A DNA stretch of 55,191 bases, from contig JBBKWS010000014.1 of the NCBI GenBank assembly GCA_037969075.1, positions 1-55,191 of the forward strand. The letters run 5' to 3'. Origin of the DNA: Bdellovibrionales bacterium. GTDB lineage: Bacteria; Bdellovibrionota; Bdellovibrionia; Bdellovibrionales; UBA840. The notes beneath the pieces were generated by a model that saw only the letters and a program-made list of their open reading frames with translations, was not told the origin of the DNA and did no database searches. Made by a program: the position numbers and the translations under genes. Below, piece by piece: positions 1-55,191 of the stretch; the stretch's first letter is position 1, and each line of letters begins with the position of its first letter.

Positions 1-44
1 TTTACTAATTTAAATTATAAATACACTTGAAGTGCATGTCACTA

Positions 45-434
45 CTAAAGCTTATTGCAGTGTAGGCTGTATTTAACACCCTCAGAATGATGGCTTATAT
101 AGCCATAATCAGAATGATCCAAACGCGCCATAGCCGCAAATCTAACTGTATCCCCACGAGGATGGATACTCATAGGAAAGTAATCCTCCGATTCATAGCG
201 AGATAATAAAATTCTAGCACTAAAAGGAATACCCGAAATCATCGGTGGCTCTAGGGTCAAATACGCAGTATCAGTAATGGATTTAGCATCTAACCTTAGA
301 ATGCCTTTCATGATAAAATCATTTCTATCCTCACTTTTAACTGTAAACGTGCACTGATACTCAATGTATTTACTTTCACCTGCATGTACCAAATTTGAAA
401 ATAACAATATAAAACCTATATAAAACAACTTCAT
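45..434 (-). CDS. hypothetical secreted protein (129 aa)
   Basis: Intact ORF with N-terminal signal peptide MKLFYIGFILLFSNLVHA|GE. Lies 11 nt downstream of the dioxygenase-like gene on the same strand. No family recognised. Confidence 0.55.
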   Translation of the reverse strand: MKLFYIGFILLFSNLVHAGESKYIEYQCTFTVKSEDRNDFIMKGILRLDAKSITDTAYLTLEPPMISGIPFSARILLSRYESEDYFPMSIHPRGDTVRFAAMARLDHSDYGYISHHSEGVKYSLHCNKL

Positions 435-445
435 TTTTTCTCTCC

Positions 446-1301
446 TTAATAATCGCTAAACAAGCGAATGGTTTTTACATTTTGACTGTCTTTTTGAGGC
501 GATTCGGATAATGGCTGATACAAAAGTATCAACATATCTCTTGTGGCCTTTAGATTTGGATTCGCCTGTTCAAATGGTGACACTGCATGAAAAATAGCAG
601 CATCATTAAAAAATATCGAATCCATTGGTTCTTCCAGTAACTTTTGATCAATTAAATTTTTATCTAAATCGTAAAAATTATTAATGGCACCTGATACATT
701 CGACCTTGTCATCAAATGTATAGACCCAAAATGATAGCCATCCCGGTGTATGCCCTCAGGGGCTGGCCGACCCATTTGACTACCAGGAGTGGCCTCTATA
801 CGAATCATATGAGCACTAACTTCATAAGGTTCATGCAAATGCTGACTTTGTATTGGAAAACTTTTGTAAGATTCTAAGACAAGCTTTTGAAAAAAGGGAT
901 TTTCATAATCCACAGGTTGCATTGGTGCAAACTCTCGGTGAATATCTCCATATAAGTCATCAAACTTTTTTTCTTGAAAAAATGAATCGTGCTTAAAAAC
1001 TTTTAATTCTTTTTTGATGGGATCGATAAGAAAGCGGCCGTACCTTCTGCGTCGTTCACCCTCTCCTGAGAAGAGATGTGGGTCCACTGGCATTGTCTCG
1101 TAGAGACTTCTGAATTTATTTAATTTGAGGGATTCGTGCGATGAAAGTCCAAAGTGATCTCCGGCTCACAATACTATAACCGTTTGACTGGATCCTGTTT
1201 TTTATAATATCCGACTTACCTAACTTAAGAATATTCACTTTGTCCTCCTTTAGAACTTGTTTAGAAGAAGCTAGCAAATGTATCGGTTGAAAGATAATCA
1301 T
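446..1301 (-). pseudogene. 2OG-Fe(II) dioxygenase-family (PF10014-like) gene, apparently split by a frameshift
   Basis: The 215-aa ORF (446-1093) has GERRRRYGRF and PEGIHRDG (HxD) motifs typical of this family. Its frame stays open upstream of the ATG as far as a TGA at 1166-1168 (...AGDHFGLSSHESLKLNKFRSLYET-MPVD). The 61-aa ORF 1116-1301 in another frame (...IQSNGYSIVS...) looks like the missing N-terminus. Confidence 0.45.
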
Positions 1302-1583
1302 AATATTTTTTGTAAGACATAAATCCCGGTTATGTGATCCTACCTACTTTAACTTTTCTTAAATCGCTCGAAAAATTGACTCGTAGCCAATTTCCTATTT
1401 TTAAATAACGTAAACCTGCTATCTTAATACGTATGTGGACCTAAAGGACGCTCTTCCTCTAAATATGTTTTGTAGCTTTTGTCGCCTGTTGGGGTAAAAA
1501 TACGATTAACAAATGTTTCATCAACTATAACTCTGATTTTTGGTTAATAAAGAATCGATTATTTAGATATGATCTTTAATAAC

Positions 1584-1612
1584 AAAAAGGGAGCTCTAAG
1601 AGCTCCCTTTTT
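1584..1612 (-). terminator. bidirectional Rho-independent terminator downstream of the coiled-coil gene
   Basis: aaaaaGGGAGCTCtaaGAGCTCCCttttt: 8-bp GC-rich stem (1589-1596 / 1600-1607), 3-nt loop, A-run and T-run on either side. A second small hairpin AGAGGGtgccCCCTCT sits at 1627-1642, directly after the stop codon. Confidence 0.8.
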
Positions 1613-1659
1613 ACATGAAACTTTTAAGAGGGTGCCCCCTCTCAAAGTAATAATTTAAA

Positions 1660-3672
1660 TTACATAAAAAATGCTAGGTACCTACTCTTCGCACTATCAA
1701 TCTGCGATTGAATCGAAGCAAGCACTGATTCAAGCTCGGCCTTTGAACTATCAAATCCAGCTAGATCACTATTTATCTTAACGATCGCCTGTCCTACCGC
1801 AACTAACCTTGCTTCACTTGCTTTTAATGAATCATTTAGTTGAACTAACAGGATCTTATCTTTAGGTACTTGCACCTTTAAGTTTGAATCTTCAGAAACT
1901 AATCGGCTAAGTGCACTACTAGTGGATTGCAGCTGAGATCTTGCAACATTTAAGTTTTGTTCTAAACGACTAAACCCAACACTTTGATCAAATCGATTTA
2001 ATTCGTCGGCAAGACTTCTAATCTCTTGTCTTAAAGAGGCCGCTCGACTTTCTTGCGAAGACACATAAGCTCTTAGATCTAGGTTACGGTTTTGCAATCT
2101 AGGAATTTGGTACTCAGTAATGTCGCGGCGTTGACCTTCTGCTTGTTGCAATTCAGAATTAAGGTTTGTCAACCTCGCGCTTGCTCGGTCATACTCAGCT
2201 CTTAATTGATCTTCTTCTCTACCAACATCACGCGCTACGTCTTCTTCGATTTTCTCTACTTCTCTTTGCGCATTGTTGTACTGCCCTTGCAATCTGCTAA
2301 CCATACTCTTCTTAGTATTTACATCAGCCTCCAATCTATTTGTTTGCTCAGCTAGTTTACTACAATCATTTCCAGGCTTCGATTGGCATTGCGATAGTTG
2401 GGATCTGCTTCTAGTTAAATCCCTTTCTAGCGAACGAAGTTCTTCTCTCTCAGAATTTAATTGCGCACGCACCCGGTCCGCATCACTTTGTGCCGTACGG
2501 TAGCGACTAGACGACGCAAGTCTTCTTCTAGTTTCAGAGCGGCTGTCAAAACTTTCTAGATCTCTTCTGGCTCTATCATATTGCGATTGTAATGATGGAA
2601 GATCACTACGCAATCTTTGAATTCTACTATTTAATTGCTGCGCTTCTCGATCTAATTGATCCATCTGCCTTATATTATCACTAATCTCTCTTTGTGCTGA
2701 TGAGATCTCTCTTTCAGACTCTGCTAGATCAGATTGTGCAGAGCTCAAATCTCTAGATAATTGATTGTGCCTAGGTAAATGCGGGGCAATTTGTCTCTGT
2801 GCTTCATCGTACTTGGCTTGCGCTAGATCTTTTTGCTTTTGCGCATTAGGGATTTCTGTTTGCAACTGAGCAAGTCTTCTCTCTCCGCTCTCTATTCTTT
2901 GAGATGTAACTTGAATATTATTTTTTAATTCTGGAATTTTACGACCATTTAAATTCGCCTGCTCTACCCTAAGAGAATCTCTTTCTGTAATCTTAGGAAG
3001 ATTTTGCTCTACCAACTTTGCAAGACGTGCTTCATTTTGTAAAAGATTATTGTGATGCCCTGCTAACTCAAAGTAGATAGATCTTAAGCTGGAAATATGA
3101 GAAGGGTCGAATAATTTAGGAGCTGTATCAAACGCACTTGGATGGTTAGTAAGGGCACTAAATCTATCATCAACAAGTGATTTACCTGCATTACAATGTT
3201 TTTCCATAGAAGCTATGATTTGCGAAGCACCTTTTGGAGAGAAACTAATCTTTCCACCATCAAGATCTCCGTATGGTCTAACTTCAAAGGTTTTACTGCT
3301 TGTTTTTAAGGTGTCTAAAAACAACTTTGTTTCATCCGGTAAATACCAAAACATTTGATTTTTTGCTTCTATCGAAAGTTGATTAAATAGTACTACCTCG
3401 TTACCAATACTGGCCGCAGCCATTGGCCCATATTTAGGCTTTCCAGCTTCATTTAAGAAAATTTCTACTGGCTTACTAGAGTTTTTTTGTTTTTGGATTT
3501 GCAAAGTGTAGGTTCTAGAAAATCCTCTGTCCTCGGTAGAGGCAATACATACTGTTGAATCATTAGCAGTGACTTCATTTAAAATCCATTTATCCTTTTT
3601 TTCAATTTGACCCGCTAACGCTGGATTTACAGCTGCACTAAGAATGATTGTAGATAGTATGTAGCTTTTCAT
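1660..3672 (-). CDS. secreted long coiled-coil protein (670 aa), function unknown
   Basis: Signal peptide MKSYILSTIILSAAVNPALA|GQ, a globular N-terminal region of about 170 aa, then about 480 aa of Q/R/S/L/E/D-rich heptad-like sequence. SD aaaGGGGaatcATG. Confidence 0.75.
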   Translation of the reverse strand: MKSYILSTIILSAAVNPALAGQIEKKDKWILNEVTANDSTVCIASTEDRGFSRTYTLQIQKQKNSSKPVEIFLNEAGKPKYGPMAAASIGNEVVLFNQLSIEAKNQMFWYLPDETKLFLDTLKTSSKTFEVRPYGDLDGGKISFSPKGASQIIASMEKHCNAGKSLVDDRFSALTNHPSAFDTAPKLFDPSHISSLRSIYFELAGHHNNLLQNEARLAKLVEQNLPKITERDSLRVEQANLNGRKIPELKNNIQVTSQRIESGERRLAQLQTEIPNAQKQKDLAQAKYDEAQRQIAPHLPRHNQLSRDLSSAQSDLAESEREISSAQREISDNIRQMDQLDREAQQLNSRIQRLRSDLPSLQSQYDRARRDLESFDSRSETRRRLASSSRYRTAQSDADRVRAQLNSEREELRSLERDLTRSRSQLSQCQSKPGNDCSKLAEQTNRLEADVNTKKSMVSRLQGQYNNAQREVEKIEEDVARDVGREEDQLRAEYDRASARLTNLNSELQQAEGQRRDITEYQIPRLQNRNLDLRAYVSSQESRAASLRQEIRSLADELNRFDQSVGFSRLEQNLNVARSQLQSTSSALSRLVSEDSNLKVQVPKDKILLVQLNDSLKASEARLVAVGQAIVKINSDLAGFDSSKAELESVLASIQSQIDSAKSRYLAFFM

Positions 3673-4026
3673 GATTCCCCTTTTCGATGTTATGTGGTGT
3701 TACTTTGGGACTATTTCTCCCCTTAGTATTAATTTGTACAAATACTATGCCATTAGATCAGTGTCATATAGTCACCGCTCACTGCTTTTTTTATATACAC
3801 TCATCTATGATTAACCTGAGAAAATGTCAGGTTAAAATCCTAACTACTCTCAACAATCATTAAAATAAAAAAAGGATCGCTATCAACTTACAATCTTGTA
3901 CACTAATAAATTTTTATCTATTTACTTTTATATTTATTTTTGTGAGAAAAAATATTTTTTGCTTTTTATAGCCTTAGCAATTTGTAATTTTTTTGAAGAT
4001 ATGTGTCTCATATCAGGACTAAAGTC

Positions 4027-4053
4027 TTAAGTTTATTGAAGAATTACCGATAC
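4027..4053 (+). promoter_or_regulatory. sigma-28 (FliA)-like promoter, probably giving a leaderless or near-leaderless mRNA
   Basis: TTAAGTTT-N11-ACCGATAC compared with the enterobacterial FliA consensus TAAAGTTT-N11-GCCGATAA. The -10 element ends 7 nt before the ATG at 4061 and there is no SD in between. Confidence 0.4.
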
Positions 4054-4060
4054 TATAAGT

Positions 4061-6496
4061 ATGCGACTTACTTCTACGATTTATGTCATTCTATTATCTC
4101 TGTGTTTGATTTCATGTAAATCAGAGTCTGGAAGTGATACAGAAGCAATACCTTCTCCTAATGTTCTTCCTACTCATCTCGAATTTGACATAGGCACTTC
4201 CTATTCTTTTGGCTCAAGAAACGTAGCCTCTGTGACTAAGGCTTTATTAAAAATTTCTAATAATACGGCTTCACCTGCAAGTAATTTTACCGCAGATACA
4301 CTAGCGGCTCCCTACACTTTTGTTGGCGGCAGTTTTCCTGGTTTAAATGGAACGTGCACTGGAATTATTTATAGCGGCAGTGACTGCTATATCCACATAG
4401 AGTTTACTCCTAGCAGTCTTGGCATTTTTTCTGACGACTTAATTATTAATTATGATTTAATCAATGAACCTACTACTAGCAAACTTAAATTGATTGGCTA
4501 CGGTGCCTTAGTGGGTGAATTACAAATTAGCGAGGCGCCAACGTATAATTACGGTAATGTTGCTAGTGGTGCCAGTAGTGACTATAGCTTTATTGTTACC
4601 AATGTAGGTGTACAAAATGTTACTGGCATTAGCTTCTCTATAGCAAGTAGTCCTTTTCGCTTTAAAGATGGAACTTACCCAGGCACAGGCGGCAATTGCT
4701 CTGATAACTTACCAGCACTTGCTACCTGCTCTGTTGTATTAAGTTTTGCTCCAGCCATTGACGGGATTTACTCTGAAGATTTAGAGTTTAGTTATTTCAA
4801 TTCTCAAAATCCAGATATGGGCTCTATAACCTTAACTGGTATAGCTACAAATGTGACAGCTGCTGATATGGTCTCTGACTTAAGCGTAACCAATACTGGA
4901 TTAACAAGCGCTGATCTGTCTTGGACTGCACCGGCTGATAATGGATCTGCCATTTCAGATTATAGTATCGAATACAAGGCTTCTGCCTCTGGTACTTGGC
5001 TTAGCTTTACTGATGGTGTGTCCATTACCACAAATGCTACAGTGACTGGCTTAAGTCCGTCTACTTCATATGATTTTAGGGTTAAGGCTTTTAATGGCGC
5101 CTATGCATCTGATTCTAACACGGCAACTGACACTACAAAGAGTCCACCAGATGCAATTAATAACTTAACGATAACAAATGCCTCTCCATTTCAACTTAGT
5201 ATTTCGTGGACTGCGCCGGTAGACAATGGCACGGCAATCACTGATTACAATATAGAATACAAAGAATCTGCCGCCGGAGTGTGGTTGGTATTTGCAGACG
5301 GCGTATCTACAGATTTATCATCAACTGTAACTGGCCTAAGTGAAGAAACTTCTTATGATTTTAGAGTCAGAGCTTTCAACGGAGCCTATAGTTTATATTC
5401 AAATGTAGCGACTGGTGAAACAACTATTGATGATCCTTTCTTTGATCCAACTGTATATAAAGCAATGAACTTAGGAGGAGCTACTGCTAGCGCAGTAGTC
5501 GCTATGGACGACGCCACAACCATTGAATTAAATGGCAACCCGCTAACTACAATCAATGCAGGAGAGACATTTGGATTTGTTAGTGCACAAAATGATATTA
5601 TCTCGGCTGACAAGCCGATCTTTGTTGCTGGTAGAAGAGGAAGTGGGTCAGATACACAAAAAGGCAATATGGTTTGGAATACGCCTGATTGGGCAGGGAA
5701 AACTTTTGCTTTTACTGGCTCCCGTGATCCCGATCATAAAATTACAATCTATGCTTTTGAAGACACAGATATTACTATTAAGCAGGGTGCCACTACTGTT
5801 GCCAGCCAATCAATTACTACAGGAAATAATCACACCTTTTCTCTCAGCACACTTGGCAGTTTCACTATGACATCGACTGGTTTGATTGTCGCATATATGT
5901 ATTCAAGTAATAACAATACCGGAATTTCAGATCCAAAACCTTTACTACCCGCCGCTACTGATATTATTGGGTTTCCAAGTAGTAGTTTAAAAATGGGTAG
6001 TATTCTAGATGCAAATACATATAATGGATACCATTCTAATAGTGTTACTATCAGTGGTACAGCAAATGCCGGTACAGAAGAAACTATTAGCCCTGAAGGG
6101 ACTTCTTCACTGTATCAAGGTGAATCTTTAAGAATCATTGCTAGCACAGAAGTGGTAGGAAATTCTCATGCGGATTCAAACGGAAACTGCTCGGCACCTT
6201 TTGTCCCTGTAACAATGATGAAAAAGCGCTTTGCCATAAATGTAAACGCTGAGTTTGTTGCTTTCGCATCCATTGAACCAGGCACTATCACGGTCACAAC
6301 TCCTGCCGGGAGCACATCAACGCTTACCTTAGTAAAAACTGGAGTCGAACCAAATGCTCCTTACAAAGCACGCCTTGGCACCACCACTGCTGGTCATAGA
6401 TTTGAATCAAACATTAAGTTTCAGGCTTGGTATGAACCTAGTACAGACACGAATGCCTCAGATAATGATGAAACAGTCATGTTTGGTGCCGATTGA
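4061..6496 (+). CDS. modular surface lipoprotein: two choice-of-anchor-D/ASH-like Ig modules, two fibronectin type III domains, unknown C-terminal domain (811 aa)
   Basis: Lipobox LSLCLIS|C. Two N-terminal modules share the pattern G..C......C.i.i.F.P...G.fs..L. Two FN3 repeats have W-T-AP-DNG-AI-DY-IEYK...TGL...TSYDFRV-AFNGAY. Confidence 0.85.
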   Translation: MRLTSTIYVILLSLCLISCKSESGSDTEAIPSPNVLPTHLEFDIGTSYSFGSRNVASVTKALLKISNNTASPASNFTADTLAAPYTFVGGSFPGLNGTCTGIIYSGSDCYIHIEFTPSSLGIFSDDLIINYDLINEPTTSKLKLIGYGALVGELQISEAPTYNYGNVASGASSDYSFIVTNVGVQNVTGISFSIASSPFRFKDGTYPGTGGNCSDNLPALATCSVVLSFAPAIDGIYSEDLEFSYFNSQNPDMGSITLTGIATNVTAADMVSDLSVTNTGLTSADLSWTAPADNGSAISDYSIEYKASASGTWLSFTDGVSITTNATVTGLSPSTSYDFRVKAFNGAYASDSNTATDTTKSPPDAINNLTITNASPFQLSISWTAPVDNGTAITDYNIEYKESAAGVWLVFADGVSTDLSSTVTGLSEETSYDFRVRAFNGAYSLYSNVATGETTIDDPFFDPTVYKAMNLGGATASAVVAMDDATTIELNGNPLTTINAGETFGFVSAQNDIISADKPIFVAGRRGSGSDTQKGNMVWNTPDWAGKTFAFTGSRDPDHKITIYAFEDTDITIKQGATTVASQSITTGNNHTFSLSTLGSFTMTSTGLIVAYMYSSNNNTGISDPKPLLPAATDIIGFPSSSLKMGSILDANTYNGYHSNSVTISGTANAGTEETISPEGTSSLYQGESLRIIASTEVVGNSHADSNGNCSAPFVPVTMMKKRFAINVNAEFVAFASIEPGTITVTTPAGSTSTLTLVKTGVEPNAPYKARLGTTTAGHRFESNIKFQAWYEPSTDTNASDNDETVMFGAD
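4871..5425 (+). repeat. tandem duplicated FN3-encoding modules inside the lipoprotein gene
   Basis: VSDLSVTNTGLTSADLSWTAPADNGSAISDYSIEYKASASGTWLSF...TSYDFRVKAFNGAYAS (4871-~5141) and DAINNLTITNASPFQLSISWTAPVDNGTAITDYNIEYKESAAGVWLVF...TSYDFRVRAFNGAYSL (5150-5425). Confidence 0.8.
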
Positions 6497-6616
6497 TATA
6501 AAAATCAATGCTTTTTGGCTAATAGATGTTACCCTAAGCATAAGTTCTTTATTTTGATCTGGCCTTAACTCCTACTTAAAATATAGATTCCCAAATCTTA
6601 TAAAGCAGGAAAACCT

Positions 6617-6805
6617 ATGAGCTCAGATGGATGTAGAAATCAAAATCACTCAAAAATGAATGTAGCTGTACGCTATTGTTCAGGTTGCGGAAATATTGTA
6701 AATAAAAATATTCCAGAAAAAAAATGTAGCACTGAGTCTCATGCAAGAAGAAGAAAAGATAGAAATCAATTCTGCACTGATTGCGGAAAAAATTTAGCTT
6801 CTTAA
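6617..6805 (+). CDS. small zinc-ribbon protein (62 aa)
   Basis: Two CxxC pairs (YCSGCG ... FCTDCG) separated by a basic stretch (HARRRKDR). SD AGGAAaacctATG. Confidence 0.5.
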   Translation: MSSDGCRNQNHSKMNVAVRYCSGCGNIVNKNIPEKKCSTESHARRRKDRNQFCTDCGKNLAS

Positions 6806-6908
6806 TTTACCTCTACAATCTCGATAAAAGTGTTTCATAGTGAGACGCTAAAAAAGCTTACATATTTCTCAAATTGAACCGATACTATACTGTGTTTAGG
6901 AGATCGAT

Positions 6909-7619
6909 ATGAAAGCTTTTTACAGCATTGTCATTTTAGCACTTATCACCGTAATGTATCAAAACTGCGGCGAAATGAACGCTAGTAAAGATCAAGTAAA
7001 TCCTAAACTATGTGCTGGAGAATTAGGAAATACTACTAGTCTTCGTATACCTCCAGAATACTTTATTGCAGTAAACTCTTCTTCTGGCAGTGAAATCATT
7101 GGACGTGAAGAAATTGTATACTCTGGCCCACTACTTTTAAGTGTTAAAGATCTCAATTTTAATGAGCCATACCAAGGAATTGCTACGTGGAGTATCTATA
7201 AAGACTTAGAATTAATTAGCCAAGTAAATCAGGGTTCGATTGATTTTGTTATCAACGCTACAAATACTTGTGAGCATTACCGCGTTGTTGCTGAGGTCAC
7301 TGAAACTGATAGTTGCGGTGGATCTACCAACACTTATGCACCCGAATTACGAATTCGTACTTCTGCTTGCAACCCAACCATCACGCCTACGCCAACTCCT
7401 ACAATTACTCCAACGCCAACCCCTGCACCTGAAGAAAGGTATATACCAACTATCGATGCGCCATCAGTGGCCTATTGCAATCAAAATCAAATTCCTTTTA
7501 GAATGCATTGCTCAAGTCTCGGTTTTTCTAGTATGAAGTGTTACCCAAGAGATGATTTAAATCCTGGTAACTATGGGTACAACGGGCTGTATGCTGGCTA
7601 TCTGTGTTACAATAACTAA
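6909..7619 (+). CDS. secreted protein with Thr/Pro linker and Cys-rich C-terminal module (236 aa)
   Basis: Good SD (tAGGAGatcgatATG). Signal peptide or lipobox-like MKAFYSIVILALITVMYQNC. Low-complexity linker NPTITPTPTPTITPTPTPAPE. Confidence 0.75.
   Translation: MKAFYSIVILALITVMYQNCGEMNASKDQVNPKLCAGELGNTTSLRIPPEYFIAVNSSSGSEIIGREEIVYSGPLLLSVKDLNFNEPYQGIATWSIYKDLELISQVNQGSIDFVINATNTCEHYRVVAEVTETDSCGGSTNTYAPELRIRTSACNPTITPTPTPTITPTPTPAPEERYIPTIDAPSVAYCNQNQIPFRMHCSSLGFSSMKCYPRDDLNPGNYGYNGLYAGYLCYNN
7371..7433 (+). repeat. Thr-Pro low-complexity linker coding repeat
   Basis: The in-frame codons translate to NPTITPTPTPTITPTPTPAPE. Confidence 0.8.
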
Positions 7620-7622
7620 AAA

Positions 7623-8645
7623 TTAAAACACAGATTGGCATCTACGCGCGCTGCCATACAAAATAATATTTTTAAAACCTTCAAAAAAATGATTCATATC
7701 TAAAAATGAAATCCTAAAGCCCGTATCGATCAATGTAACCGAATGATTGGGTCCCTTATAAGCCATGAACTGTTCTGCCACTGTAAAGGCTCCCATTGTA
7801 AGTATCCCTAATAGCGATACTGGTAAACTTATACCTCCTCCTTTGGCCCCATTGGCATCTACCTTGTAGCCAGGGATTGCTGGTATATAAGTAACGTCGA
7901 AAGTCTTTGGAGCATATTCTAATGACCTAGAAAAAACACCAGCCCTTAGATTTAAGCCTAGAGGTATAAATGTAGCGCCGAATTTTGCGATCTCTACAAC
8001 TTTTTTTAACTGAAAGCTTACTCTTTTTGTTTTCCAATCAAAGCCTACAACTATATTAAACCCATAAGAGCCACCGACAATATATTTACCAAAACCCATC
8101 ACGGACATAGGAGCTATATACAGATCTAAACAATATTCTTTTCCGCCGACAAAACTTTTTGAATTTTTAAAGGTACTACTATCGTAATGATCCAAAATTT
8201 TAGTAATCACCTGATTTCTACGACTTAGTTTTTCAGGGCTCATTTTTTCTTTTTCTAAGTCAGCAATAATGTCCATCGGGTTACCAGTAAGATTGCCATC
8301 TTTTAACATAGAGATTTGATTGTTTTCCATATAACCCAAGCCACTGCTTAGACCGCCGTAGGATAGGTATTTAGCCATCCATACTAATCTCTCAATTCTT
8401 CTCTTTTTAAAAGTCTCTACGTCACTTGGACTAAGATCATTCAGATTATGTTTTAATTCATGGGATTCTTCGCTAACCACAGTATAACTTAGGCCATTAC
8501 TTAGAGTAATTTTACCGTTTATTACCTTAGCCGAAGGCAAGCTTGCCTCAATAACAATATCAGGTGGCGGCAACACTGCCTCTGACCGCATAGTCTCTTT
8601 AGCCCACAACGATATTAGTAACAACCACAACATAACGTTCTCCAA
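7623..8645 (-). CDS. hypothetical exported protein, possibly outer-membrane (340 aa)
   Basis: Long intact ORF with a hydrophobic N-terminus (MLWLLLISLWA). The C-terminal half is Gly/aromatic-rich with alternating pattern and ends in ...SVF (terminal Phe, as in many beta-barrel OMPs). No family recognised. Confidence 0.6.
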   Translation of the reverse strand: MENVMLWLLLISLWAKETMRSEAVLPPPDIVIEASLPSAKVINGKITLSNGLSYTVVSEESHELKHNLNDLSPSDVETFKKRRIERLVWMAKYLSYGGLSSGLGYMENNQISMLKDGNLTGNPMDIIADLEKEKMSPEKLSRRNQVITKILDHYDSSTFKNSKSFVGGKEYCLDLYIAPMSVMGFGKYIVGGSYGFNIVVGFDWKTKRVSFQLKKVVEIAKFGATFIPLGLNLRAGVFSRSLEYAPKTFDVTYIPAIPGYKVDANGAKGGGISLPVSLLGILTMGAFTVAEQFMAYKGPNHSVTLIDTGFRISFLDMNHFFEGFKNIILYGSARRCQSVF

Positions 8646-8976
8646 GGACTATATATGCAATCTCAGAGAGCATGTCTTAGTGCTCATTAGGATAAAAAGT
8701 GACGAGAAGTGCTACTTTTCGAATTATTTTTTACAATTCAGTACAATTTTTGTTACTGGTAGCGAGGTTTCACTACATCGTTTTTAACTTTTCTATAGCA
8801 GATGTAATAGAAAATAGGTTTGATCTAAAAACCTTTGTAGAATTTGTCATATCGATATTAGTCACTTTTCTCATAAGTACACAGACGAAGTTATTGCCAG
8901 CTGTTAGCCTCAGGTCGAACCTATCTGGCGTCTCTTTCTCATTTAGAGATCCCTAGTAATACCAGGCACTTACAAG

Positions 8977-8992
8977 TGGCACCATGCTTGCT
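8977..8992 (+). promoter_or_regulatory. sigma-54 (RpoN) -24/-12 promoter for the lytic transglycosylase gene
   Basis: TGGCACcatgcTTGCT matches the consensus TGGCAC-N5-TTGCW exactly in both elements and spacing. It lies about 34 nt upstream of the ATG at 9026, followed by SD AAGGGGG. Confidence 0.55.
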
Positions 8993-9025
8993 TTATTAAG
9001 TAGTAAGTGTGTTAAGGGGGATTAA

Positions 9026-9754
9026 ATGAAACGTATTATATCAGTTTACATAACAACAGTTATTGTAGGTTTCTTATTTACTAATAATGCCTACGTTGCA
9101 GTTACAAAACTACCTTCTGTTAACGTAGAGTCAGCATTTAACCATCAAGTAGAGTTAGTGGGCAGCAAGCGCGCCAGCGGCGTATTAGAGGCTACTAAAG
9201 GTACTAGTCAGATCGCAAGCCAAATCGTTTATCAACTAGTCTCAGAAAACTTACCAAAGAAACATAAGCACCAAGCCAGAAAACTAGCTACTACAATAGT
9301 AACAGAGGCCAACAAATACGGTATGGACCCACTATTTTTAGTCTCTGTAATCAGGCACGAATCAACCTTTAATCCTGATGCAATCGGCTTAGTAGGAGAA
9401 ATTGGGTTAATGCAAATTCGTCCAACTACTGCAGAATGGCTAAACAAAAAATTCAAAATTGTTAAGAAGATCAACTTAAAGGACCCATCAAATAATGTTA
9501 TTATAGGAGCTTTTTACTTTAACAACTTAAGAACTAAGTTCTCTCAAAATAGCAGATGGTACATCTCGGCCTACAATATGGGAGCGACTAAACTAAAGCG
9601 TAACATCGCCCAAAATGTTAGACCTAAGGAGTATGTACAAAACGTGATGAAACATTATGTGAAATATGTAAAAAGATTAAATGTGGCCTATGAAATGGCT
9701 GGCGAAGTTGTATCTAACAGCACATCGACGACGAGCGTAGCATCGATTGATTAG
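9026..9754 (+). CDS. soluble lytic transglycosylase (SLT domain) family protein
   Basis: Catalytic motif region VIRHESTFNPDAIGLVGEIGLMQI (E-S...GLMQ) plus downstream AYNMG. N-terminal signal/anchor. Strong SD. Confidence 0.85.
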   Translation: MKRIISVYITTVIVGFLFTNNAYVAVTKLPSVNVESAFNHQVELVGSKRASGVLEATKGTSQIASQIVYQLVSENLPKKHKHQARKLATTIVTEANKYGMDPLFLVSVIRHESTFNPDAIGLVGEIGLMQIRPTTAEWLNKKFKIVKKINLKDPSNNVIIGAFYFNNLRTKFSQNSRWYISAYNMGATKLKRNIAQNVRPKEYVQNVMKHYVKYVKRLNVAYEMAGEVVSNSTSTTSVASID

Positions 9755-9757
9755 ATG

Positions 9758-10903
9758 CTACTCTAAAATCAAATGAAAAAACTTTAAATATCTCAGCTCG
9801 CGGCCAACATGTAGAAAAGGATGGTCGGCTGCTTGCCCGGTAACTCTAAAAATTTGACCAGAGGTTCTTGCTTTTGATAAGGCCTCTTCAATCATTGCAA
9901 AGAACTCTTCAAAGCTAATATGACTTGAGCATGAACTTAAAATCAAACTGCCGCCAGGATTCAAGCGTTTTGCACTATCAGCAAAAACTTCTGTGTATTT
10001 TGTCATTGCCTTATACTTATCTCTTTCATTATGTGCCATTGAAGGAGGATCTACGATGATCATGTCCCATTTCTCTTGCGTAGTTTTAATAAATTCAAAG
10101 GCATCTTCTTTTTTTATTTCATGCTTTTCTATTGGCAGATCATTTAACACCCAATTATCAGTAGCATAATCTAGAGCATCTTTTGCTACATCTACGCTAG
10201 TTACGTGCTTTGCTCCGCCAAACCCTGCAAACATCGAAAACCCGCCAGTGTAACTAAATAGGTTTAGTACTGTTTTATCCTTCGCATGAGTTCTAATGTA
10301 TTCTCTATTTTCTCGCTGATCTAAAAAGAATCCCGTCTTTTGGCCCTTAATGATATTCACTTTAAATTTCACAGAGTTTTCTAAAATAATAACGTCCTCT
10401 TCGACTTCTTTACCCCACGACTGAAAGTTGGCCTTATCTTCTCTGGATCTGGCAATCACTGTATCCACATTGGCATTTTTTAATAACCACTTTGCAATTT
10501 CTTCTTTAGGCCAAAAATCATAAGCCCCCTGTCCATCCAACTGCACTACAGCTATATTGGCATATACATCACAAACTAAACCTGGAAGCTTGTCGCCCTC
10601 ACCATTAAACAGACGGTAGCTATTAGTTTTGGTTTTATCTAAATATGATCTGAAATTCAGGGCCAATTGCATTTTATCAAAATAAAAATTTAAATCTGGT
10701 TTATCTTTTTTAAGACTTATCACCCTTACAGCAATGGGGCTTTTTGCATCATAGTAGCCCCAGCCTAAATGTAGATCCTTACTATCCACAACATGACATA
10801 GTTGCGTTTTTGCATCCGTTGGTAAAATAGCATCCCTATAAATCCATGGATGGCCTTGTAATATACTCTTTCTTAAATTTTTACTTAATTTTACTTCTAG
10901 CAT
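9758..10903 (-). CDS. rlmI: class I SAM-dependent rRNA (cytosine-C5) methyltransferase, RlmI-like (PUA + MTase)
   Basis: N-terminal GHPWIYRDAI motif, as in the RlmI/RlmK PUA-like region. SAM-binding LNLFSYTGGFS and DPPS catalytic motif (IIVDPPSMA). 381 aa. Confidence 0.75.
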   Translation of the reverse strand: MLEVKLSKNLRKSILQGHPWIYRDAILPTDAKTQLCHVVDSKDLHLGWGYYDAKSPIAVRVISLKKDKPDLNFYFDKMQLALNFRSYLDKTKTNSYRLFNGEGDKLPGLVCDVYANIAVVQLDGQGAYDFWPKEEIAKWLLKNANVDTVIARSREDKANFQSWGKEVEEDVIILENSVKFKVNIIKGQKTGFFLDQRENREYIRTHAKDKTVLNLFSYTGGFSMFAGFGGAKHVTSVDVAKDALDYATDNWVLNDLPIEKHEIKKEDAFEFIKTTQEKWDMIIVDPPSMAHNERDKYKAMTKYTEVFADSAKRLNPGGSLILSSCSSHISFEEFFAMIEEALSKARTSGQIFRVTGQAADHPFLHVGRELRYLKFFHLILE

Positions 10904-10964
10904 AGATAAGGGTGATAACCCCTTGCTTCTTAATATTCAACTTGAATATCAAATATTAAAGGAT

Positions 10965-11360
10965 TTACCCATTACCGCCCTTAGATTCTCTTTCATAAAC
11001 TTTCTGGCTTTGTGTAATCAGATCGACCTCTATAGGCTTAAATGTCTTTAACGTGTCAGCGTACATCTTTTTATTAGCTTTAAATAGAGGAGCCAGTAGC
11101 TCTGCCCCGTAGTTAGATTTATCATTTTGCAGTAAAAACAAATGCACCTTCATGATTTTTAACATCGTAGCTTTATCTACATTATTCCCGGCTTTTACAA
11201 TTCTTTCTAAGAGTAAATAACCTTCATCAACTGTATCAGAGCGAACTTCTTTTAGTTGGCTGACTGAAAATAAATACGTATCAAGAGTAACCTCGTGCTC
11301 TTGCGCATGAGAAAAACTAAGGCTACCTAGAACGAGGGCAAGTATAATTTGAGTTTTCAT
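10965..11360 (-). CDS. small secreted protein (131 aa), candidate partner or immunity protein of the upstream hydrolase
   Basis: Signal peptide MKTQIILALVLGSLSFSHA|QE. Strong SD AAGGAGtgaagaaaaATG lies inside the 3' end of the upstream gene (38-nt overlap). Confidence 0.7.
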   Translation of the reverse strand: MKTQIILALVLGSLSFSHAQEHEVTLDTYLFSVSQLKEVRSDTVDEGYLLLERIVKAGNNVDKATMLKIMKVHLFLLQNDKSNYGAELLAPLFKANKKMYADTLKTFKPIEVDLITQSQKVYERESKGGNG

Positions 11361-12489
11361 TTTTCTTCACTCCTTTTGTGTCTTTTACATATACACCGAT
11401 TAAAGTTCTACCTCTACCACTTAATCCATTACTAATACGACCTGTTCTAGATGATTCTGTATAATAATCACTTATAAATCCACCTTCACCTACATCACCT
11501 GATTTAATTTCAATATGACCATATTTTCCGCCATCATATACTAAGATAGCACCTTTTGGCGCATCATATGGGTTTCGAATCATCTTACCCCACTCGGGTT
11601 TATTTAATAAATTTGTGTAGCCCTCTCTTTTAAGCGCTGGCCCCGCCCCTTTAGCAGGAACACCATTTAAATAAGATGAACTCAGGTTACCACCCAACAG
11701 TGCATTCTTAACATATCGATAACAATAGCCTGTAGATCTGGGCCGAACATTTCTTTTTGCACATTGTATCATTGCATTCACTTCAGGGCTTTCACTATAG
11801 TCCTTGACCATCTTTTCATCTGTGCCCAGTTGTTCCGTAGAAACCACCTCTTCGATTTCATCATACATATCAATCAATTCAGATCTAAATGCACTATTAT
11901 CTTTACTACAATTAATACAACCAGCAGCTCCTTCTGTCTCATTTCCATCAATAGGATCTAAGCCATCCGAAATTGGCGGGTCCTTTTCGACATAAGTATA
12001 ATCTCTTAGCTCTTCTAAATAATCCCTGTAGACAAAAGCTTCTTTAACTTTACAACCCGGCATTTTTTCTACGTTTACTTTTAACCAATTGGGATTTTTA
12101 ACGGATGGGCCAATCACCGAAATAATATCACCTTGCTTTAAGTTACACTGAATCTTAGATTGACTGGATTCACTAGCTCTAACACGTAAACCATTCGGTG
12201 CATTGATTACCTGTGCCGTTTCAAACATCCCTAGTGGCTTAAACAGCGGACTGCCAAACACCCAACCCTCTGTGATTTTATTATCTTTACAACCTTTTAC
12301 CGTCGATAGATCTACACGGTACCAACCATCCTTTTTTTCCTTAATACTAAGTTCCGATGCATTGGGCGCAGAGCATAGTTTGGTGTTGGTAACACCGGCA
12401 CCGCTTCTTACATTTAATGAGCTAGCATTTACACGACCGTAGTCAGATGCATGGGACATTTGAAAGAAGAAAATGATTAGGTATAACAC
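11323..12489 (-). CDS. secreted 2x SH3b-domain protein with C-terminal papain-like (CHAP/NlpC-P60-type) Cys-His hydrolase domain
   Basis: Two SH3b-like repeats (LNVRSGAG...GWYRV and LRVRASES...NWLKV). The C-terminus has a candidate nucleophile in STGYCYRYVKNAL and a His in PKGAILVYDGGKYGHIEIK, the usual CHAP-type spacing. Confidence 0.6.
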   Translation of the reverse strand: MLYLIIFFFQMSHASDYGRVNASSLNVRSGAGVTNTKLCSAPNASELSIKEKKDGWYRVDLSTVKGCKDNKITEGWVFGSPLFKPLGMFETAQVINAPNGLRVRASESSQSKIQCNLKQGDIISVIGPSVKNPNWLKVNVEKMPGCKVKEAFVYRDYLEELRDYTYVEKDPPISDGLDPIDGNETEGAAGCINCSKDNSAFRSELIDMYDEIEEVVSTEQLGTDEKMVKDYSESPEVNAMIQCAKRNVRPRSTGYCYRYVKNALLGGNLSSSYLNGVPAKGAGPALKREGYTNLLNKPEWGKMIRNPYDAPKGAILVYDGGKYGHIEIKSGDVGEGGFISDYYTESSRTGRISNGLSGRGRTLIGVYVKDTKGVKKNENSNYTCPRSR

Positions 12490-12593
12490 TACAATTATAT
12501 CGGTATTTTTAAGTAGTTACGCGATCTAACAACACGCTTTAGTCTAAATTACCTAAGGATTTAGACTAATGTCACAATAACAATCAATATACT

Positions 12594-13931
12594 CTAAATA
12601 ATCTCTACTTTATCGATTTCTAGTAATGATTTAGCCTCAACTAACTTGGACCTTGGTACTAATAACTGCATTTTATATATTGGCGAAATAAAAGCATAGA
12701 GTCTACGAAACTCGAAACCTTGAACAAGGCAATCTATATCCATAGAAATTAAATATTTTTTAATAACCGTCATATATTGAAAATTATCAAATTCCCCTAG
12801 CGTCGCCACATCACTATGCTTCCTGATAAACATAAAATGTTCTAAAATATCTTTTCCAATAAAATATAAAAGTAGTAAGTACGCTAAACTGATCCACTGT
12901 AGGGCCAAACGTCCATCAGATTCAAACGGCCTAGGCATCGATAATAAGAAAGAAACTACCACTACAATCAACAAATATTTCATTGAAGTAAAAAAATATG
13001 TTTTTTCAGAAAGTGAATTCATACTTATAGTAACATTGTTTTTTAATCTTTTAGAACTATAAGCCAGCCAGTATGAAAACAGACTTACCACTAAAAATAG
13101 TAGTGTAAATACGATGGTATACATCCAATCCGGCGGCATATACTTAGCCCAAGAACTCTCCGGCCATAACATGGGCGGAAGCAAAACTAAGTTGTAAGAC
13201 CAAATAATGGCAAAAACGCCTTGGGCTACTGGCGGTACATCATACAAAAGTCTTTTATTTTTAAAAGTAATGTCCGTCATAGCCTTGGGTTTAAATACAA
13301 AATAATATAATATCCAGATAAATAGAAAAAAGAAAATTATCCCTGGAAAATAAAAATTCGCGCTATCATTAATAAAATACTTCACATCATTGAATATAGT
13401 TTTTCCCGTATATATAATTATATCAAAAACAACCAGAACGCCAAATCCATTCGCTAGCCCGCGCTTTGTCATCCAATAGCCTAGAATAAATAAAGTTACT
13501 GCACCTGTGAAAAAAAATAGATAAATAAGTGGGATCACAAGACTTGAAGTAAACATAGAACCATGATCTTGAGCCGGGCTTATTGCAAAGTTTTGCAGTT
13601 CACTGTAAATTGTAACCAAGATCAGTACCGCACTTAAAACTAAGGCTAAAATATTGATTTTGTCCCTTCCATTGCGTCCCGTCTTTCGCCACTTAGAAAC
13701 CGGAGGAAGCACAAAAGATAGTAACTCACTAAAAAAGAACCCCATAATCACTGGCCCCAAACCTAAGCCAAAGAAACTAAAACGATTTGCCTCTAATACA
13801 GGAGACAATCTAATGAATTGGTACATAGAATCTGATAAAAATGGCACATGAATATGATTACCTAAAATATATAAAAAAATACCAATGAAGCTAACCAGTA
13901 AGGCTTTATAATGTGACTGCAGTTGGCTCAT
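12594..13931 (-). CDS. divergent SecY-like polytopic membrane protein with C-terminal DUF2007-like soluble domain (445 aa)
   Basis: By-eye collinear similarity to E. coli SecY (recalled from memory): SFFGLGLGPVIMGFFFSELLSFVLPPVSKWRKTGRNGRDKIN vs [42 protein letters not shown], and TGAVTLFILGYWMTKRGLANGFGVLVVF vs [27 protein letters not shown]. It lacks the GIRPG loop, and the last ~70 aa resemble DUF2007. Confidence 0.55.
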   Translation of the reverse strand: MSQLQSHYKALLVSFIGIFLYILGNHIHVPFLSDSMYQFIRLSPVLEANRFSFFGLGLGPVIMGFFFSELLSFVLPPVSKWRKTGRNGRDKINILALVLSAVLILVTIYSELQNFAISPAQDHGSMFTSSLVIPLIYLFFFTGAVTLFILGYWMTKRGLANGFGVLVVFDIIIYTGKTIFNDVKYFINDSANFYFPGIIFFFLFIWILYYFVFKPKAMTDITFKNKRLLYDVPPVAQGVFAIIWSYNLVLLPPMLWPESSWAKYMPPDWMYTIVFTLLFLVVSLFSYWLAYSSKRLKNNVTISMNSLSEKTYFFTSMKYLLIVVVVSFLLSMPRPFESDGRLALQWISLAYLLLLYFIGKDILEHFMFIRKHSDVATLGEFDNFQYMTVIKKYLISMDIDCLVQGFEFRRLYAFISPIYKMQLLVPRSKLVEAKSLLEIDKVEII

Positions 13932-13955
13932 ACAATAAGGCTAGTATATCGCCTC

Positions 13956-13984
13956 TTGCATAACAACAAAAATATCAATACTAT
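13956..13984 (+). promoter_or_regulatory. sigma-70-type promoter giving a probable leaderless rnhA transcript
   Basis: TTGCAT-N17-TACTAT, followed by only 5 nt (aaatc) before the ATG at 13990. No SD. Confidence 0.4.
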
Positions 13985-13989
13985 AAATC

Positions 13990-14448
13990 ATGAAGTTCAA
14001 ATCTCTTAACTTTATAAAAAAAAGTGCAGCTATAGATATATACACTGACGGCAGTGTAAAGAATAATACTGCGACTTGGGCTTATATTGTTACGTTCAAC
14101 GGTAAAATCATAAAAAAAGACTACGGGAAACTAAATATTGTCGATTGTAACTACGCCGAATTCACAGCTGTGATCAAAGCCATAGAGACAATAACAAAAC
14201 CCAGTCGGATAAACATTCATACGGATTCAAGAGTGGTTGTTGATACCATGAGTCTTTGGGCTTCCGATTGGAATCAACAGGGATGGCTTAAGAAAAATAA
14301 GCGACCCATTCCTTTTGTTGAAACCATCAAACAATTATATTTTTTGAGCCTAAATCATAAAATACAATGGCAATGGGTAAAGTCACATTCTGGAGACCGA
14401 TTCAATGAAGATTGTGACCACCTCTGCAACATTGCGCACTCTATCTAA
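13990..14448 (+). CDS. rnhA: ribonuclease HI
   Basis: IYTDGS...TWAYIV, HTDSRVVVDTM..W...W...GW, and WQWVKSHSGDRFNEDCDHL match the RNase H DEDD architecture. 152 aa. Confidence 0.85.
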   Translation: MKFKSLNFIKKSAAIDIYTDGSVKNNTATWAYIVTFNGKIIKKDYGKLNIVDCNYAEFTAVIKAIETITKPSRINIHTDSRVVVDTMSLWASDWNQQGWLKKNKRPIPFVETIKQLYFLSLNHKIQWQWVKSHSGDRFNEDCDHLCNIAHSI

Positions 14449-15509
14449 TCAAATAAAGATCCGCATGTTTTCTTTTTAAAGATGTCCATCGTATTTATCT
14501 TTACACCTAAACTATTTTTTATGTCGTAATAAAAGTATGCCAAAAACCCTGTGATGCCAACTGTTGTAACAATAACCTGACTCGAAAACTGACCTGCCCA
14601 AAAGCCAGGGTTGACAAAAGACATTACAAAATCAATTCCATTGATCAGACGGCTTTGTGACTTAGGAGTAATTACACTACCTTGTCTCTCGGACCGTAAC
14701 TTTTCCCAACGGCTCGCTGCCATTTTCCAAGAAGATAAAAACATTGTAACAACTGTAGCAAGATAGGCCGATTTAATGTATAATTCAGAGGATGAAAACG
14801 CTTCCACATAGGATTGAAAATCAGCCCCTGTCATACCTAAAAAAGGAACTAACATAGAGAAGTTCATTGCGTAGTTAATCAAAAAATTAGTAGCGCCTTC
14901 TATCCCCGACAATCGCTTTGAACTCATGCTAGGATTTTGTTTTTTAGCTATAGATGTTGTTTTTGACATCAATGAACTTACAAAATCGACTCCTGGCATG
15001 TGACCATTGCGCTTGGGAATATATAGGACTTCCATCATAATATAATTTAAAATTCCTGCATACGCTGCAATAGCTAAACTACTACCCGTTCCAACAAATA
15101 ACCCTGAACCGAGACCTACACACCTAATAATTAAAAGTGTGCGCAATCCATTCTGTTCATTGGCACTTACTCTATCTACCTCGGGAGGCAAGAGCTCATT
15201 GAGCTTGTTTTCTTCAAAAACTCTAATTGAAATATTTCTTTCTGTTGCGCTTGCAGAGATGACATCACGGATCCCCATAGAGGCTGAATCATAGGTAAGC
15301 GTTAACTGCGGACTCTTCTCTCGTTTTAAAACCTCATTAATCGCTTGAGCCAGCATATTTTTAGGCATGCTATGTTGCTCAATTTCTATGTCATAGTTAC
15401 CTATAGCATTCTTAAGCGTAATTGTATTAGACCTGATGATCTCATTCGGGGCGGCAGCTAGAGCTGAAAATAGTAAATATATTAAAAGCATATCCATTGG
15501 GGTATCCAT
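14445..15509 (-). CDS. hypothetical membrane protein (354 aa)
   Basis: Intact ORF with N-terminal signal/anchor and several hydrophobic segments (LLIIRCVGLGSGLFVGTGSSLAIAAYAGIL, VVTMFLSSW, VIVTTVGITGFLAYFYY). No family recognised. Confidence 0.6.
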   Translation of the reverse strand: MDTPMDMLLIYLLFSALAAAPNEIIRSNTITLKNAIGNYDIEIEQHSMPKNMLAQAINEVLKREKSPQLTLTYDSASMGIRDVISASATERNISIRVFEENKLNELLPPEVDRVSANEQNGLRTLLIIRCVGLGSGLFVGTGSSLAIAAYAGILNYIMMEVLYIPKRNGHMPGVDFVSSLMSKTTSIAKKQNPSMSSKRLSGIEGATNFLINYAMNFSMLVPFLGMTGADFQSYVEAFSSSELYIKSAYLATVVTMFLSSWKMAASRWEKLRSERQGSVITPKSQSRLINGIDFVMSFVNPGFWAGQFSSQVIVTTVGITGFLAYFYYDIKNSLGVKINTMDIFKKKTCGSLFD

Positions 15510-15840
15510 TATTAATAAAAATTAAGGACTATAAAAACACGTAATGTGGGTGGGTATTAAAATATAATAGTGCTAGAAGCACCAATGCCAATGAAATGTA
15601 TGATTAGAAAAAATTGGTAAGGCTGTTAAGTTCATCTGCGTTTACATCTACCTAACTTGAACTTATGTTTCTATGATTTTTTAAAGAATACTGAAATATC
15701 TGTAATAATTCATCAATGCCATTAAGAAGACTTCTCTGTGGCATAATAGATTGTTTGGATAACTTGGAATTTTTTACTTTCCGCGTATTTTCAGTGCATA
15801 TGACCTATGGGTGCTGCTAACACTAAACCTAGGAGCTAAT

Positions 15841-16665
15841 ATGTTTATACTAAGTCTTTTATGCACTTTAGTTTTTAGTCTTACCGATTTACAAAGCCAG
15901 GCGGTTGAGAAAGCTGGTAATCATTTACTCTATACTACGGAAATTGTAGAAGTAACTATTGCTGGCGTACCCAGAGAAGTAGTTATTTTAGGAGAAATGC
16001 ACAAAAAGACGAAAGCAGCTAGCGAATTGGGTGAGGCTGTAATCACCCAATTTAAGTACCGAGGCATAGAAATGCCTCCCATCAATGATATCAATGCCTC
16101 ATATATTCAAGCAGCACTTATAGGATTTGCAGTTGCCGTGGACCGTAGCATTGGCGCCATCCGTAAATGGATAGGATTAGAAAAAGGCGCTACTAGCGTC
16201 TTAGACACCATGTATAGTGGCTTCTTTATTACCCAAGAAAATCAGGTTGTGTTTAATGGCTATCTAGTTGGTATGCTAAGAGCAGATGGTTTTTATTACG
16301 ATGAAACTAGAGTTAAAAAACTAATACCCCAACTACCGAGTGACAAAACCGAACTATTCTTTACACTATTAAAAAAACATACTGACCGAGCGCTAGATGC
16401 CCGAACAAAAGTAGACTCCGGCTTTCTAAATATAAAAAGTATCAACCCTTTCCCATCTCATCCAAAACTTATAACTAAAGATTTTTCTGATTCACTTACC
16501 CTAGGGCTAGAGTTTGGAGATCTAAAACATTTTTCATCTAGAAATGAACGAATGGCTAAAAATATTATAGCTTTTTTAGAGCAATATCCAGAAGCCACCG
16601 AAATGCTCGTAATTGTCGGAGCACTTCATGTATCACCAGTAAGAAAGCTTCTTTTGGGCAACTAA
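15841..16665 (+). CDS. TraB/GumN/Tiki-superfamily protein (secreted)
   Basis: VVILGEMHKKT near the N-terminus and ERMAKNII...MLVIVGALHV near the C-terminus fit the GxxH...GxxH signature of the TraB/ChaN/Tiki superfamily. Start is set at the ATG preceded by TAGGAGctaat; the GTG at 15811 is less likely. Confidence 0.5.
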   Translation: MFILSLLCTLVFSLTDLQSQAVEKAGNHLLYTTEIVEVTIAGVPREVVILGEMHKKTKAASELGEAVITQFKYRGIEMPPINDINASYIQAALIGFAVAVDRSIGAIRKWIGLEKGATSVLDTMYSGFFITQENQVVFNGYLVGMLRADGFYYDETRVKKLIPQLPSDKTELFFTLLKKHTDRALDARTKVDSGFLNIKSINPFPSHPKLITKDFSDSLTLGLEFGDLKHFSSRNERMAKNIIAFLEQYPEATEMLVIVGALHVSPVRKLLLGN

Positions 16666-18458
16666 GCGGTAGGTGCATTCCAAAGCTGTGAATATACTTT
16701 CTTTAGCTGCAACAAGTCTTGGTGAGTTCCTGTTTCTACAATCTTTCCACCAGACAACACATATATCTGATCTGCATGAGTAATGGTCGATAACCTATGC
16801 GCAATCACTATGGTGGTACGACCACGGGTTGCCTCTAAAAGAGAGGCTTGAATTACTTTTTCGGTTTCATTATCCACAGCTGAGGTTGCTTCATCTAAAA
16901 TCAACACAGGAGGGTTTTTAAGAATCACTCTCGCAATTGATAATCTCTGCCGCTGCCCACCGGATAACTTTTGTCCTCTCTCACCAATTAAAGTATCAAG
17001 GCCTTCAGGCAACTGATCAATGAATTCCATTGCATGCGCTTTTTTTGCAGCAATAACTACCTCGTCTCTTGTAGCATTTGGATTGCCATATACTATGTTT
17101 TCAAAGATCGTTCCCTGAAATAAAAATACATCCTGACTAACCAAACCAATTTGCGAACGCAGGTACTGCGGGTCCAAATCATCTACGTTTTCACCACCAA
17201 AAACAACCTGACCCTGATTGGCCTTGTAAAATCTAAGAAGTAATTTAGTGACCGTACTCTTTCCAGATCCTGTGGGCCCCACAATGGCGACCGTCTTTCC
17301 AACAGGAACATTAATGCTCACATCCTTTAATATGGGGACTTGGTTTGCATAATAAAAACTTACATTCTTTAACTCTATGCCCTTTTTGATATCCACAGGA
17401 ATATTCTTCTTACCCTTTTCTAGCTCTATAGGAATATTAAATAAATCTAGAACTCTATCCGCAGAGGCCATAGCTCTTTCAAAAAGATCTACAGTGTCCG
17501 CCAAACCCGTTAGTGGCCACAAGAGTCTTTGTGTTAAAAACACAAGGACACCGTAAAAACCTACATTCAACTCCCCGCTCATAGCCATCTTACCACCCAT
17601 ATAAAAGGTAGCCAAAAAGCCAGATAGCACCGCCATCCGAATCAATGGATTGAAAGCAGATGAAATGGCTATAGCGGATCTATTAGATTTTAAATAATTA
17701 ATACTATCAGTAGAAACTTTTTTTAATTCAGAGTCTTCAGCTGTAAAACTACGAATAGTAGTCATCCCACTTATGTTATTTGAAAGCCTGGCGCCAATGA
17801 CCGCAGCCTTTTCTCTGACATCTAAATACAAGTGCGTGGCTTTTTTTTGAAAGAAGAAAGCTCCCATAATAATAACTGGTATTGGTAAAAAAGCAAAAAC
17901 AGCAATGGTAGGAGCAAGCACGAAAAACACCGTACCAATTAATAGTACTGCGGTAAAAACATGTACCATACTATTCATACCTACATTTAAAAATCTCTCT
18001 AACTGATTTATGTCATCATTTAATATCGACACAAGACCGCCTGTGCTCTTATCTTCAAAATATGACATGTTTAACTTTTGCACTTGATCGTAAGCAGACA
18101 CTCTAAATTCGTGCTGAATGGATTGCGCTAAGCCTCTCCACTTTATTAAGAGTAGATATTCAAACAAAGATTCAAATCCCCAAATCAAAAGCGTCAATAC
18201 AGATAGAACCCCTAATTGAGTCATTGGATCAGTAACACCCCAACCTGCTAAAAAAGATTTGTCCCTATTCGCTACAACATCAATCGCAATACCAATTAAA
18301 ATTTCTGGTGCAATATCAAAGGCTTTGTTTAAGAACGAAAACAGGCCCCCTAAGTAATAATCTTTTTGATATTTTTTAGAGTATGAGAATAATCTTTTAA
18401 AGGATTTAAATGACGATTTTGTTTGATTCATAGAAATGGTATACTTATAAAAAACCAT
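16662..18458 (-). CDS. ABC exporter, fused permease/ATPase (MsbA/ABCB type)
   Basis: Six-TM N-terminal half. Walker A GPTGSGKST, signature LSGGQRQR, Walker B LILDEATSAVD, H-loop IAHRL. Confidence 0.9.
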   Translation of the reverse strand: MVFYKYTISMNQTKSSFKSFKRLFSYSKKYQKDYYLGGLFSFLNKAFDIAPEILIGIAIDVVANRDKSFLAGWGVTDPMTQLGVLSVLTLLIWGFESLFEYLLLIKWRGLAQSIQHEFRVSAYDQVQKLNMSYFEDKSTGGLVSILNDDINQLERFLNVGMNSMVHVFTAVLLIGTVFFVLAPTIAVFAFLPIPVIIMGAFFFQKKATHLYLDVREKAAVIGARLSNNISGMTTIRSFTAEDSELKKVSTDSINYLKSNRSAIAISSAFNPLIRMAVLSGFLATFYMGGKMAMSGELNVGFYGVLVFLTQRLLWPLTGLADTVDLFERAMASADRVLDLFNIPIELEKGKKNIPVDIKKGIELKNVSFYYANQVPILKDVSINVPVGKTVAIVGPTGSGKSTVTKLLLRFYKANQGQVVFGGENVDDLDPQYLRSQIGLVSQDVFLFQGTIFENIVYGNPNATRDEVVIAAKKAHAMEFIDQLPEGLDTLIGERGQKLSGGQRQRLSIARVILKNPPVLILDEATSAVDNETEKVIQASLLEATRGRTTIVIAHRLSTITHADQIYVLSGGKIVETGTHQDLLQLKKVYSQLWNAPTA

Positions 18459-18527
18459 TCCGTCTTTACCTAATGAGAGTATTTTTTTACAATACCCAAG
18501 TGATAGCTTATTTATCGGGCAAACTAA

Positions 18528-19163
18528 CTAGCAGATAAGCGACAATCTCTGACTAACTTCTTTTAAAACTGAATCGTAATTATCTTTTTCAGACACCACT
18601 AAAGTGGCAAACTGTTTTGACGGATCGACAAATTCATCATGCATCGGTTTTACCTGCTTTATGAATTGGTTCTTTACGCCCTCTGGCTCACGCCCTCTTT
18701 CTTCAACATCTCTTTTTAGGCGTCTTTCAAATCGTAAATGCTCTTCAGTATCAAAATACACTAATTCGTCAAATTGCTCTCTTACCTCAGGCCAATGAAA
18801 AATTAGAATTCCATCCACAATAACTATTGGGGTTGGATGAATAGTAGTTGTTACGTCTGTACGAGTATGGGTTTTAAAATCGTAGGTTGGTATATCTACC
18901 GATCTCCCCTGTTTAAGTTCAAACAAGAGACCAGCAAGCAGTAGATGATCTATACTTGATGGATGATCAAAATTAACCGATCCCCCATCAAAATCAAACT
19001 GTTTAGATTGATCAATATAAAAATTATCCTGAAGAATAATACTGCATTTATCTTTTAACTTTTTTTGTAAATCGTTTGCAAAGTAGGTTTTTCCAGACCC
19101 ACTGCCCCCAGCAATACCGATAATATATGGTTTAACGGGTTTGATAGAGTCTGTCACCCGCAT
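18528..19163 (-). CDS. udk: uridine kinase
   Basis: P-loop IIGIAGGSGSGKT, then DNFYIDQS...NFDHPSSID...PTYDF..H.R, characteristic of Udk. 211 aa. Overlaps the upp stop by 32 nt. Confidence 0.85.
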   Translation of the reverse strand: MRVTDSIKPVKPYIIGIAGGSGSGKTYFANDLQKKLKDKCSIILQDNFYIDQSKQFDFDGGSVNFDHPSSIDHLLLAGLLFELKQGRSVDIPTYDFKTHTRTDVTTTIHPTPIVIVDGILIFHWPEVREQFDELVYFDTEEHLRFERRLKRDVEERGREPEGVKNQFIKQVKPMHDEFVDPSKQFATLVVSEKDNYDSVLKEVSQRLSLIC

Positions 19164-19764
19164 CTCCTAGGCCTGGCACTAAATACCCCGCCTCGTTTAC
19201 TTCTTTCTCGATACTTACAGTATATATCTCAACATCAGGATGAAAAAAATGGATACGCTTTTGCGCAAACTCACTTAATAGTATGCACACTACTTTTATT
19301 TGCTTTACCTCGTAACTCTTAAGGCGATCAATGGCTGCTATTGCCGTATCAGCGGTAGAGACCAAAGGATCACAAAGTATAGCCATCTTACCTTTTATGT
19401 CAGCAGGCATTTTAAAATAATATTCAACTGTATTATGTACAAATTTATCTCTATAAATTCCAATAAACCCTGTGGCAGCGATTGGCAAGATATCAAGGAT
19501 GGCATCTAGCATTCCGTTTCCTGCTCGCATAATAGAAACTATCACGGGAGGATTTTGAATCCTCTCTACAGTAGTACTGGCAATTGGTGTATCTATCGGA
19601 ACTGTCATCATATCTTTCCAGTCACGCAGCACTTCATAAGCCAAAAGCCCACTCATTTCACGAACCAAACCTCTGAATTCAACAGACTTTGTATTCTTAT
19701 CCCGCAAATACCCAAGCTTGTGCTTCAATAGCGGATGATCAATTACTTTAACTTTGCCTTCCAT
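19132..19764 (-). CDS. upp: uracil phosphoribosyltransferase
   Basis: VIDHPLLKHKLGYLRDKNT N-terminus, ILRAGNGM-like MRAGNGML, and DPLVSTADTAIAAI PRPP loop. Start is chosen at MEGKVKV (SD AAGAGGtttttATG) rather than the upstream ATG at 19803. Confidence 0.85.
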   Translation of the reverse strand: MEGKVKVIDHPLLKHKLGYLRDKNTKSVEFRGLVREMSGLLAYEVLRDWKDMMTVPIDTPIASTTVERIQNPPVIVSIMRAGNGMLDAILDILPIAATGFIGIYRDKFVHNTVEYYFKMPADIKGKMAILCDPLVSTADTAIAAIDRLKSYEVKQIKVVCILLSEFAQKRIHFFHPDVEIYTVSIEKEVNEAGYLVPGLGDAGDRLYQTR

Positions 19765-19777
19765 AAAAACCTCTTTA

Positions 19778-20995
19778 TTAAAAAACTGTACCATCACTAT
19801 CAATTAAAATTGGGGGACCACCATCTTGTCTTTTATCTTTTGCCAAAAATCTTCCTGCCCACCAAGTTCCGCCTTCTAATACTTTTGCTAAAGGAAAATC
19901 TTCTGGATTTTTATTTAAAGCCTTTTGCACTTCAGTACCAATTTTATCTAGCAGGTAAACTGTAAGCGATCGCCACTCTATAATTAAATTCGATGATGGA
20001 GTCCAAGACTCTAGCTGCTCTTTTGGATCTTTAAAGCTCAAAAGGCCAGAATCAATAAACAGACCACCATTTCTGTATTCAGCCAGACCTGTTAAGCCCT
20101 CTACGCCTACGACCTTTACTCCAGCTTCTTCGATTGGTTCAATCAATGAGTATGTCATCCACTGAGATAATTTATGTAGAGGAACTAAAGACGACATTCC
20201 CGTTCCAAGTGGCAAATACTCCCAAACATCTCCTAAATTAATTCCGTTCGACTTTATACGGCCAGGCCAAATGGGACCCAATCCATCCAACACCGCTCTA
20301 AGAATAGCAGTCGCAGGGATCTTATCTCCATGAGTCTCAATTAAATAATCAATGATATTTCCGGGTCTTCCATCTTTAAAAATAATTTTATTACTAACAG
20401 CATCACCTAAGTTATTTAACAACTTAACACGTCCATCAACACCGATTAGAGGATTTGTAGGACTCACCTGAAAACACGCCTCAATGTCCTTAGCCGTGAT
20501 ACTTTTTAAACCTTGACCGTCAGCAAGTATTTCTTTGCCACTTCCACTCATTTTTTTTGATAAGAACAAATAGTAACTAGCAACTCCCAAGCCTTCAGAC
20601 CGAGAAAATACTTTACCCGTAGATTCTTCCGCATACCTCCAATCAGGCCCGGCTCCTGCATCAAGCAGTACTGATGTAATTACTAGATCCAACTTTGCTC
20701 TAGCTTTTTCTAATTTATCAGCACTAAGCAATTGATTTAAATCCTTTACTCTATCAACTCCCCCGACTTTAAAATGTCCCCAGCGTGAGTGAAAAGGAAT
20801 ATTAAGGTCAGGATAATTCTTATGAATTACTGTAAGCACATAATCTAAGGTCGATTGAAACTTATCTGCATGATAGGTGAAGTGGGTCTGGCCCTTAGTG
20901 GTCAAATCAAAAATTTTCTTTGCCCTATCTCTGATGGCTTCGGGCGATAGAATAAAATCTAAATCTTTCTGGCTTAAATCTATATTATTCTTCAA
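19778..20995 (-). CDS. URC4/DUF1688-family protein
   Basis: About 405 aa with IPFHSRWGHFKVGGVDR, which I recognise as the DUF1688 (yeast URC4/urg3) signature. TTG start with SD AAAGGGG. Overlaps the upstream gene by 11 nt. Confidence 0.6.
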   Translation of the reverse strand: MKNNIDLSQKDLDFILSPEAIRDRAKKIFDLTTKGQTHFTYHADKFQSTLDYVLTVIHKNYPDLNIPFHSRWGHFKVGGVDRVKDLNQLLSADKLEKARAKLDLVITSVLLDAGAGPDWRYAEESTGKVFSRSEGLGVASYYLFLSKKMSGSGKEILADGQGLKSITAKDIEACFQVSPTNPLIGVDGRVKLLNNLGDAVSNKIIFKDGRPGNIIDYLIETHGDKIPATAILRAVLDGLGPIWPGRIKSNGINLGDVWEYLPLGTGMSSLVPLHKLSQWMTYSLIEPIEEAGVKVVGVEGLTGLAEYRNGGLFIDSGLLSFKDPKEQLESWTPSSNLIIEWRSLTVYLLDKIGTEVQKALNKNPEDFPLAKVLEGGTWWAGRFLAKDKRQDGGPPILIDSDGTVF

Positions 20996-22241
20996 TGGAG
21001 CGCCCCTTTACTTTCTTTAAATCATCTAATGATTTCGTGGCCTCTTTTGAAAAATAGCCAGCCGCTTTTTTAGCTTCCATCTCTACTTGAGCATCTTGTG
21101 GAATCAATTCATCAGGAATTGAAATGCGGTTAACAACTTCTATTCCACTTCCTACAATGGCATCGTATTTCATGTTACTCATTGAATGAAGATTGTGAAT
21201 TTTTTTAATTCCAAAAAAATGCAATGGATCAGGCATCAATTCTTGAAATCTGGCATCCTCTACACCTGCAACACACTCGGTTCTGTGAAAATATGTTGCT
21301 GCCGTATCTCCACCCTCTTGTCGCTTTCTAGCGTTATAAACTAAAAACTTTGTAACCTCTCCCAATGCACGCCCTTCCTTACGGTAGTATATAATAATTC
21401 CAACCCCGCCTCTTTGAGCAGTTCTAGCTGCGTCTTCAATCCCGTACATCAAATAAGGTCTACACGTACAAATATCTGAGCCAAACACATCTGAACCATT
21501 ACATTCATCGTGTACTCTGCAAGTAAGTTCAATATCAGGATTAGCTAAATCTTGTACATCACCGAATATATAAGCGGTTGTACTTCCGATGGGAGGCAGG
21601 CAAACTTTTAAATCAGGCCTGGTAATCAACTCCGGAAACATTCCACCTGTTTCTTCAAACAATATTCTTCTTAAATTTCCTTCATCCGTTTTTAATCTTT
21701 CTGCAATACCGGGTAAATACCATACTGGATCAAGAGCAACCTTAGTAACTTTAATGTCTCCGGTACTTTTAATAATTTTTCCGTCAGGCTTTAGTCGCCC
21801 TTTTTGTATGGCCTCCATAATTTCAGGAATCTGTAAGTGTGCTTGAGTTACAGCTATACTTGGCCTAATATCATACCCTTTTTGAAATAATGGTTTGAAG
21901 TTTTGCTCTGGATCTAATCCCCATGGGTCAATAGCTACCATCTTTGTTGGATCAAACCATTGCGGATGAGGTCCAATTTTTACTGGGCTTTGTGTATTCT
22001 CTAAATCTGGCTTATGCTCCTTAGAAAACTTACCGCTTGCAATGGATAGCGCACGGTAAACAGTATAACTCCCTCCGTGGGTTCCTATGGCATTTCTTGC
22101 TTTAGAGTTAGCAATAGAGGCCACAACAGGACCTCTTTTTATTGGGTCTTTTGCTCCCCACTCGATAGGTAACATTTCTTTATAACGTAAATTTGAGTGC
22201 GACGCTAAAATAATATGGTTTGATCTTTTATTAAATTCCAT
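20985..22241 (-). CDS. URC1-like GTP cyclohydrolase II family protein
   Basis: CRVHDECNGSDVFGSDICTCRPYL corresponds to the RibA zinc-binding C-x10-C-x-C block. The ~418-aa length with a long N-terminal extension is typical of URC1-type rather than RibA proteins. Confidence 0.7.
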   Translation of the reverse strand: MEFNKRSNHIILASHSNLRYKEMLPIEWGAKDPIKRGPVVASIANSKARNAIGTHGGSYTVYRALSIASGKFSKEHKPDLENTQSPVKIGPHPQWFDPTKMVAIDPWGLDPEQNFKPLFQKGYDIRPSIAVTQAHLQIPEIMEAIQKGRLKPDGKIIKSTGDIKVTKVALDPVWYLPGIAERLKTDEGNLRRILFEETGGMFPELITRPDLKVCLPPIGSTTAYIFGDVQDLANPDIELTCRVHDECNGSDVFGSDICTCRPYLMYGIEDAARTAQRGGVGIIIYYRKEGRALGEVTKFLVYNARKRQEGGDTAATYFHRTECVAGVEDARFQELMPDPLHFFGIKKIHNLHSMSNMKYDAIVGSGIEVVNRISIPDELIPQDAQVEMEAKKAAGYFSKEATKSLDDLKKVKGRSIEE

Positions 22242-22257
22242 TTTTATCCTCTTCCAG

Positions 22258-23739
22258 TTACGACATCCAATTAGAATCGCTTTGTGGCTCCCACTTAACT
22301 GTTACTTTTTTCATATTTGTCCAAAAATCTAAACTGTGCTTACCCGTAATATCTCCGTGCCCAAACTTAGAATCATTTACTCCACCAAACGAAAACGGCT
22401 CTCTTGGCACTGGCACACCAACATTAACCCCGACCATTCCGGTCGTGGCCTCATGTGCTACACGCTCTGCCAAGGCTCCGTTAGATGTAAACACACTACA
22501 CGCGTTACCATACTCACTAGTGTTTTCTATATGAATTGCTTCAGACAAATCCTTACACTGAATGATACTTAAGATAGGACCAAAAAGCTCATGGGTTGCA
22601 GCTTCGCTCCCAGGCTTTACATGCTCGATCACTGTAGGTCCTAACCAATTACCGCCAGAAAAATCATTAGGTGCCTTTGCCTTTCGACCATCTAATAAGA
22701 TTTTTGCCCCAGCCTTTTCGGCACGATCAATGGCAGCTTTCAAAAACTCCACTTGGTCTTTAGATATGATTGCACCCATATTTTTACCGAACTCTAATGA
22801 TGAAGCTCTTTCAATAATTTTTTTAATATGAGTATCTACATTGCCTACGGCTAAAAGCACAGATGCCGCCATACATCTTTGGCCCGCACAACCTGTGAAT
22901 GAATCCGAGATTCCTACTCCACTTAATTCTGGGTTAGCATCAGGAAGTAGTATGATGTGATTTTTTGCTCCACCTAATGCCAATACTCTTTTACCAAGAT
23001 TCGTGCCCCGTTGGTATACAAGTTTTGCAACTTTAGTGGAGCCCACAAAGCCAATCGCTTTTACTAGTGAGTGATCGATGATTGCTTCAACCGTTGAAGC
23101 ACCACCTTGAAGCACTGTAAGTACTCCGTCTGGCAGACCTGCTTCTTGAAATGCGTTGGCAATCTTAAGAGATGTTAATGGTGTTTTTTCAGACGGCTTC
23201 CACACATAGCTGTTACCTAAAGCGATGGCTATAGGTATGGTCCACATAGGCACCATGGCAGGAAAATTAAACGGCGTTATATTTGCGACCACTCCCAGTG
23301 GCTCTCTTCGATATTCGCAGCTAACACCACGAGAAACCTCTACTTTGCCATTTAAATCAAGATTTTGAATGGATATTGCATATTCTAAAACCTCAATTCC
23401 TTTTAATAGTCCAGCTTTGGCTTCATCAAACGTCTTTCCGCACTCGCTACTTTTTAAATGAGTAATTTCATCAATATCTCTTAGAAGAATATTTCGAAAA
23501 TTAAATAATACCTTACTTCTTTCTTTAATGGATACTTTGGCCCAAGAGAGTTGCGCGAGCCTGGCTTCTCTGATCGCAAGGTCGATTTGCTCTTTAGATG
23601 GTATACTATACTGACCAATTCGACCCTGTGAGTAAGGTGAAACTACGTCGGCTGTACCCTGCGTACCCGGCACCCATTTACCTGCTATAAAGTTATGACA
23701 ACGAATCAAATCTGTTGGTAATTTTGTATGCATTTTCAC
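22258..23739 (-). CDS. mmsA: CoA-acylating (methyl)malonate-semialdehyde dehydrogenase
   Basis: ITPFNFPAMVPMW, LGGAKNH and AGQRCMA are hallmark MMSDH variants of the ALDH motifs. 493 aa. Confidence 0.85.
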   Translation of the reverse strand: MKMHTKLPTDLIRCHNFIAGKWVPGTQGTADVVSPYSQGRIGQYSIPSKEQIDLAIREARLAQLSWAKVSIKERSKVLFNFRNILLRDIDEITHLKSSECGKTFDEAKAGLLKGIEVLEYAISIQNLDLNGKVEVSRGVSCEYRREPLGVVANITPFNFPAMVPMWTIPIAIALGNSYVWKPSEKTPLTSLKIANAFQEAGLPDGVLTVLQGGASTVEAIIDHSLVKAIGFVGSTKVAKLVYQRGTNLGKRVLALGGAKNHIILLPDANPELSGVGISDSFTGCAGQRCMAASVLLAVGNVDTHIKKIIERASSLEFGKNMGAIISKDQVEFLKAAIDRAEKAGAKILLDGRKAKAPNDFSGGNWLGPTVIEHVKPGSEAATHELFGPILSIIQCKDLSEAIHIENTSEYGNACSVFTSNGALAERVAHEATTGMVGVNVGVPVPREPFSFGGVNDSKFGHGDITGKHSLDFWTNMKKVTVKWEPQSDSNWMS

Positions 23740-23818
23740 TCCGTAAGTAGACTAAAAAGCATAAACATCTATAGGTAAAATTGCTAATAAAAAGACGCGT
23801 GTCGCAGTAAGCAACCCA

Positions 23819-23846
23819 TAAAATGACTATTTATTGGCCCCGATTT
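23819..23846 (+). promoter_or_regulatory. weak sigma-28-like promoter candidate
   Basis: TAAA(A)-N15/16-CCCGATTT, about 50 nt upstream of the ATG at 23897. Confidence 0.25.
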
Positions 23847-23896
23847 CGCAATATTACTCAAGTAACTATCAGAATGAAAGGAACCTCTCTAGAGCC

Positions 23897-24493
23897 ATGC
23901 AAAGAGTCTATTTGGTTTACATATTTATAGTTTTTACCCTAGCTAGCTCTTTAGGTAGCGCAAACCAGTGTATTCCAACAGAGAGTCTGTTTGATAATAG
24001 GTTCTCCGATCTTGAGTCTCGAATTATTGAAGCTGCTGACGATCCCATAGTATATAAGCCTCAAGTCTGTTACAAAAATGTTAGGGAGCTATACTTTGAG
24101 TATCTTCAGCCTCAGTATCTTGCCAAAGACTTTAAAGTGCTGTTTATTTTTAAAAGAAGTTTTTCAAAGGACTTTCCAAAACTTATAAATCCTACTCAAC
24201 ACGGATTTATGGCTAAAAGACAAAGATTACCTGCCGTGTGGAATTATCATGTTGTATTAGAATATAAAGGACAAATCATTGATCTAGATTACCCAGATGC
24301 TAAATTAATAAGTAAGCAAGAGTTTAAAGACAACTTCTATGCGAGAGACTTGGATGATTTAGTTTTAGTTACAACTTCTGCAAGTGATTACTTTCAATCT
24401 GTACACCTACAAATAAACCCGGTGCTTGCCCTGCAAAACTTCAAAAAAAATGGAAAAAAATATTCTTTAAGTGGTTACCTGGATAAAAAATAA
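23897..24493 (+). CDS. secreted hypothetical protein with papain-like Cys...His...Asp signature
   Basis: Start at MQRVYLVYIFIVFTLASSLGSA|NQ (signal peptide); the TTG at 23834 is less likely. Carries QVCYKNVREL ... VWNYHVVLEYKGQIIDLDY. Confidence 0.6.
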   Translation: MQRVYLVYIFIVFTLASSLGSANQCIPTESLFDNRFSDLESRIIEAADDPIVYKPQVCYKNVRELYFEYLQPQYLAKDFKVLFIFKRSFSKDFPKLINPTQHGFMAKRQRLPAVWNYHVVLEYKGQIIDLDYPDAKLISKQEFKDNFYARDLDDLVLVTTSASDYFQSVHLQINPVLALQNFKKNGKKYSLSGYLDKK

Positions 24494-24494
24494 C

Positions 24495-24719
24495 CTAATC
24501 TTTTGCTTCCCCATGTATCTCGATAATTTGTTTAATTACATGATCTAAAACAGCTACTTTAATCTTTGGATACTTTCTTTTAAGTAAGATAGCCCGCATT
24601 TCAGCCTCTTCAATGCTAAAGTAATCCCCACAATTTGAAATATACTCTGGATGATCATGCGATTTTTTACTCTCAGGGGATAAGTCCGTATTACTTAATA
24701 CAGTATATGGTTTCTTCAT
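24495..24719 (-). CDS. small hypothetical protein (74 aa)
   Basis: ORF MKKPYTVLSN.... The longer 107-aa form would run into the terminator hairpin at 24817-24855, so the internal ATG is preferred. Confidence 0.4.
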   Translation of the reverse strand: MKKPYTVLSNTDLSPESKKSHDHPEYISNCGDYFSIEEAEMRAILLKRKYPKIKVAVLDHVIKQIIEIHGEAKD

Positions 24720-24816
24720 TATGACTCTCACTTGCTGAAATATTTTTTTGCCCACCCCATGCAGACAAGCTTTATACAGCAAGGCTCGGGCCAAAAAAAT
24801 GGAGTCATTTCGGAAC

Positions 24817-24855
24817 AAAAAAGCCGATTAGTGCTTGTTAAAAAAGCTAATCGGC
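24817..24855 (-). terminator. Rho-independent terminator after the M14 carboxypeptidase gene
   Basis: On the minus strand: GCCGATTAGCttttttaacaaGCacTAATCGGC followed by TTTTTT. 9-bp perfect stem (24823-24831 / 24847-24855) plus extra pairs. Confidence 0.7.
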
Positions 24856-24893
24856 CATTTAAAGTATTTCACTGGTATCAAATATTCCCTAGA

Positions 24894-26225
24894 CTAGGGA
24901 GCTTGGACTTTTACAAAAGTTCCATCAAAAGCAGTTGGATCTATATTTAATTTTAGAATTCGTCCATTCAATTTAATTTCCACTTCTTGTATTTGATCAG
25001 TCGTTAACCTGTGAATAAAGTTACTTCCTTTGTTCTTTAACCAACGATTAGAATCTGATGTTCTTACCTCAAAATTATCCGCTCTTGCACCGGCCTGATC
25101 AACCACCTCTAAGTGTATCCCAAACATACCCTTTTCTAACACACGAATAACTGCTTCTTCATTTTCAGAGTAAATCGTTGGCAGGTCTCCTGAGTTAGGC
25201 CATTTTTTATGACTCAATTCAACAGTAGCATGAATCGAATCCGCGAATACAATAGACCAATCCTGAAGGCCACCTGTAACTTTGTACCACTCATAGCCAT
25301 ACGTTACGCCATGATTAAATTCATTATTTTGATACATCGTTTGATTTAAACTAGCGTATTCAATCGCTACTTCATGTATGAATTCATCATCCGCAAACGT
25401 AATTGGCCGATTTGATTTATGATCCCATGGCATATTAAAACAAACCGTACCTCCATGAAAATTTAAACCTAAATTTGGATGGTACTTATTGTGAAGCGCT
25501 ACAACCGCTAGTGTTTCTACTTGTGGGTTACGTGATGCTCCAGTAATTGGATCATTAAAGTTTCTATTTAAATCAACATTATTTGCATTACCACGAACAC
25601 CTCTTTCAAAACCATCTGGGTTCATCGAAGGCATAATTAAAACTCTTGCATGATTTAAAATCTGGGATACACGCTGATCTCCAGCTCTGTACGAAGCAAC
25701 CAGCTTTTCAATCATAGATAGCATCAGCTCTCTTCCGGCAGTTTCATCCCCATGCATATTGGCAATCAGTGATGTCATTGGCTTACTGGCATCCTCAGGG
25801 CTGTTTGATAAAATTACATACCAAAGCTCACGTCCCTGCACACTACGTCCCGCTGATTGCAGCGACACTACAGATGGGTTTTCACGAGCTAAAGTTTGTA
25901 ATGCAAGTGTTAGCGCCTGATAATTATGATACTCGTCTAGCCCCTTCTCTTCAGCGCTGACAGCCAAAGTTTCAACATCATAAAGACCTTTTGCCCAAGT
26001 GATTGAATCTAAAATTTGCAAATTATTTTTTATATCGATTGGTAGAGTGTCATAATCTGATTGCGACAAATACCCTACTGCATAGAAATCATGTTTAAAG
26101 TGATCGTTAATAAAGTTTTTTACCTGATGGCCAACAAATGATTTTGGCATTCTAACTAAAACTTCTGTATTTTCAGCGTTTGCAATTAGAGACAAACTAA
26201 ATATAATTGAGAAAATTAGTTTCAC
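24894..26225 (-). CDS. secreted M14-family zinc carboxypeptidase (N/E-like subfamily) with C-terminal beta-sandwich domain
   Basis: Signal peptide. Zinc ligand motif NMHGDETAGRE (HxxE), VDLNRNF, LNFHGGTV. 443 aa. Confidence 0.85.
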   Translation of the reverse strand: MKLIFSIIFSLSLIANAENTEVLVRMPKSFVGHQVKNFINDHFKHDFYAVGYLSQSDYDTLPIDIKNNLQILDSITWAKGLYDVETLAVSAEEKGLDEYHNYQALTLALQTLARENPSVVSLQSAGRSVQGRELWYVILSNSPEDASKPMTSLIANMHGDETAGRELMLSMIEKLVASYRAGDQRVSQILNHARVLIMPSMNPDGFERGVRGNANNVDLNRNFNDPITGASRNPQVETLAVVALHNKYHPNLGLNFHGGTVCFNMPWDHKSNRPITFADDEFIHEVAIEYASLNQTMYQNNEFNHGVTYGYEWYKVTGGLQDWSIVFADSIHATVELSHKKWPNSGDLPTIYSENEEAVIRVLEKGMFGIHLEVVDQAGARADNFEVRTSDSNRWLKNKGSNFIHRLTTDQIQEVEIKLNGRILKLNIDPTAFDGTFVKVQAP

Positions 26226-26282
26226 TTGTATCCCCCCTTGGACATTATTAGGCTATGTTAGAGAGGGTTTAATGACAAATAT

Positions 26283-27035
26283 TTAATTTGAATACATAGA
26301 GATTTTAAGCTTAGTTGTTTCTATTAGATTTAAATGCCAATCCCTAAGTGAATGAGGTGACACATCACCGAACATAATGGGGTCAATAATACCCCAGTCA
26401 CCCGACTCCATCTTAATAGCAGTAGCTACATGGTACCCATAAGAGTTATTGTTAACATTAAGGTGATTTCTAAACTTCAAGCCACCATAGCCAGTTGCTA
26501 TCAACCTCATTGTCTGCTGGTCACCAAGCACTTCAAGTAAACGCTTAGAGATACAGGCGCACTCGTTTTTACAGTAATGCTTAATCTTGTCATGTGACCC
26601 AAAGACTTCAACCGCGTAGACCTCACGACTCTTCTTAAGAATCTCCATTCTAGCAGTAACTGCCTCTTGCCAAGCTTCAGTGCTGGCTGATACGAATTTA
26701 GCTGTAGGCACTTGAGGTTCATCAAGAGAAATAACTCCCAATTTTAAAGAAACTCCCATTTTTTTTAACTTTAACAATTTCTCTTCAATATCCGCAGGGA
26801 GCAGCGCCTGCCCTTGATTCAGCTCAATAAAACGCAAAGTATTAACTGAAATACCGCTTATTAAATCTAGACTATCCCAAGGAGATTGAATATCAGTCGA
26901 CTCAATACGACTGTAAAGTGACAACAGCTCTGACTCTGAAACCGGCTTCATCTCAGGCTCTGAATAACAGCCCACTTGTAAAATAAGACTAACTATAGCT
27001 AACAAGCGTACTTTAGATTTTAAAAATCTTCGCAT
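26283..27035 (-). CDS. lipoprotein, protein-glutamine glutaminase-like (papain-fold deamidase) candidate
   Basis: Lipobox LILQVG|C. The C-terminus YCKNECACISKRLLEVL...SYGYHVATAIKMESGDWGIIDPIMFGDVSPHSLRDW resembles the C...W-YHVA...IDPSLF...W core of Chryseobacterium protein-glutaminase (recalled from memory). Confidence 0.45.
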   Translation of the reverse strand: MRRFLKSKVRLLAIVSLILQVGCYSEPEMKPVSESELLSLYSRIESTDIQSPWDSLDLISGISVNTLRFIELNQGQALLPADIEEKLLKLKKMGVSLKLGVISLDEPQVPTAKFVSASTEAWQEAVTARMEILKKSREVYAVEVFGSHDKIKHYCKNECACISKRLLEVLGDQQTMRLIATGYGGLKFRNHLNVNNNSYGYHVATAIKMESGDWGIIDPIMFGDVSPHSLRDWHLNLIETTKLKISMYSN

Positions 27036-27145
27036 ATAAACCGCCTACCTTATTTACAACTATAAAAAAACTACCTTGATGGTCCTATCTAATCTAGGGT
27101 ACCGGTGGCTATCTCATAGCAGTAAATATAGCAATAAGCGGGCCG

Positions 27146-29020
27146 TTAAATCTCTATTTGAGTACCAACTTCAATTACATTATTTGGTGGAATGTTAAAG
27201 AACAGCATAGGGCGTTCTGCATTTCGGGACATAAAGGAGAATAACTTACTTCTCCATTTACTAAAAAATGTCTGCTCTCTTACAACTATGGTTTCTCTGC
27301 CAAGTACAAAGGTAATCTCATCTAAAGGAAAGTCTAAGCCCGCTGCTTTTGCAGCTTGAAAAATAGTAACAACACTTGGTCTTTCACGAAATCCAAAATA
27401 CGCCTTTAAACGATAAAAATTAGGAGCAAGCTCTCTCACTTTTACCCGATCCGATGCTTTTACAAATGGAATCTTGCTGGTTTTAACAGTTAAAATTAAA
27501 ATCTTCTCATGTAAAACCTTATTATGCTTTAAGTTATGTAAAAGCGGGACAGGTACACCCCACGCATCACCTGACATAAAAACTGCATAACCAGGAACTC
27601 TTTGCGGCTGTAATTTGTTTATATGCTCTAAGAACTCTTCTACAGAGATCGATCTTTTCTTTAAGATTTCTAAAAGCTGTACTCTTCCTAGTTGCCAAGT
27701 TTTCATTAGTATAAACACAAAAGACGCTAGTAATAATGCAACCCAACCACCTTCAAAAAACTTAACGGCATTAGCCCCAAAAAATAAAATATCAGAAATT
27801 AACAGCCCACCAAAAAGTAATGATGCCTGCCATATTTTCCACTTCCAAATTTTGGTGGCCACATCAAATGCTAAGATTGTGGTTAAACCCATTGTTGCTG
27901 CAACTGCTACACCATATGCTGAAGCAAGAGCAGCCGAGGTTTGAAACTGTAATACTAATAATACAACGCCTACAAAAAGACAGGCGTTTACAAACGGCAA
28001 ATAGATCTGTCCAATTACACTAGAAGACGTATGTACAATTTGTAGACGCGGAAAAAAACCTAATTGCATCGCTTGCTTTGAGAGAGAAAAAATCCCCGAG
28101 ATAAGAGCTTGTGAGGCAATAGTTGCCGTGGCTGCAGCTAAAATCACTAGAGGCCATAGAGCCCAATCTGGAGCTAACATAAAAAATGGGTTTTCGATGG
28201 CTTCAGGGTTTGATAATAATAAAGCCCCTTGTCCAAAATAGTTTAAAATCAATGCGGGAAATGCCACAAAATACCATGCTCTAACTATAGGCTTTCTACC
28301 AAAATGCCCCATGTCTGCATATAGGGACTCGCCGCCTGTAACTACCAAGAAAATAGAACCTAAAACCAACACACTAGATAGTGAGTTATCAATAAAAAAT
28401 CTAACAGCATAGATAGGATTCAGTGCCCATAATATATATGGATGCTCTATCAATTTAATCACTCCAAACATTCCTATTGTAATGAACCAAACCAGTACAA
28501 TCGGCCCAAAGAAACTACCAATCTTGGCTGTCCCAAACCTTTGAAAATAGAACAGCAAGCTTATCAATATCAATGTGATGGGGATTACAAAGCTCCCTAA
28601 ATTAGGGGCAATGATCTTTAAACCTTCAACTGCAGATAATACAGAAATCGCAGGAGTGATTACACCATCACCAAATAACAAAGCGGCACCGATTAAGCCT
28701 ACTAATACAACCCATTTTCTATTCTCTTCAACCTTCGAAACTAGTGCCATCAAGGAGAGCACACCACCCTCACCGTTATTATCAGCACGCAAAATATAGG
28801 TCATATATTTAACGCTTATAACAAGTGTTAGTGTCCATAAAATTAAGGATAAAATACCAAAGACGTTTCCCTCTGTTAATGCCAGACCATAGTGGGGACT
28901 AAAACATTCACGAAAGGCATATAACGGACTTGTACCTATATCCCCAAAAACGACTCCGAGGGCGATAAGCGATTGAATCGCTAAGGACTTATTGGAAGAT
29001 TCATGTTGCAAACTTGACAT
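27146..29020 (-). CDS. kup: KUP/HAK/KT-family potassium transporter
   Basis: N-terminal GVVFGDIGTSPLYAF signature, 12 TM segments plus a cytoplasmic C-terminal domain. 624 aa. Confidence 0.9.
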   Translation of the reverse strand: MSSLQHESSNKSLAIQSLIALGVVFGDIGTSPLYAFRECFSPHYGLALTEGNVFGILSLILWTLTLVISVKYMTYILRADNNGEGGVLSLMALVSKVEENRKWVVLVGLIGAALLFGDGVITPAISVLSAVEGLKIIAPNLGSFVIPITLILISLLFYFQRFGTAKIGSFFGPIVLVWFITIGMFGVIKLIEHPYILWALNPIYAVRFFIDNSLSSVLVLGSIFLVVTGGESLYADMGHFGRKPIVRAWYFVAFPALILNYFGQGALLLSNPEAIENPFFMLAPDWALWPLVILAAATATIASQALISGIFSLSKQAMQLGFFPRLQIVHTSSSVIGQIYLPFVNACLFVGVVLLVLQFQTSAALASAYGVAVAATMGLTTILAFDVATKIWKWKIWQASLLFGGLLISDILFFGANAVKFFEGGWVALLLASFVFILMKTWQLGRVQLLEILKKRSISVEEFLEHINKLQPQRVPGYAVFMSGDAWGVPVPLLHNLKHNKVLHEKILILTVKTSKIPFVKASDRVKVRELAPNFYRLKAYFGFRERPSVVTIFQAAKAAGLDFPLDEITFVLGRETIVVREQTFFSKWRSKLFSFMSRNAERPMLFFNIPPNNVIEVGTQIEI

Positions 29021-29223
29021 AGTATTAAGGCATTAAATCGAACTTCATGAAATGGGTCAACTGATTGATTAGCACTGAAATAAGGCTTAAATAATGACTG
29101 TTTTGTAGCAGTTTTGTGCAAAATGCCACAGGAAGTCCATATTTAAACAAAAGAGAAAAATACCTATCCGTCTGGTTTCTTCTGTGTTAACCTGTGAGAA
29201 CATAATTTTAGTGAGGTTTATAA

Positions 29224-29418
29224 ATGAGCACAGGTACCGTAAAGTTTTTTAATGCAGGCAAAGGTTTTGGTTTTATCACTCCGGACGATGGAAAAGATAT
29301 ATTTTTTCACATCTCTGAAGTTCAAGGTGAAGAGCCAAAAGACGGAGATAAAGTAGAATTTGAAGTTGGACAGGGCAAAAAAGGTCCTTGTGCTGTAGGT
29401 GTAAAAGTACAAAGATAG
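29224..29418 (+). CDS. cspA: cold-shock protein (CspA family)
   Basis: [20 protein letters not shown] (RNP1) and DIFFHIS (RNP2). 64 aa. SD GTGAGG. Confidence 0.9.
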
Positions 29419-29440
29419 TTTTGATTTTACATTTAAATTA

Positions 29441-29468
29441 AAAAAGGCGCTTTTAGCGCCTTTTTTTT
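29441..29468. terminator. bidirectional Rho-independent terminator (csp / convergent secreted-protein gene)
   Basis: aaaaaGGCGCttttaGCGCCtttttttt: stem 29446-29450 / 29456-29460, flanked by an A-run and a T-run. Confidence 0.8.
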
Positions 29469-29471
29469 ATC

Positions 29472-30086
29472 CTAAATACCTACAACTCGCTGTAAAGAGT
29501 AAAGCATTTCATTTAGACCATTTGGAAATGGCAATTGATATAAGTGCTTTAATTCAACCTCTTGCTCGAATCCCTGGCCACCTATAGACACTCTTCCATC
29601 ATAAAAGAGCTTCATTGTATTCGTAACACCTTCTGCAATCTCAATTATCAAGTCTATACTATCAATACCAGGGGCTAAAAACTTAACCGTTCTTATCTCC
29701 GTCGAATATTGCATTATGGTGTCTGAAAATGCTGTGATTGTTGACTCTAAAACGGCCTGATCACAATCCAACTCAATACTTAATGTCATTGAATCATCAA
29801 TGGACCCAGCGATTATCACTACACGAGTTGCCTCAATAGAAAGTCTTTTTAACTCCGCACTGGCAGCCTGCAGGCTTTCCACCTCCTCACTGCTACTATT
29901 AGTTTTTGCCAGAAGGCTATTTACAACTTTTTGATTATATTTAACCTGAAGATCATTTTTGGCCTTAACTTCAAGACAAGTCTGCATAAAAAAACTCTGG
30001 TCAGATAATTTTGACTCTAATGCAGCAAAATCAGCAAATGCTACATTAAACGATAACAATATGGGAAGAATTAAAATCCACTTCAC
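29472..30086 (-). CDS. hypothetical secreted protein (204 aa)
   Basis: Signal peptide MKWILILPILLSFNVAFA|DF. No family recognised. Confidence 0.6.
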   Translation of the reverse strand: MKWILILPILLSFNVAFADFAALESKLSDQSFFMQTCLEVKAKNDLQVKYNQKVVNSLLAKTNSSSEEVESLQAASAELKRLSIEATRVVIIAGSIDDSMTLSIELDCDQAVLESTITAFSDTIMQYSTEIRTVKFLAPGIDSIDLIIEIAEGVTNTMKLFYDGRVSIGGQGFEQEVELKHLYQLPFPNGLNEMLYSLQRVVGI

Positions 30087-30387
30087 TATTCACCTCTATT
30101 AGTTCAAATAATATGTCTTTGTATACTATGAACTGAACAAACTGACTCGAGCTTATTGTCACTTCTGTAATAATTCTACCTACTGTAAAGACCTTAGACA
30201 CAGACCAAAACAATGAAAAAACTTTACGACTTCATTAGTTATTAAAATCTAATACCAAAGCCGGACTTATAGTAGAGCCTATTATGAAGTGATTTCAGGC
30301 TTTTACAGGTAATTATTCTACTCTGTATTGCTGGCAGGCGACTATATAGCTATATTCCTACATCTTTATAAGAATGGGACATTGGGG

Positions 30388-33300
30388 ATGAACTTGCGCA
30401 GTCTATTTATATACGTACTTGTATTTCAATTAATCGTAACAAGCGGTTTGCAGTTTTTTACTCCTACAACAGCCTATGCTGACGACAGCATAATTGAACA
30501 GACTCAGTTTACTACTGAAGAATTAAAAAATAGCGAACCTCTATTTAAGCACTTATACGAAACCCTGTTGGGTGGGCACGAAGCTAACCCTCTAGACACA
30601 TTCTCACTACTGCGCCAAGACTTTCACAAAGATAATACGACTGTCACAAGCATTAGCCCCAGAGGCGTGATGTTTGAAGTAATTAACGAACAGAGCCAGG
30701 TTAAGCAGTTTCGAGCTAGCGAAAGTTTAAGCTCAAACTTTGACGCAAAAATAACTTCTGAAAACACTGGCTTCATCTTATATATAGAAGGAAAGCCTGT
30801 ACATACATTCAGAGTCCCTGTTGAGTCCCTAGCAGTCGTCGGAAACTTTATAGTTTTCATCGAACACAATTCTTATAACGCTCAAGAAAACTTACGGCAT
30901 TTATCATTTATTGATCTTAATTATTTTCATCTATCGAAATCAGAATTACCAATTTTTAAAGTACCCATTCATGGGCAGCAAACAATAAATTCTGTAGTTA
31001 CAGGCAGAGATAGTTTAATTATTAATGATACTAAATACGAGTCCGGACTTTTTGAATTTGCAGCAAGTATGCAAAGAATTATATTTAATGTACTAGTTAA
31101 CACAACAAGCCCTGAGCATCTGACTAGGCTAATGAACTATATAGAACCCTATATAGATTATTTTGCAGCTAACCTAGAGGTAGCAAAAAAGGGTTCTAAT
31201 TCTGAAACTCAAATTTCTCAAATGCAAATAGCTTATGATCAACAACTAAGAGCCTTAAAAGAGAGACAGCAAAAAGGGGAAGATGTATCTGAAGGAACTC
31301 TAAAATTACTGGGCGATAGCTTCTGGGAACCACTCTCAAAGTCCATGCAAAGTGCTAATGAAAACCTACAAGCGCAGCGCGGACTTGTTGGACGACTTGG
31401 AATGTTATGGCAAAGATTAAGTGTCCCAAGACCTGCTGAGGTCTCTAGTTTAAAAGCCAAAATAGTACAACTAGCTGTAGGAATTTATAAACGCACTATA
31501 AAAAAAGCTGACCTTTATGAAGTTGCCCTTGAATTAGCGACAAACAAAAAAGTAAGGTATTCTGCAGCTACATTAAGTGCCTCTGCCTTCGCCTATTATA
31601 TGCCTGAAGCCTCACTACATGCGGTATTAAGTTTAGTAGAAATGGGTAGAGTTCTAACTGAATCTGCTGTCGCCAAAGGAAGTGAGTTCGCAAACATAGG
31701 TTGGGAGACCACAAAAGCAACCTTCAGCGGAATTAGTCCTATTAAATTATATGAAACTTACATAGCAGATGGCGCTTGGCAGCGGACGTCTATCGGTGTT
31801 AGCTCAATGTTTACAATTTTAACCATTGTTGTCGGAATACCGCATATCTTGGTAAACTCATATTACCTAGTTAAAGACTTCAGAAATTCACCAAGTCTAG
31901 ACTGGCAAAAAGGGCGACCTGGCGAACTACTTGGCTTCTTACTTACATTTAAACACTTTAGTATTACTGAAAATAGTAAGGACTTAAAAGCATATAAAGA
32001 TAATGTGCTGGCAAAAATAATTCCTAATTTTATTAAGAGGCAACAAGATATACAATCCGCATATATAAATGCATTGTCTGATGAAAAAAAATCTGCAACC
32101 GCAAGCACTGATGCGCAAGACATAGAAACTGAAAATCGTCTGGCACAGGAGTTTATTGATAGTTTTGAAAAAGAGCGGCAAGGTCGTAAAACCATGTTGA
32201 ACCGCCTAACTAACTCAAGAATCTGGAATGTGTTAAATGACTATGTAGATATAAACCTACCTCAAGTAAAGCATGGGATATATTCTACCCAAGCGGCAAT
32301 GAGTCGTTTTAAGAATATAGAAAATTTTGCCGGAGCAATGTCGCATTTTTTATTTTCATTTGCTGCTTTTACTAAATCAGGTGTCTTTTATACAACCTCA
32401 TGGAACTACTTCTTTTTATTAAGAGCACTTGTGTTTAAACCAAAATTGGCAGTTACCTTTTTGTTTTTTCCTAATTACTTCCGAAGATCCGTGGCCACTG
32501 ACCTAGGAAAAATAACACCCCCTAGTTTTTGGAATGGTGGGACGCGTTGGATCTGGCAAGAGATTTCTCAGCACTTTGATCGAACCAAGGATAAGGAATA
32601 CTTTGAGCAAGCAAGAATATTTGAATCTGAAGTTGTAGAGGTAGAAAAAACGGCGAACGCTGAAGCCCTAAAAGAGGCTTACAAAGCTTTGCAACGTTAT
32701 CTAAAGTATAAAAGTAGTGATGTAATAAAACTATCTGAACAAAAAGAAAAGCTAACTAGCAATGCATTTAAGGATTTATCCTATGATGCTAAAAGCCTAT
32801 TCACAGTTTATTATGATAAATTAATCGAAGTCTCTATGAGTGTATACTTAAGGCGTGTAGCAGAAGCTGGCAGTGACACCTCAATAACCTCTACACAGGC
32901 CGACATTAAAAACTGGTTTATACACGAAAAAATTAGTCCTCAATCAACCACCATTGATATCAAAGAGATCGTTCGAGACCTTGCGTCTGACCCTAAATTG
33001 TATGAGCAAGCGATTGAGGTGGTAAACAGAAGTAATCACTTTATAGAAAAGCAAGTAAGTCGTGAGAAGCATCGAACCTATTGGAATCTTGATCCCTCAC
33101 ACAGTGGACAGTTTAGCAGATTCGTGAACGCTGAAAAGCAGATGAAAAAGCCCAGTGCAATGGCCAGAGCTGTTAGAGCTAATATTGTAGGGTTAATTGT
33201 TGATAAGCCCATGGAGCTTGCTCTGCTATTCTTACTGGTCGCGGGAATTACTGATGGACCAAATAAACCTCTTTGGGACACTATGTTTAGCCAAGATTCT

Positions 33301-34053
33301 GCATTTTACTTATCAAGAAACGTTTTTATGGGGTATATTGCCGGTCTCATAACAAGCATATTTGCTGATGTTTGGGTTAAGGTTCAAAGAGATGTCAGGT
33401 TAGATAGTTTAGGCGGATTTGATCAAATCCCCAAAGGGGAAATGGCTGAAAAGCCGTTTAGAACATGGTATTGGCATGTATTTAGGACTGACAAAAACAA
33501 TAAATGGTTTGATCAACATAAAAATGATTCAAAATTAATTTATCATAATATGGGCCCGGCCTTTGTATTAATGACGGTGATTGGTATGACCACCTTAGGG
33601 CGAGTCGATATAGATTTTTATACACTAGGGTATATCACCGCCTTCTTTTTACCATTTACTGGCCTAAGTGCAAAGATCGAACAAACATTCGATATTGCTA
33701 GTGGTTGGGTACTTAGACATGTCCCCAAAAACTTACACAGCAATCCACTTATTATAAAGTGGGCCAATAAAGAAATCACCAGGCTTCGTATGAGCTTTCA
33801 AGTTTACAATAAACTTTATGAGAATATATTGGGACAATTTCTAGGAAACCTGATGGCCCTAACAACAACTATGAGTGGAACAAGGGCATTGAGTAGAATT
33901 TTATTTGGAGGAAAGACTGTCACTGAGCGCTTAATTGAAACAACTACAGCGGCAGCTGAACATATCCCTGGTGCTAAGTTTTTTGATAATGCTTGTAGGG
34001 TTTTATTTACAAATAATTATAACTCTGGAAAATTGCCACCAGCTCCTAAGTAA
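30388..34053 (+). CDS. very large polytopic membrane protein of unknown function (~1221 aa)
   Basis: Uninterrupted ORF. The likely start is MNLRSLFIYVLVFQLIVTSGLQFFTPTTAYA|DD (signal peptide); the ORF-track start at 30328 is a TTG. About 400 aa of soluble N-terminal region are followed by at least 10 hydrophobic segments separated by charged helical regions. No motif recognised. Confidence 0.7.
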   Translation: MNLRSLFIYVLVFQLIVTSGLQFFTPTTAYADDSIIEQTQFTTEELKNSEPLFKHLYETLLGGHEANPLDTFSLLRQDFHKDNTTVTSISPRGVMFEVINEQSQVKQFRASESLSSNFDAKITSENTGFILYIEGKPVHTFRVPVESLAVVGNFIVFIEHNSYNAQENLRHLSFIDLNYFHLSKSELPIFKVPIHGQQTINSVVTGRDSLIINDTKYESGLFEFAASMQRIIFNVLVNTTSPEHLTRLMNYIEPYIDYFAANLEVAKKGSNSETQISQMQIAYDQQLRALKERQQKGEDVSEGTLKLLGDSFWEPLSKSMQSANENLQAQRGLVGRLGMLWQRLSVPRPAEVSSLKAKIVQLAVGIYKRTIKKADLYEVALELATNKKVRYSAATLSASAFAYYMPEASLHAVLSLVEMGRVLTESAVAKGSEFANIGWETTKATFSGISPIKLYETYIADGAWQRTSIGVSSMFTILTIVVGIPHILVNSYYLVKDFRNSPSLDWQKGRPGELLGFLLTFKHFSITENSKDLKAYKDNVLAKIIPNFIKRQQDIQSAYINALSDEKKSATASTDAQDIETENRLAQEFIDSFEKERQGRKTMLNRLTNSRIWNVLNDYVDINLPQVKHGIYSTQAAMSRFKNIENFAGAMSHFLFSFAAFTKSGVFYTTSWNYFFLLRALVFKPKLAVTFLFFPNYFRRSVATDLGKITPPSFWNGGTRWIWQEISQHFDRTKDKEYFEQARIFESEVVEVEKTANAEALKEAYKALQRYLKYKSSDVIKLSEQKEKLTSNAFKDLSYDAKSLFTVYYDKLIEVSMSVYLRRVAEAGSDTSITSTQADIKNWFIHEKISPQSTTIDIKEIVRDLASDPKLYEQAIEVVNRSNHFIEKQVSREKHRTYWNLDPSHSGQFSRFVNAEKQMKKPSAMARAVRANIVGLIVDKPMELALLFLLVAGITDGPNKPLWDTMFSQDSAFYLSRNVFMGYIAGLITSIFADVWVKVQRDVRLDSLGGFDQIPKGEMAEKPFRTWYWHVFRTDKNNKWFDQHKNDSKLIYHNMGPAFVLMTVIGMTTLGRVDIDFYTLGYITAFFLPFTGLSAKIEQTFDIASGWVLRHVPKNLHSNPLIIKWANKEITRLRMSFQVYNKLYENILGQFLGNLMALTTTMSGTRALSRILFGGKTVTERLIETTTAAAEHIPGAKFFDNACRVLFTNNYNSGKLPPAPK

Positions 34054-34055
34054 AT

Positions 34056-34724
34056 CTATAATCTAAACAACCCTAGACCACTTCGTGTTTTGTCCTCGAA
34101 TTGCTCAAGAGGTATAGTCTCAATATTTTCGTCGGGGAGTAAAATAAAGTCACTCGTACTTTTTAATATTGTGCGCAGTAAAGTTTTACCATAGGCCCTA
34201 TTGAACCCAAATAAACCCCAAGCAAGATCTGTCGCAATAGTGACTTGTGGTTTTTCGGCAATAAAACATTTTTTGTCTTTGCATCTAACTGCCCCCCAAG
34301 CATTTAAGCTCTTCGGTTGAAATGTTGCAAAGTTATATGGTGCATGTATTAAACTACTATTTAAACTACCTATAATAGAAGTTGGCGTAAATCTAGTGTC
34401 CGGAAGTAACACAATATTTCTATCCGCCCACAGCATCTCTGCTTGTAAAAGACTGTCTGCCCATTCAAGAGAAGAAGCGATATAAAGTACCTCAAGATCA
34501 TAAGTCGCCTTCTTCTTCTCTAAAAACACATTCAGATCTACCTTATCCTCTCTAGAAATAATAACAGCATTCATTTTATTCAACTTAGCTAACTTAAGCG
34601 CCCACTCAATCATTGGCTCACTTTCTTCTTTTAAGACCAATAACTCTTTAGACCTGTTTGCCTGAAGGCGCTTGCCAAATCCTGCGGCGGGTATTAATAA
34701 CTTAGTAGTGGAACTTAATGTCAT
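34056..34724 (-). CDS. sugar-phosphate nucleotidyltransferase-family protein
   Basis: N-terminal LIPAAGFGKRL (GxGxR-L NTP-transferase signature). 222 aa. Confidence 0.6.
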   Translation of the reverse strand: MTLSSTTKLLIPAAGFGKRLQANRSKELLVLKEESEPMIEWALKLAKLNKMNAVIISREDKVDLNVFLEKKKATYDLEVLYIASSLEWADSLLQAEMLWADRNIVLLPDTRFTPTSIIGSLNSSLIHAPYNFATFQPKSLNAWGAVRCKDKKCFIAEKPQVTIATDLAWGLFGFNRAYGKTLLRTILKSTSDFILLPDENIETIPLEQFEDKTRSGLGLFRL

Positions 34725-35523
34725 AGTACTTAGCTATAATCATCCCGAAATAACTGCAAGAACAATATCTTCTCTATCCCCGTTTACATTCAAAAATATT
34801 TATTTAATTCATAATGGCAGCACTGATACCCATAAGGATAAACTTATAAATGATTTTCCCGATATCCACCATGTCGTACTACCAATGAATCTAGGATTTA
34901 CAGGCGGTGCCAATGCGGGATTTACTGAGGCCTATAAAACAGCAGACTGGTGTCTATTTTTAACGAATGACTGTATTTTAGAAAATATTGGGCAACTACC
35001 TTTAAAGCCAGCCATCATCGCTCCTAAAATTATGAGTAGAAATACAAAGAATATCGACTCTATCGCTGGTTACTATATCCCGCAAAAAGGTTTATTAAGA
35101 CATTATCGCCGTGAAGAAGAGTTTTATACTAATACAGACATTAAGTACGTGCCAGGAACCGGCTTTATCCTACATAAAGATATCTTTATTAAAACAAATG
35201 GATTTGATACATCTTTATTTACTTATTGGGAAGACGTCGACTTTAGCATTCGTCTACAACAATTTGGATATCAAATTTACATCGATCCCGACTGGCGTCT
35301 GCGTCATTATATCGGAAAAACCTGTCATAAAAATCCACTTTATACCATATACTATTACCAAAGAAACCGCCTGCGAATTTCAAAAAAATACACACGCGGA
35401 GTATTTCGCTTGCAGCTCATATTTTTTGTATTTAAGGATCTTCTAAAACTAGTGTGTAAATTACTAACAAAGAAAAGGTATAAGGACGTACTCCTTCTAT
35501 GGACAGCAATTAAAGAATCATAA
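34708..35523 (+). CDS. family 2 glycosyltransferase
   Basis: VIVLSYNHPEIT (beta1, ...sYN), TNDCIL (DxD-like) and YWEDVDFSIRL motifs. The start is uncertain (GTG 34708 or TTG 34672). Either one overlaps the 5' end of the divergent gene. Confidence 0.7.
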   Translation: MELNVIVLSYNHPEITARTISSLSPFTFKNIYLIHNGSTDTHKDKLINDFPDIHHVVLPMNLGFTGGANAGFTEAYKTADWCLFLTNDCILENIGQLPLKPAIIAPKIMSRNTKNIDSIAGYYIPQKGLLRHYRREEEFYTNTDIKYVPGTGFILHKDIFIKTNGFDTSLFTYWEDVDFSIRLQQFGYQIYIDPDWRLRHYIGKTCHKNPLYTIYYYQRNRLRISKKYTRGVFRLQLIFFVFKDLLKLVCKLLTKKRYKDVLLLWTAIKES

Positions 35524-35528
35524 TAATC

Positions 35529-35897
35529 CTATAGCTGTTTTAATTTTTCATTCATTGATTTAAGGCGGGACGCTAATGACTTAAGCATCGCATTTGCCCA
35601 ATCCGGTAAATCCATCAGTAATTTCTCATAAGCGGACTCTGATATTTTAACAAAGGTACAGTCTGTTAAAGCAGTGGCAGACGCTGATCTTGGTTTTTGC
35701 TCAAGTAGCGAAAACTCACCAAACGCATCCCCTTCTTCAATCACTGCAATACTAACCTTATTCCCTTGAGTATTTTTGGTATGGATTTCTACTTTTCCCT
35801 CTTGTAAAATATAAAAATGAAGATCTTTATCACCTTCATTAAAAATAATACTCCCACCTTTTACTGATTGTGACTCTAAATCTGCTAATTGCGACAT
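35529..35897 (-). CDS. stand-alone cyclic-nucleotide-binding domain protein (122 aa)
   Basis: GDAFGEFSLLEQKPRSASATALTDCTFVKI matches the cNMP phosphate-binding cassette (FGE...R-SA). No output domain. Confidence 0.75.
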   Translation of the reverse strand: MSQLADLESQSVKGGSIIFNEGDKDLHFYILQEGKVEIHTKNTQGNKVSIAVIEEGDAFGEFSLLEQKPRSASATALTDCTFVKISESAYEKLLMDLPDWANAMLKSLASRLKSMNEKLKQL

Positions 35898-36067
35898 AAT
35901 TTCCTCTCTAATTGCCTATAGAATGATCCTAACAGGTTAGAACAAACAGGGTAAGTCTATCCTAAAAGACTGGACTACTTCTAAAAATTTTCTGTGCCTT
36001 GCGTAAGTCTATTTTTAGCTACCGATTCGATTAAAAGGTCTGTAAAATTAGGTAAAAAAGGTACTGT

Positions 36068-36880
36068 ATGAAGAAAAATTTCTTACTCTTTAAAAATCCC
36101 GCAGTTGTGACTTCGGTTATTATAAATGCAGCTCTTATTCTATTAGGAATTTATTTTATCCAAACGAATGTAGATGCCTTCACCAGATATACCAAAGAAG
36201 ATGGTCTTGTAGAGTGGATGCAATTTTTAACTTTTTCAACCACTGCTATTTTTTTATTTTTTGTAGTATTCGAAAGAGTTCATAGGGGCGAGTCTCTTAA
36301 GCACTTAGAAAACCTAGGCATACTAGGCTTAGGCTTATTATTTTTCTTTGGCTCGATGGAAGAGATCAGTTGGTTCCAAAGAATCGCAGATATTCAGGCC
36401 AGCGATTTCTTTTTATCACATAACAAACAAGCTGAAACCAATTTACACAATTTAAAAATTGGTGAAGTAGGAATCAACAAGTTGATTTTTGGAAAAATAT
36501 TATTTATAGGATTATTTTCCCATAATGTAATATTGCCTCTGCTCTCCATAAAAAAACCCAAGATCAGGCATTGGGTAGAATCAAAAGGCTTGTTTTTGCC
36601 ACCATTACTATTAGTGGCGGTATACTTGAGCTTAGCCATACTACTAGAGATCTTTGTAAAGCACAGAAGAGAGAAAGAGATTCTTGAAGTGATCGGAGCA
36701 ATACATTACTTTACATGTATCCTAATGACCTATGGCTTAGGCGTCGGTTACAGTAAACCCATCCTTACTAACTTAGAAGAAAAGAGACGTGCTGGAATTT
36801 TATTTAGCGCTTTACTTGTATTCTTAATTTATATTTCATGGATCCTAGGAAATATGTCGTTGAAAGATTTTTTACTTTAA
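36068..36880 (+). CDS. hypothetical polytopic membrane protein (270 aa)
   Basis: About 7 hydrophobic segments. Its stop lies 1 nt before the start of the LtaS-like gene, suggesting translational coupling. Confidence 0.65.
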   Translation: MKKNFLLFKNPAVVTSVIINAALILLGIYFIQTNVDAFTRYTKEDGLVEWMQFLTFSTTAIFLFFVVFERVHRGESLKHLENLGILGLGLLFFFGSMEEISWFQRIADIQASDFFLSHNKQAETNLHNLKIGEVGINKLIFGKILFIGLFSHNVILPLLSIKKPKIRHWVESKGLFLPPLLLVAVYLSLAILLEIFVKHRREKEILEVIGAIHYFTCILMTYGLGVGYSKPILTNLEEKRRAGILFSALLVFLIYISWILGNMSLKDFLL

Positions 36881-36881
36881 A

Positions 36882-38768
36882 ATGTCGTATTCAACCAAAG
36901 ACAAAGCATTACTTATTTTAAGAAATATAGCACTAATGATGTTGTTTTACACAATGTCACGATTAGCTTTCTTAGTATTAAACTACCATCTATATTCAAC
37001 CAACTCAGCCGCAGATATTGCTATCACTTTTTTCTATGGCCTACGCATCGATTTATCAACAGTATTGATCTTATCGTGTCCCTACATATTGTTGCTACTG
37101 CCGCCTTTTAATTTTACCTATTCAAAGTGGTATCAAAAAGTACTATCTGCTATATTTTTCGTATGCCATATACCTATATATATATTAAATGTAACGGATA
37201 TCGAGTATTACAACTTCACAGGCGCACGCATGACAACTGGTCTTGGCGCTCAAAAATCAGAAATCTTAAATCAGATAGGGCAATTTACTGTCAACTACTG
37301 GCACATCACTCTATATTGTGTTCTTAGTATTTTTATTTTTTTTAGATACTTTAGCACTTTAAAAAAAAGATCCATAAATAAACAAAAAGCCCTTTTATAT
37401 ATTGTTAAAACTCTTTCAATCCTAGCTTTGGTTTTAATTGGAATTCGTGGAGGCTTGCAAAAGAAAGTACTGCAACCATCATTTGCGTTCACTGTTACTA
37501 GTAACCAATTAGCAATATTGACATTAAATTCAAGTTTTACACTTTTAAAAAGTAGCAATAAAGATCAAGTCTTACCTGTAAGCTATTATAAATCATGGCC
37601 TGAAGTATACAGTCATATACCACACCCAACATTTAATGAGCCTACAGACAAAAAAAAACAGAATGTTGTCGTCATACTACTCGAAAGTTTTGCCACAGAG
37701 TTTTGGGGTGCGGCAAACAATGATAATGGCTACACACCTTTTTTAGATTCATTGGCTAAGCAAGGACTCTTTTTTAGGAATAGTTTTGCAAACGGTAGAA
37801 AATCGATAGAAGCAGTTCCCGCTGTCTTATTTGGCTTTCCATCTTTAATGGACCACCCCCTAGCAAAATCTAAATTTCAGTTTAACACATGGCATGGGAT
37901 TGCCGAGCAACTAGGCGAGAATAATTACCACACTAGCTTCTTTCATGCTGCAGAAAATGGAAGCATGTACTTTGATGCAATAGCAGCTCTTTCTGGTTTT
38001 GATGAGTTCTATCCCTTAGAAAGGTATCCAAGGCCTGAAGATACGGATGGCTATTGGGGCATATATGACGAGCCATTCTTACAGTATGTAGTAAAAGAAA
38101 TTAACACTTTTCAAAAACCATTTTTCTCAATGGTATTCACCTTAAGTTCACACCAGCCCTATCCGATTCCAGAAAAATATACGGGAAAATTTAAAAAAGG
38201 TCCTACACCTCTACATGAAAGCATCGGCTATACGGACTATGCATTAAAAATGTTTTTTGAAATGGCCAGCAAGCAAGAATGGTTTAAGAACACTATCTTT
38301 ATCATTACTGGCGACCACACACAGATGTCACCATCAGTTAACTACGCTACAACTTTTGGTAGATACATGGTCCCACTACTTATTTATCATCCCACACATA
38401 CTCTTATCGCTAACACAGATAAAGTAGTTCAACACACTGACATTTTGCCCACAGTTTTAGATTATGTTGGCGCTAAAAACCCTCAAGTCACTCTCTTTGG
38501 CAGACCCATCTGGCAAAACGATGAAGGCTCCGCCATTTTCCAAAACAACGGACTTTACCACCTAGTTAAAAAATCCTACGCGATAGAATACGACAGCAAT
38601 AAGAATACATATACATACTATACCTATACCGACCCTAATCTTGCAGAAGTATCTGACGTTAGTGACATTATAAAATCACAATTAAAAAATGAGCTAATGG
38701 CTTACATTCAATATTTTAACAATGGGCTAAGTCAAAATAAGCTTTATAACTGGGGCTTAGACAAATGA
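36882..38768 (+). CDS. LTA-synthase/phosphoglycerol-transferase family protein (sulfatase-like, alkaline phosphatase superfamily)
   Basis: 5-TM N-terminus followed by an extracytoplasmic domain with NVVVILLESF, SSHQPY and FIITGDH motifs. 628 aa. Confidence 0.8.
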   Translation: MSYSTKDKALLILRNIALMMLFYTMSRLAFLVLNYHLYSTNSAADIAITFFYGLRIDLSTVLILSCPYILLLLPPFNFTYSKWYQKVLSAIFFVCHIPIYILNVTDIEYYNFTGARMTTGLGAQKSEILNQIGQFTVNYWHITLYCVLSIFIFFRYFSTLKKRSINKQKALLYIVKTLSILALVLIGIRGGLQKKVLQPSFAFTVTSNQLAILTLNSSFTLLKSSNKDQVLPVSYYKSWPEVYSHIPHPTFNEPTDKKKQNVVVILLESFATEFWGAANNDNGYTPFLDSLAKQGLFFRNSFANGRKSIEAVPAVLFGFPSLMDHPLAKSKFQFNTWHGIAEQLGENNYHTSFFHAAENGSMYFDAIAALSGFDEFYPLERYPRPEDTDGYWGIYDEPFLQYVVKEINTFQKPFFSMVFTLSSHQPYPIPEKYTGKFKKGPTPLHESIGYTDYALKMFFEMASKQEWFKNTIFIITGDHTQMSPSVNYATTFGRYMVPLLIYHPTHTLIANTDKVVQHTDILPTVLDYVGAKNPQVTLFGRPIWQNDEGSAIFQNNGLYHLVKKSYAIEYDSNKNTYTYYTYTDPNLAEVSDVSDIIKSQLKNELMAYIQYFNNGLSQNKLYNWGLDK

Positions 38769-39847
38769 ATTGTTTGTGTCGGAAATGCAAAGCCCACTTT
38801 TAAGCTGTCCGCCAAAGTGTAGACCTCTAGAAGAATTTTTTCTTTTTCAATCAATTCCCCTTTAATATCACGAACATTCAAGAAAAAGTTCAGCAATATG
38901 TTCAGGCTAAAATCTCCGTAACTGTCAAATACGACAGTGATATTATCCTTATCCGCCAACTCATTAGATGCGATTACTTTTTTAATTCCATTAATAAAAT
39001 CTTTCATCAATTCAGGTTTCGTGGAATATTCTACACCTAAGTGCAACCGCACACGACGCTGTACTCTTACACCTAAATTATCAATATGCGATTTAGCCAT
39101 TTCTGCATTTGGAACAGTTATTAAAGAGCCATAGAATGTTCTAACTTTAGTAGAACGAAAGCCAATATCTTCTACAGTGCCTTCAACATTAGACACCTTA
39201 ATGATATCGCCTATACGAAATGGCCTGTCTAGTAAGATCATAACCGAACCAAAAAAGTTCGCGCATGTATCTTGTGCTGCCAGCGCAATAGCTAAACCAC
39301 CTAAACCAAGACCCGCTAAAAGCGACATTACATTAATGCCAAAATTTTGCACAATAATTAAAAAGCCAAAGATAGCTACAAAAACTTTAAGTGTTTTTTG
39401 TAATAAAACAAACACCTGATCATCTATAGGTAGACGCTTTGCATTTGTAGACGCCTTAACAACACCGACAAACACATCAACAGATTTATAGATAAAAAGG
39501 ATTAAATTTAAACCTATATAAAGTCGGATCCCAGCAAGAAGACCATGCTCAACAGTATCTCCAAAATTACAAAATCTAATGCCAATATACCAAAAGAGTC
39601 CTGCAAATATTCGACCCGCATAAGACTTAGAAACCTCAACAAGTCTGTCATCCCAATCTGTAAGTGTTAATTTAGTAAACGAGAATATTCTAGGCCAAAG
39701 TGCCTGTATGAGTTTTTGCAAAACAAAGCCTACAAGAAGCAGTAAAAAAAGAAGAAGCCATTTACCATTAGTAAGTAAGAAAAATTCTGAATCAAGGATT
39801 TTAGTTTCTTTAAGGTAGGCATTTAGATTATTAAGTAATTTTTCCAT
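38744..39847 (-). CDS. MscS-family mechanosensitive channel
   Basis: GLGGLAIALAAQDTCANFFGSVMILLDRPFRIGDIIKV...GTVEDIGFRSTKVRTF is the conserved TM3/beta-domain core of MscS. Confidence 0.85.
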   Translation of the reverse strand: MEKLLNNLNAYLKETKILDSEFFLLTNGKWLLLFLLLLVGFVLQKLIQALWPRIFSFTKLTLTDWDDRLVEVSKSYAGRIFAGLFWYIGIRFCNFGDTVEHGLLAGIRLYIGLNLILFIYKSVDVFVGVVKASTNAKRLPIDDQVFVLLQKTLKVFVAIFGFLIIVQNFGINVMSLLAGLGLGGLAIALAAQDTCANFFGSVMILLDRPFRIGDIIKVSNVEGTVEDIGFRSTKVRTFYGSLITVPNAEMAKSHIDNLGVRVQRRVRLHLGVEYSTKPELMKDFINGIKKVIASNELADKDNITVVFDSYGDFSLNILLNFFLNVRDIKGELIEKEKILLEVYTLADSLKVGFAFPTQTIHLSKPQL

Positions 39848-39848
39848 T

Positions 39849-39884
39849 CTCTTCCTTCTTTAAGCCTAACTTAAGAAGGAAGAG
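39849..39884 (-). promoter_or_regulatory. SD-sequestering stem-loop immediately upstream of the MscS start codon
   Basis: Minus strand: CUCUUCCUUCUU-aaguuaggcuua-AAGAAGGAAGAG-a-AUG. 12-bp perfect stem (39849-39860 / 39873-39884). The 3' arm contains the only SD-like sequence (GAAGGAAG). Confidence 0.6.
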
Positions 39885-39900
39885 CGGAATAGTCAATTTA

Positions 39901-40638
39901 CTAATTCAATTTTTGAGAGTAGCCATCACCACGTACGTAGAAAACTTGTGCATTCTCTTCTTTAACAAAAATCGTTGAGATATTATATCCAACTTCCACT
40001 TCAACACCCGGAACTGGGCTATCGAGTGAAGCTGTGTTTTGTATATTCTTAATCTTAACATCTGAGTTTAATTCAAAGCCCCACAAAACTCTAACATGTA
40101 CAGGACTAACTGAAACATTACTCAGGTATTGCCCTTTGCCATTGTATGTCCCACCACTAGTATATGTTAGACGGTATGAGAATCTAATCACATCTACACC
40201 GTAAAAGTTTTTATAAGTCACTTGGTAGACAGTGCTCTTAGGAGCTTGCCAACCAGCCATTTGATCCCAAGCCGTTACTTCTTTTGGTAATACTGATACT
40301 GCATTATAAGTGGTATTCATAACTGGCTGATTTTCTTTAATGATGGTCCAAATCTCTTTACCAACTGCTATGAATACGCCTACCTCAGAGCCAGTAAGAC
40401 CAATCATGCTACCTAGAGTGTCTACATCTAGTGGCGCATCTGCCTTTTCAAACCAAATGTCAGTAGCAGCATTAACAGCATCATCACCTTTTTGAATTTC
40501 ATTAACCAGTGCTTGATGATCAGATGGCATTTCACGTACTTCAACAGAGCCTACGCTAAAATAAGCAGGATCTAAAGATGCTTGTGCAGTTGCCACGAAA
40601 CTAGTCATTACGAAACCTAACAGTATTGATTTTTTCAT
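39901..40638 (-). CDS. hypothetical secreted protein (245 aa)
   Basis: Signal peptide MKKSILLGFVMTSFVATAQA|SL. SD AAGGGGGG. Beta-rich composition. No family recognised. Confidence 0.65.
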   Translation of the reverse strand: MKKSILLGFVMTSFVATAQASLDPAYFSVGSVEVREMPSDHQALVNEIQKGDDAVNAATDIWFEKADAPLDVDTLGSMIGLTGSEVGVFIAVGKEIWTIIKENQPVMNTTYNAVSVLPKEVTAWDQMAGWQAPKSTVYQVTYKNFYGVDVIRFSYRLTYTSGGTYNGKGQYLSNVSVSPVHVRVLWGFELNSDVKIKNIQNTASLDSPVPGVEVEVGYNISTIFVKEENAQVFYVRGDGYSQKLN

Positions 40639-40780
40639 AATCCCCCCTTTGGATTGGTTAGTGAATAGTGAAAAAAGGTGAAATCAGCAAGTATTTTTTT
40701 CAAAACTTCACGTATCTAATGTATATCTAACGAAAGAAGCCTGATATAGGTACAATTGAAAAAAGTTTATGGGAGATATA

Positions 40781-42178
40781 ATGAAAATTTTTCCAAATGA
40801 TACTTGGACAGAGTGGAATAAAACAACTGAAGAGCTAAGAACAAGTTCTACAACTTTTAGGTTAGAACTCTTAGAAGACATTGAAAAACAAGTTAAGGTA
40901 TTTACCGAAGAAGTATTTAAGGCTCTAAGCTCTGACTTATCAAAACCCAGGACTGAGTCCCTACTAACCGAGATAGCCCCTGTAATTCAAGAAATTGGTT
41001 TCTTTAAAAAAAATCTTAGTGATTGGATGAAACCAAAAAAGGTTAAGAGTCCGCTTACATTGCTGGGGACATCTAACTGGACAAAGTATGAGGGTAAAGG
41101 AAAAGTTTTAATTTTATCTCCCTGGAATTATCCATTTAGATTAGCAATGAATCCTGTCATTGCCGCTATTGCCGCCGGAAACAGCGTGTGCTTAAAAGCC
41201 TCTGAACACAGCGGTGAAACAACAAAAATTATTTATAAAATACTATCTTCCTCAAAAGCTGAAAGATTCATTAAATGCTTTTCTGGAGGACCAGAGGTAG
41301 CTAAGGAGTTGCTGTCATTGCCTTTTAATCACGTATTCTTCACTGGCGGTACAAATATAGGTCGTGATGTTATGAGGCAAGCTGCAGAGAATTTAATTCC
41401 GGTTACCTTAGAGCTCGGAGGAAAAAGTCCAACTTTTATCCTCTCAGATGCTGATCTAAAAACAAGCGTCGAAAGAATACTTTGGGGGAAATATATGAAC
41501 GCTGGTCAAACTTGTGTAGCTCCTGACTATGTTCTGCTCTCTGAAGATATGCTTACCGAATTCAAGAGTTTAGTATCACAAACACTAAAAAGATTTTACG
41601 GAGAAGATGCAAAGGCCTCTGCGTCTTATGCAAGAATGATAACTGAAAACCATGCAGCAACGATTATTTCAGCTATAGATGAAACTGATAAAGAAAAAAT
41701 AATATATGGCGGTTCGTATGAACTTAAAACAAAATACATAGAGCCAACAGTGATTCTAAATCCTTCATTAGATTCCAAGCTCATGAAACAAGAAATATTT
41801 GGCCCAGTATTACCCGTGATGACTTACCGTGATTTGAAGGATGCTATCAAAATTGTGCAAAATTATGATAAACCCCTAGCACTGTATGTATTTACACAAA
41901 ACCAAAAATCATTTTCTAAAATTACTGGCATCCTCTCGTCAGGGGCAGCGTTAATGAATACAGTTGCAACTCATCTGGCAAATCCTTACTTACCTTTTGG
42001 AGGCGTTGGAGCAAGTGGCATAGGAAAGTATCATGGCAGATTTGGCTTCGAAGAATTAAGCCATTTGCGCAGTTATCAAAAAGTACCTGCCTTCTCCATC
42101 TTGAAATCATTTCTACCTCCCTATGAAAAACTAGAAAAAAAGCTCGAGAGCTGGAAAGAAGTTTTATACAAATTATGA
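40781..42178 (+). CDS. aldehyde dehydrogenase, class 3 (fatty/aromatic aldehyde) family
   Basis: ELGGKSP, GQTCVAPDY and EIFGPVLP motifs. Start at MKIFPN (SD GGGAGatata) is preferred over the ATG at 40769. Confidence 0.8.
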   Translation: MKIFPNDTWTEWNKTTEELRTSSTTFRLELLEDIEKQVKVFTEEVFKALSSDLSKPRTESLLTEIAPVIQEIGFFKKNLSDWMKPKKVKSPLTLLGTSNWTKYEGKGKVLILSPWNYPFRLAMNPVIAAIAAGNSVCLKASEHSGETTKIIYKILSSSKAERFIKCFSGGPEVAKELLSLPFNHVFFTGGTNIGRDVMRQAAENLIPVTLELGGKSPTFILSDADLKTSVERILWGKYMNAGQTCVAPDYVLLSEDMLTEFKSLVSQTLKRFYGEDAKASASYARMITENHAATIISAIDETDKEKIIYGGSYELKTKYIEPTVILNPSLDSKLMKQEIFGPVLPVMTYRDLKDAIKIVQNYDKPLALYVFTQNQKSFSKITGILSSGAALMNTVATHLANPYLPFGGVGASGIGKYHGRFGFEELSHLRSYQKVPAFSILKSFLPPYEKLEKKLESWKEVLYKL

Positions 42179-42861
42179 ACATTCCTATTTTATATGAAGA
42201 CAACTGGATCTGTGCTGTTAACAAACCAGGGAAAATTCAATCTCACAGCACAGATTTAGATAAAAAAACTGACAATGTTGTTGATCTATTAAAAGATGCA
42301 ATAGGTACACGGTATTATCCTGTTCATAGATTAGACAGAGGGACCTCTGGCGTACTGCTGCTGGTAAAAGACAAAAGCTTTGTATCTCAACTACAACATT
42401 CTCTACAAAACTTACCCCACGCAAAAAAATATGTAGCTATAGTTAGAGGGCAAACCGCAAAGGCAGGATTAATTGTGCGAGAGATGGAGGATGCTTACTC
42501 TACTAAAATTCAATTTAGTAAATCTACCTACAAAACATTAGAACAGTTTAGCTCTGCTATACCCAACAGGCCGCATCCGAATACCTGCTTCAGCAGCTTA
42601 CTCTTAGAACCTATCACCGGTCGCACCCATCAGCTGCGTAGACATCTATCAAAAATCGCAAGACCTATTGTTGGCGACATGGAGTATGGGGATTCTAGTC
42701 TAAATAAATTTTTTAGAAATCAATTTGGGGAATTACATTTATTGTTACATGCTAGAGAACTAATGTTTTGGCATCCATTTTTAAAAGAAAAAATTCTTAT
42801 AGGCGCAGATGTCCCTAGTTACTTTTTAGATTTTAAGAATTATTGTTTACGTCCTCAGTAA
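42175..42861 (+). CDS. RluA-family pseudouridine synthase (TruC-like, no S4 domain)
   Basis: Catalytic HRLDRGTSGVLLL and TGRTHQLRRHL motifs. ATGA overlap with the upstream gene. Confidence 0.8.
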   Translation: MNIPILYEDNWICAVNKPGKIQSHSTDLDKKTDNVVDLLKDAIGTRYYPVHRLDRGTSGVLLLVKDKSFVSQLQHSLQNLPHAKKYVAIVRGQTAKAGLIVREMEDAYSTKIQFSKSTYKTLEQFSSAIPNRPHPNTCFSSLLLEPITGRTHQLRRHLSKIARPIVGDMEYGDSSLNKFFRNQFGELHLLLHARELMFWHPFLKEKILIGADVPSYFLDFKNYCLRPQ

Positions 42862-43399
42862 CTAGCGCTTTTCGAATCCAGCCACCTAAAGCCTTATATC
42901 CAATAGCCTCTACAACCAACGGAATAATTTCAATAATTGCATTCTTATCTTTAAGATCCACACTATTAACAATATTACGGGTCTGAAGAAAGATACTGTC
43001 CATATCTTTTTTAATAGCCTTAATCACTTTGTTTCTTAGGTACCAATAGACAAAACATAAAAGACTAATTACTACTAATGCTAGTACACCACTTAGCCAT
43101 GCGTAATTCTTAATTTTGTCAATACTCTCAATTTTAGATACCGAACTAACGCCTTGCTCTCTCGGTTCTAATAAAATTTGAATCTGCCTACCATAGCCTT
43201 TTTCAATTGCATCTTTAATGGTAAGGCCTTCAATTTCTGTAAGGATTTTATTTTGTTCATCATGAACTAACGCCTGGTAGGTCGTATTTAAGTATAAGTA
43301 ATGCATCCCTACACTAAACAAACTTAAGAATAAAGTAAGTAAAGCTATGCAGACACTTACTAGAATCACTCTTTGATATAACTTAATACGCTTTATCAT
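42833..43399 (-). CDS. hypothetical membrane protein (188 aa)
   Basis: Two TM segments flanking a soluble loop. ATGA start/stop overlap with the AI-2E transporter gene. Last gene of the operon. Confidence 0.55.
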   Translation of the reverse strand: MIKRIKLYQRVILVSVCIALLTLFLSLFSVGMHYLYLNTTYQALVHDEQNKILTEIEGLTIKDAIEKGYGRQIQILLEPREQGVSSVSKIESIDKIKNYAWLSGVLALVVISLLCFVYWYLRNKVIKAIKKDMDSIFLQTRNIVNSVDLKDKNAIIEIIPLVVEAIGYKALGGWIRKALVTEDVNNNS

Positions 43400-44685
43400 A
43401 TGATTTTATACGCCTTTAGTTGGTCTGTTAATGTCTCTACAAGTACCTTTGATACAACGATCAAGGGTACCGCCAAAAGCATCCCTACTACTCCGTATAA
43501 TGTTGCACCAACAACTAATGCTAAAATAACAACAATTGGATGTAAATCTACCGCGTTACCAAGAACAACTGGCTGAAAATAAAGATCATCTAACAACTTG
43601 GCGAAAGCGACACTAGCCAGAACCCCAATAAACACATGATCGACAGTCATATAAGGGATCAGTGGATTCACTTCTTCGACAATCAAACCATACGTTAAAC
43701 CAATCACAAGCCCAATCACTGGCCCCAAAAATGGAATCGCATTGGCTATAGCTGATGCTATACTAATTAATATTGCGGCCTTCCAAGGCAGGCCAATCAA
43801 TATAAATGGTATTAACATACTGATACCGACTAATGATGATTGTAGAAATGTACCACGTAAATAATTTCCTATTGCAATATCAACTCGGTGAACCAGAGTT
43901 AGTGATAGCTCAAAAAAGCGATTTGGTACCAAGCCAATCATGTACCTTCGAATTCTGCCTTTATCAAAAAGTAAGAATAAAAAGATAAGCGGCATTAGGA
44001 ACCACGCTGATATAGAGGAGTACAAACTTTTAAGTTTAAAGTGCTCTGGTCCCATTAACAACTCAAATGAACTCTCGCTAGAAGGGGCACGCGGAATCGA
44101 ATAAAAATTTTCTTTATTAAAAAGATAATAAGATTTTACTTTAGTCTCTAAAGAAGTCAGAGTGCTTTTATTAAGCAGCTTTTCAAACTCCTGTTGCTCT
44201 ATCTCATCTAGACTAAGCAACTGGTTAACAGCTCCCAAACCAGGGACAACTTCCTGAATTATCATTTTGCTAACAAATGATTTATGGTTGTTTTTTACCA
44301 ATGGAGATAATTTTTCATTAATTTTGTATTGTAGACGAATATATAATGATAGCTCTTCTTGCCTATTTGGCAGTGATTTTTTTACTTGGACATAAAGACC
44401 ACCCAAACTAAGAGAAAGAGCTAAACCTAAAATTGCAAACCTAAGAGAGTTTGGGAGAAATTTATATCTAAAACTATTCATCAGGGGCTTACAGATATAG
44501 GCTAAAAGCGCTCCGACTAAAATTGGTAATATAATGTGTTTTAACGTTATCACTGTAAAAATAAAGGTGACCGACAACACTAAAATTAGAGTAATATAAT
44601 ATAGCTTAGCCCTTAGCGGGCGGCCGTTATCCGATTTTATCATAAGCCTGTAAACTTTCTTTTTCCATTTTTTCAAAAATTTCAT
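43396..44685 (-). CDS. AI-2E (PerM/UPF0118) family transporter
   Basis: Polytopic. Conserved C-terminal block ANAIPFLGPVIGLVIGL...LGNAVDLHPIVVILALVVG. The start may be the internal MIKSD (44643). Confidence 0.7.
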   Translation of the reverse strand: MKFLKKWKKKVYRLMIKSDNGRPLRAKLYYITLILVLSVTFIFTVITLKHIILPILVGALLAYICKPLMNSFRYKFLPNSLRFAILGLALSLSLGGLYVQVKKSLPNRQEELSLYIRLQYKINEKLSPLVKNNHKSFVSKMIIQEVVPGLGAVNQLLSLDEIEQQEFEKLLNKSTLTSLETKVKSYYLFNKENFYSIPRAPSSESSFELLMGPEHFKLKSLYSSISAWFLMPLIFLFLLFDKGRIRRYMIGLVPNRFFELSLTLVHRVDIAIGNYLRGTFLQSSLVGISMLIPFILIGLPWKAAILISIASAIANAIPFLGPVIGLVIGLTYGLIVEEVNPLIPYMTVDHVFIGVLASVAFAKLLDDLYFQPVVLGNAVDLHPIVVILALVVGATLYGVVGMLLAVPLIVVSKVLVETLTDQLKAYKII

Positions 44686-45181
44686 TCATAGACTTCAGTC
44701 TCTCGGCCAACATGACAGCAATTGCTTTATATATTTTACATGTAATATCAGCGTCAGTGACCATCATCTTCTCTAAATCTTTACGGTATAAAGCATAACA
44801 AGTAGTCTTCTTAACGGCCCTAGCTGACGCAGTTCTCTCGGTATAATTAACTAAGGCTAAATCTCCCATGCATTGAGTTTCCGTAAGTGTGGCTAGATTA
44901 TACACCCGGCCACTTCTTTCGATTTCAATAGCCACTTCGCCTGTGTGAATCAAAAACAAGGCCGCTCCTGGATGATTTGAATTAAACACAAATTCATCTT
45001 CCTCGTATGTCCTATGGTATAGAATCTCACTAAGTCTTGCCAACTGCCAGCTACTTAGATCATTGAGTAGTGGGATTGATCGTAAAAATTGAATAACATC
45101 AGAATGTGACTTATATTTTAAGTTCTTAACTATAGCTTTCCAGAGAATTTCTTTTGCGAGTAAATATGACATACTACTCAA
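44627..45181 (-). CDS. cyclic-nucleotide-binding domain protein (184 aa, no recognised output domain)
   Basis: GDLALVNYTERTASARAV is a phosphate-binding-cassette-like sequence, preceded by a beta-roll region (FVFNSNHPGAALFLIHTGEVAIEI). Confidence 0.65.
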   Translation of the reverse strand: MSSMSYLLAKEILWKAIVKNLKYKSHSDVIQFLRSIPLLNDLSSWQLARLSEILYHRTYEEDEFVFNSNHPGAALFLIHTGEVAIEIERSGRVYNLATLTETQCMGDLALVNYTERTASARAVKKTTCYALYRKDLEKMMVTDADITCKIYKAIAVMLAERLKSMNEIFEKMEKESLQAYDKIG

Positions 45182-45189
45182 TCGGCAGA

Positions 45190-47685
45190 TTACATCTCAG
45201 TTTTAAGTAGTGAATGCGGTTTTTTGATAAAATCTTTTACCGTAAGTACTACCATCAATATAAAGCTAGTAAAAAACACAAGCCCACCTTGGATGGCAAC
45301 AGAAAACCAATCAAAAGTCCAGGCCCACTGAAAATAATGCACGACCAAAAGATAGGATAGCATACTACCTATAAGTATCCCGAGACCAACAGCATAGCTA
45401 AGGGAAATTCCGTATTCCAGCATACCCAATATAAATATTCGTCTAAATGAAAATCCAACTACTTTCATAATTTGAATATCAAATCTTCTGCGCTCCATAA
45501 AATGAACATAAATAGACAAGAAAATAAAGATGCCCATAATGATACAAAAGTACGACATTACCTGTAAAACAAATTCGAAGTCATTACTGATGTCCAGCAC
45601 TTTACTAATCACTCTTTCAAGATCTAAAATAGAAATATTAGAAAAATTTGATGAAACCTTATACTGTAAACCTCTTACGTCATCAATATTGTTAATTGTT
45701 GCTAAAAATGTCTTCGGGGCATCATTTAAAATTCCATCTTCGAATAAAACAAAAAAGTTTGGTTGAAAACTAAACCAATTAACAGAACGTAGGTTTACAA
45801 TCTCAGCTTTAATTTCAATGTCTTGAATATCAAAAGTTAAAATATCATGCAATTCAAGGCCCATGCGGTCAGCGAATCTTGATTCAATTGATACTTTTGG
45901 ATACACAGTTTTAGCTTCCTTAAAACTATTACCCGAAATGATTTCCTCAGCTTTACTTAATTCTTTACGATAAGAAAGATTGAACGCACGATTACGGAAC
46001 CTAGAGGCCTGCGATGCTTCTCTTGTGGTTTCTCTATCATCCAATTCTATAACTACATCTTTATCATTAACCTTTAAAAGTCTTGCCCTAATTAAGGGTG
46101 ATTCTTGCTGCAAACTAATGTTTTCAGTTTGTAAAAAATCTTTCAGCTCATCTAACTGAAAATCTTGAATATCAAATAAGAATAATCTAGGGCGATCTTC
46201 TGTTTGTTCTAATTGAGTCAATAAACTTGTTTTTAATGAGGGTAAAAAACTAAGCAATGTAAACCCAAAACTAAGCGAAATCATTAAAAATAAGTAGGTG
46301 GTTGAATTTCTATAAAAGTTGAGACTTATGTATTTTAAACCAGAGATACTCGTTCGCAGTGAATATAAAAAATAGAACCCTATTTTTAATAAAATATAAC
46401 TAATGACGAAAAAAATCAAAACAGAGGAAATAAATATTCCCGTAACAATCCAGGAGTTACTGGCGATAAAGCTGATTCCAGCAAAAAGAGTTACAAATAC
46501 AAAAAGAGCCAGTTTTGACATATTTAAATCTTGAAGATCGCCGCCCTGCTTTAGCAGGAATGAGGATTTAATATTTTTAATATTATGGCTATACATAAAA
46601 TGTGTAAGCAGCGAGAGCATCAACGAATAAATAAAAATAATATAGATTTTATCCCCATAGAATTCAAATTGTAGATCTTTGGCAATACCCTTCAACAGCC
46701 AAGGAGCAAACATCGGAAACAAAAAGTAGGTCACTATATAAGTTGTAATGGTCACTAGTATTGCTAAAACTAACATCTGGCTCATCCACAAACGATTAAT
46801 ATAATTAGGTCCAAAACCCAAACTTCTTAGTATCGCAATGTTTTGCAGCTGCTTTAAGAAATAATGTCTAAATAGATAAAGGGAGCCAAAGAAAGTCAGT
46901 AAAATTGTGACTATAGAAATTAGCCCCATATAATCTGTTAAATAGTCTAAAATCCTGGTGCTTTGCTCATTAACATTTTCTCTAGATCTAATCCGCACCG
47001 CGGGGTCATTGATTTTGTCTTTTAGGGCCTCTAGGACAACATTCAAATCTAATCCCTGCTTTAATCTAATTAACTCTTTTCTTGTTTCTGCGCTCATTGC
47101 ACCGATCAATCCAGACGTCTCTAAAACTGAGCTAGCTACAAATAACTTTGGCAATAGCGCAGTAAATGTTCCACCACTCTCATCATTGGTGACAACTCCT
47201 ACAATTTTTAAAGTTTTACTTCCAAGCCTTACCGTATCACCAATTACCGCACCCATCTGATCTAAAACCTCTTGATAGACAAGCACCTCATTGTTTTGAA
47301 TGCTCTCTCTCCATACTCCATTCATTGTTACTTCTAGATCACCAAATAGAGGATATTCTTTTTTGATGGCCACGGTTGATACAAGTAGGCTTCTGTTTTT
47401 AACTGTAATCATGACTGGAACTTCAATAACTTCTGTACTCTGCTCAGATATTTCGTTTATATATTTTATTACTTCTGGCTGCGACTCTAGCCACTTTCCA
47501 CGGGTACTTAAACTAATATCGCCGCCAAGCATAACCTGGCCCTTCTTCTCAATCCGCACCTCTATATTTTTTTGTACTACCTGTACAAAAAATATAGCAA
47601 ATAAAGCCAAGCTTACTTGCACCAAATAAAAACCAAAATGAGTAAAAAGATTTCTAAGCTGAAAAGACAAATGTTTAAAAAACAT
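45190..47685 (-). CDS. ybbP: FtsX-family ABC transporter permease with duplicated FtsX domains (YbbP-like, MacB/type VII architecture)
   Basis: 831 aa with two 4-TM blocks, each preceded by a large periplasmic domain. ATG/stop overlap with the ATPase gene. Same order as the E. coli ybbA-ybbP locus. Confidence 0.75.
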   Translation of the reverse strand: MFFKHLSFQLRNLFTHFGFYLVQVSLALFAIFFVQVVQKNIEVRIEKKGQVMLGGDISLSTRGKWLESQPEVIKYINEISEQSTEVIEVPVMITVKNRSLLVSTVAIKKEYPLFGDLEVTMNGVWRESIQNNEVLVYQEVLDQMGAVIGDTVRLGSKTLKIVGVVTNDESGGTFTALLPKLFVASSVLETSGLIGAMSAETRKELIRLKQGLDLNVVLEALKDKINDPAVRIRSRENVNEQSTRILDYLTDYMGLISIVTILLTFFGSLYLFRHYFLKQLQNIAILRSLGFGPNYINRLWMSQMLVLAILVTITTYIVTYFLFPMFAPWLLKGIAKDLQFEFYGDKIYIIFIYSLMLSLLTHFMYSHNIKNIKSSFLLKQGGDLQDLNMSKLALFVFVTLFAGISFIASNSWIVTGIFISSVLIFFVISYILLKIGFYFLYSLRTSISGLKYISLNFYRNSTTYLFLMISLSFGFTLLSFLPSLKTSLLTQLEQTEDRPRLFLFDIQDFQLDELKDFLQTENISLQQESPLIRARLLKVNDKDVVIELDDRETTREASQASRFRNRAFNLSYRKELSKAEEIISGNSFKEAKTVYPKVSIESRFADRMGLELHDILTFDIQDIEIKAEIVNLRSVNWFSFQPNFFVLFEDGILNDAPKTFLATINNIDDVRGLQYKVSSNFSNISILDLERVISKVLDISNDFEFVLQVMSYFCIIMGIFIFLSIYVHFMERRRFDIQIMKVVGFSFRRIFILGMLEYGISLSYAVGLGILIGSMLSYLLVVHYFQWAWTFDWFSVAIQGGLVFFTSFILMVVLTVKDFIKKPHSLLKTEM

Positions 47686-48338
47686 TAGACCAACTTACCC
47701 TGGTCAAGGTGCAACATTCTCTGACTGCGGGCCGCCAGATCATTATCATGAGTCACCAAAATAAAAGTAGTTTTTTGCTCATCCACTAATGAAAACAGTA
47801 AATCCATGACTTGTTTCCCAGTTTCGCGGTCTAAATTTCCACTTGGCTCATCTGCTATTAATAGATTTGGCTTTACCACTAATGCTCTGGCTATAGCCAC
47901 TCTCTGAGACTCACCGCCACTTAACTGGTGCGGAAAATGATTCATCCTCTCATTTAAGCCAACTTTTTGCAAAATTGAGATCACCCTTTCTCGGTCAGAG
48001 ATATTCTTAGCATCAAGTGCTAATTCAACATTTTCTAGAGCCGTTAAGTACGGAATTAAATAAAAACTTTGAAACACTATGCCAACATGCTCTGATCTAA
48101 ACTTACTTAACTCATCTTCTGACATAGAGTTAATGACTTGATTGTTAATCATTACCTGCCCACTATCTGGCAAATCTAGGCCACTAAGTAGTGAAAGTAA
48201 GGTAGTTTTACCACTTCCACTAGGCCCTAAAATAGAGATGCTCTCACCTTTTTTTACCTGTAAGTCCAGATCTTTTAGGATTGATACAACTCCCTTTCCC
48301 GCGGAAAATGACTTACTCACCTTATCAAGTGTTATCAT
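47685..48338 (-). CDS. ybbA: ABC transporter ATP-binding protein (YbbA/LolD-like)
   Basis: Walker A GPSGSGKTT, signature LSGGESQRVAIARAL, Walker B LLIADEPSGNLD. Confidence 0.85.
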   Translation of the reverse strand: MITLDKVSKSFSAGKGVVSILKDLDLQVKKGESISILGPSGSGKTTLLSLLSGLDLPDSGQVMINNQVINSMSEDELSKFRSEHVGIVFQSFYLIPYLTALENVELALDAKNISDRERVISILQKVGLNERMNHFPHQLSGGESQRVAIARALVVKPNLLIADEPSGNLDRETGKQVMDLLFSLVDEQKTTFILVTHDNDLAARSQRMLHLDQGKLV

Positions 48339-48937
48339 AAAAGACCTTTGAAGGTAGAAAACAATTTTTCTGCCATTATTTTATGTCCATTTTCATTAGG
48401 GTGTATCCCATCACTTAAATTAAGGCCTTTTTCACCAGCCACACCGTCTAACAAAAATGGAATTAGTAAGATATCTTTATCTGTGCTTACATCCTTAAAA
48501 GCAGACTCGAATTCTTTAGTATATTGTTTTCCATAGTTTTGTGGCATCTTCATGCCGGCAACCACTACCTTCAAATTTTTAGACTTTGCATAGGTTATTA
48601 TGTTTTTTAGATTTTCTTTTAACTTGTCCACTGATTGGCCTCTTAAGCCATCATTTGCTCCTAGAGCGATAAAAACTAAACTAGCCGATTGCCTTAAATG
48701 CCACTTTAACCTCGATAACCCACTAGCTGAAGTTGAGCCACTGATACCTGCATTAATAATTTTAATCTGTTTATCTGAGGCACTGCTTTTTAGAAATGTA
48801 TTTAGCTTTTTTTCTATCAGTGATGGATATGCATTTTCTTTAGAAATGCCGTAGCCTTCAGTGATTGAATCTCCTAAAAAAATCCAGCGCTCTGTTGCCG
48901 CCGAAAAACTAAGTGTAATAAATAATAAAATCCACAT
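48335..48937 (-). CDS. tesA: secreted SGNH/GDSL hydrolase (TesA-type arylesterase/thioesterase I)
   Basis: Signal peptide, then the four SGNH blocks: FLGDSITEGYG, NAGISGSTS, LGANDG and DGIHPN. Confidence 0.85.
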   Translation of the reverse strand: MWILLFITLSFSAATERWIFLGDSITEGYGISKENAYPSLIEKKLNTFLKSSASDKQIKIINAGISGSTSASGLSRLKWHLRQSASLVFIALGANDGLRGQSVDKLKENLKNIITYAKSKNLKVVVAGMKMPQNYGKQYTKEFESAFKDVSTDKDILLIPFLLDGVAGEKGLNLSDGIHPNENGHKIMAEKLFSTFKGLL

Positions 48938-49124
48938 AGACGAAGGATAACAAAGCTTTCAAAAAACATATAGTAAAATGCCATTTGATTTACCTTAAAC
49001 AGCTTAGTTTATAAGCGCAAAAGGGCGATATTACGTTGCCATCTCATTTTTTTTACATAAACATAAAAGAGAGTTTTTAGTGCTTCTGCTAAAAACATTA
49101 TGTTACGTATATGTGAGGTAATCA

Positions 49125-49646
49125 ATGCGCTTGTTATGGTTAGATATGGAAATGACCGGTTTAGATGTTCACCGTGAGAGAATCATTGAGGTAGCCTGCA
49201 TTGCTAGTGGCAAGGACTGGGAAGAGTTAGAAACATATCACGCCGTTGTTTTTCAAGAGCAAAGCTTTATTGATGGAATGGATGAGTGGAACCGTAAACA
49301 GCATGGCGGTACCGGCTTAACAGAACTGATCGCAACAGGAAAAGATCAAGCCATTACAGAACAAGAAATTATCGCTTTTATTAATAAACATTGGGACAAA
49401 AAAGAACGTCCTATCTTAGCAGGAAACTCTATCCACCAGGATCGCAAGTTTATAGAAAAGTACATGCCACTGTTGGATGAAAGATTACATTACCGTATGC
49501 TTGACGTTAGCGGATTTAAAATCATTTTTGATGGGCTCCATAATATTAAATACAAAAAGCGAGAGAGTCATAGGGCTTTGGATGATGTCAGAGAGAGTTT
49601 AAACGAGCTCAAATATTTTTTACAGTACATTAAGCCTAATAATTAA
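49125..49646 (+). CDS. orn: oligoribonuclease
   Basis: LLWLDMEMTGLD...IIEVACI (ExoI), AGNSIHQDRKFI (ExoII), HRALDDVRESL (ExoIII). 173 aa. Confidence 0.9.
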   Translation: MRLLWLDMEMTGLDVHRERIIEVACIASGKDWEELETYHAVVFQEQSFIDGMDEWNRKQHGGTGLTELIATGKDQAITEQEIIAFINKHWDKKERPILAGNSIHQDRKFIEKYMPLLDERLHYRMLDVSGFKIIFDGLHNIKYKKRESHRALDDVRESLNELKYFLQYIKPNN

Positions 49647-49683
49647 GGGCTTATTATCAGGATAAAACTGTTACTCGGGCAAT

Positions 49684-49712
49684 AAAAAACCACGCTTATA
49701 GCGTGGTTTTTT
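49684..49712. terminator. bidirectional Rho-independent terminator between orn and ahcY
   Basis: aaaaaaCCACGCttataGCGTGGtttttt: stem 49690-49695 / 49701-49706. Confidence 0.8.
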
Positions 49713-49737
49713 ATTTTATTAACAAGACTAATGCTAA

Positions 49738-51123
49738 CTAGTAACGATAATGATCCGGCTTATATGGGCCATTTTTATCAAAACCAAGATACTTCAATTG
49801 TTTATCAGATAGCTTGCTTAACTTCACACCAATTTGGCCTAGGTGAAGGGCTGCTACCTTCTCATCAAGCTCTTTTGGCAGTCTATACACAGCCACTTCT
49901 TTGTATTTCTTAGGCTCTGTAAATAAATCAATCTGAGCAAGCACTTGATTTGTAAATGAATTACTCATCACAAATGATGGGTGACCAGTAGCACAACCAA
50001 GGTTTACCAAACGACCTTCTGCTAATAGAATTATTTTATTACCGTTCTTTAACTCATGCTCATCTACTTGAGGCTTAATAGTTACTTTTTTAGAATTCTT
50101 TTTCAACCATGCTACATCAATCTCAATATCAAAATGCCCAATATTACAAACGATCGCGTTGTCTTTCATTTTTGTAAAATGCTTTTCAGTAATGATGTCG
50201 CAGCAACCAGTTGTAGTAACAAAAATGTCAGCCATACTTGCGGCTTCTTCCATTGTTGTAACTTGGTAACCTTCCATCGCAGCTTGCAGAGCACATATTG
50301 GATCAATCTCAGTAATTAAAACTCTAGCCCCGTAGTTACGAAGTGACGCTGCAGAACCTTTGCCCACGTCGCCGTACCCAGCCACTACGCAAACTTTACC
50401 AGCTAGCATTACATCAGTCGCACGCTTAAGAGCGTCCGCTAAAGACTCACGACAGCCGTACAAATTATCAAATTTTGATTTAGTAACTGAGTCGTTAACG
50501 TTGATTGCTGGAATTTTTAAAAGACCCTTCATCAACATTTTCTCTAAATTGTGTACCCCAGTTGTTGTTTCTTCAGATACACCTATAATCTTTTTAAGAA
50601 CGGGCGCGTAGCGTTTTTCATGCATAATGTTGGTTAAATCACCGCCGTCATCAAGGATTAAATTGTAGCCTTCATCTCCCCAACCATCGACACTTTGTTC
50701 AATACACCAGTTATATTCTTCTTCTGTTTCACCTTTCCAGGCAAATACAGGCACTCCAGTAGCCGCAATCGCACACGCTGCGTGATCTTGTGTCGAAAAT
50801 ATATTGCAAGATGACCAACGTACCTGCGCACCGATAGCAGTTAGAGTCTCTATTAACACAGCCGTTTGAATTGTCATGTGTAGACAGCCAGTGATTCTAG
50901 CGCCCTTTAGTGGCTTTGACTTACCAAACTCTTTACGAAGAGCCATTAGACCTGGCATTTCTTTTTCAGCAATTTCGATTTCTTTGCGGCCCCAAATAGC
51001 CAATTCTTCAAATTTTTTCGGATCATTCATCGCTTCTTTACAAACGCGGTAGTCCACGGTCGCTTTTGCTTTTTTATTAGTTTTAGACATAGTAGTTCCT
51101 ACGGTAGAATTTCGAGTTTGCAT
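49738..51123 (-). CDS. ahcY: adenosylhomocysteinase
   Basis: [20 protein letters not shown]-binding [12 protein letters not shown] and GHFDIEID motifs. Strong SD AAGGAGtcttaATG. Confidence 0.9.
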
Positions 51124-51153
51124 TAAGACTCCTTATATTTTGGTCAGCTCTGA

Positions 51154-51182
51154 AAATTACTGGATATGTTGATTAGTGTCAA
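51154..51182 (-). promoter_or_regulatory. sigma-70-type promoter for ahcY
   Basis: Minus strand: TTGACA-N17-TAATTT (TTGACA = complement of 51177-51182, TAATTT = complement of 51154-51159), about 30 nt upstream of the ahcY ATG. Confidence 0.45.
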
Positions 51183-51272
51183 ATCCGTTTGAAAGATTAT
51201 ATGCTCATTCTTGTCTTATTTTATCTAGGGCCTCGCATTAACTCATATACATAGCATTTAAAGCTTCTCGGT

Positions 51273-52028
51273 CTAACAGATTGTTAAAATCCTGGCACCT
51301 TCATCAGTGATGAGCACTGTATGTTCAAACTGCGCGGTTAAGCTGCTGTCCCCTGTAGTGTACCATTTAATACTAGAATCAGAGATATCATGTTCTAAAA
51401 TGGGCACGTCCGTTTCGTTAATCATTGGCTCTACAGTAATACATGTCCACTTTTTTAATATATCCCCCTTACCTTTTTTTCCATGAGATGGCACAAATGG
51501 GTCCTGATGAAAAGCCGTACCTATACCGTGTCCACCTATCTCGTGAACGACATAATAGCCCCGACGAGTAACGTATTTATTAATGGCAAAACCTATGTCC
51601 CCTGTGGTTGCCCCAGTTTTTACTTCAGCAATTCCTTTTAGCATGGCCTTTTCGGCGCAATCAGTAATGTCTTTTGCTTTATCACTTACATTGCCAATAA
51701 AATATGTACGAGAAGTATCACCATAAAAACCGTTATAAATAACAGTGACATCTAAATTCATGATGTCTCCATCTTTTAAAACCGTTTTATCAGGGACACC
51801 GTGGCATATAATTTCGTTTACAGAAGTACACACTGATTTAGGAAAGCCATGATAATTTAAAGGAGCAGGAATCGCTCCACGAGAGAGTATGTAATCATGT
51901 ACAATTTTATCGATTTCGTTAGTACTTATGCCAGCCTTTATATACGGCTGGGCAAATTTTAAAGTTTCTGCCGCCATCTTACCTGCGACTTCCATTCCTC
52001 TGATGTGATTAGCAATTTCTGGTGTCAT
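51273..52028 (-). CDS. map: type I methionine aminopeptidase
   Basis: Pita-bread metal ligands in context: LDVTVIYNGFYGDTSRT, HEIGGHGIG, ITVEPM and FEHTVLIT. Confidence 0.9.
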   Translation of the reverse strand: MTPEIANHIRGMEVAGKMAAETLKFAQPYIKAGISTNEIDKIVHDYILSRGAIPAPLNYHGFPKSVCTSVNEIICHGVPDKTVLKDGDIMNLDVTVIYNGFYGDTSRTYFIGNVSDKAKDITDCAEKAMLKGIAEVKTGATTGDIGFAINKYVTRRGYYVVHEIGGHGIGTAFHQDPFVPSHGKKGKGDILKKWTCITVEPMINETDVPILEHDISDSSIKWYTTGDSSLTAQFEHTVLITDEGARILTIC

Positions 52029-52043
52029 AGATTCTTAGTAACA

Positions 52044-52514
52044 TTAAACAAATTCAACGGCAAGGATCTCTAAAAAGGTCTCGCCTCTAGGAAGTAATAT
52101 TTTTACTTCATCCCCAACACACTTACCCAGTAAGGCCTTACCAACTGGGGACTTCCACGAAATCATCCCGCGATCTGGATCTATCTCGTCTTCACCCACG
52201 ATTTGAAAGGTTTTTTGTTGCCCCTCTTCATCTTCTACTTTAATGGTTGCAGAAAATAGAGCTTTGTCGGCCTTTAAGCTTTTAGGGTCCACTACTTCGG
52301 CATCTTCAAGTCGTCCTTTAAGATACCTGATACGACGGTCTATTTCTCGTAGACGTTTTTTACCATAAAGATAATCCCCGTTTTCAGATCTATCGCCATT
52401 ACTGGCAGCCCACGACACTACGTCTACAACCTTAGGTCTTTCAACATTTAGCAGTTCATTAAATTCTACGCGTAGGCGCGCAAAACCATTTTTAGTTATA
52501 TAATTTTTTGCCAT
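52044..52514 (-). CDS. greB: transcription elongation factor GreB
   Basis: [41 protein letters not shown] closely parallels E. coli GreB ([31 protein letters not shown]). Confidence 0.85.
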   Translation of the reverse strand: [156 protein letters not shown]

Positions 52515-52852
52515 TATTTTTTCTTTGTTAGGTTTCTTGCACGACCCAATAGGTAGCGATACACAAACAGTATCAAGGCCACATCATCACCAAAACCAAT
52601 TAATGGTGTAATATCAGGAATTAGATCGAACGGATTAATAAAATATAGAAGTGTTCCAATGACAATAGCTTTATCTTTGCCCTTTAGGGTGCCTGATACA
52701 AATAGATCATAAAGCTCTTCTAGCTCACCTAAAATTTTAAGCTTATGCTTATTCTTATCTTTATAAGAAGCAAAGTTCTTTTTGACCGCATCTTCATTTT
52801 CGGGTTTTTGTCCTTCGCGGATTAGATCTTCAATTTTAGGCTTATCACTCAT
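52514..52852 (-). CDS. DUF1232 (YkvA-family) membrane protein
   Basis: INPFDLIPDITPLIGFGDDVALILFV is the DUF1232 core motif. Confidence 0.7.
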   Translation of the reverse strand: MSDKPKIEDLIREGQKPENEDAVKKNFASYKDKNKHKLKILGELEELYDLFVSGTLKGKDKAIVIGTLLYFINPFDLIPDITPLIGFGDDVALILFVYRYLLGRARNLTKKK

Positions 52853-52854
52853 AA

Positions 52855-53061
52855 TTATCTCACTATATCTTGTGGAGTATATATCACATTCGGTTCAATA
52901 TGTGTACAATTTTGATATTGCAATAACGTGAGCAGTAAAAACCAAGAGCAGCCGCTAACAAAACTACGTCGATACTGAGGAAACTGAACGCGAAAAATCA
53001 TCAGTAAAATCAATATAAGTGGAGTAAAAAAAAGCATCCATGCCATATTAAAAGAATACAT
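52855..53061 (-). CDS. small hypothetical membrane protein (68 aa)
   Basis: Two hydrophobic segments. Its stop lies 2 nt before the DUF1232 gene start. No family recognised, so coding status is uncertain. Confidence 0.35.
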   Translation of the reverse strand: MYSFNMAWMLFFTPLILILLMIFRVQFPQYRRSFVSGCSWFLLLTLLQYQNCTHIEPNVIYTPQDIVR

Positions 53062-53093
53062 ACTTCCTTGTGCATCAACTAGCCTTCGTTCTC

Positions 53094-53122
53094 TTGCTAT
53101 AGATAAACTAGACTGCTAGAAT
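53094..53122 (+). promoter_or_regulatory. sigma-70-type promoter predicting a leaderless pyrC mRNA
   Basis: TTGCTA-N17-TAGAAT, followed by 6 nt (agccgc) and then the ATG at 53129. No SD. Confidence 0.45.
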
Positions 53123-53128
53123 AGCCGC

Positions 53129-54454
53129 ATGGATATTTTATTAAAAGATGCTCTGGTTTTTCATGACGGTGAATTTAAGGCCTTACACATAGGAATTCTA
53201 AAAGATAAAATAGAATATCTCGGCAAAGATGTAAAACCTGCCAATCAAGTCATTGATTGCAAAGGTTTGCATATTTTACCTGGGGCGATCGATACGCAAG
53301 TACACTTTCGCGAACCAGGCTTAACACAAAAAGAAACCATCGCTAGCGGAACAAAATCCGCCCTCTTTGGTGGGATCACTGGTATTTTTGAAATGCCAAA
53401 TACAAAGCCACCTACAACGGATGTTTTTGCACTTAAAGAAAAACTTGAAATAGCTCAGAATACAGCTTTTGTTGATTACGCCTTTTATGCAGGAGCAACG
53501 CAAGAAAACCTAAAGCAACTTATAGCAATGGAAGCTATACCTGGATGCTCTGGAATCAAAATATTTATGGGTAGCTCTACCGGCTCACTTTTACTTTACG
53601 ACGAAGAGCACCTTAAAGAAATACTTTCAAATACATCTTCAACCATTGCCATACATGCAGAAGATGAAGACCGGATGAATAGTCGAAAAGACATCGCCAT
53701 TTTAGCAAAACACCCAAGAGCTCATCCCGAATGGCGAGATGTGCAATCGGCACTTTTGGCTACTGAGAAAATTTTAAGACTAGCCAAAGAATGCCACAGG
53801 AAAGTTCATGTTTTACATATAACTACTAAAGAAGAAATTCATCTCTTACGCCACTTCAGAGATGTTTCAACTTTTGAGATTACGCCACAACATTTATACC
53901 TAGAAGCCCCCGCCTGTTACGAAGATTTAGGAACCTATGCGCAAATGAACCCACCCATTCGCACAAAAGAGCATCAAGATGCTTTATGGATGGCAGTTCG
54001 CGAGGGCCTTTGTGACGTCATAGGGTCTGACCATGCTCCCCATACAATAGAAGAAAAAGCTAAACCTTATCCAGAGAGTCCATCGGGAATGCCTGGTGTT
54101 CAAACCATATTACCTCTACTTTTAAATGCAGCAAATCTGCAAAAAATTTCATTAGAACGGGTTGTTGAGTTGATATGTGTAAATCCAATTAAAAAGTTTG
54201 GCATTACCTCTAGAAATCTTATTATTGAGGGTGGAGACGCTACATTTAGCATCGTTGATATGCAAAAAAAATGGACCATAAAAAAAGATTGGTTACAATC
54301 AAAGGTAGGCTGGAGTCCATTTGAAAACAAATCTATCACCGGCTACCCAACTGGTGTCATTTTGCATGGATCACTTTGTCTGTGGGATAATCAAATTCAT
54401 AATGCTAAAGCAGCGCAAAAATTAGTCTTCAAACACAATCAAAAAGAAATCTAA
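53129..54454 (+). CDS. pyrC: dihydroorotase (class I, allantoinase-like)
   Basis: DTQVHFREPG, IKIFMG, IHAEDE, HVLHITT and GSDHAPH metal-ligand motifs. 441 aa. Confidence 0.85.
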   Translation: MDILLKDALVFHDGEFKALHIGILKDKIEYLGKDVKPANQVIDCKGLHILPGAIDTQVHFREPGLTQKETIASGTKSALFGGITGIFEMPNTKPPTTDVFALKEKLEIAQNTAFVDYAFYAGATQENLKQLIAMEAIPGCSGIKIFMGSSTGSLLLYDEEHLKEILSNTSSTIAIHAEDEDRMNSRKDIAILAKHPRAHPEWRDVQSALLATEKILRLAKECHRKVHVLHITTKEEIHLLRHFRDVSTFEITPQHLYLEAPACYEDLGTYAQMNPPIRTKEHQDALWMAVREGLCDVIGSDHAPHTIEEKAKPYPESPSGMPGVQTILPLLLNAANLQKISLERVVELICVNPIKKFGITSRNLIIEGGDATFSIVDMQKKWTIKKDWLQSKVGWSPFENKSITGYPTGVILHGSLCLWDNQIHNAKAAQKLVFKHNQKEI

Positions 54455-54565
54455 TCATTTTCTAACACAGAGTTTGAGTACAAAAATGACGTGCAGTATT
54501 AGGCTTTACATCTAGTTTATTTTGTAAATACTATACCCCAGGGAACAATTTCAGGGGGAATACAA

Positions 54566-55191
54566 ATGGGATCAAAGCTACTTTTATCAGCACTGACTTT
54601 TTTCGTAGTATCAACATCACACGCAAAAGCTATCGAATTCACTGTGATGTCTTATAATGTAGAAAATTTATTTGATACGCTCCACGATGAAGGAAAAGCC
54701 GACTACGCCTACCTTCCTCTTGCTGTAAAAAGAAATATGCCTGAAGCTATGGAGCATTGTCGCAATGAAAGAATCCCCCCATATAGAACGCAGTGCTTTA
54801 ATCAAGATTGGAATGAGTCAGTACTAAATACTAAAATTCAAAATATTTCTGAAGTAATCAAAGCTTTTGATAAGGGTCAAAGGCCCGACATTTTGGTAGT
54901 ACAAGAGGTTGAGAATTTAAATGTCTTAAATATGCTAAACGAAAAAGGTGGCTTGGGTTACCAAACAGTCGTTCTTATTGAAGGTGATGACCAAAGAGGT
55001 ATTGATGTTGGTATTTTATCAAAATACCCTCTCGCTGGAGAACCAAAGATACACTATATAGATAAATCGAGAAAAATAAAAACTCGTGGCATTTTAGAGG
55101 CCAGATTTCATGTAAATGATAAAATCGTTGCTGTATTTGCCAATCATTGGCCATCACAAAGTAATCCTGATGAATTAAGAAGCCTTGCTGC
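54566..55191 (+). CDS. secreted endonuclease/exonuclease/phosphatase (EEP) family protein, 3'-truncated by the window end
   Basis: Not in the ORF track because no stop falls within the window. SD AGGGGGaatacaaATG. Signal peptide MGSKLLLSALTFFVVSTSHA|KA. Carries FTVMSYNVENLF, DILVVQEVEN and AVFANHWPS motifs. Confidence 0.75.
   Translation, partial: MGSKLLLSALTFFVVSTSHAKAIEFTVMSYNVENLFDTLHDEGKADYAYLPLAVKRNMPEAMEHCRNERIPPYRTQCFNQDWNESVLNTKIQNISEVIKAFDKGQRPDILVVQEVENLNVLNMLNEKGGLGYQTVVLIEGDDQRGIDVGILSKYPLAGEPKIHYIDKSRKIKTRGILEARFHVNDKIVAVFANHWPSQSNPDELRSLA

Follow-up and report, generated by a model that had tools for sequence, protein, structure and literature searches.

What does a SecY-like gene do when it lies outside the ribosomal-protein operon and encodes a channel that ends in a domain of another family? 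Few membrane machines are both universal and essential, and SecY is among them; to our knowledge SecY2 of Gram-positive bacteria, paired with a dedicated SecA2, is the sole bacterial paralogue of SecY to have been characterised. We analysed a 55,191-nt stretch of Bdellovibrionales DNA (hereafter the window) in which a complete open reading frame (ORF) on the minus strand, at 12594..13931, encodes 445 aa followed by a stop codon; it was delimited from the ORF list and its Pfam SecY match, and all parts of the gene given below lie on the same strand. An initial annotation had described its product as an orphan, highly divergent SecY-like channel with a DUF2007-like tail. We find that its homology to SecY is genuine: the protein has been structurally remodelled and ends in a fused cytoplasmic domain of DUF2007 type. 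The explanation that we favour, with confidence slightly better than even, makes the product an accessory SecY-type channel that conducts proteins, is probably non-essential and belongs to an uncharacterised family present in several phyla.

Pfam, phmmer, a family profile, AF2 and Foldseek all agree on the proposed likeness to SecY. The 445-aa protein matches PF00344 (SecY) at 59.5 bits (E=4.5e-16), above the gathering score of 32.2, and the same model is matched by 71/71 aligned family members. A phmmer search of the PDB retrieved E. coli SecY at 2e-5, the family profile aligned to residues 18-430 of E. coli SecY, and thus to all ten transmembrane helices (TMs), at E=1.8e-51, and BLAST identity to the E. 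coli protein was ~29% over 119 aa. An AF2 model computed from a 71-sequence family alignment contained ten TM helices with a pLDDT of 91.7 and a pTM of 0.90. Used as a Foldseek query, this model gave significant matches (E<=0.001) exclusively to SecY/Sec61 (33/33; best E=3e-11; TM-score 0.66-0.73), the best being SecA-SecY and SecYEG structures. The SecY-type channel domain comprises aa 1-371 (12819..13931), in which ten hydrophobic segments can be counted and whose extent is supported by the family profile, AF2 and Foldseek. The segments of SecY that the initial annotation had paired with TM1, the TM2-C1 loop, TM5 and TM7 are the same ones that HMM and MAFFT alignments pair, and its estimate of a channel ~65 aa shorter was roughly right, the channel ending near aa 371 as opposed to ~430-436 in E. 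coli.

Aligned to E. coli SecY, the channel has lost residues from its plug region, its C4 hairpin and the TM7-8 and C5 loops. The C5 loop, with GIRPG and R357, and the C4 hairpin are the SecA/ribosome docking elements of SecY, and by alignment both are trimmed in the window protein. The TM8-TM9 cytoplasmic (C5) loop is shortened to aa 292-305 (13017..13058) and lacks GIRPG/R357; this deletion relative to E. coli SecY, which has PGIRPGE, had been noticed from the outset, and it extends to the family, where the motif G[IVLM][RK]PG occurs in 0/71 members, as against two of five canonical SecYs compared. The TM6-TM7 cytoplasmic (C4) hairpin (aa 214-236; 13224..13292) persists in shortened form, with AF2 strands at 218-223 and 226-231 (pLDDT ~98) and ~10 aa fewer than in E. 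coli. The plug region, at aa ~32-52, is ~14 aa shorter than that of E. coli in the family-profile alignment, is modelled by AF2 as short helices at 34-42 and 48-51, and is poorly conserved in the family (0.25). A sealed, gated pore is therefore not assured.

Other parts of the channel are kept. The six positions of the E. coli pore ring, I82, I86, I187, I191, I278 and I408, correspond to L58, I62, F163, V167, I243 and L354, all of them hydrophobic; across the family five of the six positions are hydrophobic, and the TM7 position varies, being frequently Ser or Thr. Residues shared with canonical SecY include G85, G88, R89, G158, N161, G162, P241 and D361, and the cytoplasmic turn motifs of SecY are retained, namely GxxGR in the TM2-3 loop, GxxNG/GxGNG in the TM4-5 turn and the Asp that ends TM10. 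Regional conservation and column comparison single out TM2b and the TM2-TM3 cytoplasmic loop (aa 53-92; 13656..13775) as the best-conserved part of the channel (0.54-0.55 vs 0.2-0.4 elsewhere). This segment carries the family signatures E69 and R82 together with G85, G88 and R89, which are common with SecY. E69 (codon 13725..13727) lies at the cytoplasmic end of TM2b, at the position of E. coli Q93, and is Glu in 128/131 family members; in a comparison set of seven tail-less proteins the column holds Gln in five, which are all five of the clearly canonical SecYs, while two divergent tail-less sequences have Asp (P0158) and Arg (P0159).

Downstream of TM10, after a linker of three residues, the protein continues into a cytoplasmic alpha/beta domain of DUF2007 type (aa 372-445, 74 aa; 12597..12818), which was delimited from family PF09413 matches, a tail HMM and AF2. 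The assignment as DUF2007-like holds through the family and not through the single protein: searched against Pfam as the full 445-aa protein or as tail segments of 88 and 128 aa, the window sequence gave no PF09413 match at E<=10. The tail is identified as DUF2007 because 43/71 family members match PF09413 (best E 1.4e-8), and the ORF is recognised by an ad hoc HMM of the tail at 97.8 bits. Its motifs are FDN (381-383), GFEFRRLY (405-412) and KMQLLVP (420-426), and those specific to the family comprise DNxH, K420 and the invariant R409 (codon 12705..12707, in the beta2-beta3 segment), which is Arg in 71/71 members of the family alignment. Together with TM2b and the C1 loop, the tail is the most conserved region of the family proteins. 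AF2 models it with confidence (pLDDT 87-98) as strand 375-381, helix 384-396, strand 402-404, a short helix 406-412, strand 421-426 and helix 427-437, and a second AF2 model from only three sequences (pLDDT 51) has a tail of identical secondary structure. The tail is thus predicted to be a small, independently folding alpha/beta domain of ferredoxin-like type, in line with the separate fold initially proposed for it. Searched against PDB sequences, the tail profile gave chance-level RRM matches only (E ~1); DUF2007 itself we take to be a member of the GlnB-like clan. By MI-APC, the strongest tail-to-channel pairs involve C4, C5 and TM3, TM5, TM7 and TM8 at their cytoplasmic ends, with zero on periplasmic loops. 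One subfamily split dominates this signal, phylogeny alone may account for it, and we take it as no more than a weak hint of coupling between the tail and the channel's cytoplasmic face.

The view of this protein as an orphan had to be abandoned. An exhaustive search of representative proteins (50% identity clusters) revealed a large, multi-phylum family with 183 representatives at E<=1e-10, in which the tail is present in 141/160 retrieved proteins; at least 130 of these clusters have the architecture of SecY plus tail. Named members belong to Bdellovibrionales, Acidobacteriota and Syntrophales. Divergence within the family extends to ~20% identity, and its proteins are annotated either as 'hypothetical protein' or under the misleading name 'preprotein translocase subunit SecY'. 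Metagenomes were scanned with a 21-sequence subfamily alignment, and a scan of genome contigs with a narrow 3-sequence alignment yielded one locus; relatives sought in viral contigs and plasmids were not found. Literature searches on SecY with DUF2007, SecY-like proteins, SecY paralogues and PF09413 turned up no description of the SecY+DUF2007 architecture. Two members of the family, P0152 and P0096, have the order TM, SecDF P1 head, TM, SecY-like channel and DUF2007, and the P1 head is recognised by Pfam at 8e-20 and by the SecD model TIGR01129 at 3.8e-21. On the periplasmic side of the canonical Sec machinery, it is the SecDF P1 head that captures substrate as it emerges. These fusions tie the family to protein export, and a putative export-related role gains support from them.

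At its own locus the gene lies beside an RNase_H gene (13990-14448, plus strand) and away from any ribosomal-protein operon, as initially described. The 'secreted wall hydrolase' named as its other neighbour is borne out only in part, by an SH3_3 domain and by similarity of its C-terminal part to PDB 4hz9 (E=6e-5). A divergent intergenic region of 58 bp (13932..13989), shared with the RNase H gene, presumably holds the promoter; it was marked by a sigma-70-like site, TTAAGA-18-TATAGT (14009..13980, minus strand), which is weak, and promoter and terminator scans gave sites no more frequent than in shuffled sequence. Rfam had no match in the window, and the window holds no second SecY-like ORF. 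Across the family, none of ~14 loci with flanks lies in a ribosomal-protein operon, no linked secA2, secE, secG or substrate gene was found, and the search for a conserved neighbour, which the initial annotation had suggested, turned up none at ~14-17 loci. An orthologue at locus L002 is 65% identical, collinear, of equal length and in conserved synteny, and comparison with it gives a dN/dS of ~0.15 for channel and tail alike. By this measure the gene is functional in the Bdellovibrionales lineage of the window.

Family copies elsewhere are often damaged. One locus is frameshifted (L009), two are split (L020 and L021) and others are truncated (L004, L019, L022 and L006-8), with L006-8 adjoining an IS200-type transposase at three places in three different samples. 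Truncation falls at different profile positions (290, 314, 325 and 385), and truncated ORFs consisting of TM9-TM10 and the tail stay intact in several genomes. The frameshifts come from metagenome assemblies, in which sequencing errors are possible. Several truncated or frameshifted copies suggest a dispensable paralogue, and the gene would accordingly be dispensable in some lineages. We considered a two-gene version of the architecture, a SecY-like gene followed by a tail gene, and rejected it: L009 is a frameshifted fusion, and the upstream gene at L004 is unrelated.

How does this family stand to the two known kinds of bacterial SecY? With housekeeping SecY, as represented by the E. coli, Thermus and Geobacillus SecYEG, the window protein has in common the ten-TM pseudo-symmetric fold, a hydrophobic pore ring on TM2b, TM5, TM7 and TM10, and a beta-hairpin in the TM6-7 loop. 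It differs in a channel that is ~60-70 aa shorter, with the C5 GIRPG/R357 loop gone and C4 and plug short, in Glu at the position of E. coli Q93 and Phe at that of the pore-ring residue Ile187, in the added C-terminal DUF2007 domain and in its place outside the spc operon, and its family is evidently dispensable in some genomes. Against TIGR00967, the model for housekeeping SecY, the window protein scores 52.5 bits (cutoff 253.6) and the family members tested 31-202, the least diverged reaching at most 202, in contrast to 380-420 for control canonical SecYs. These scores and its absence from ribosomal-protein operons set the family apart from housekeeping SecY. The case for its status as a SecY paralogue is indirect, being built from threshold scores, gene context and the repeated truncation or frameshift of family genes.

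SecY2, of the Gram-positive SecA2-SecY2 (aSec) system, is a second, diverged and non-essential SecY beside the housekeeping channel. The likeness is that both are diverged SecY copies, the window protein being a putative paralogue. Membership in SecY2 was rejected, however: the window protein does not match the SecY2 models TIGR02920 and NF009082 (cutoffs 249.6 and 353 bits), the best family members stay at or below 97 bits, and canonical SecYs outscore the family on these models. No genes for SecA2, Asp1-3, a glycosyltransferase or a serine-rich adhesin were found near ~14-17 family loci, where Pfam identifies unrelated flanking genes, the hosts of the family are diderm phyla, and we know of no SecY2 with a DUF2007 tail. 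Like stand-alone DUF2007 proteins (PF09413, 'putative prokaryotic signal transducing protein'), whose model most family tails match, the tail of the window protein has ~65-70 aa and a beta-alpha-beta-beta-alpha topology; unlike them, it forms a covalent extension of TM10, has motifs of its own family and, in the window copy, is too diverged for a Pfam match. The N-terminal TM, P1 head and TM module of SecDF is found in two family members and not in the window protein, and these fusions are without the 12-TM proton-conducting body of SecDF.

According to the explanation that we favour, the window protein would still be a conduit for polypeptides that cross the inner membrane or enter it, probably with the housekeeping SecE as partner, after losing canonical SecA or ribosome docking. 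The fused tail on the cytoplasmic face would serve as a replacement docking or gating module, to which an N-terminal zinc ribbon may add in other subfamilies, and the outcome would be a channel restricted to a particular partner, condition or subset of substrates. Another account, that in this genome the gene is an artefact of annotation or a pseudogene undergoing decay, is suggested by the clear decay of other family loci, and we consider it scarcely credible in view of the intact 445-codon ORF, the collinear 65%-identical orthologue of equal length in conserved synteny, the dN/dS of ~0.15 and the presence of every family-invariant residue. Nor do we think that it is the organism's sole SecY, a fast-evolving but essential housekeeping translocon. 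Divergent core genes exist in some symbionts and predators, and there is no canonical secY within the 55-kb window, which is the entire contig, yet this reading is very improbable given a score of 52.5 bits against an equivalog cutoff of 253.6 that controls exceed at 380-420, a location outside the spc operon in every locus examined, the loss of the universally conserved C5 docking loop and the recurrence of truncated or frameshifted family copies in other genomes. The occurrence of the family is moreover patchy, in phyla that possess canonical SecY. A SecY derivative that no longer translocates and acts instead as scaffold, decoy or regulator, for example by titrating SecE, SecG or YidC or by anchoring the DUF2007 domain to the membrane, would accommodate the missing SecA/ribosome docking elements, the poorly conserved plug and periplasmic loops, the lack of linked export genes and the persistence of intact TM9-TM10 plus tail ORFs, in which a membrane-anchored tail could be the functional unit. 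We regard it as quite unlikely nevertheless: the channel is under purifying selection throughout (dN/dS ~0.15), hydrophobicity of the pore ring and turn motifs are kept despite divergence to ~20% identity, the variable truncation points (290, 314, 325 and 385) fit decay and not a defined mini-protein, and SecD P1-head fusions are sensible only if polypeptides emerge periplasmically.

An unlikely reading assigns the tail a more specific task. The channel would be auto-inhibited or ligand-gated, its DUF2007 domain, as a ferredoxin-like domain of PII/GlnB type, latching the cytoplasmic side: the beta2-beta3 segment, with R409 and the hydrophobic LYxFxxP, would insert into the funnel or latch onto TM2b at E69/R82, and release of the domain by a metabolite or partner would be required for opening. 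The model for this is the PII protein GlnK, which plugs the AmtB channel. The comparison is by analogy only and extends to a small ferredoxin-like domain with a conserved beta2-beta3 arginine at a cytoplasmic channel mouth; there is no homology to AmtB, and the DUF2007 domain is fused where GlnK is separate. Such gating would fit R409 (71/71), E69 and R82, which are family-specific with no counterpart in canonical SecY, the location of the highest conservation in tail and TM2b/C1 loop, a linker of just three residues in a model of high pTM (0.90), an order of predicted secondary structure that suits a ferredoxin-like fold, and the covariation of tail positions with positions on the cytoplasmic face. 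This covariation may be phylogenetic, however; the tail profile is without a sequence match to any solved structure, and no ligand-binding motif was identified. Taken furthest, the family could form a third class of bacterial Sec translocon besides SecYEG and SecA2/SecY2, independent of SecA and the ribosome and with its entrance controlled by a fused PII-like DUF2007 domain, a possibility that we hold to be speculative and improbable. R409 would then latch E69/R82 at the lateral-gate helix, a metabolite or partner would switch on polypeptide export or membrane insertion, and members with SecD-head fusions would add periplasmic pulling.

A SecY that has kept its pore, dropped its docking loop and gained a cytoplasmic domain would mean that the Sec scaffold has been re-engineered for another mode of engagement or regulation. 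As a natural experiment, the family would separate the elements of SecY needed for conduction from those needed for docking, and it could give the DUF2007 domain, so far uncharacterised, a function. For predatory bacteria of the Bdellovibrionota, and for environmental bacteria, it presents a candidate specialised secretion route.

The ORF at 12594-13931 on the minus strand is intact (445 codons), and its product passes the Pfam SecY model PF00344 (E=4.5e-16, 59.5 bits against a gathering threshold of 32.2; match spanning aa 52-295). A single-sequence search of solved structures with this protein also retrieved E. coli SecY (E=2e-5), and its first 361 residues contain ten hydrophobic segments (Kyte-Doolittle). 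On TIGR00967, the NCBI equivalog model for housekeeping SecY, it scores 52.5 bits, under the cutoff of 253.6. Together, these results identify the protein, at the level of sequence, as a genuine yet strongly diverged SecY homologue, in agreement with the initial annotation of a SecY-like channel at this position.

The accompanying claim that the protein is an orphan was wrong. A word-indexed search returned only two relatives, at 65% identity (Logan assembly) and 44% identity (Bdellovibrionales MAG); a three-sequence profile run exhaustively with HMMER against 1.84 billion cluster representatives matched 968 of them at E<=1e-3, of which 183 reached E<=1e-10. In nearly all of the best 150 matches the alignment covers the entire query, tail included, and an ad hoc tail HMM detected the tail in 141 of 160 fetched proteins, the remainder being mostly fragments. 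Within a 71-member alignment of proteins ~20-30% identical to the window protein, Pfam SecY was matched by all 71 and DUF2007 (PF09413) by 43 (best E 1.4e-8). Searched alone against Pfam, the tail of the window protein gave no match, even at E<=10; the proposed resemblance to DUF2007 therefore holds for the family, through the relatives, and not for the window copy, which is too diverged to score. We conclude that the window protein is almost certainly a member of a SecY-DUF2007 family. Members with a named source belong to Bdellovibrionales, Acidobacteriota or Syntrophales; their database entries read 'hypothetical protein', 'putative signal transducing protein' or, as a generic label, 'preprotein translocase subunit SecY', and neither NCBIfam nor Pfam has a dedicated model. 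Queries with the window protein and with P0039, a central member, found no relatives in a plasmid collection, and a subfamily profile found none in viral contigs.

Against E. coli SecY, the family profile aligns over residues 18-430, all ten TMs included (E=1.8e-51). An AlphaFold2 model of the window protein, built from the 71-sequence alignment, reached pLDDT 91.7 and pTM 0.90, and all 33 of its Foldseek matches in the PDB at E<=0.001 are SecY/Sec61 chains (TM-score 0.66-0.73), the best being substrate-engaged SecA-SecY complexes (E=3e-11); at that threshold, the structural comparison proposed in the initial annotation pointed only to SecY/Sec61. Transferring E. coli positions through the alignment places the pore ring at L58, I62, F163, V167, I243 and L354, and five of these six positions are hydrophobic family-wide. 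Canonical motifs are retained (GxxGR in the TM2-3 loop, GxxNG before TM5, Pro in TM7 and Asp at the end of TM10), and conservation is highest in TM2b, the TM2-3 loop and the tail. Other near-invariant residues are specific to the family: E69 (128 of 131 members), where clearly canonical SecYs have Gln (E. coli Q93), and R82 (126/131), both of them charges that lie where the lateral-gate helix reaches the cytoplasm; a Phe in the pore ring (163); and the tail residues D382-N383, R409 (71/71; beta2-beta3 segment) and K420.

Compared with E. coli SecY, the alignment shows a plug region shorter by ~14 aa, a C4 hairpin (TM6-TM7) shorter by ~10 aa, a TM7-8 loop shorter by ~9 aa, and a C5 loop (TM8-TM9) without the five residues GIRPG. 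That loop, which includes E. coli R357, is central for SecA-driven translocation and ribosome docking. The motif G[IVLM][RK]PG is present in E. coli SecY and in two of five fetched canonical SecYs and in none of the 71 family members, which bears out its reported absence. In the AlphaFold2 model, the TM10 helix (349-371) is followed three residues later by the tail, predicted as beta-alpha-beta-(short helix)-beta-alpha with pLDDT 87-98, an arrangement that is ferredoxin-like in the model; the conserved hydrophobic C-terminal residue of the family likely marks one further, final strand. In a crude MI-APC analysis, the tail covaries most strongly with C4, with C5 and, on the cytoplasmic side, with the ends of TM3, TM5, TM7 and TM8; none of the strongest pairs falls in a periplasmic loop. 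This signal comes mainly from a single subfamily split and may reflect phylogeny.

Could this be simply the divergent, sole SecY of its genome? On TIGR00967, canonical controls score 380-420 bits, the least diverged members (the zinc-ribbon subfamily described below) 160-202 and the window's clade 40-57, and every family member scored falls short of the cutoff. The gene lies between a divergently transcribed RNase H gene and a gene for an SH3_3 protein, which agrees with the annotated position beside rnhA and outside an spc operon, and no second SecY-like ORF occurs in the 55 kb window. Neighbours differ from locus to locus across ~14 related loci with usable flanks, and none of them is a ribosomal-protein, adk or map gene. 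Decay of family genes is also seen. A frameshift interrupts the fusion gene in L009, the genes in L020 and L021 are split, and those in L004, L019, L022 and L006-8 keep only TM9/10 and the tail; their truncation points differ, and the flanks fetched contain no N-terminal part of the channel. The truncated gene of L006-8 adjoins an IS200-type transposase in three places from three different samples. Decay of this kind could not befall a SecY that is both essential and the only copy, although some of the frameshifts may have arisen in assembly. Scores, context and decay make it very likely that the window protein is a remodelled, accessory SecY paralogue, as the initial annotation had proposed for a supposed orphan. 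In its own lineage the gene is under purifying selection, with dN/dS against the orthologue in L002 of ~0.15 in channel and tail alike (dS near saturation) and conserved local synteny.

Membership of SecY2 was rejected: family members score no more than 97 bits on the SecY2 models, which give canonical SecYs higher scores, and, unlike SecA2/SecY2 systems, the family loci have no linked secA2 or asp genes.

The gene for the 388-aa SH3_3 protein (11323-12489, minus strand; hydrophobic N-terminus) follows the SecY-like ORF on its strand after 104 nt, an arrangement shared only with L002, a close relative. The C-terminal region of the SH3_3 protein (aa 243-322) matches PDB 4hz9_A (E=6e-5), an amidase effector of the Tae4 type that acts on peptidoglycan. 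On the far side of the RNase H gene, a 354-aa membrane protein without a Pfam match (14445-15509, minus) has a counterpart at the same position in L002 (100-1152), giving a shared block of unknown protein, RNase H, SecY-like and SH3 protein. The short TM9-TM10 plus tail ORFs are themselves intact (L019 5812-6297; L022 5890-6300; L006 5924-6307, likewise L007 and L008; L004 5980-6225); in L006-8 the transposase is of the Y1 type and the ORF lies upstream of tamA/tamB. They are probably remnants but may be functional membrane-anchored mini-proteins. Elsewhere in the window, a methionine-aminopeptidase-like Peptidase_M24 protein (251 aa; 51273-52028, minus) has no adjacent secY or adk, so map is unlinked to secY here. 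Two large ORFs (1241 aa, 30328-34053, plus; 670 aa, 1660-3672, minus) lack Pfam matches at E<=1e-5, and a minus-strand cluster of DUF1688, a GTP_CH_N/GTP cyclohydrolase II fusion and aldehyde dehydrogenase (19778-23739) may be a small metabolic operon.

Family architecture varies at the N-terminus. A large subfamily (P0074, P0079, P0098, P0102, P0103, P0111, P0112, P0126, P0131, P0134 and locus L009 3807-5359) carries a four-cysteine zinc ribbon (CPNPxCPH...CSDCG) ~50 aa before TM1, replaced in P0027 and P0107 by a B-box-like zinc finger. In a rough neighbour-joining tree, which lacks support values, this subfamily branches nearest to canonical SecYs, and the window protein falls in a clade that is deep and highly diverged. 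Two tail-less, very diverged SecY-like proteins (P0159 and P0160; 425-459 aa, 25% identity to E. coli SecY) nest within the family in that tree; they may represent a further class of SecY paralogue, or their placement may be an artefact of long branches. P0152 (828 aa; L023 337-2823) and the N-terminally truncated P0096 share the order TM, SecDF P1 head, TM, SecY-like, DUF2007 (PF22599 E=8e-20, TIGR01129 3.8e-21), with a consistent predicted topology of periplasmic P1 head and cytoplasmic SecY N-terminus. This triple fusion appears previously undescribed.

We lean, by a modest degree, towards the window protein still being a protein-conducting channel with its tail as a docking or gating module. 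Such an accessory channel would keep the pore, and a rigidly attached DUF2007 domain would take the place of the docking surface that canonical SecY offers to the cytoplasm through its C5 loop and C-terminal tail, perhaps acting by funnel occlusion (a GlnK-AmtB-like plug), as a lateral-gate latch or through partner recruitment. The main rival, a non-conducting scaffold or decoy, fits poorly with the retention of pore features across divergence down to ~20% identity, and with the SecD-head fusions, which suggest that polypeptides emerge from the channel into the periplasm and are hard to explain otherwise. Literature on SecY with DUF2007, SecY-like proteins, DUF2007/PF09413 and SecY paralogues or homologues yielded only Gram-positive SecA2/SecY2, chloroplast SecY and evolutionary work on SecY/YidC, with no description of the SecY-DUF2007 architecture. 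What is new here is the domain architecture, within the known SecY superfamily, together with the loss of a defining docking element.
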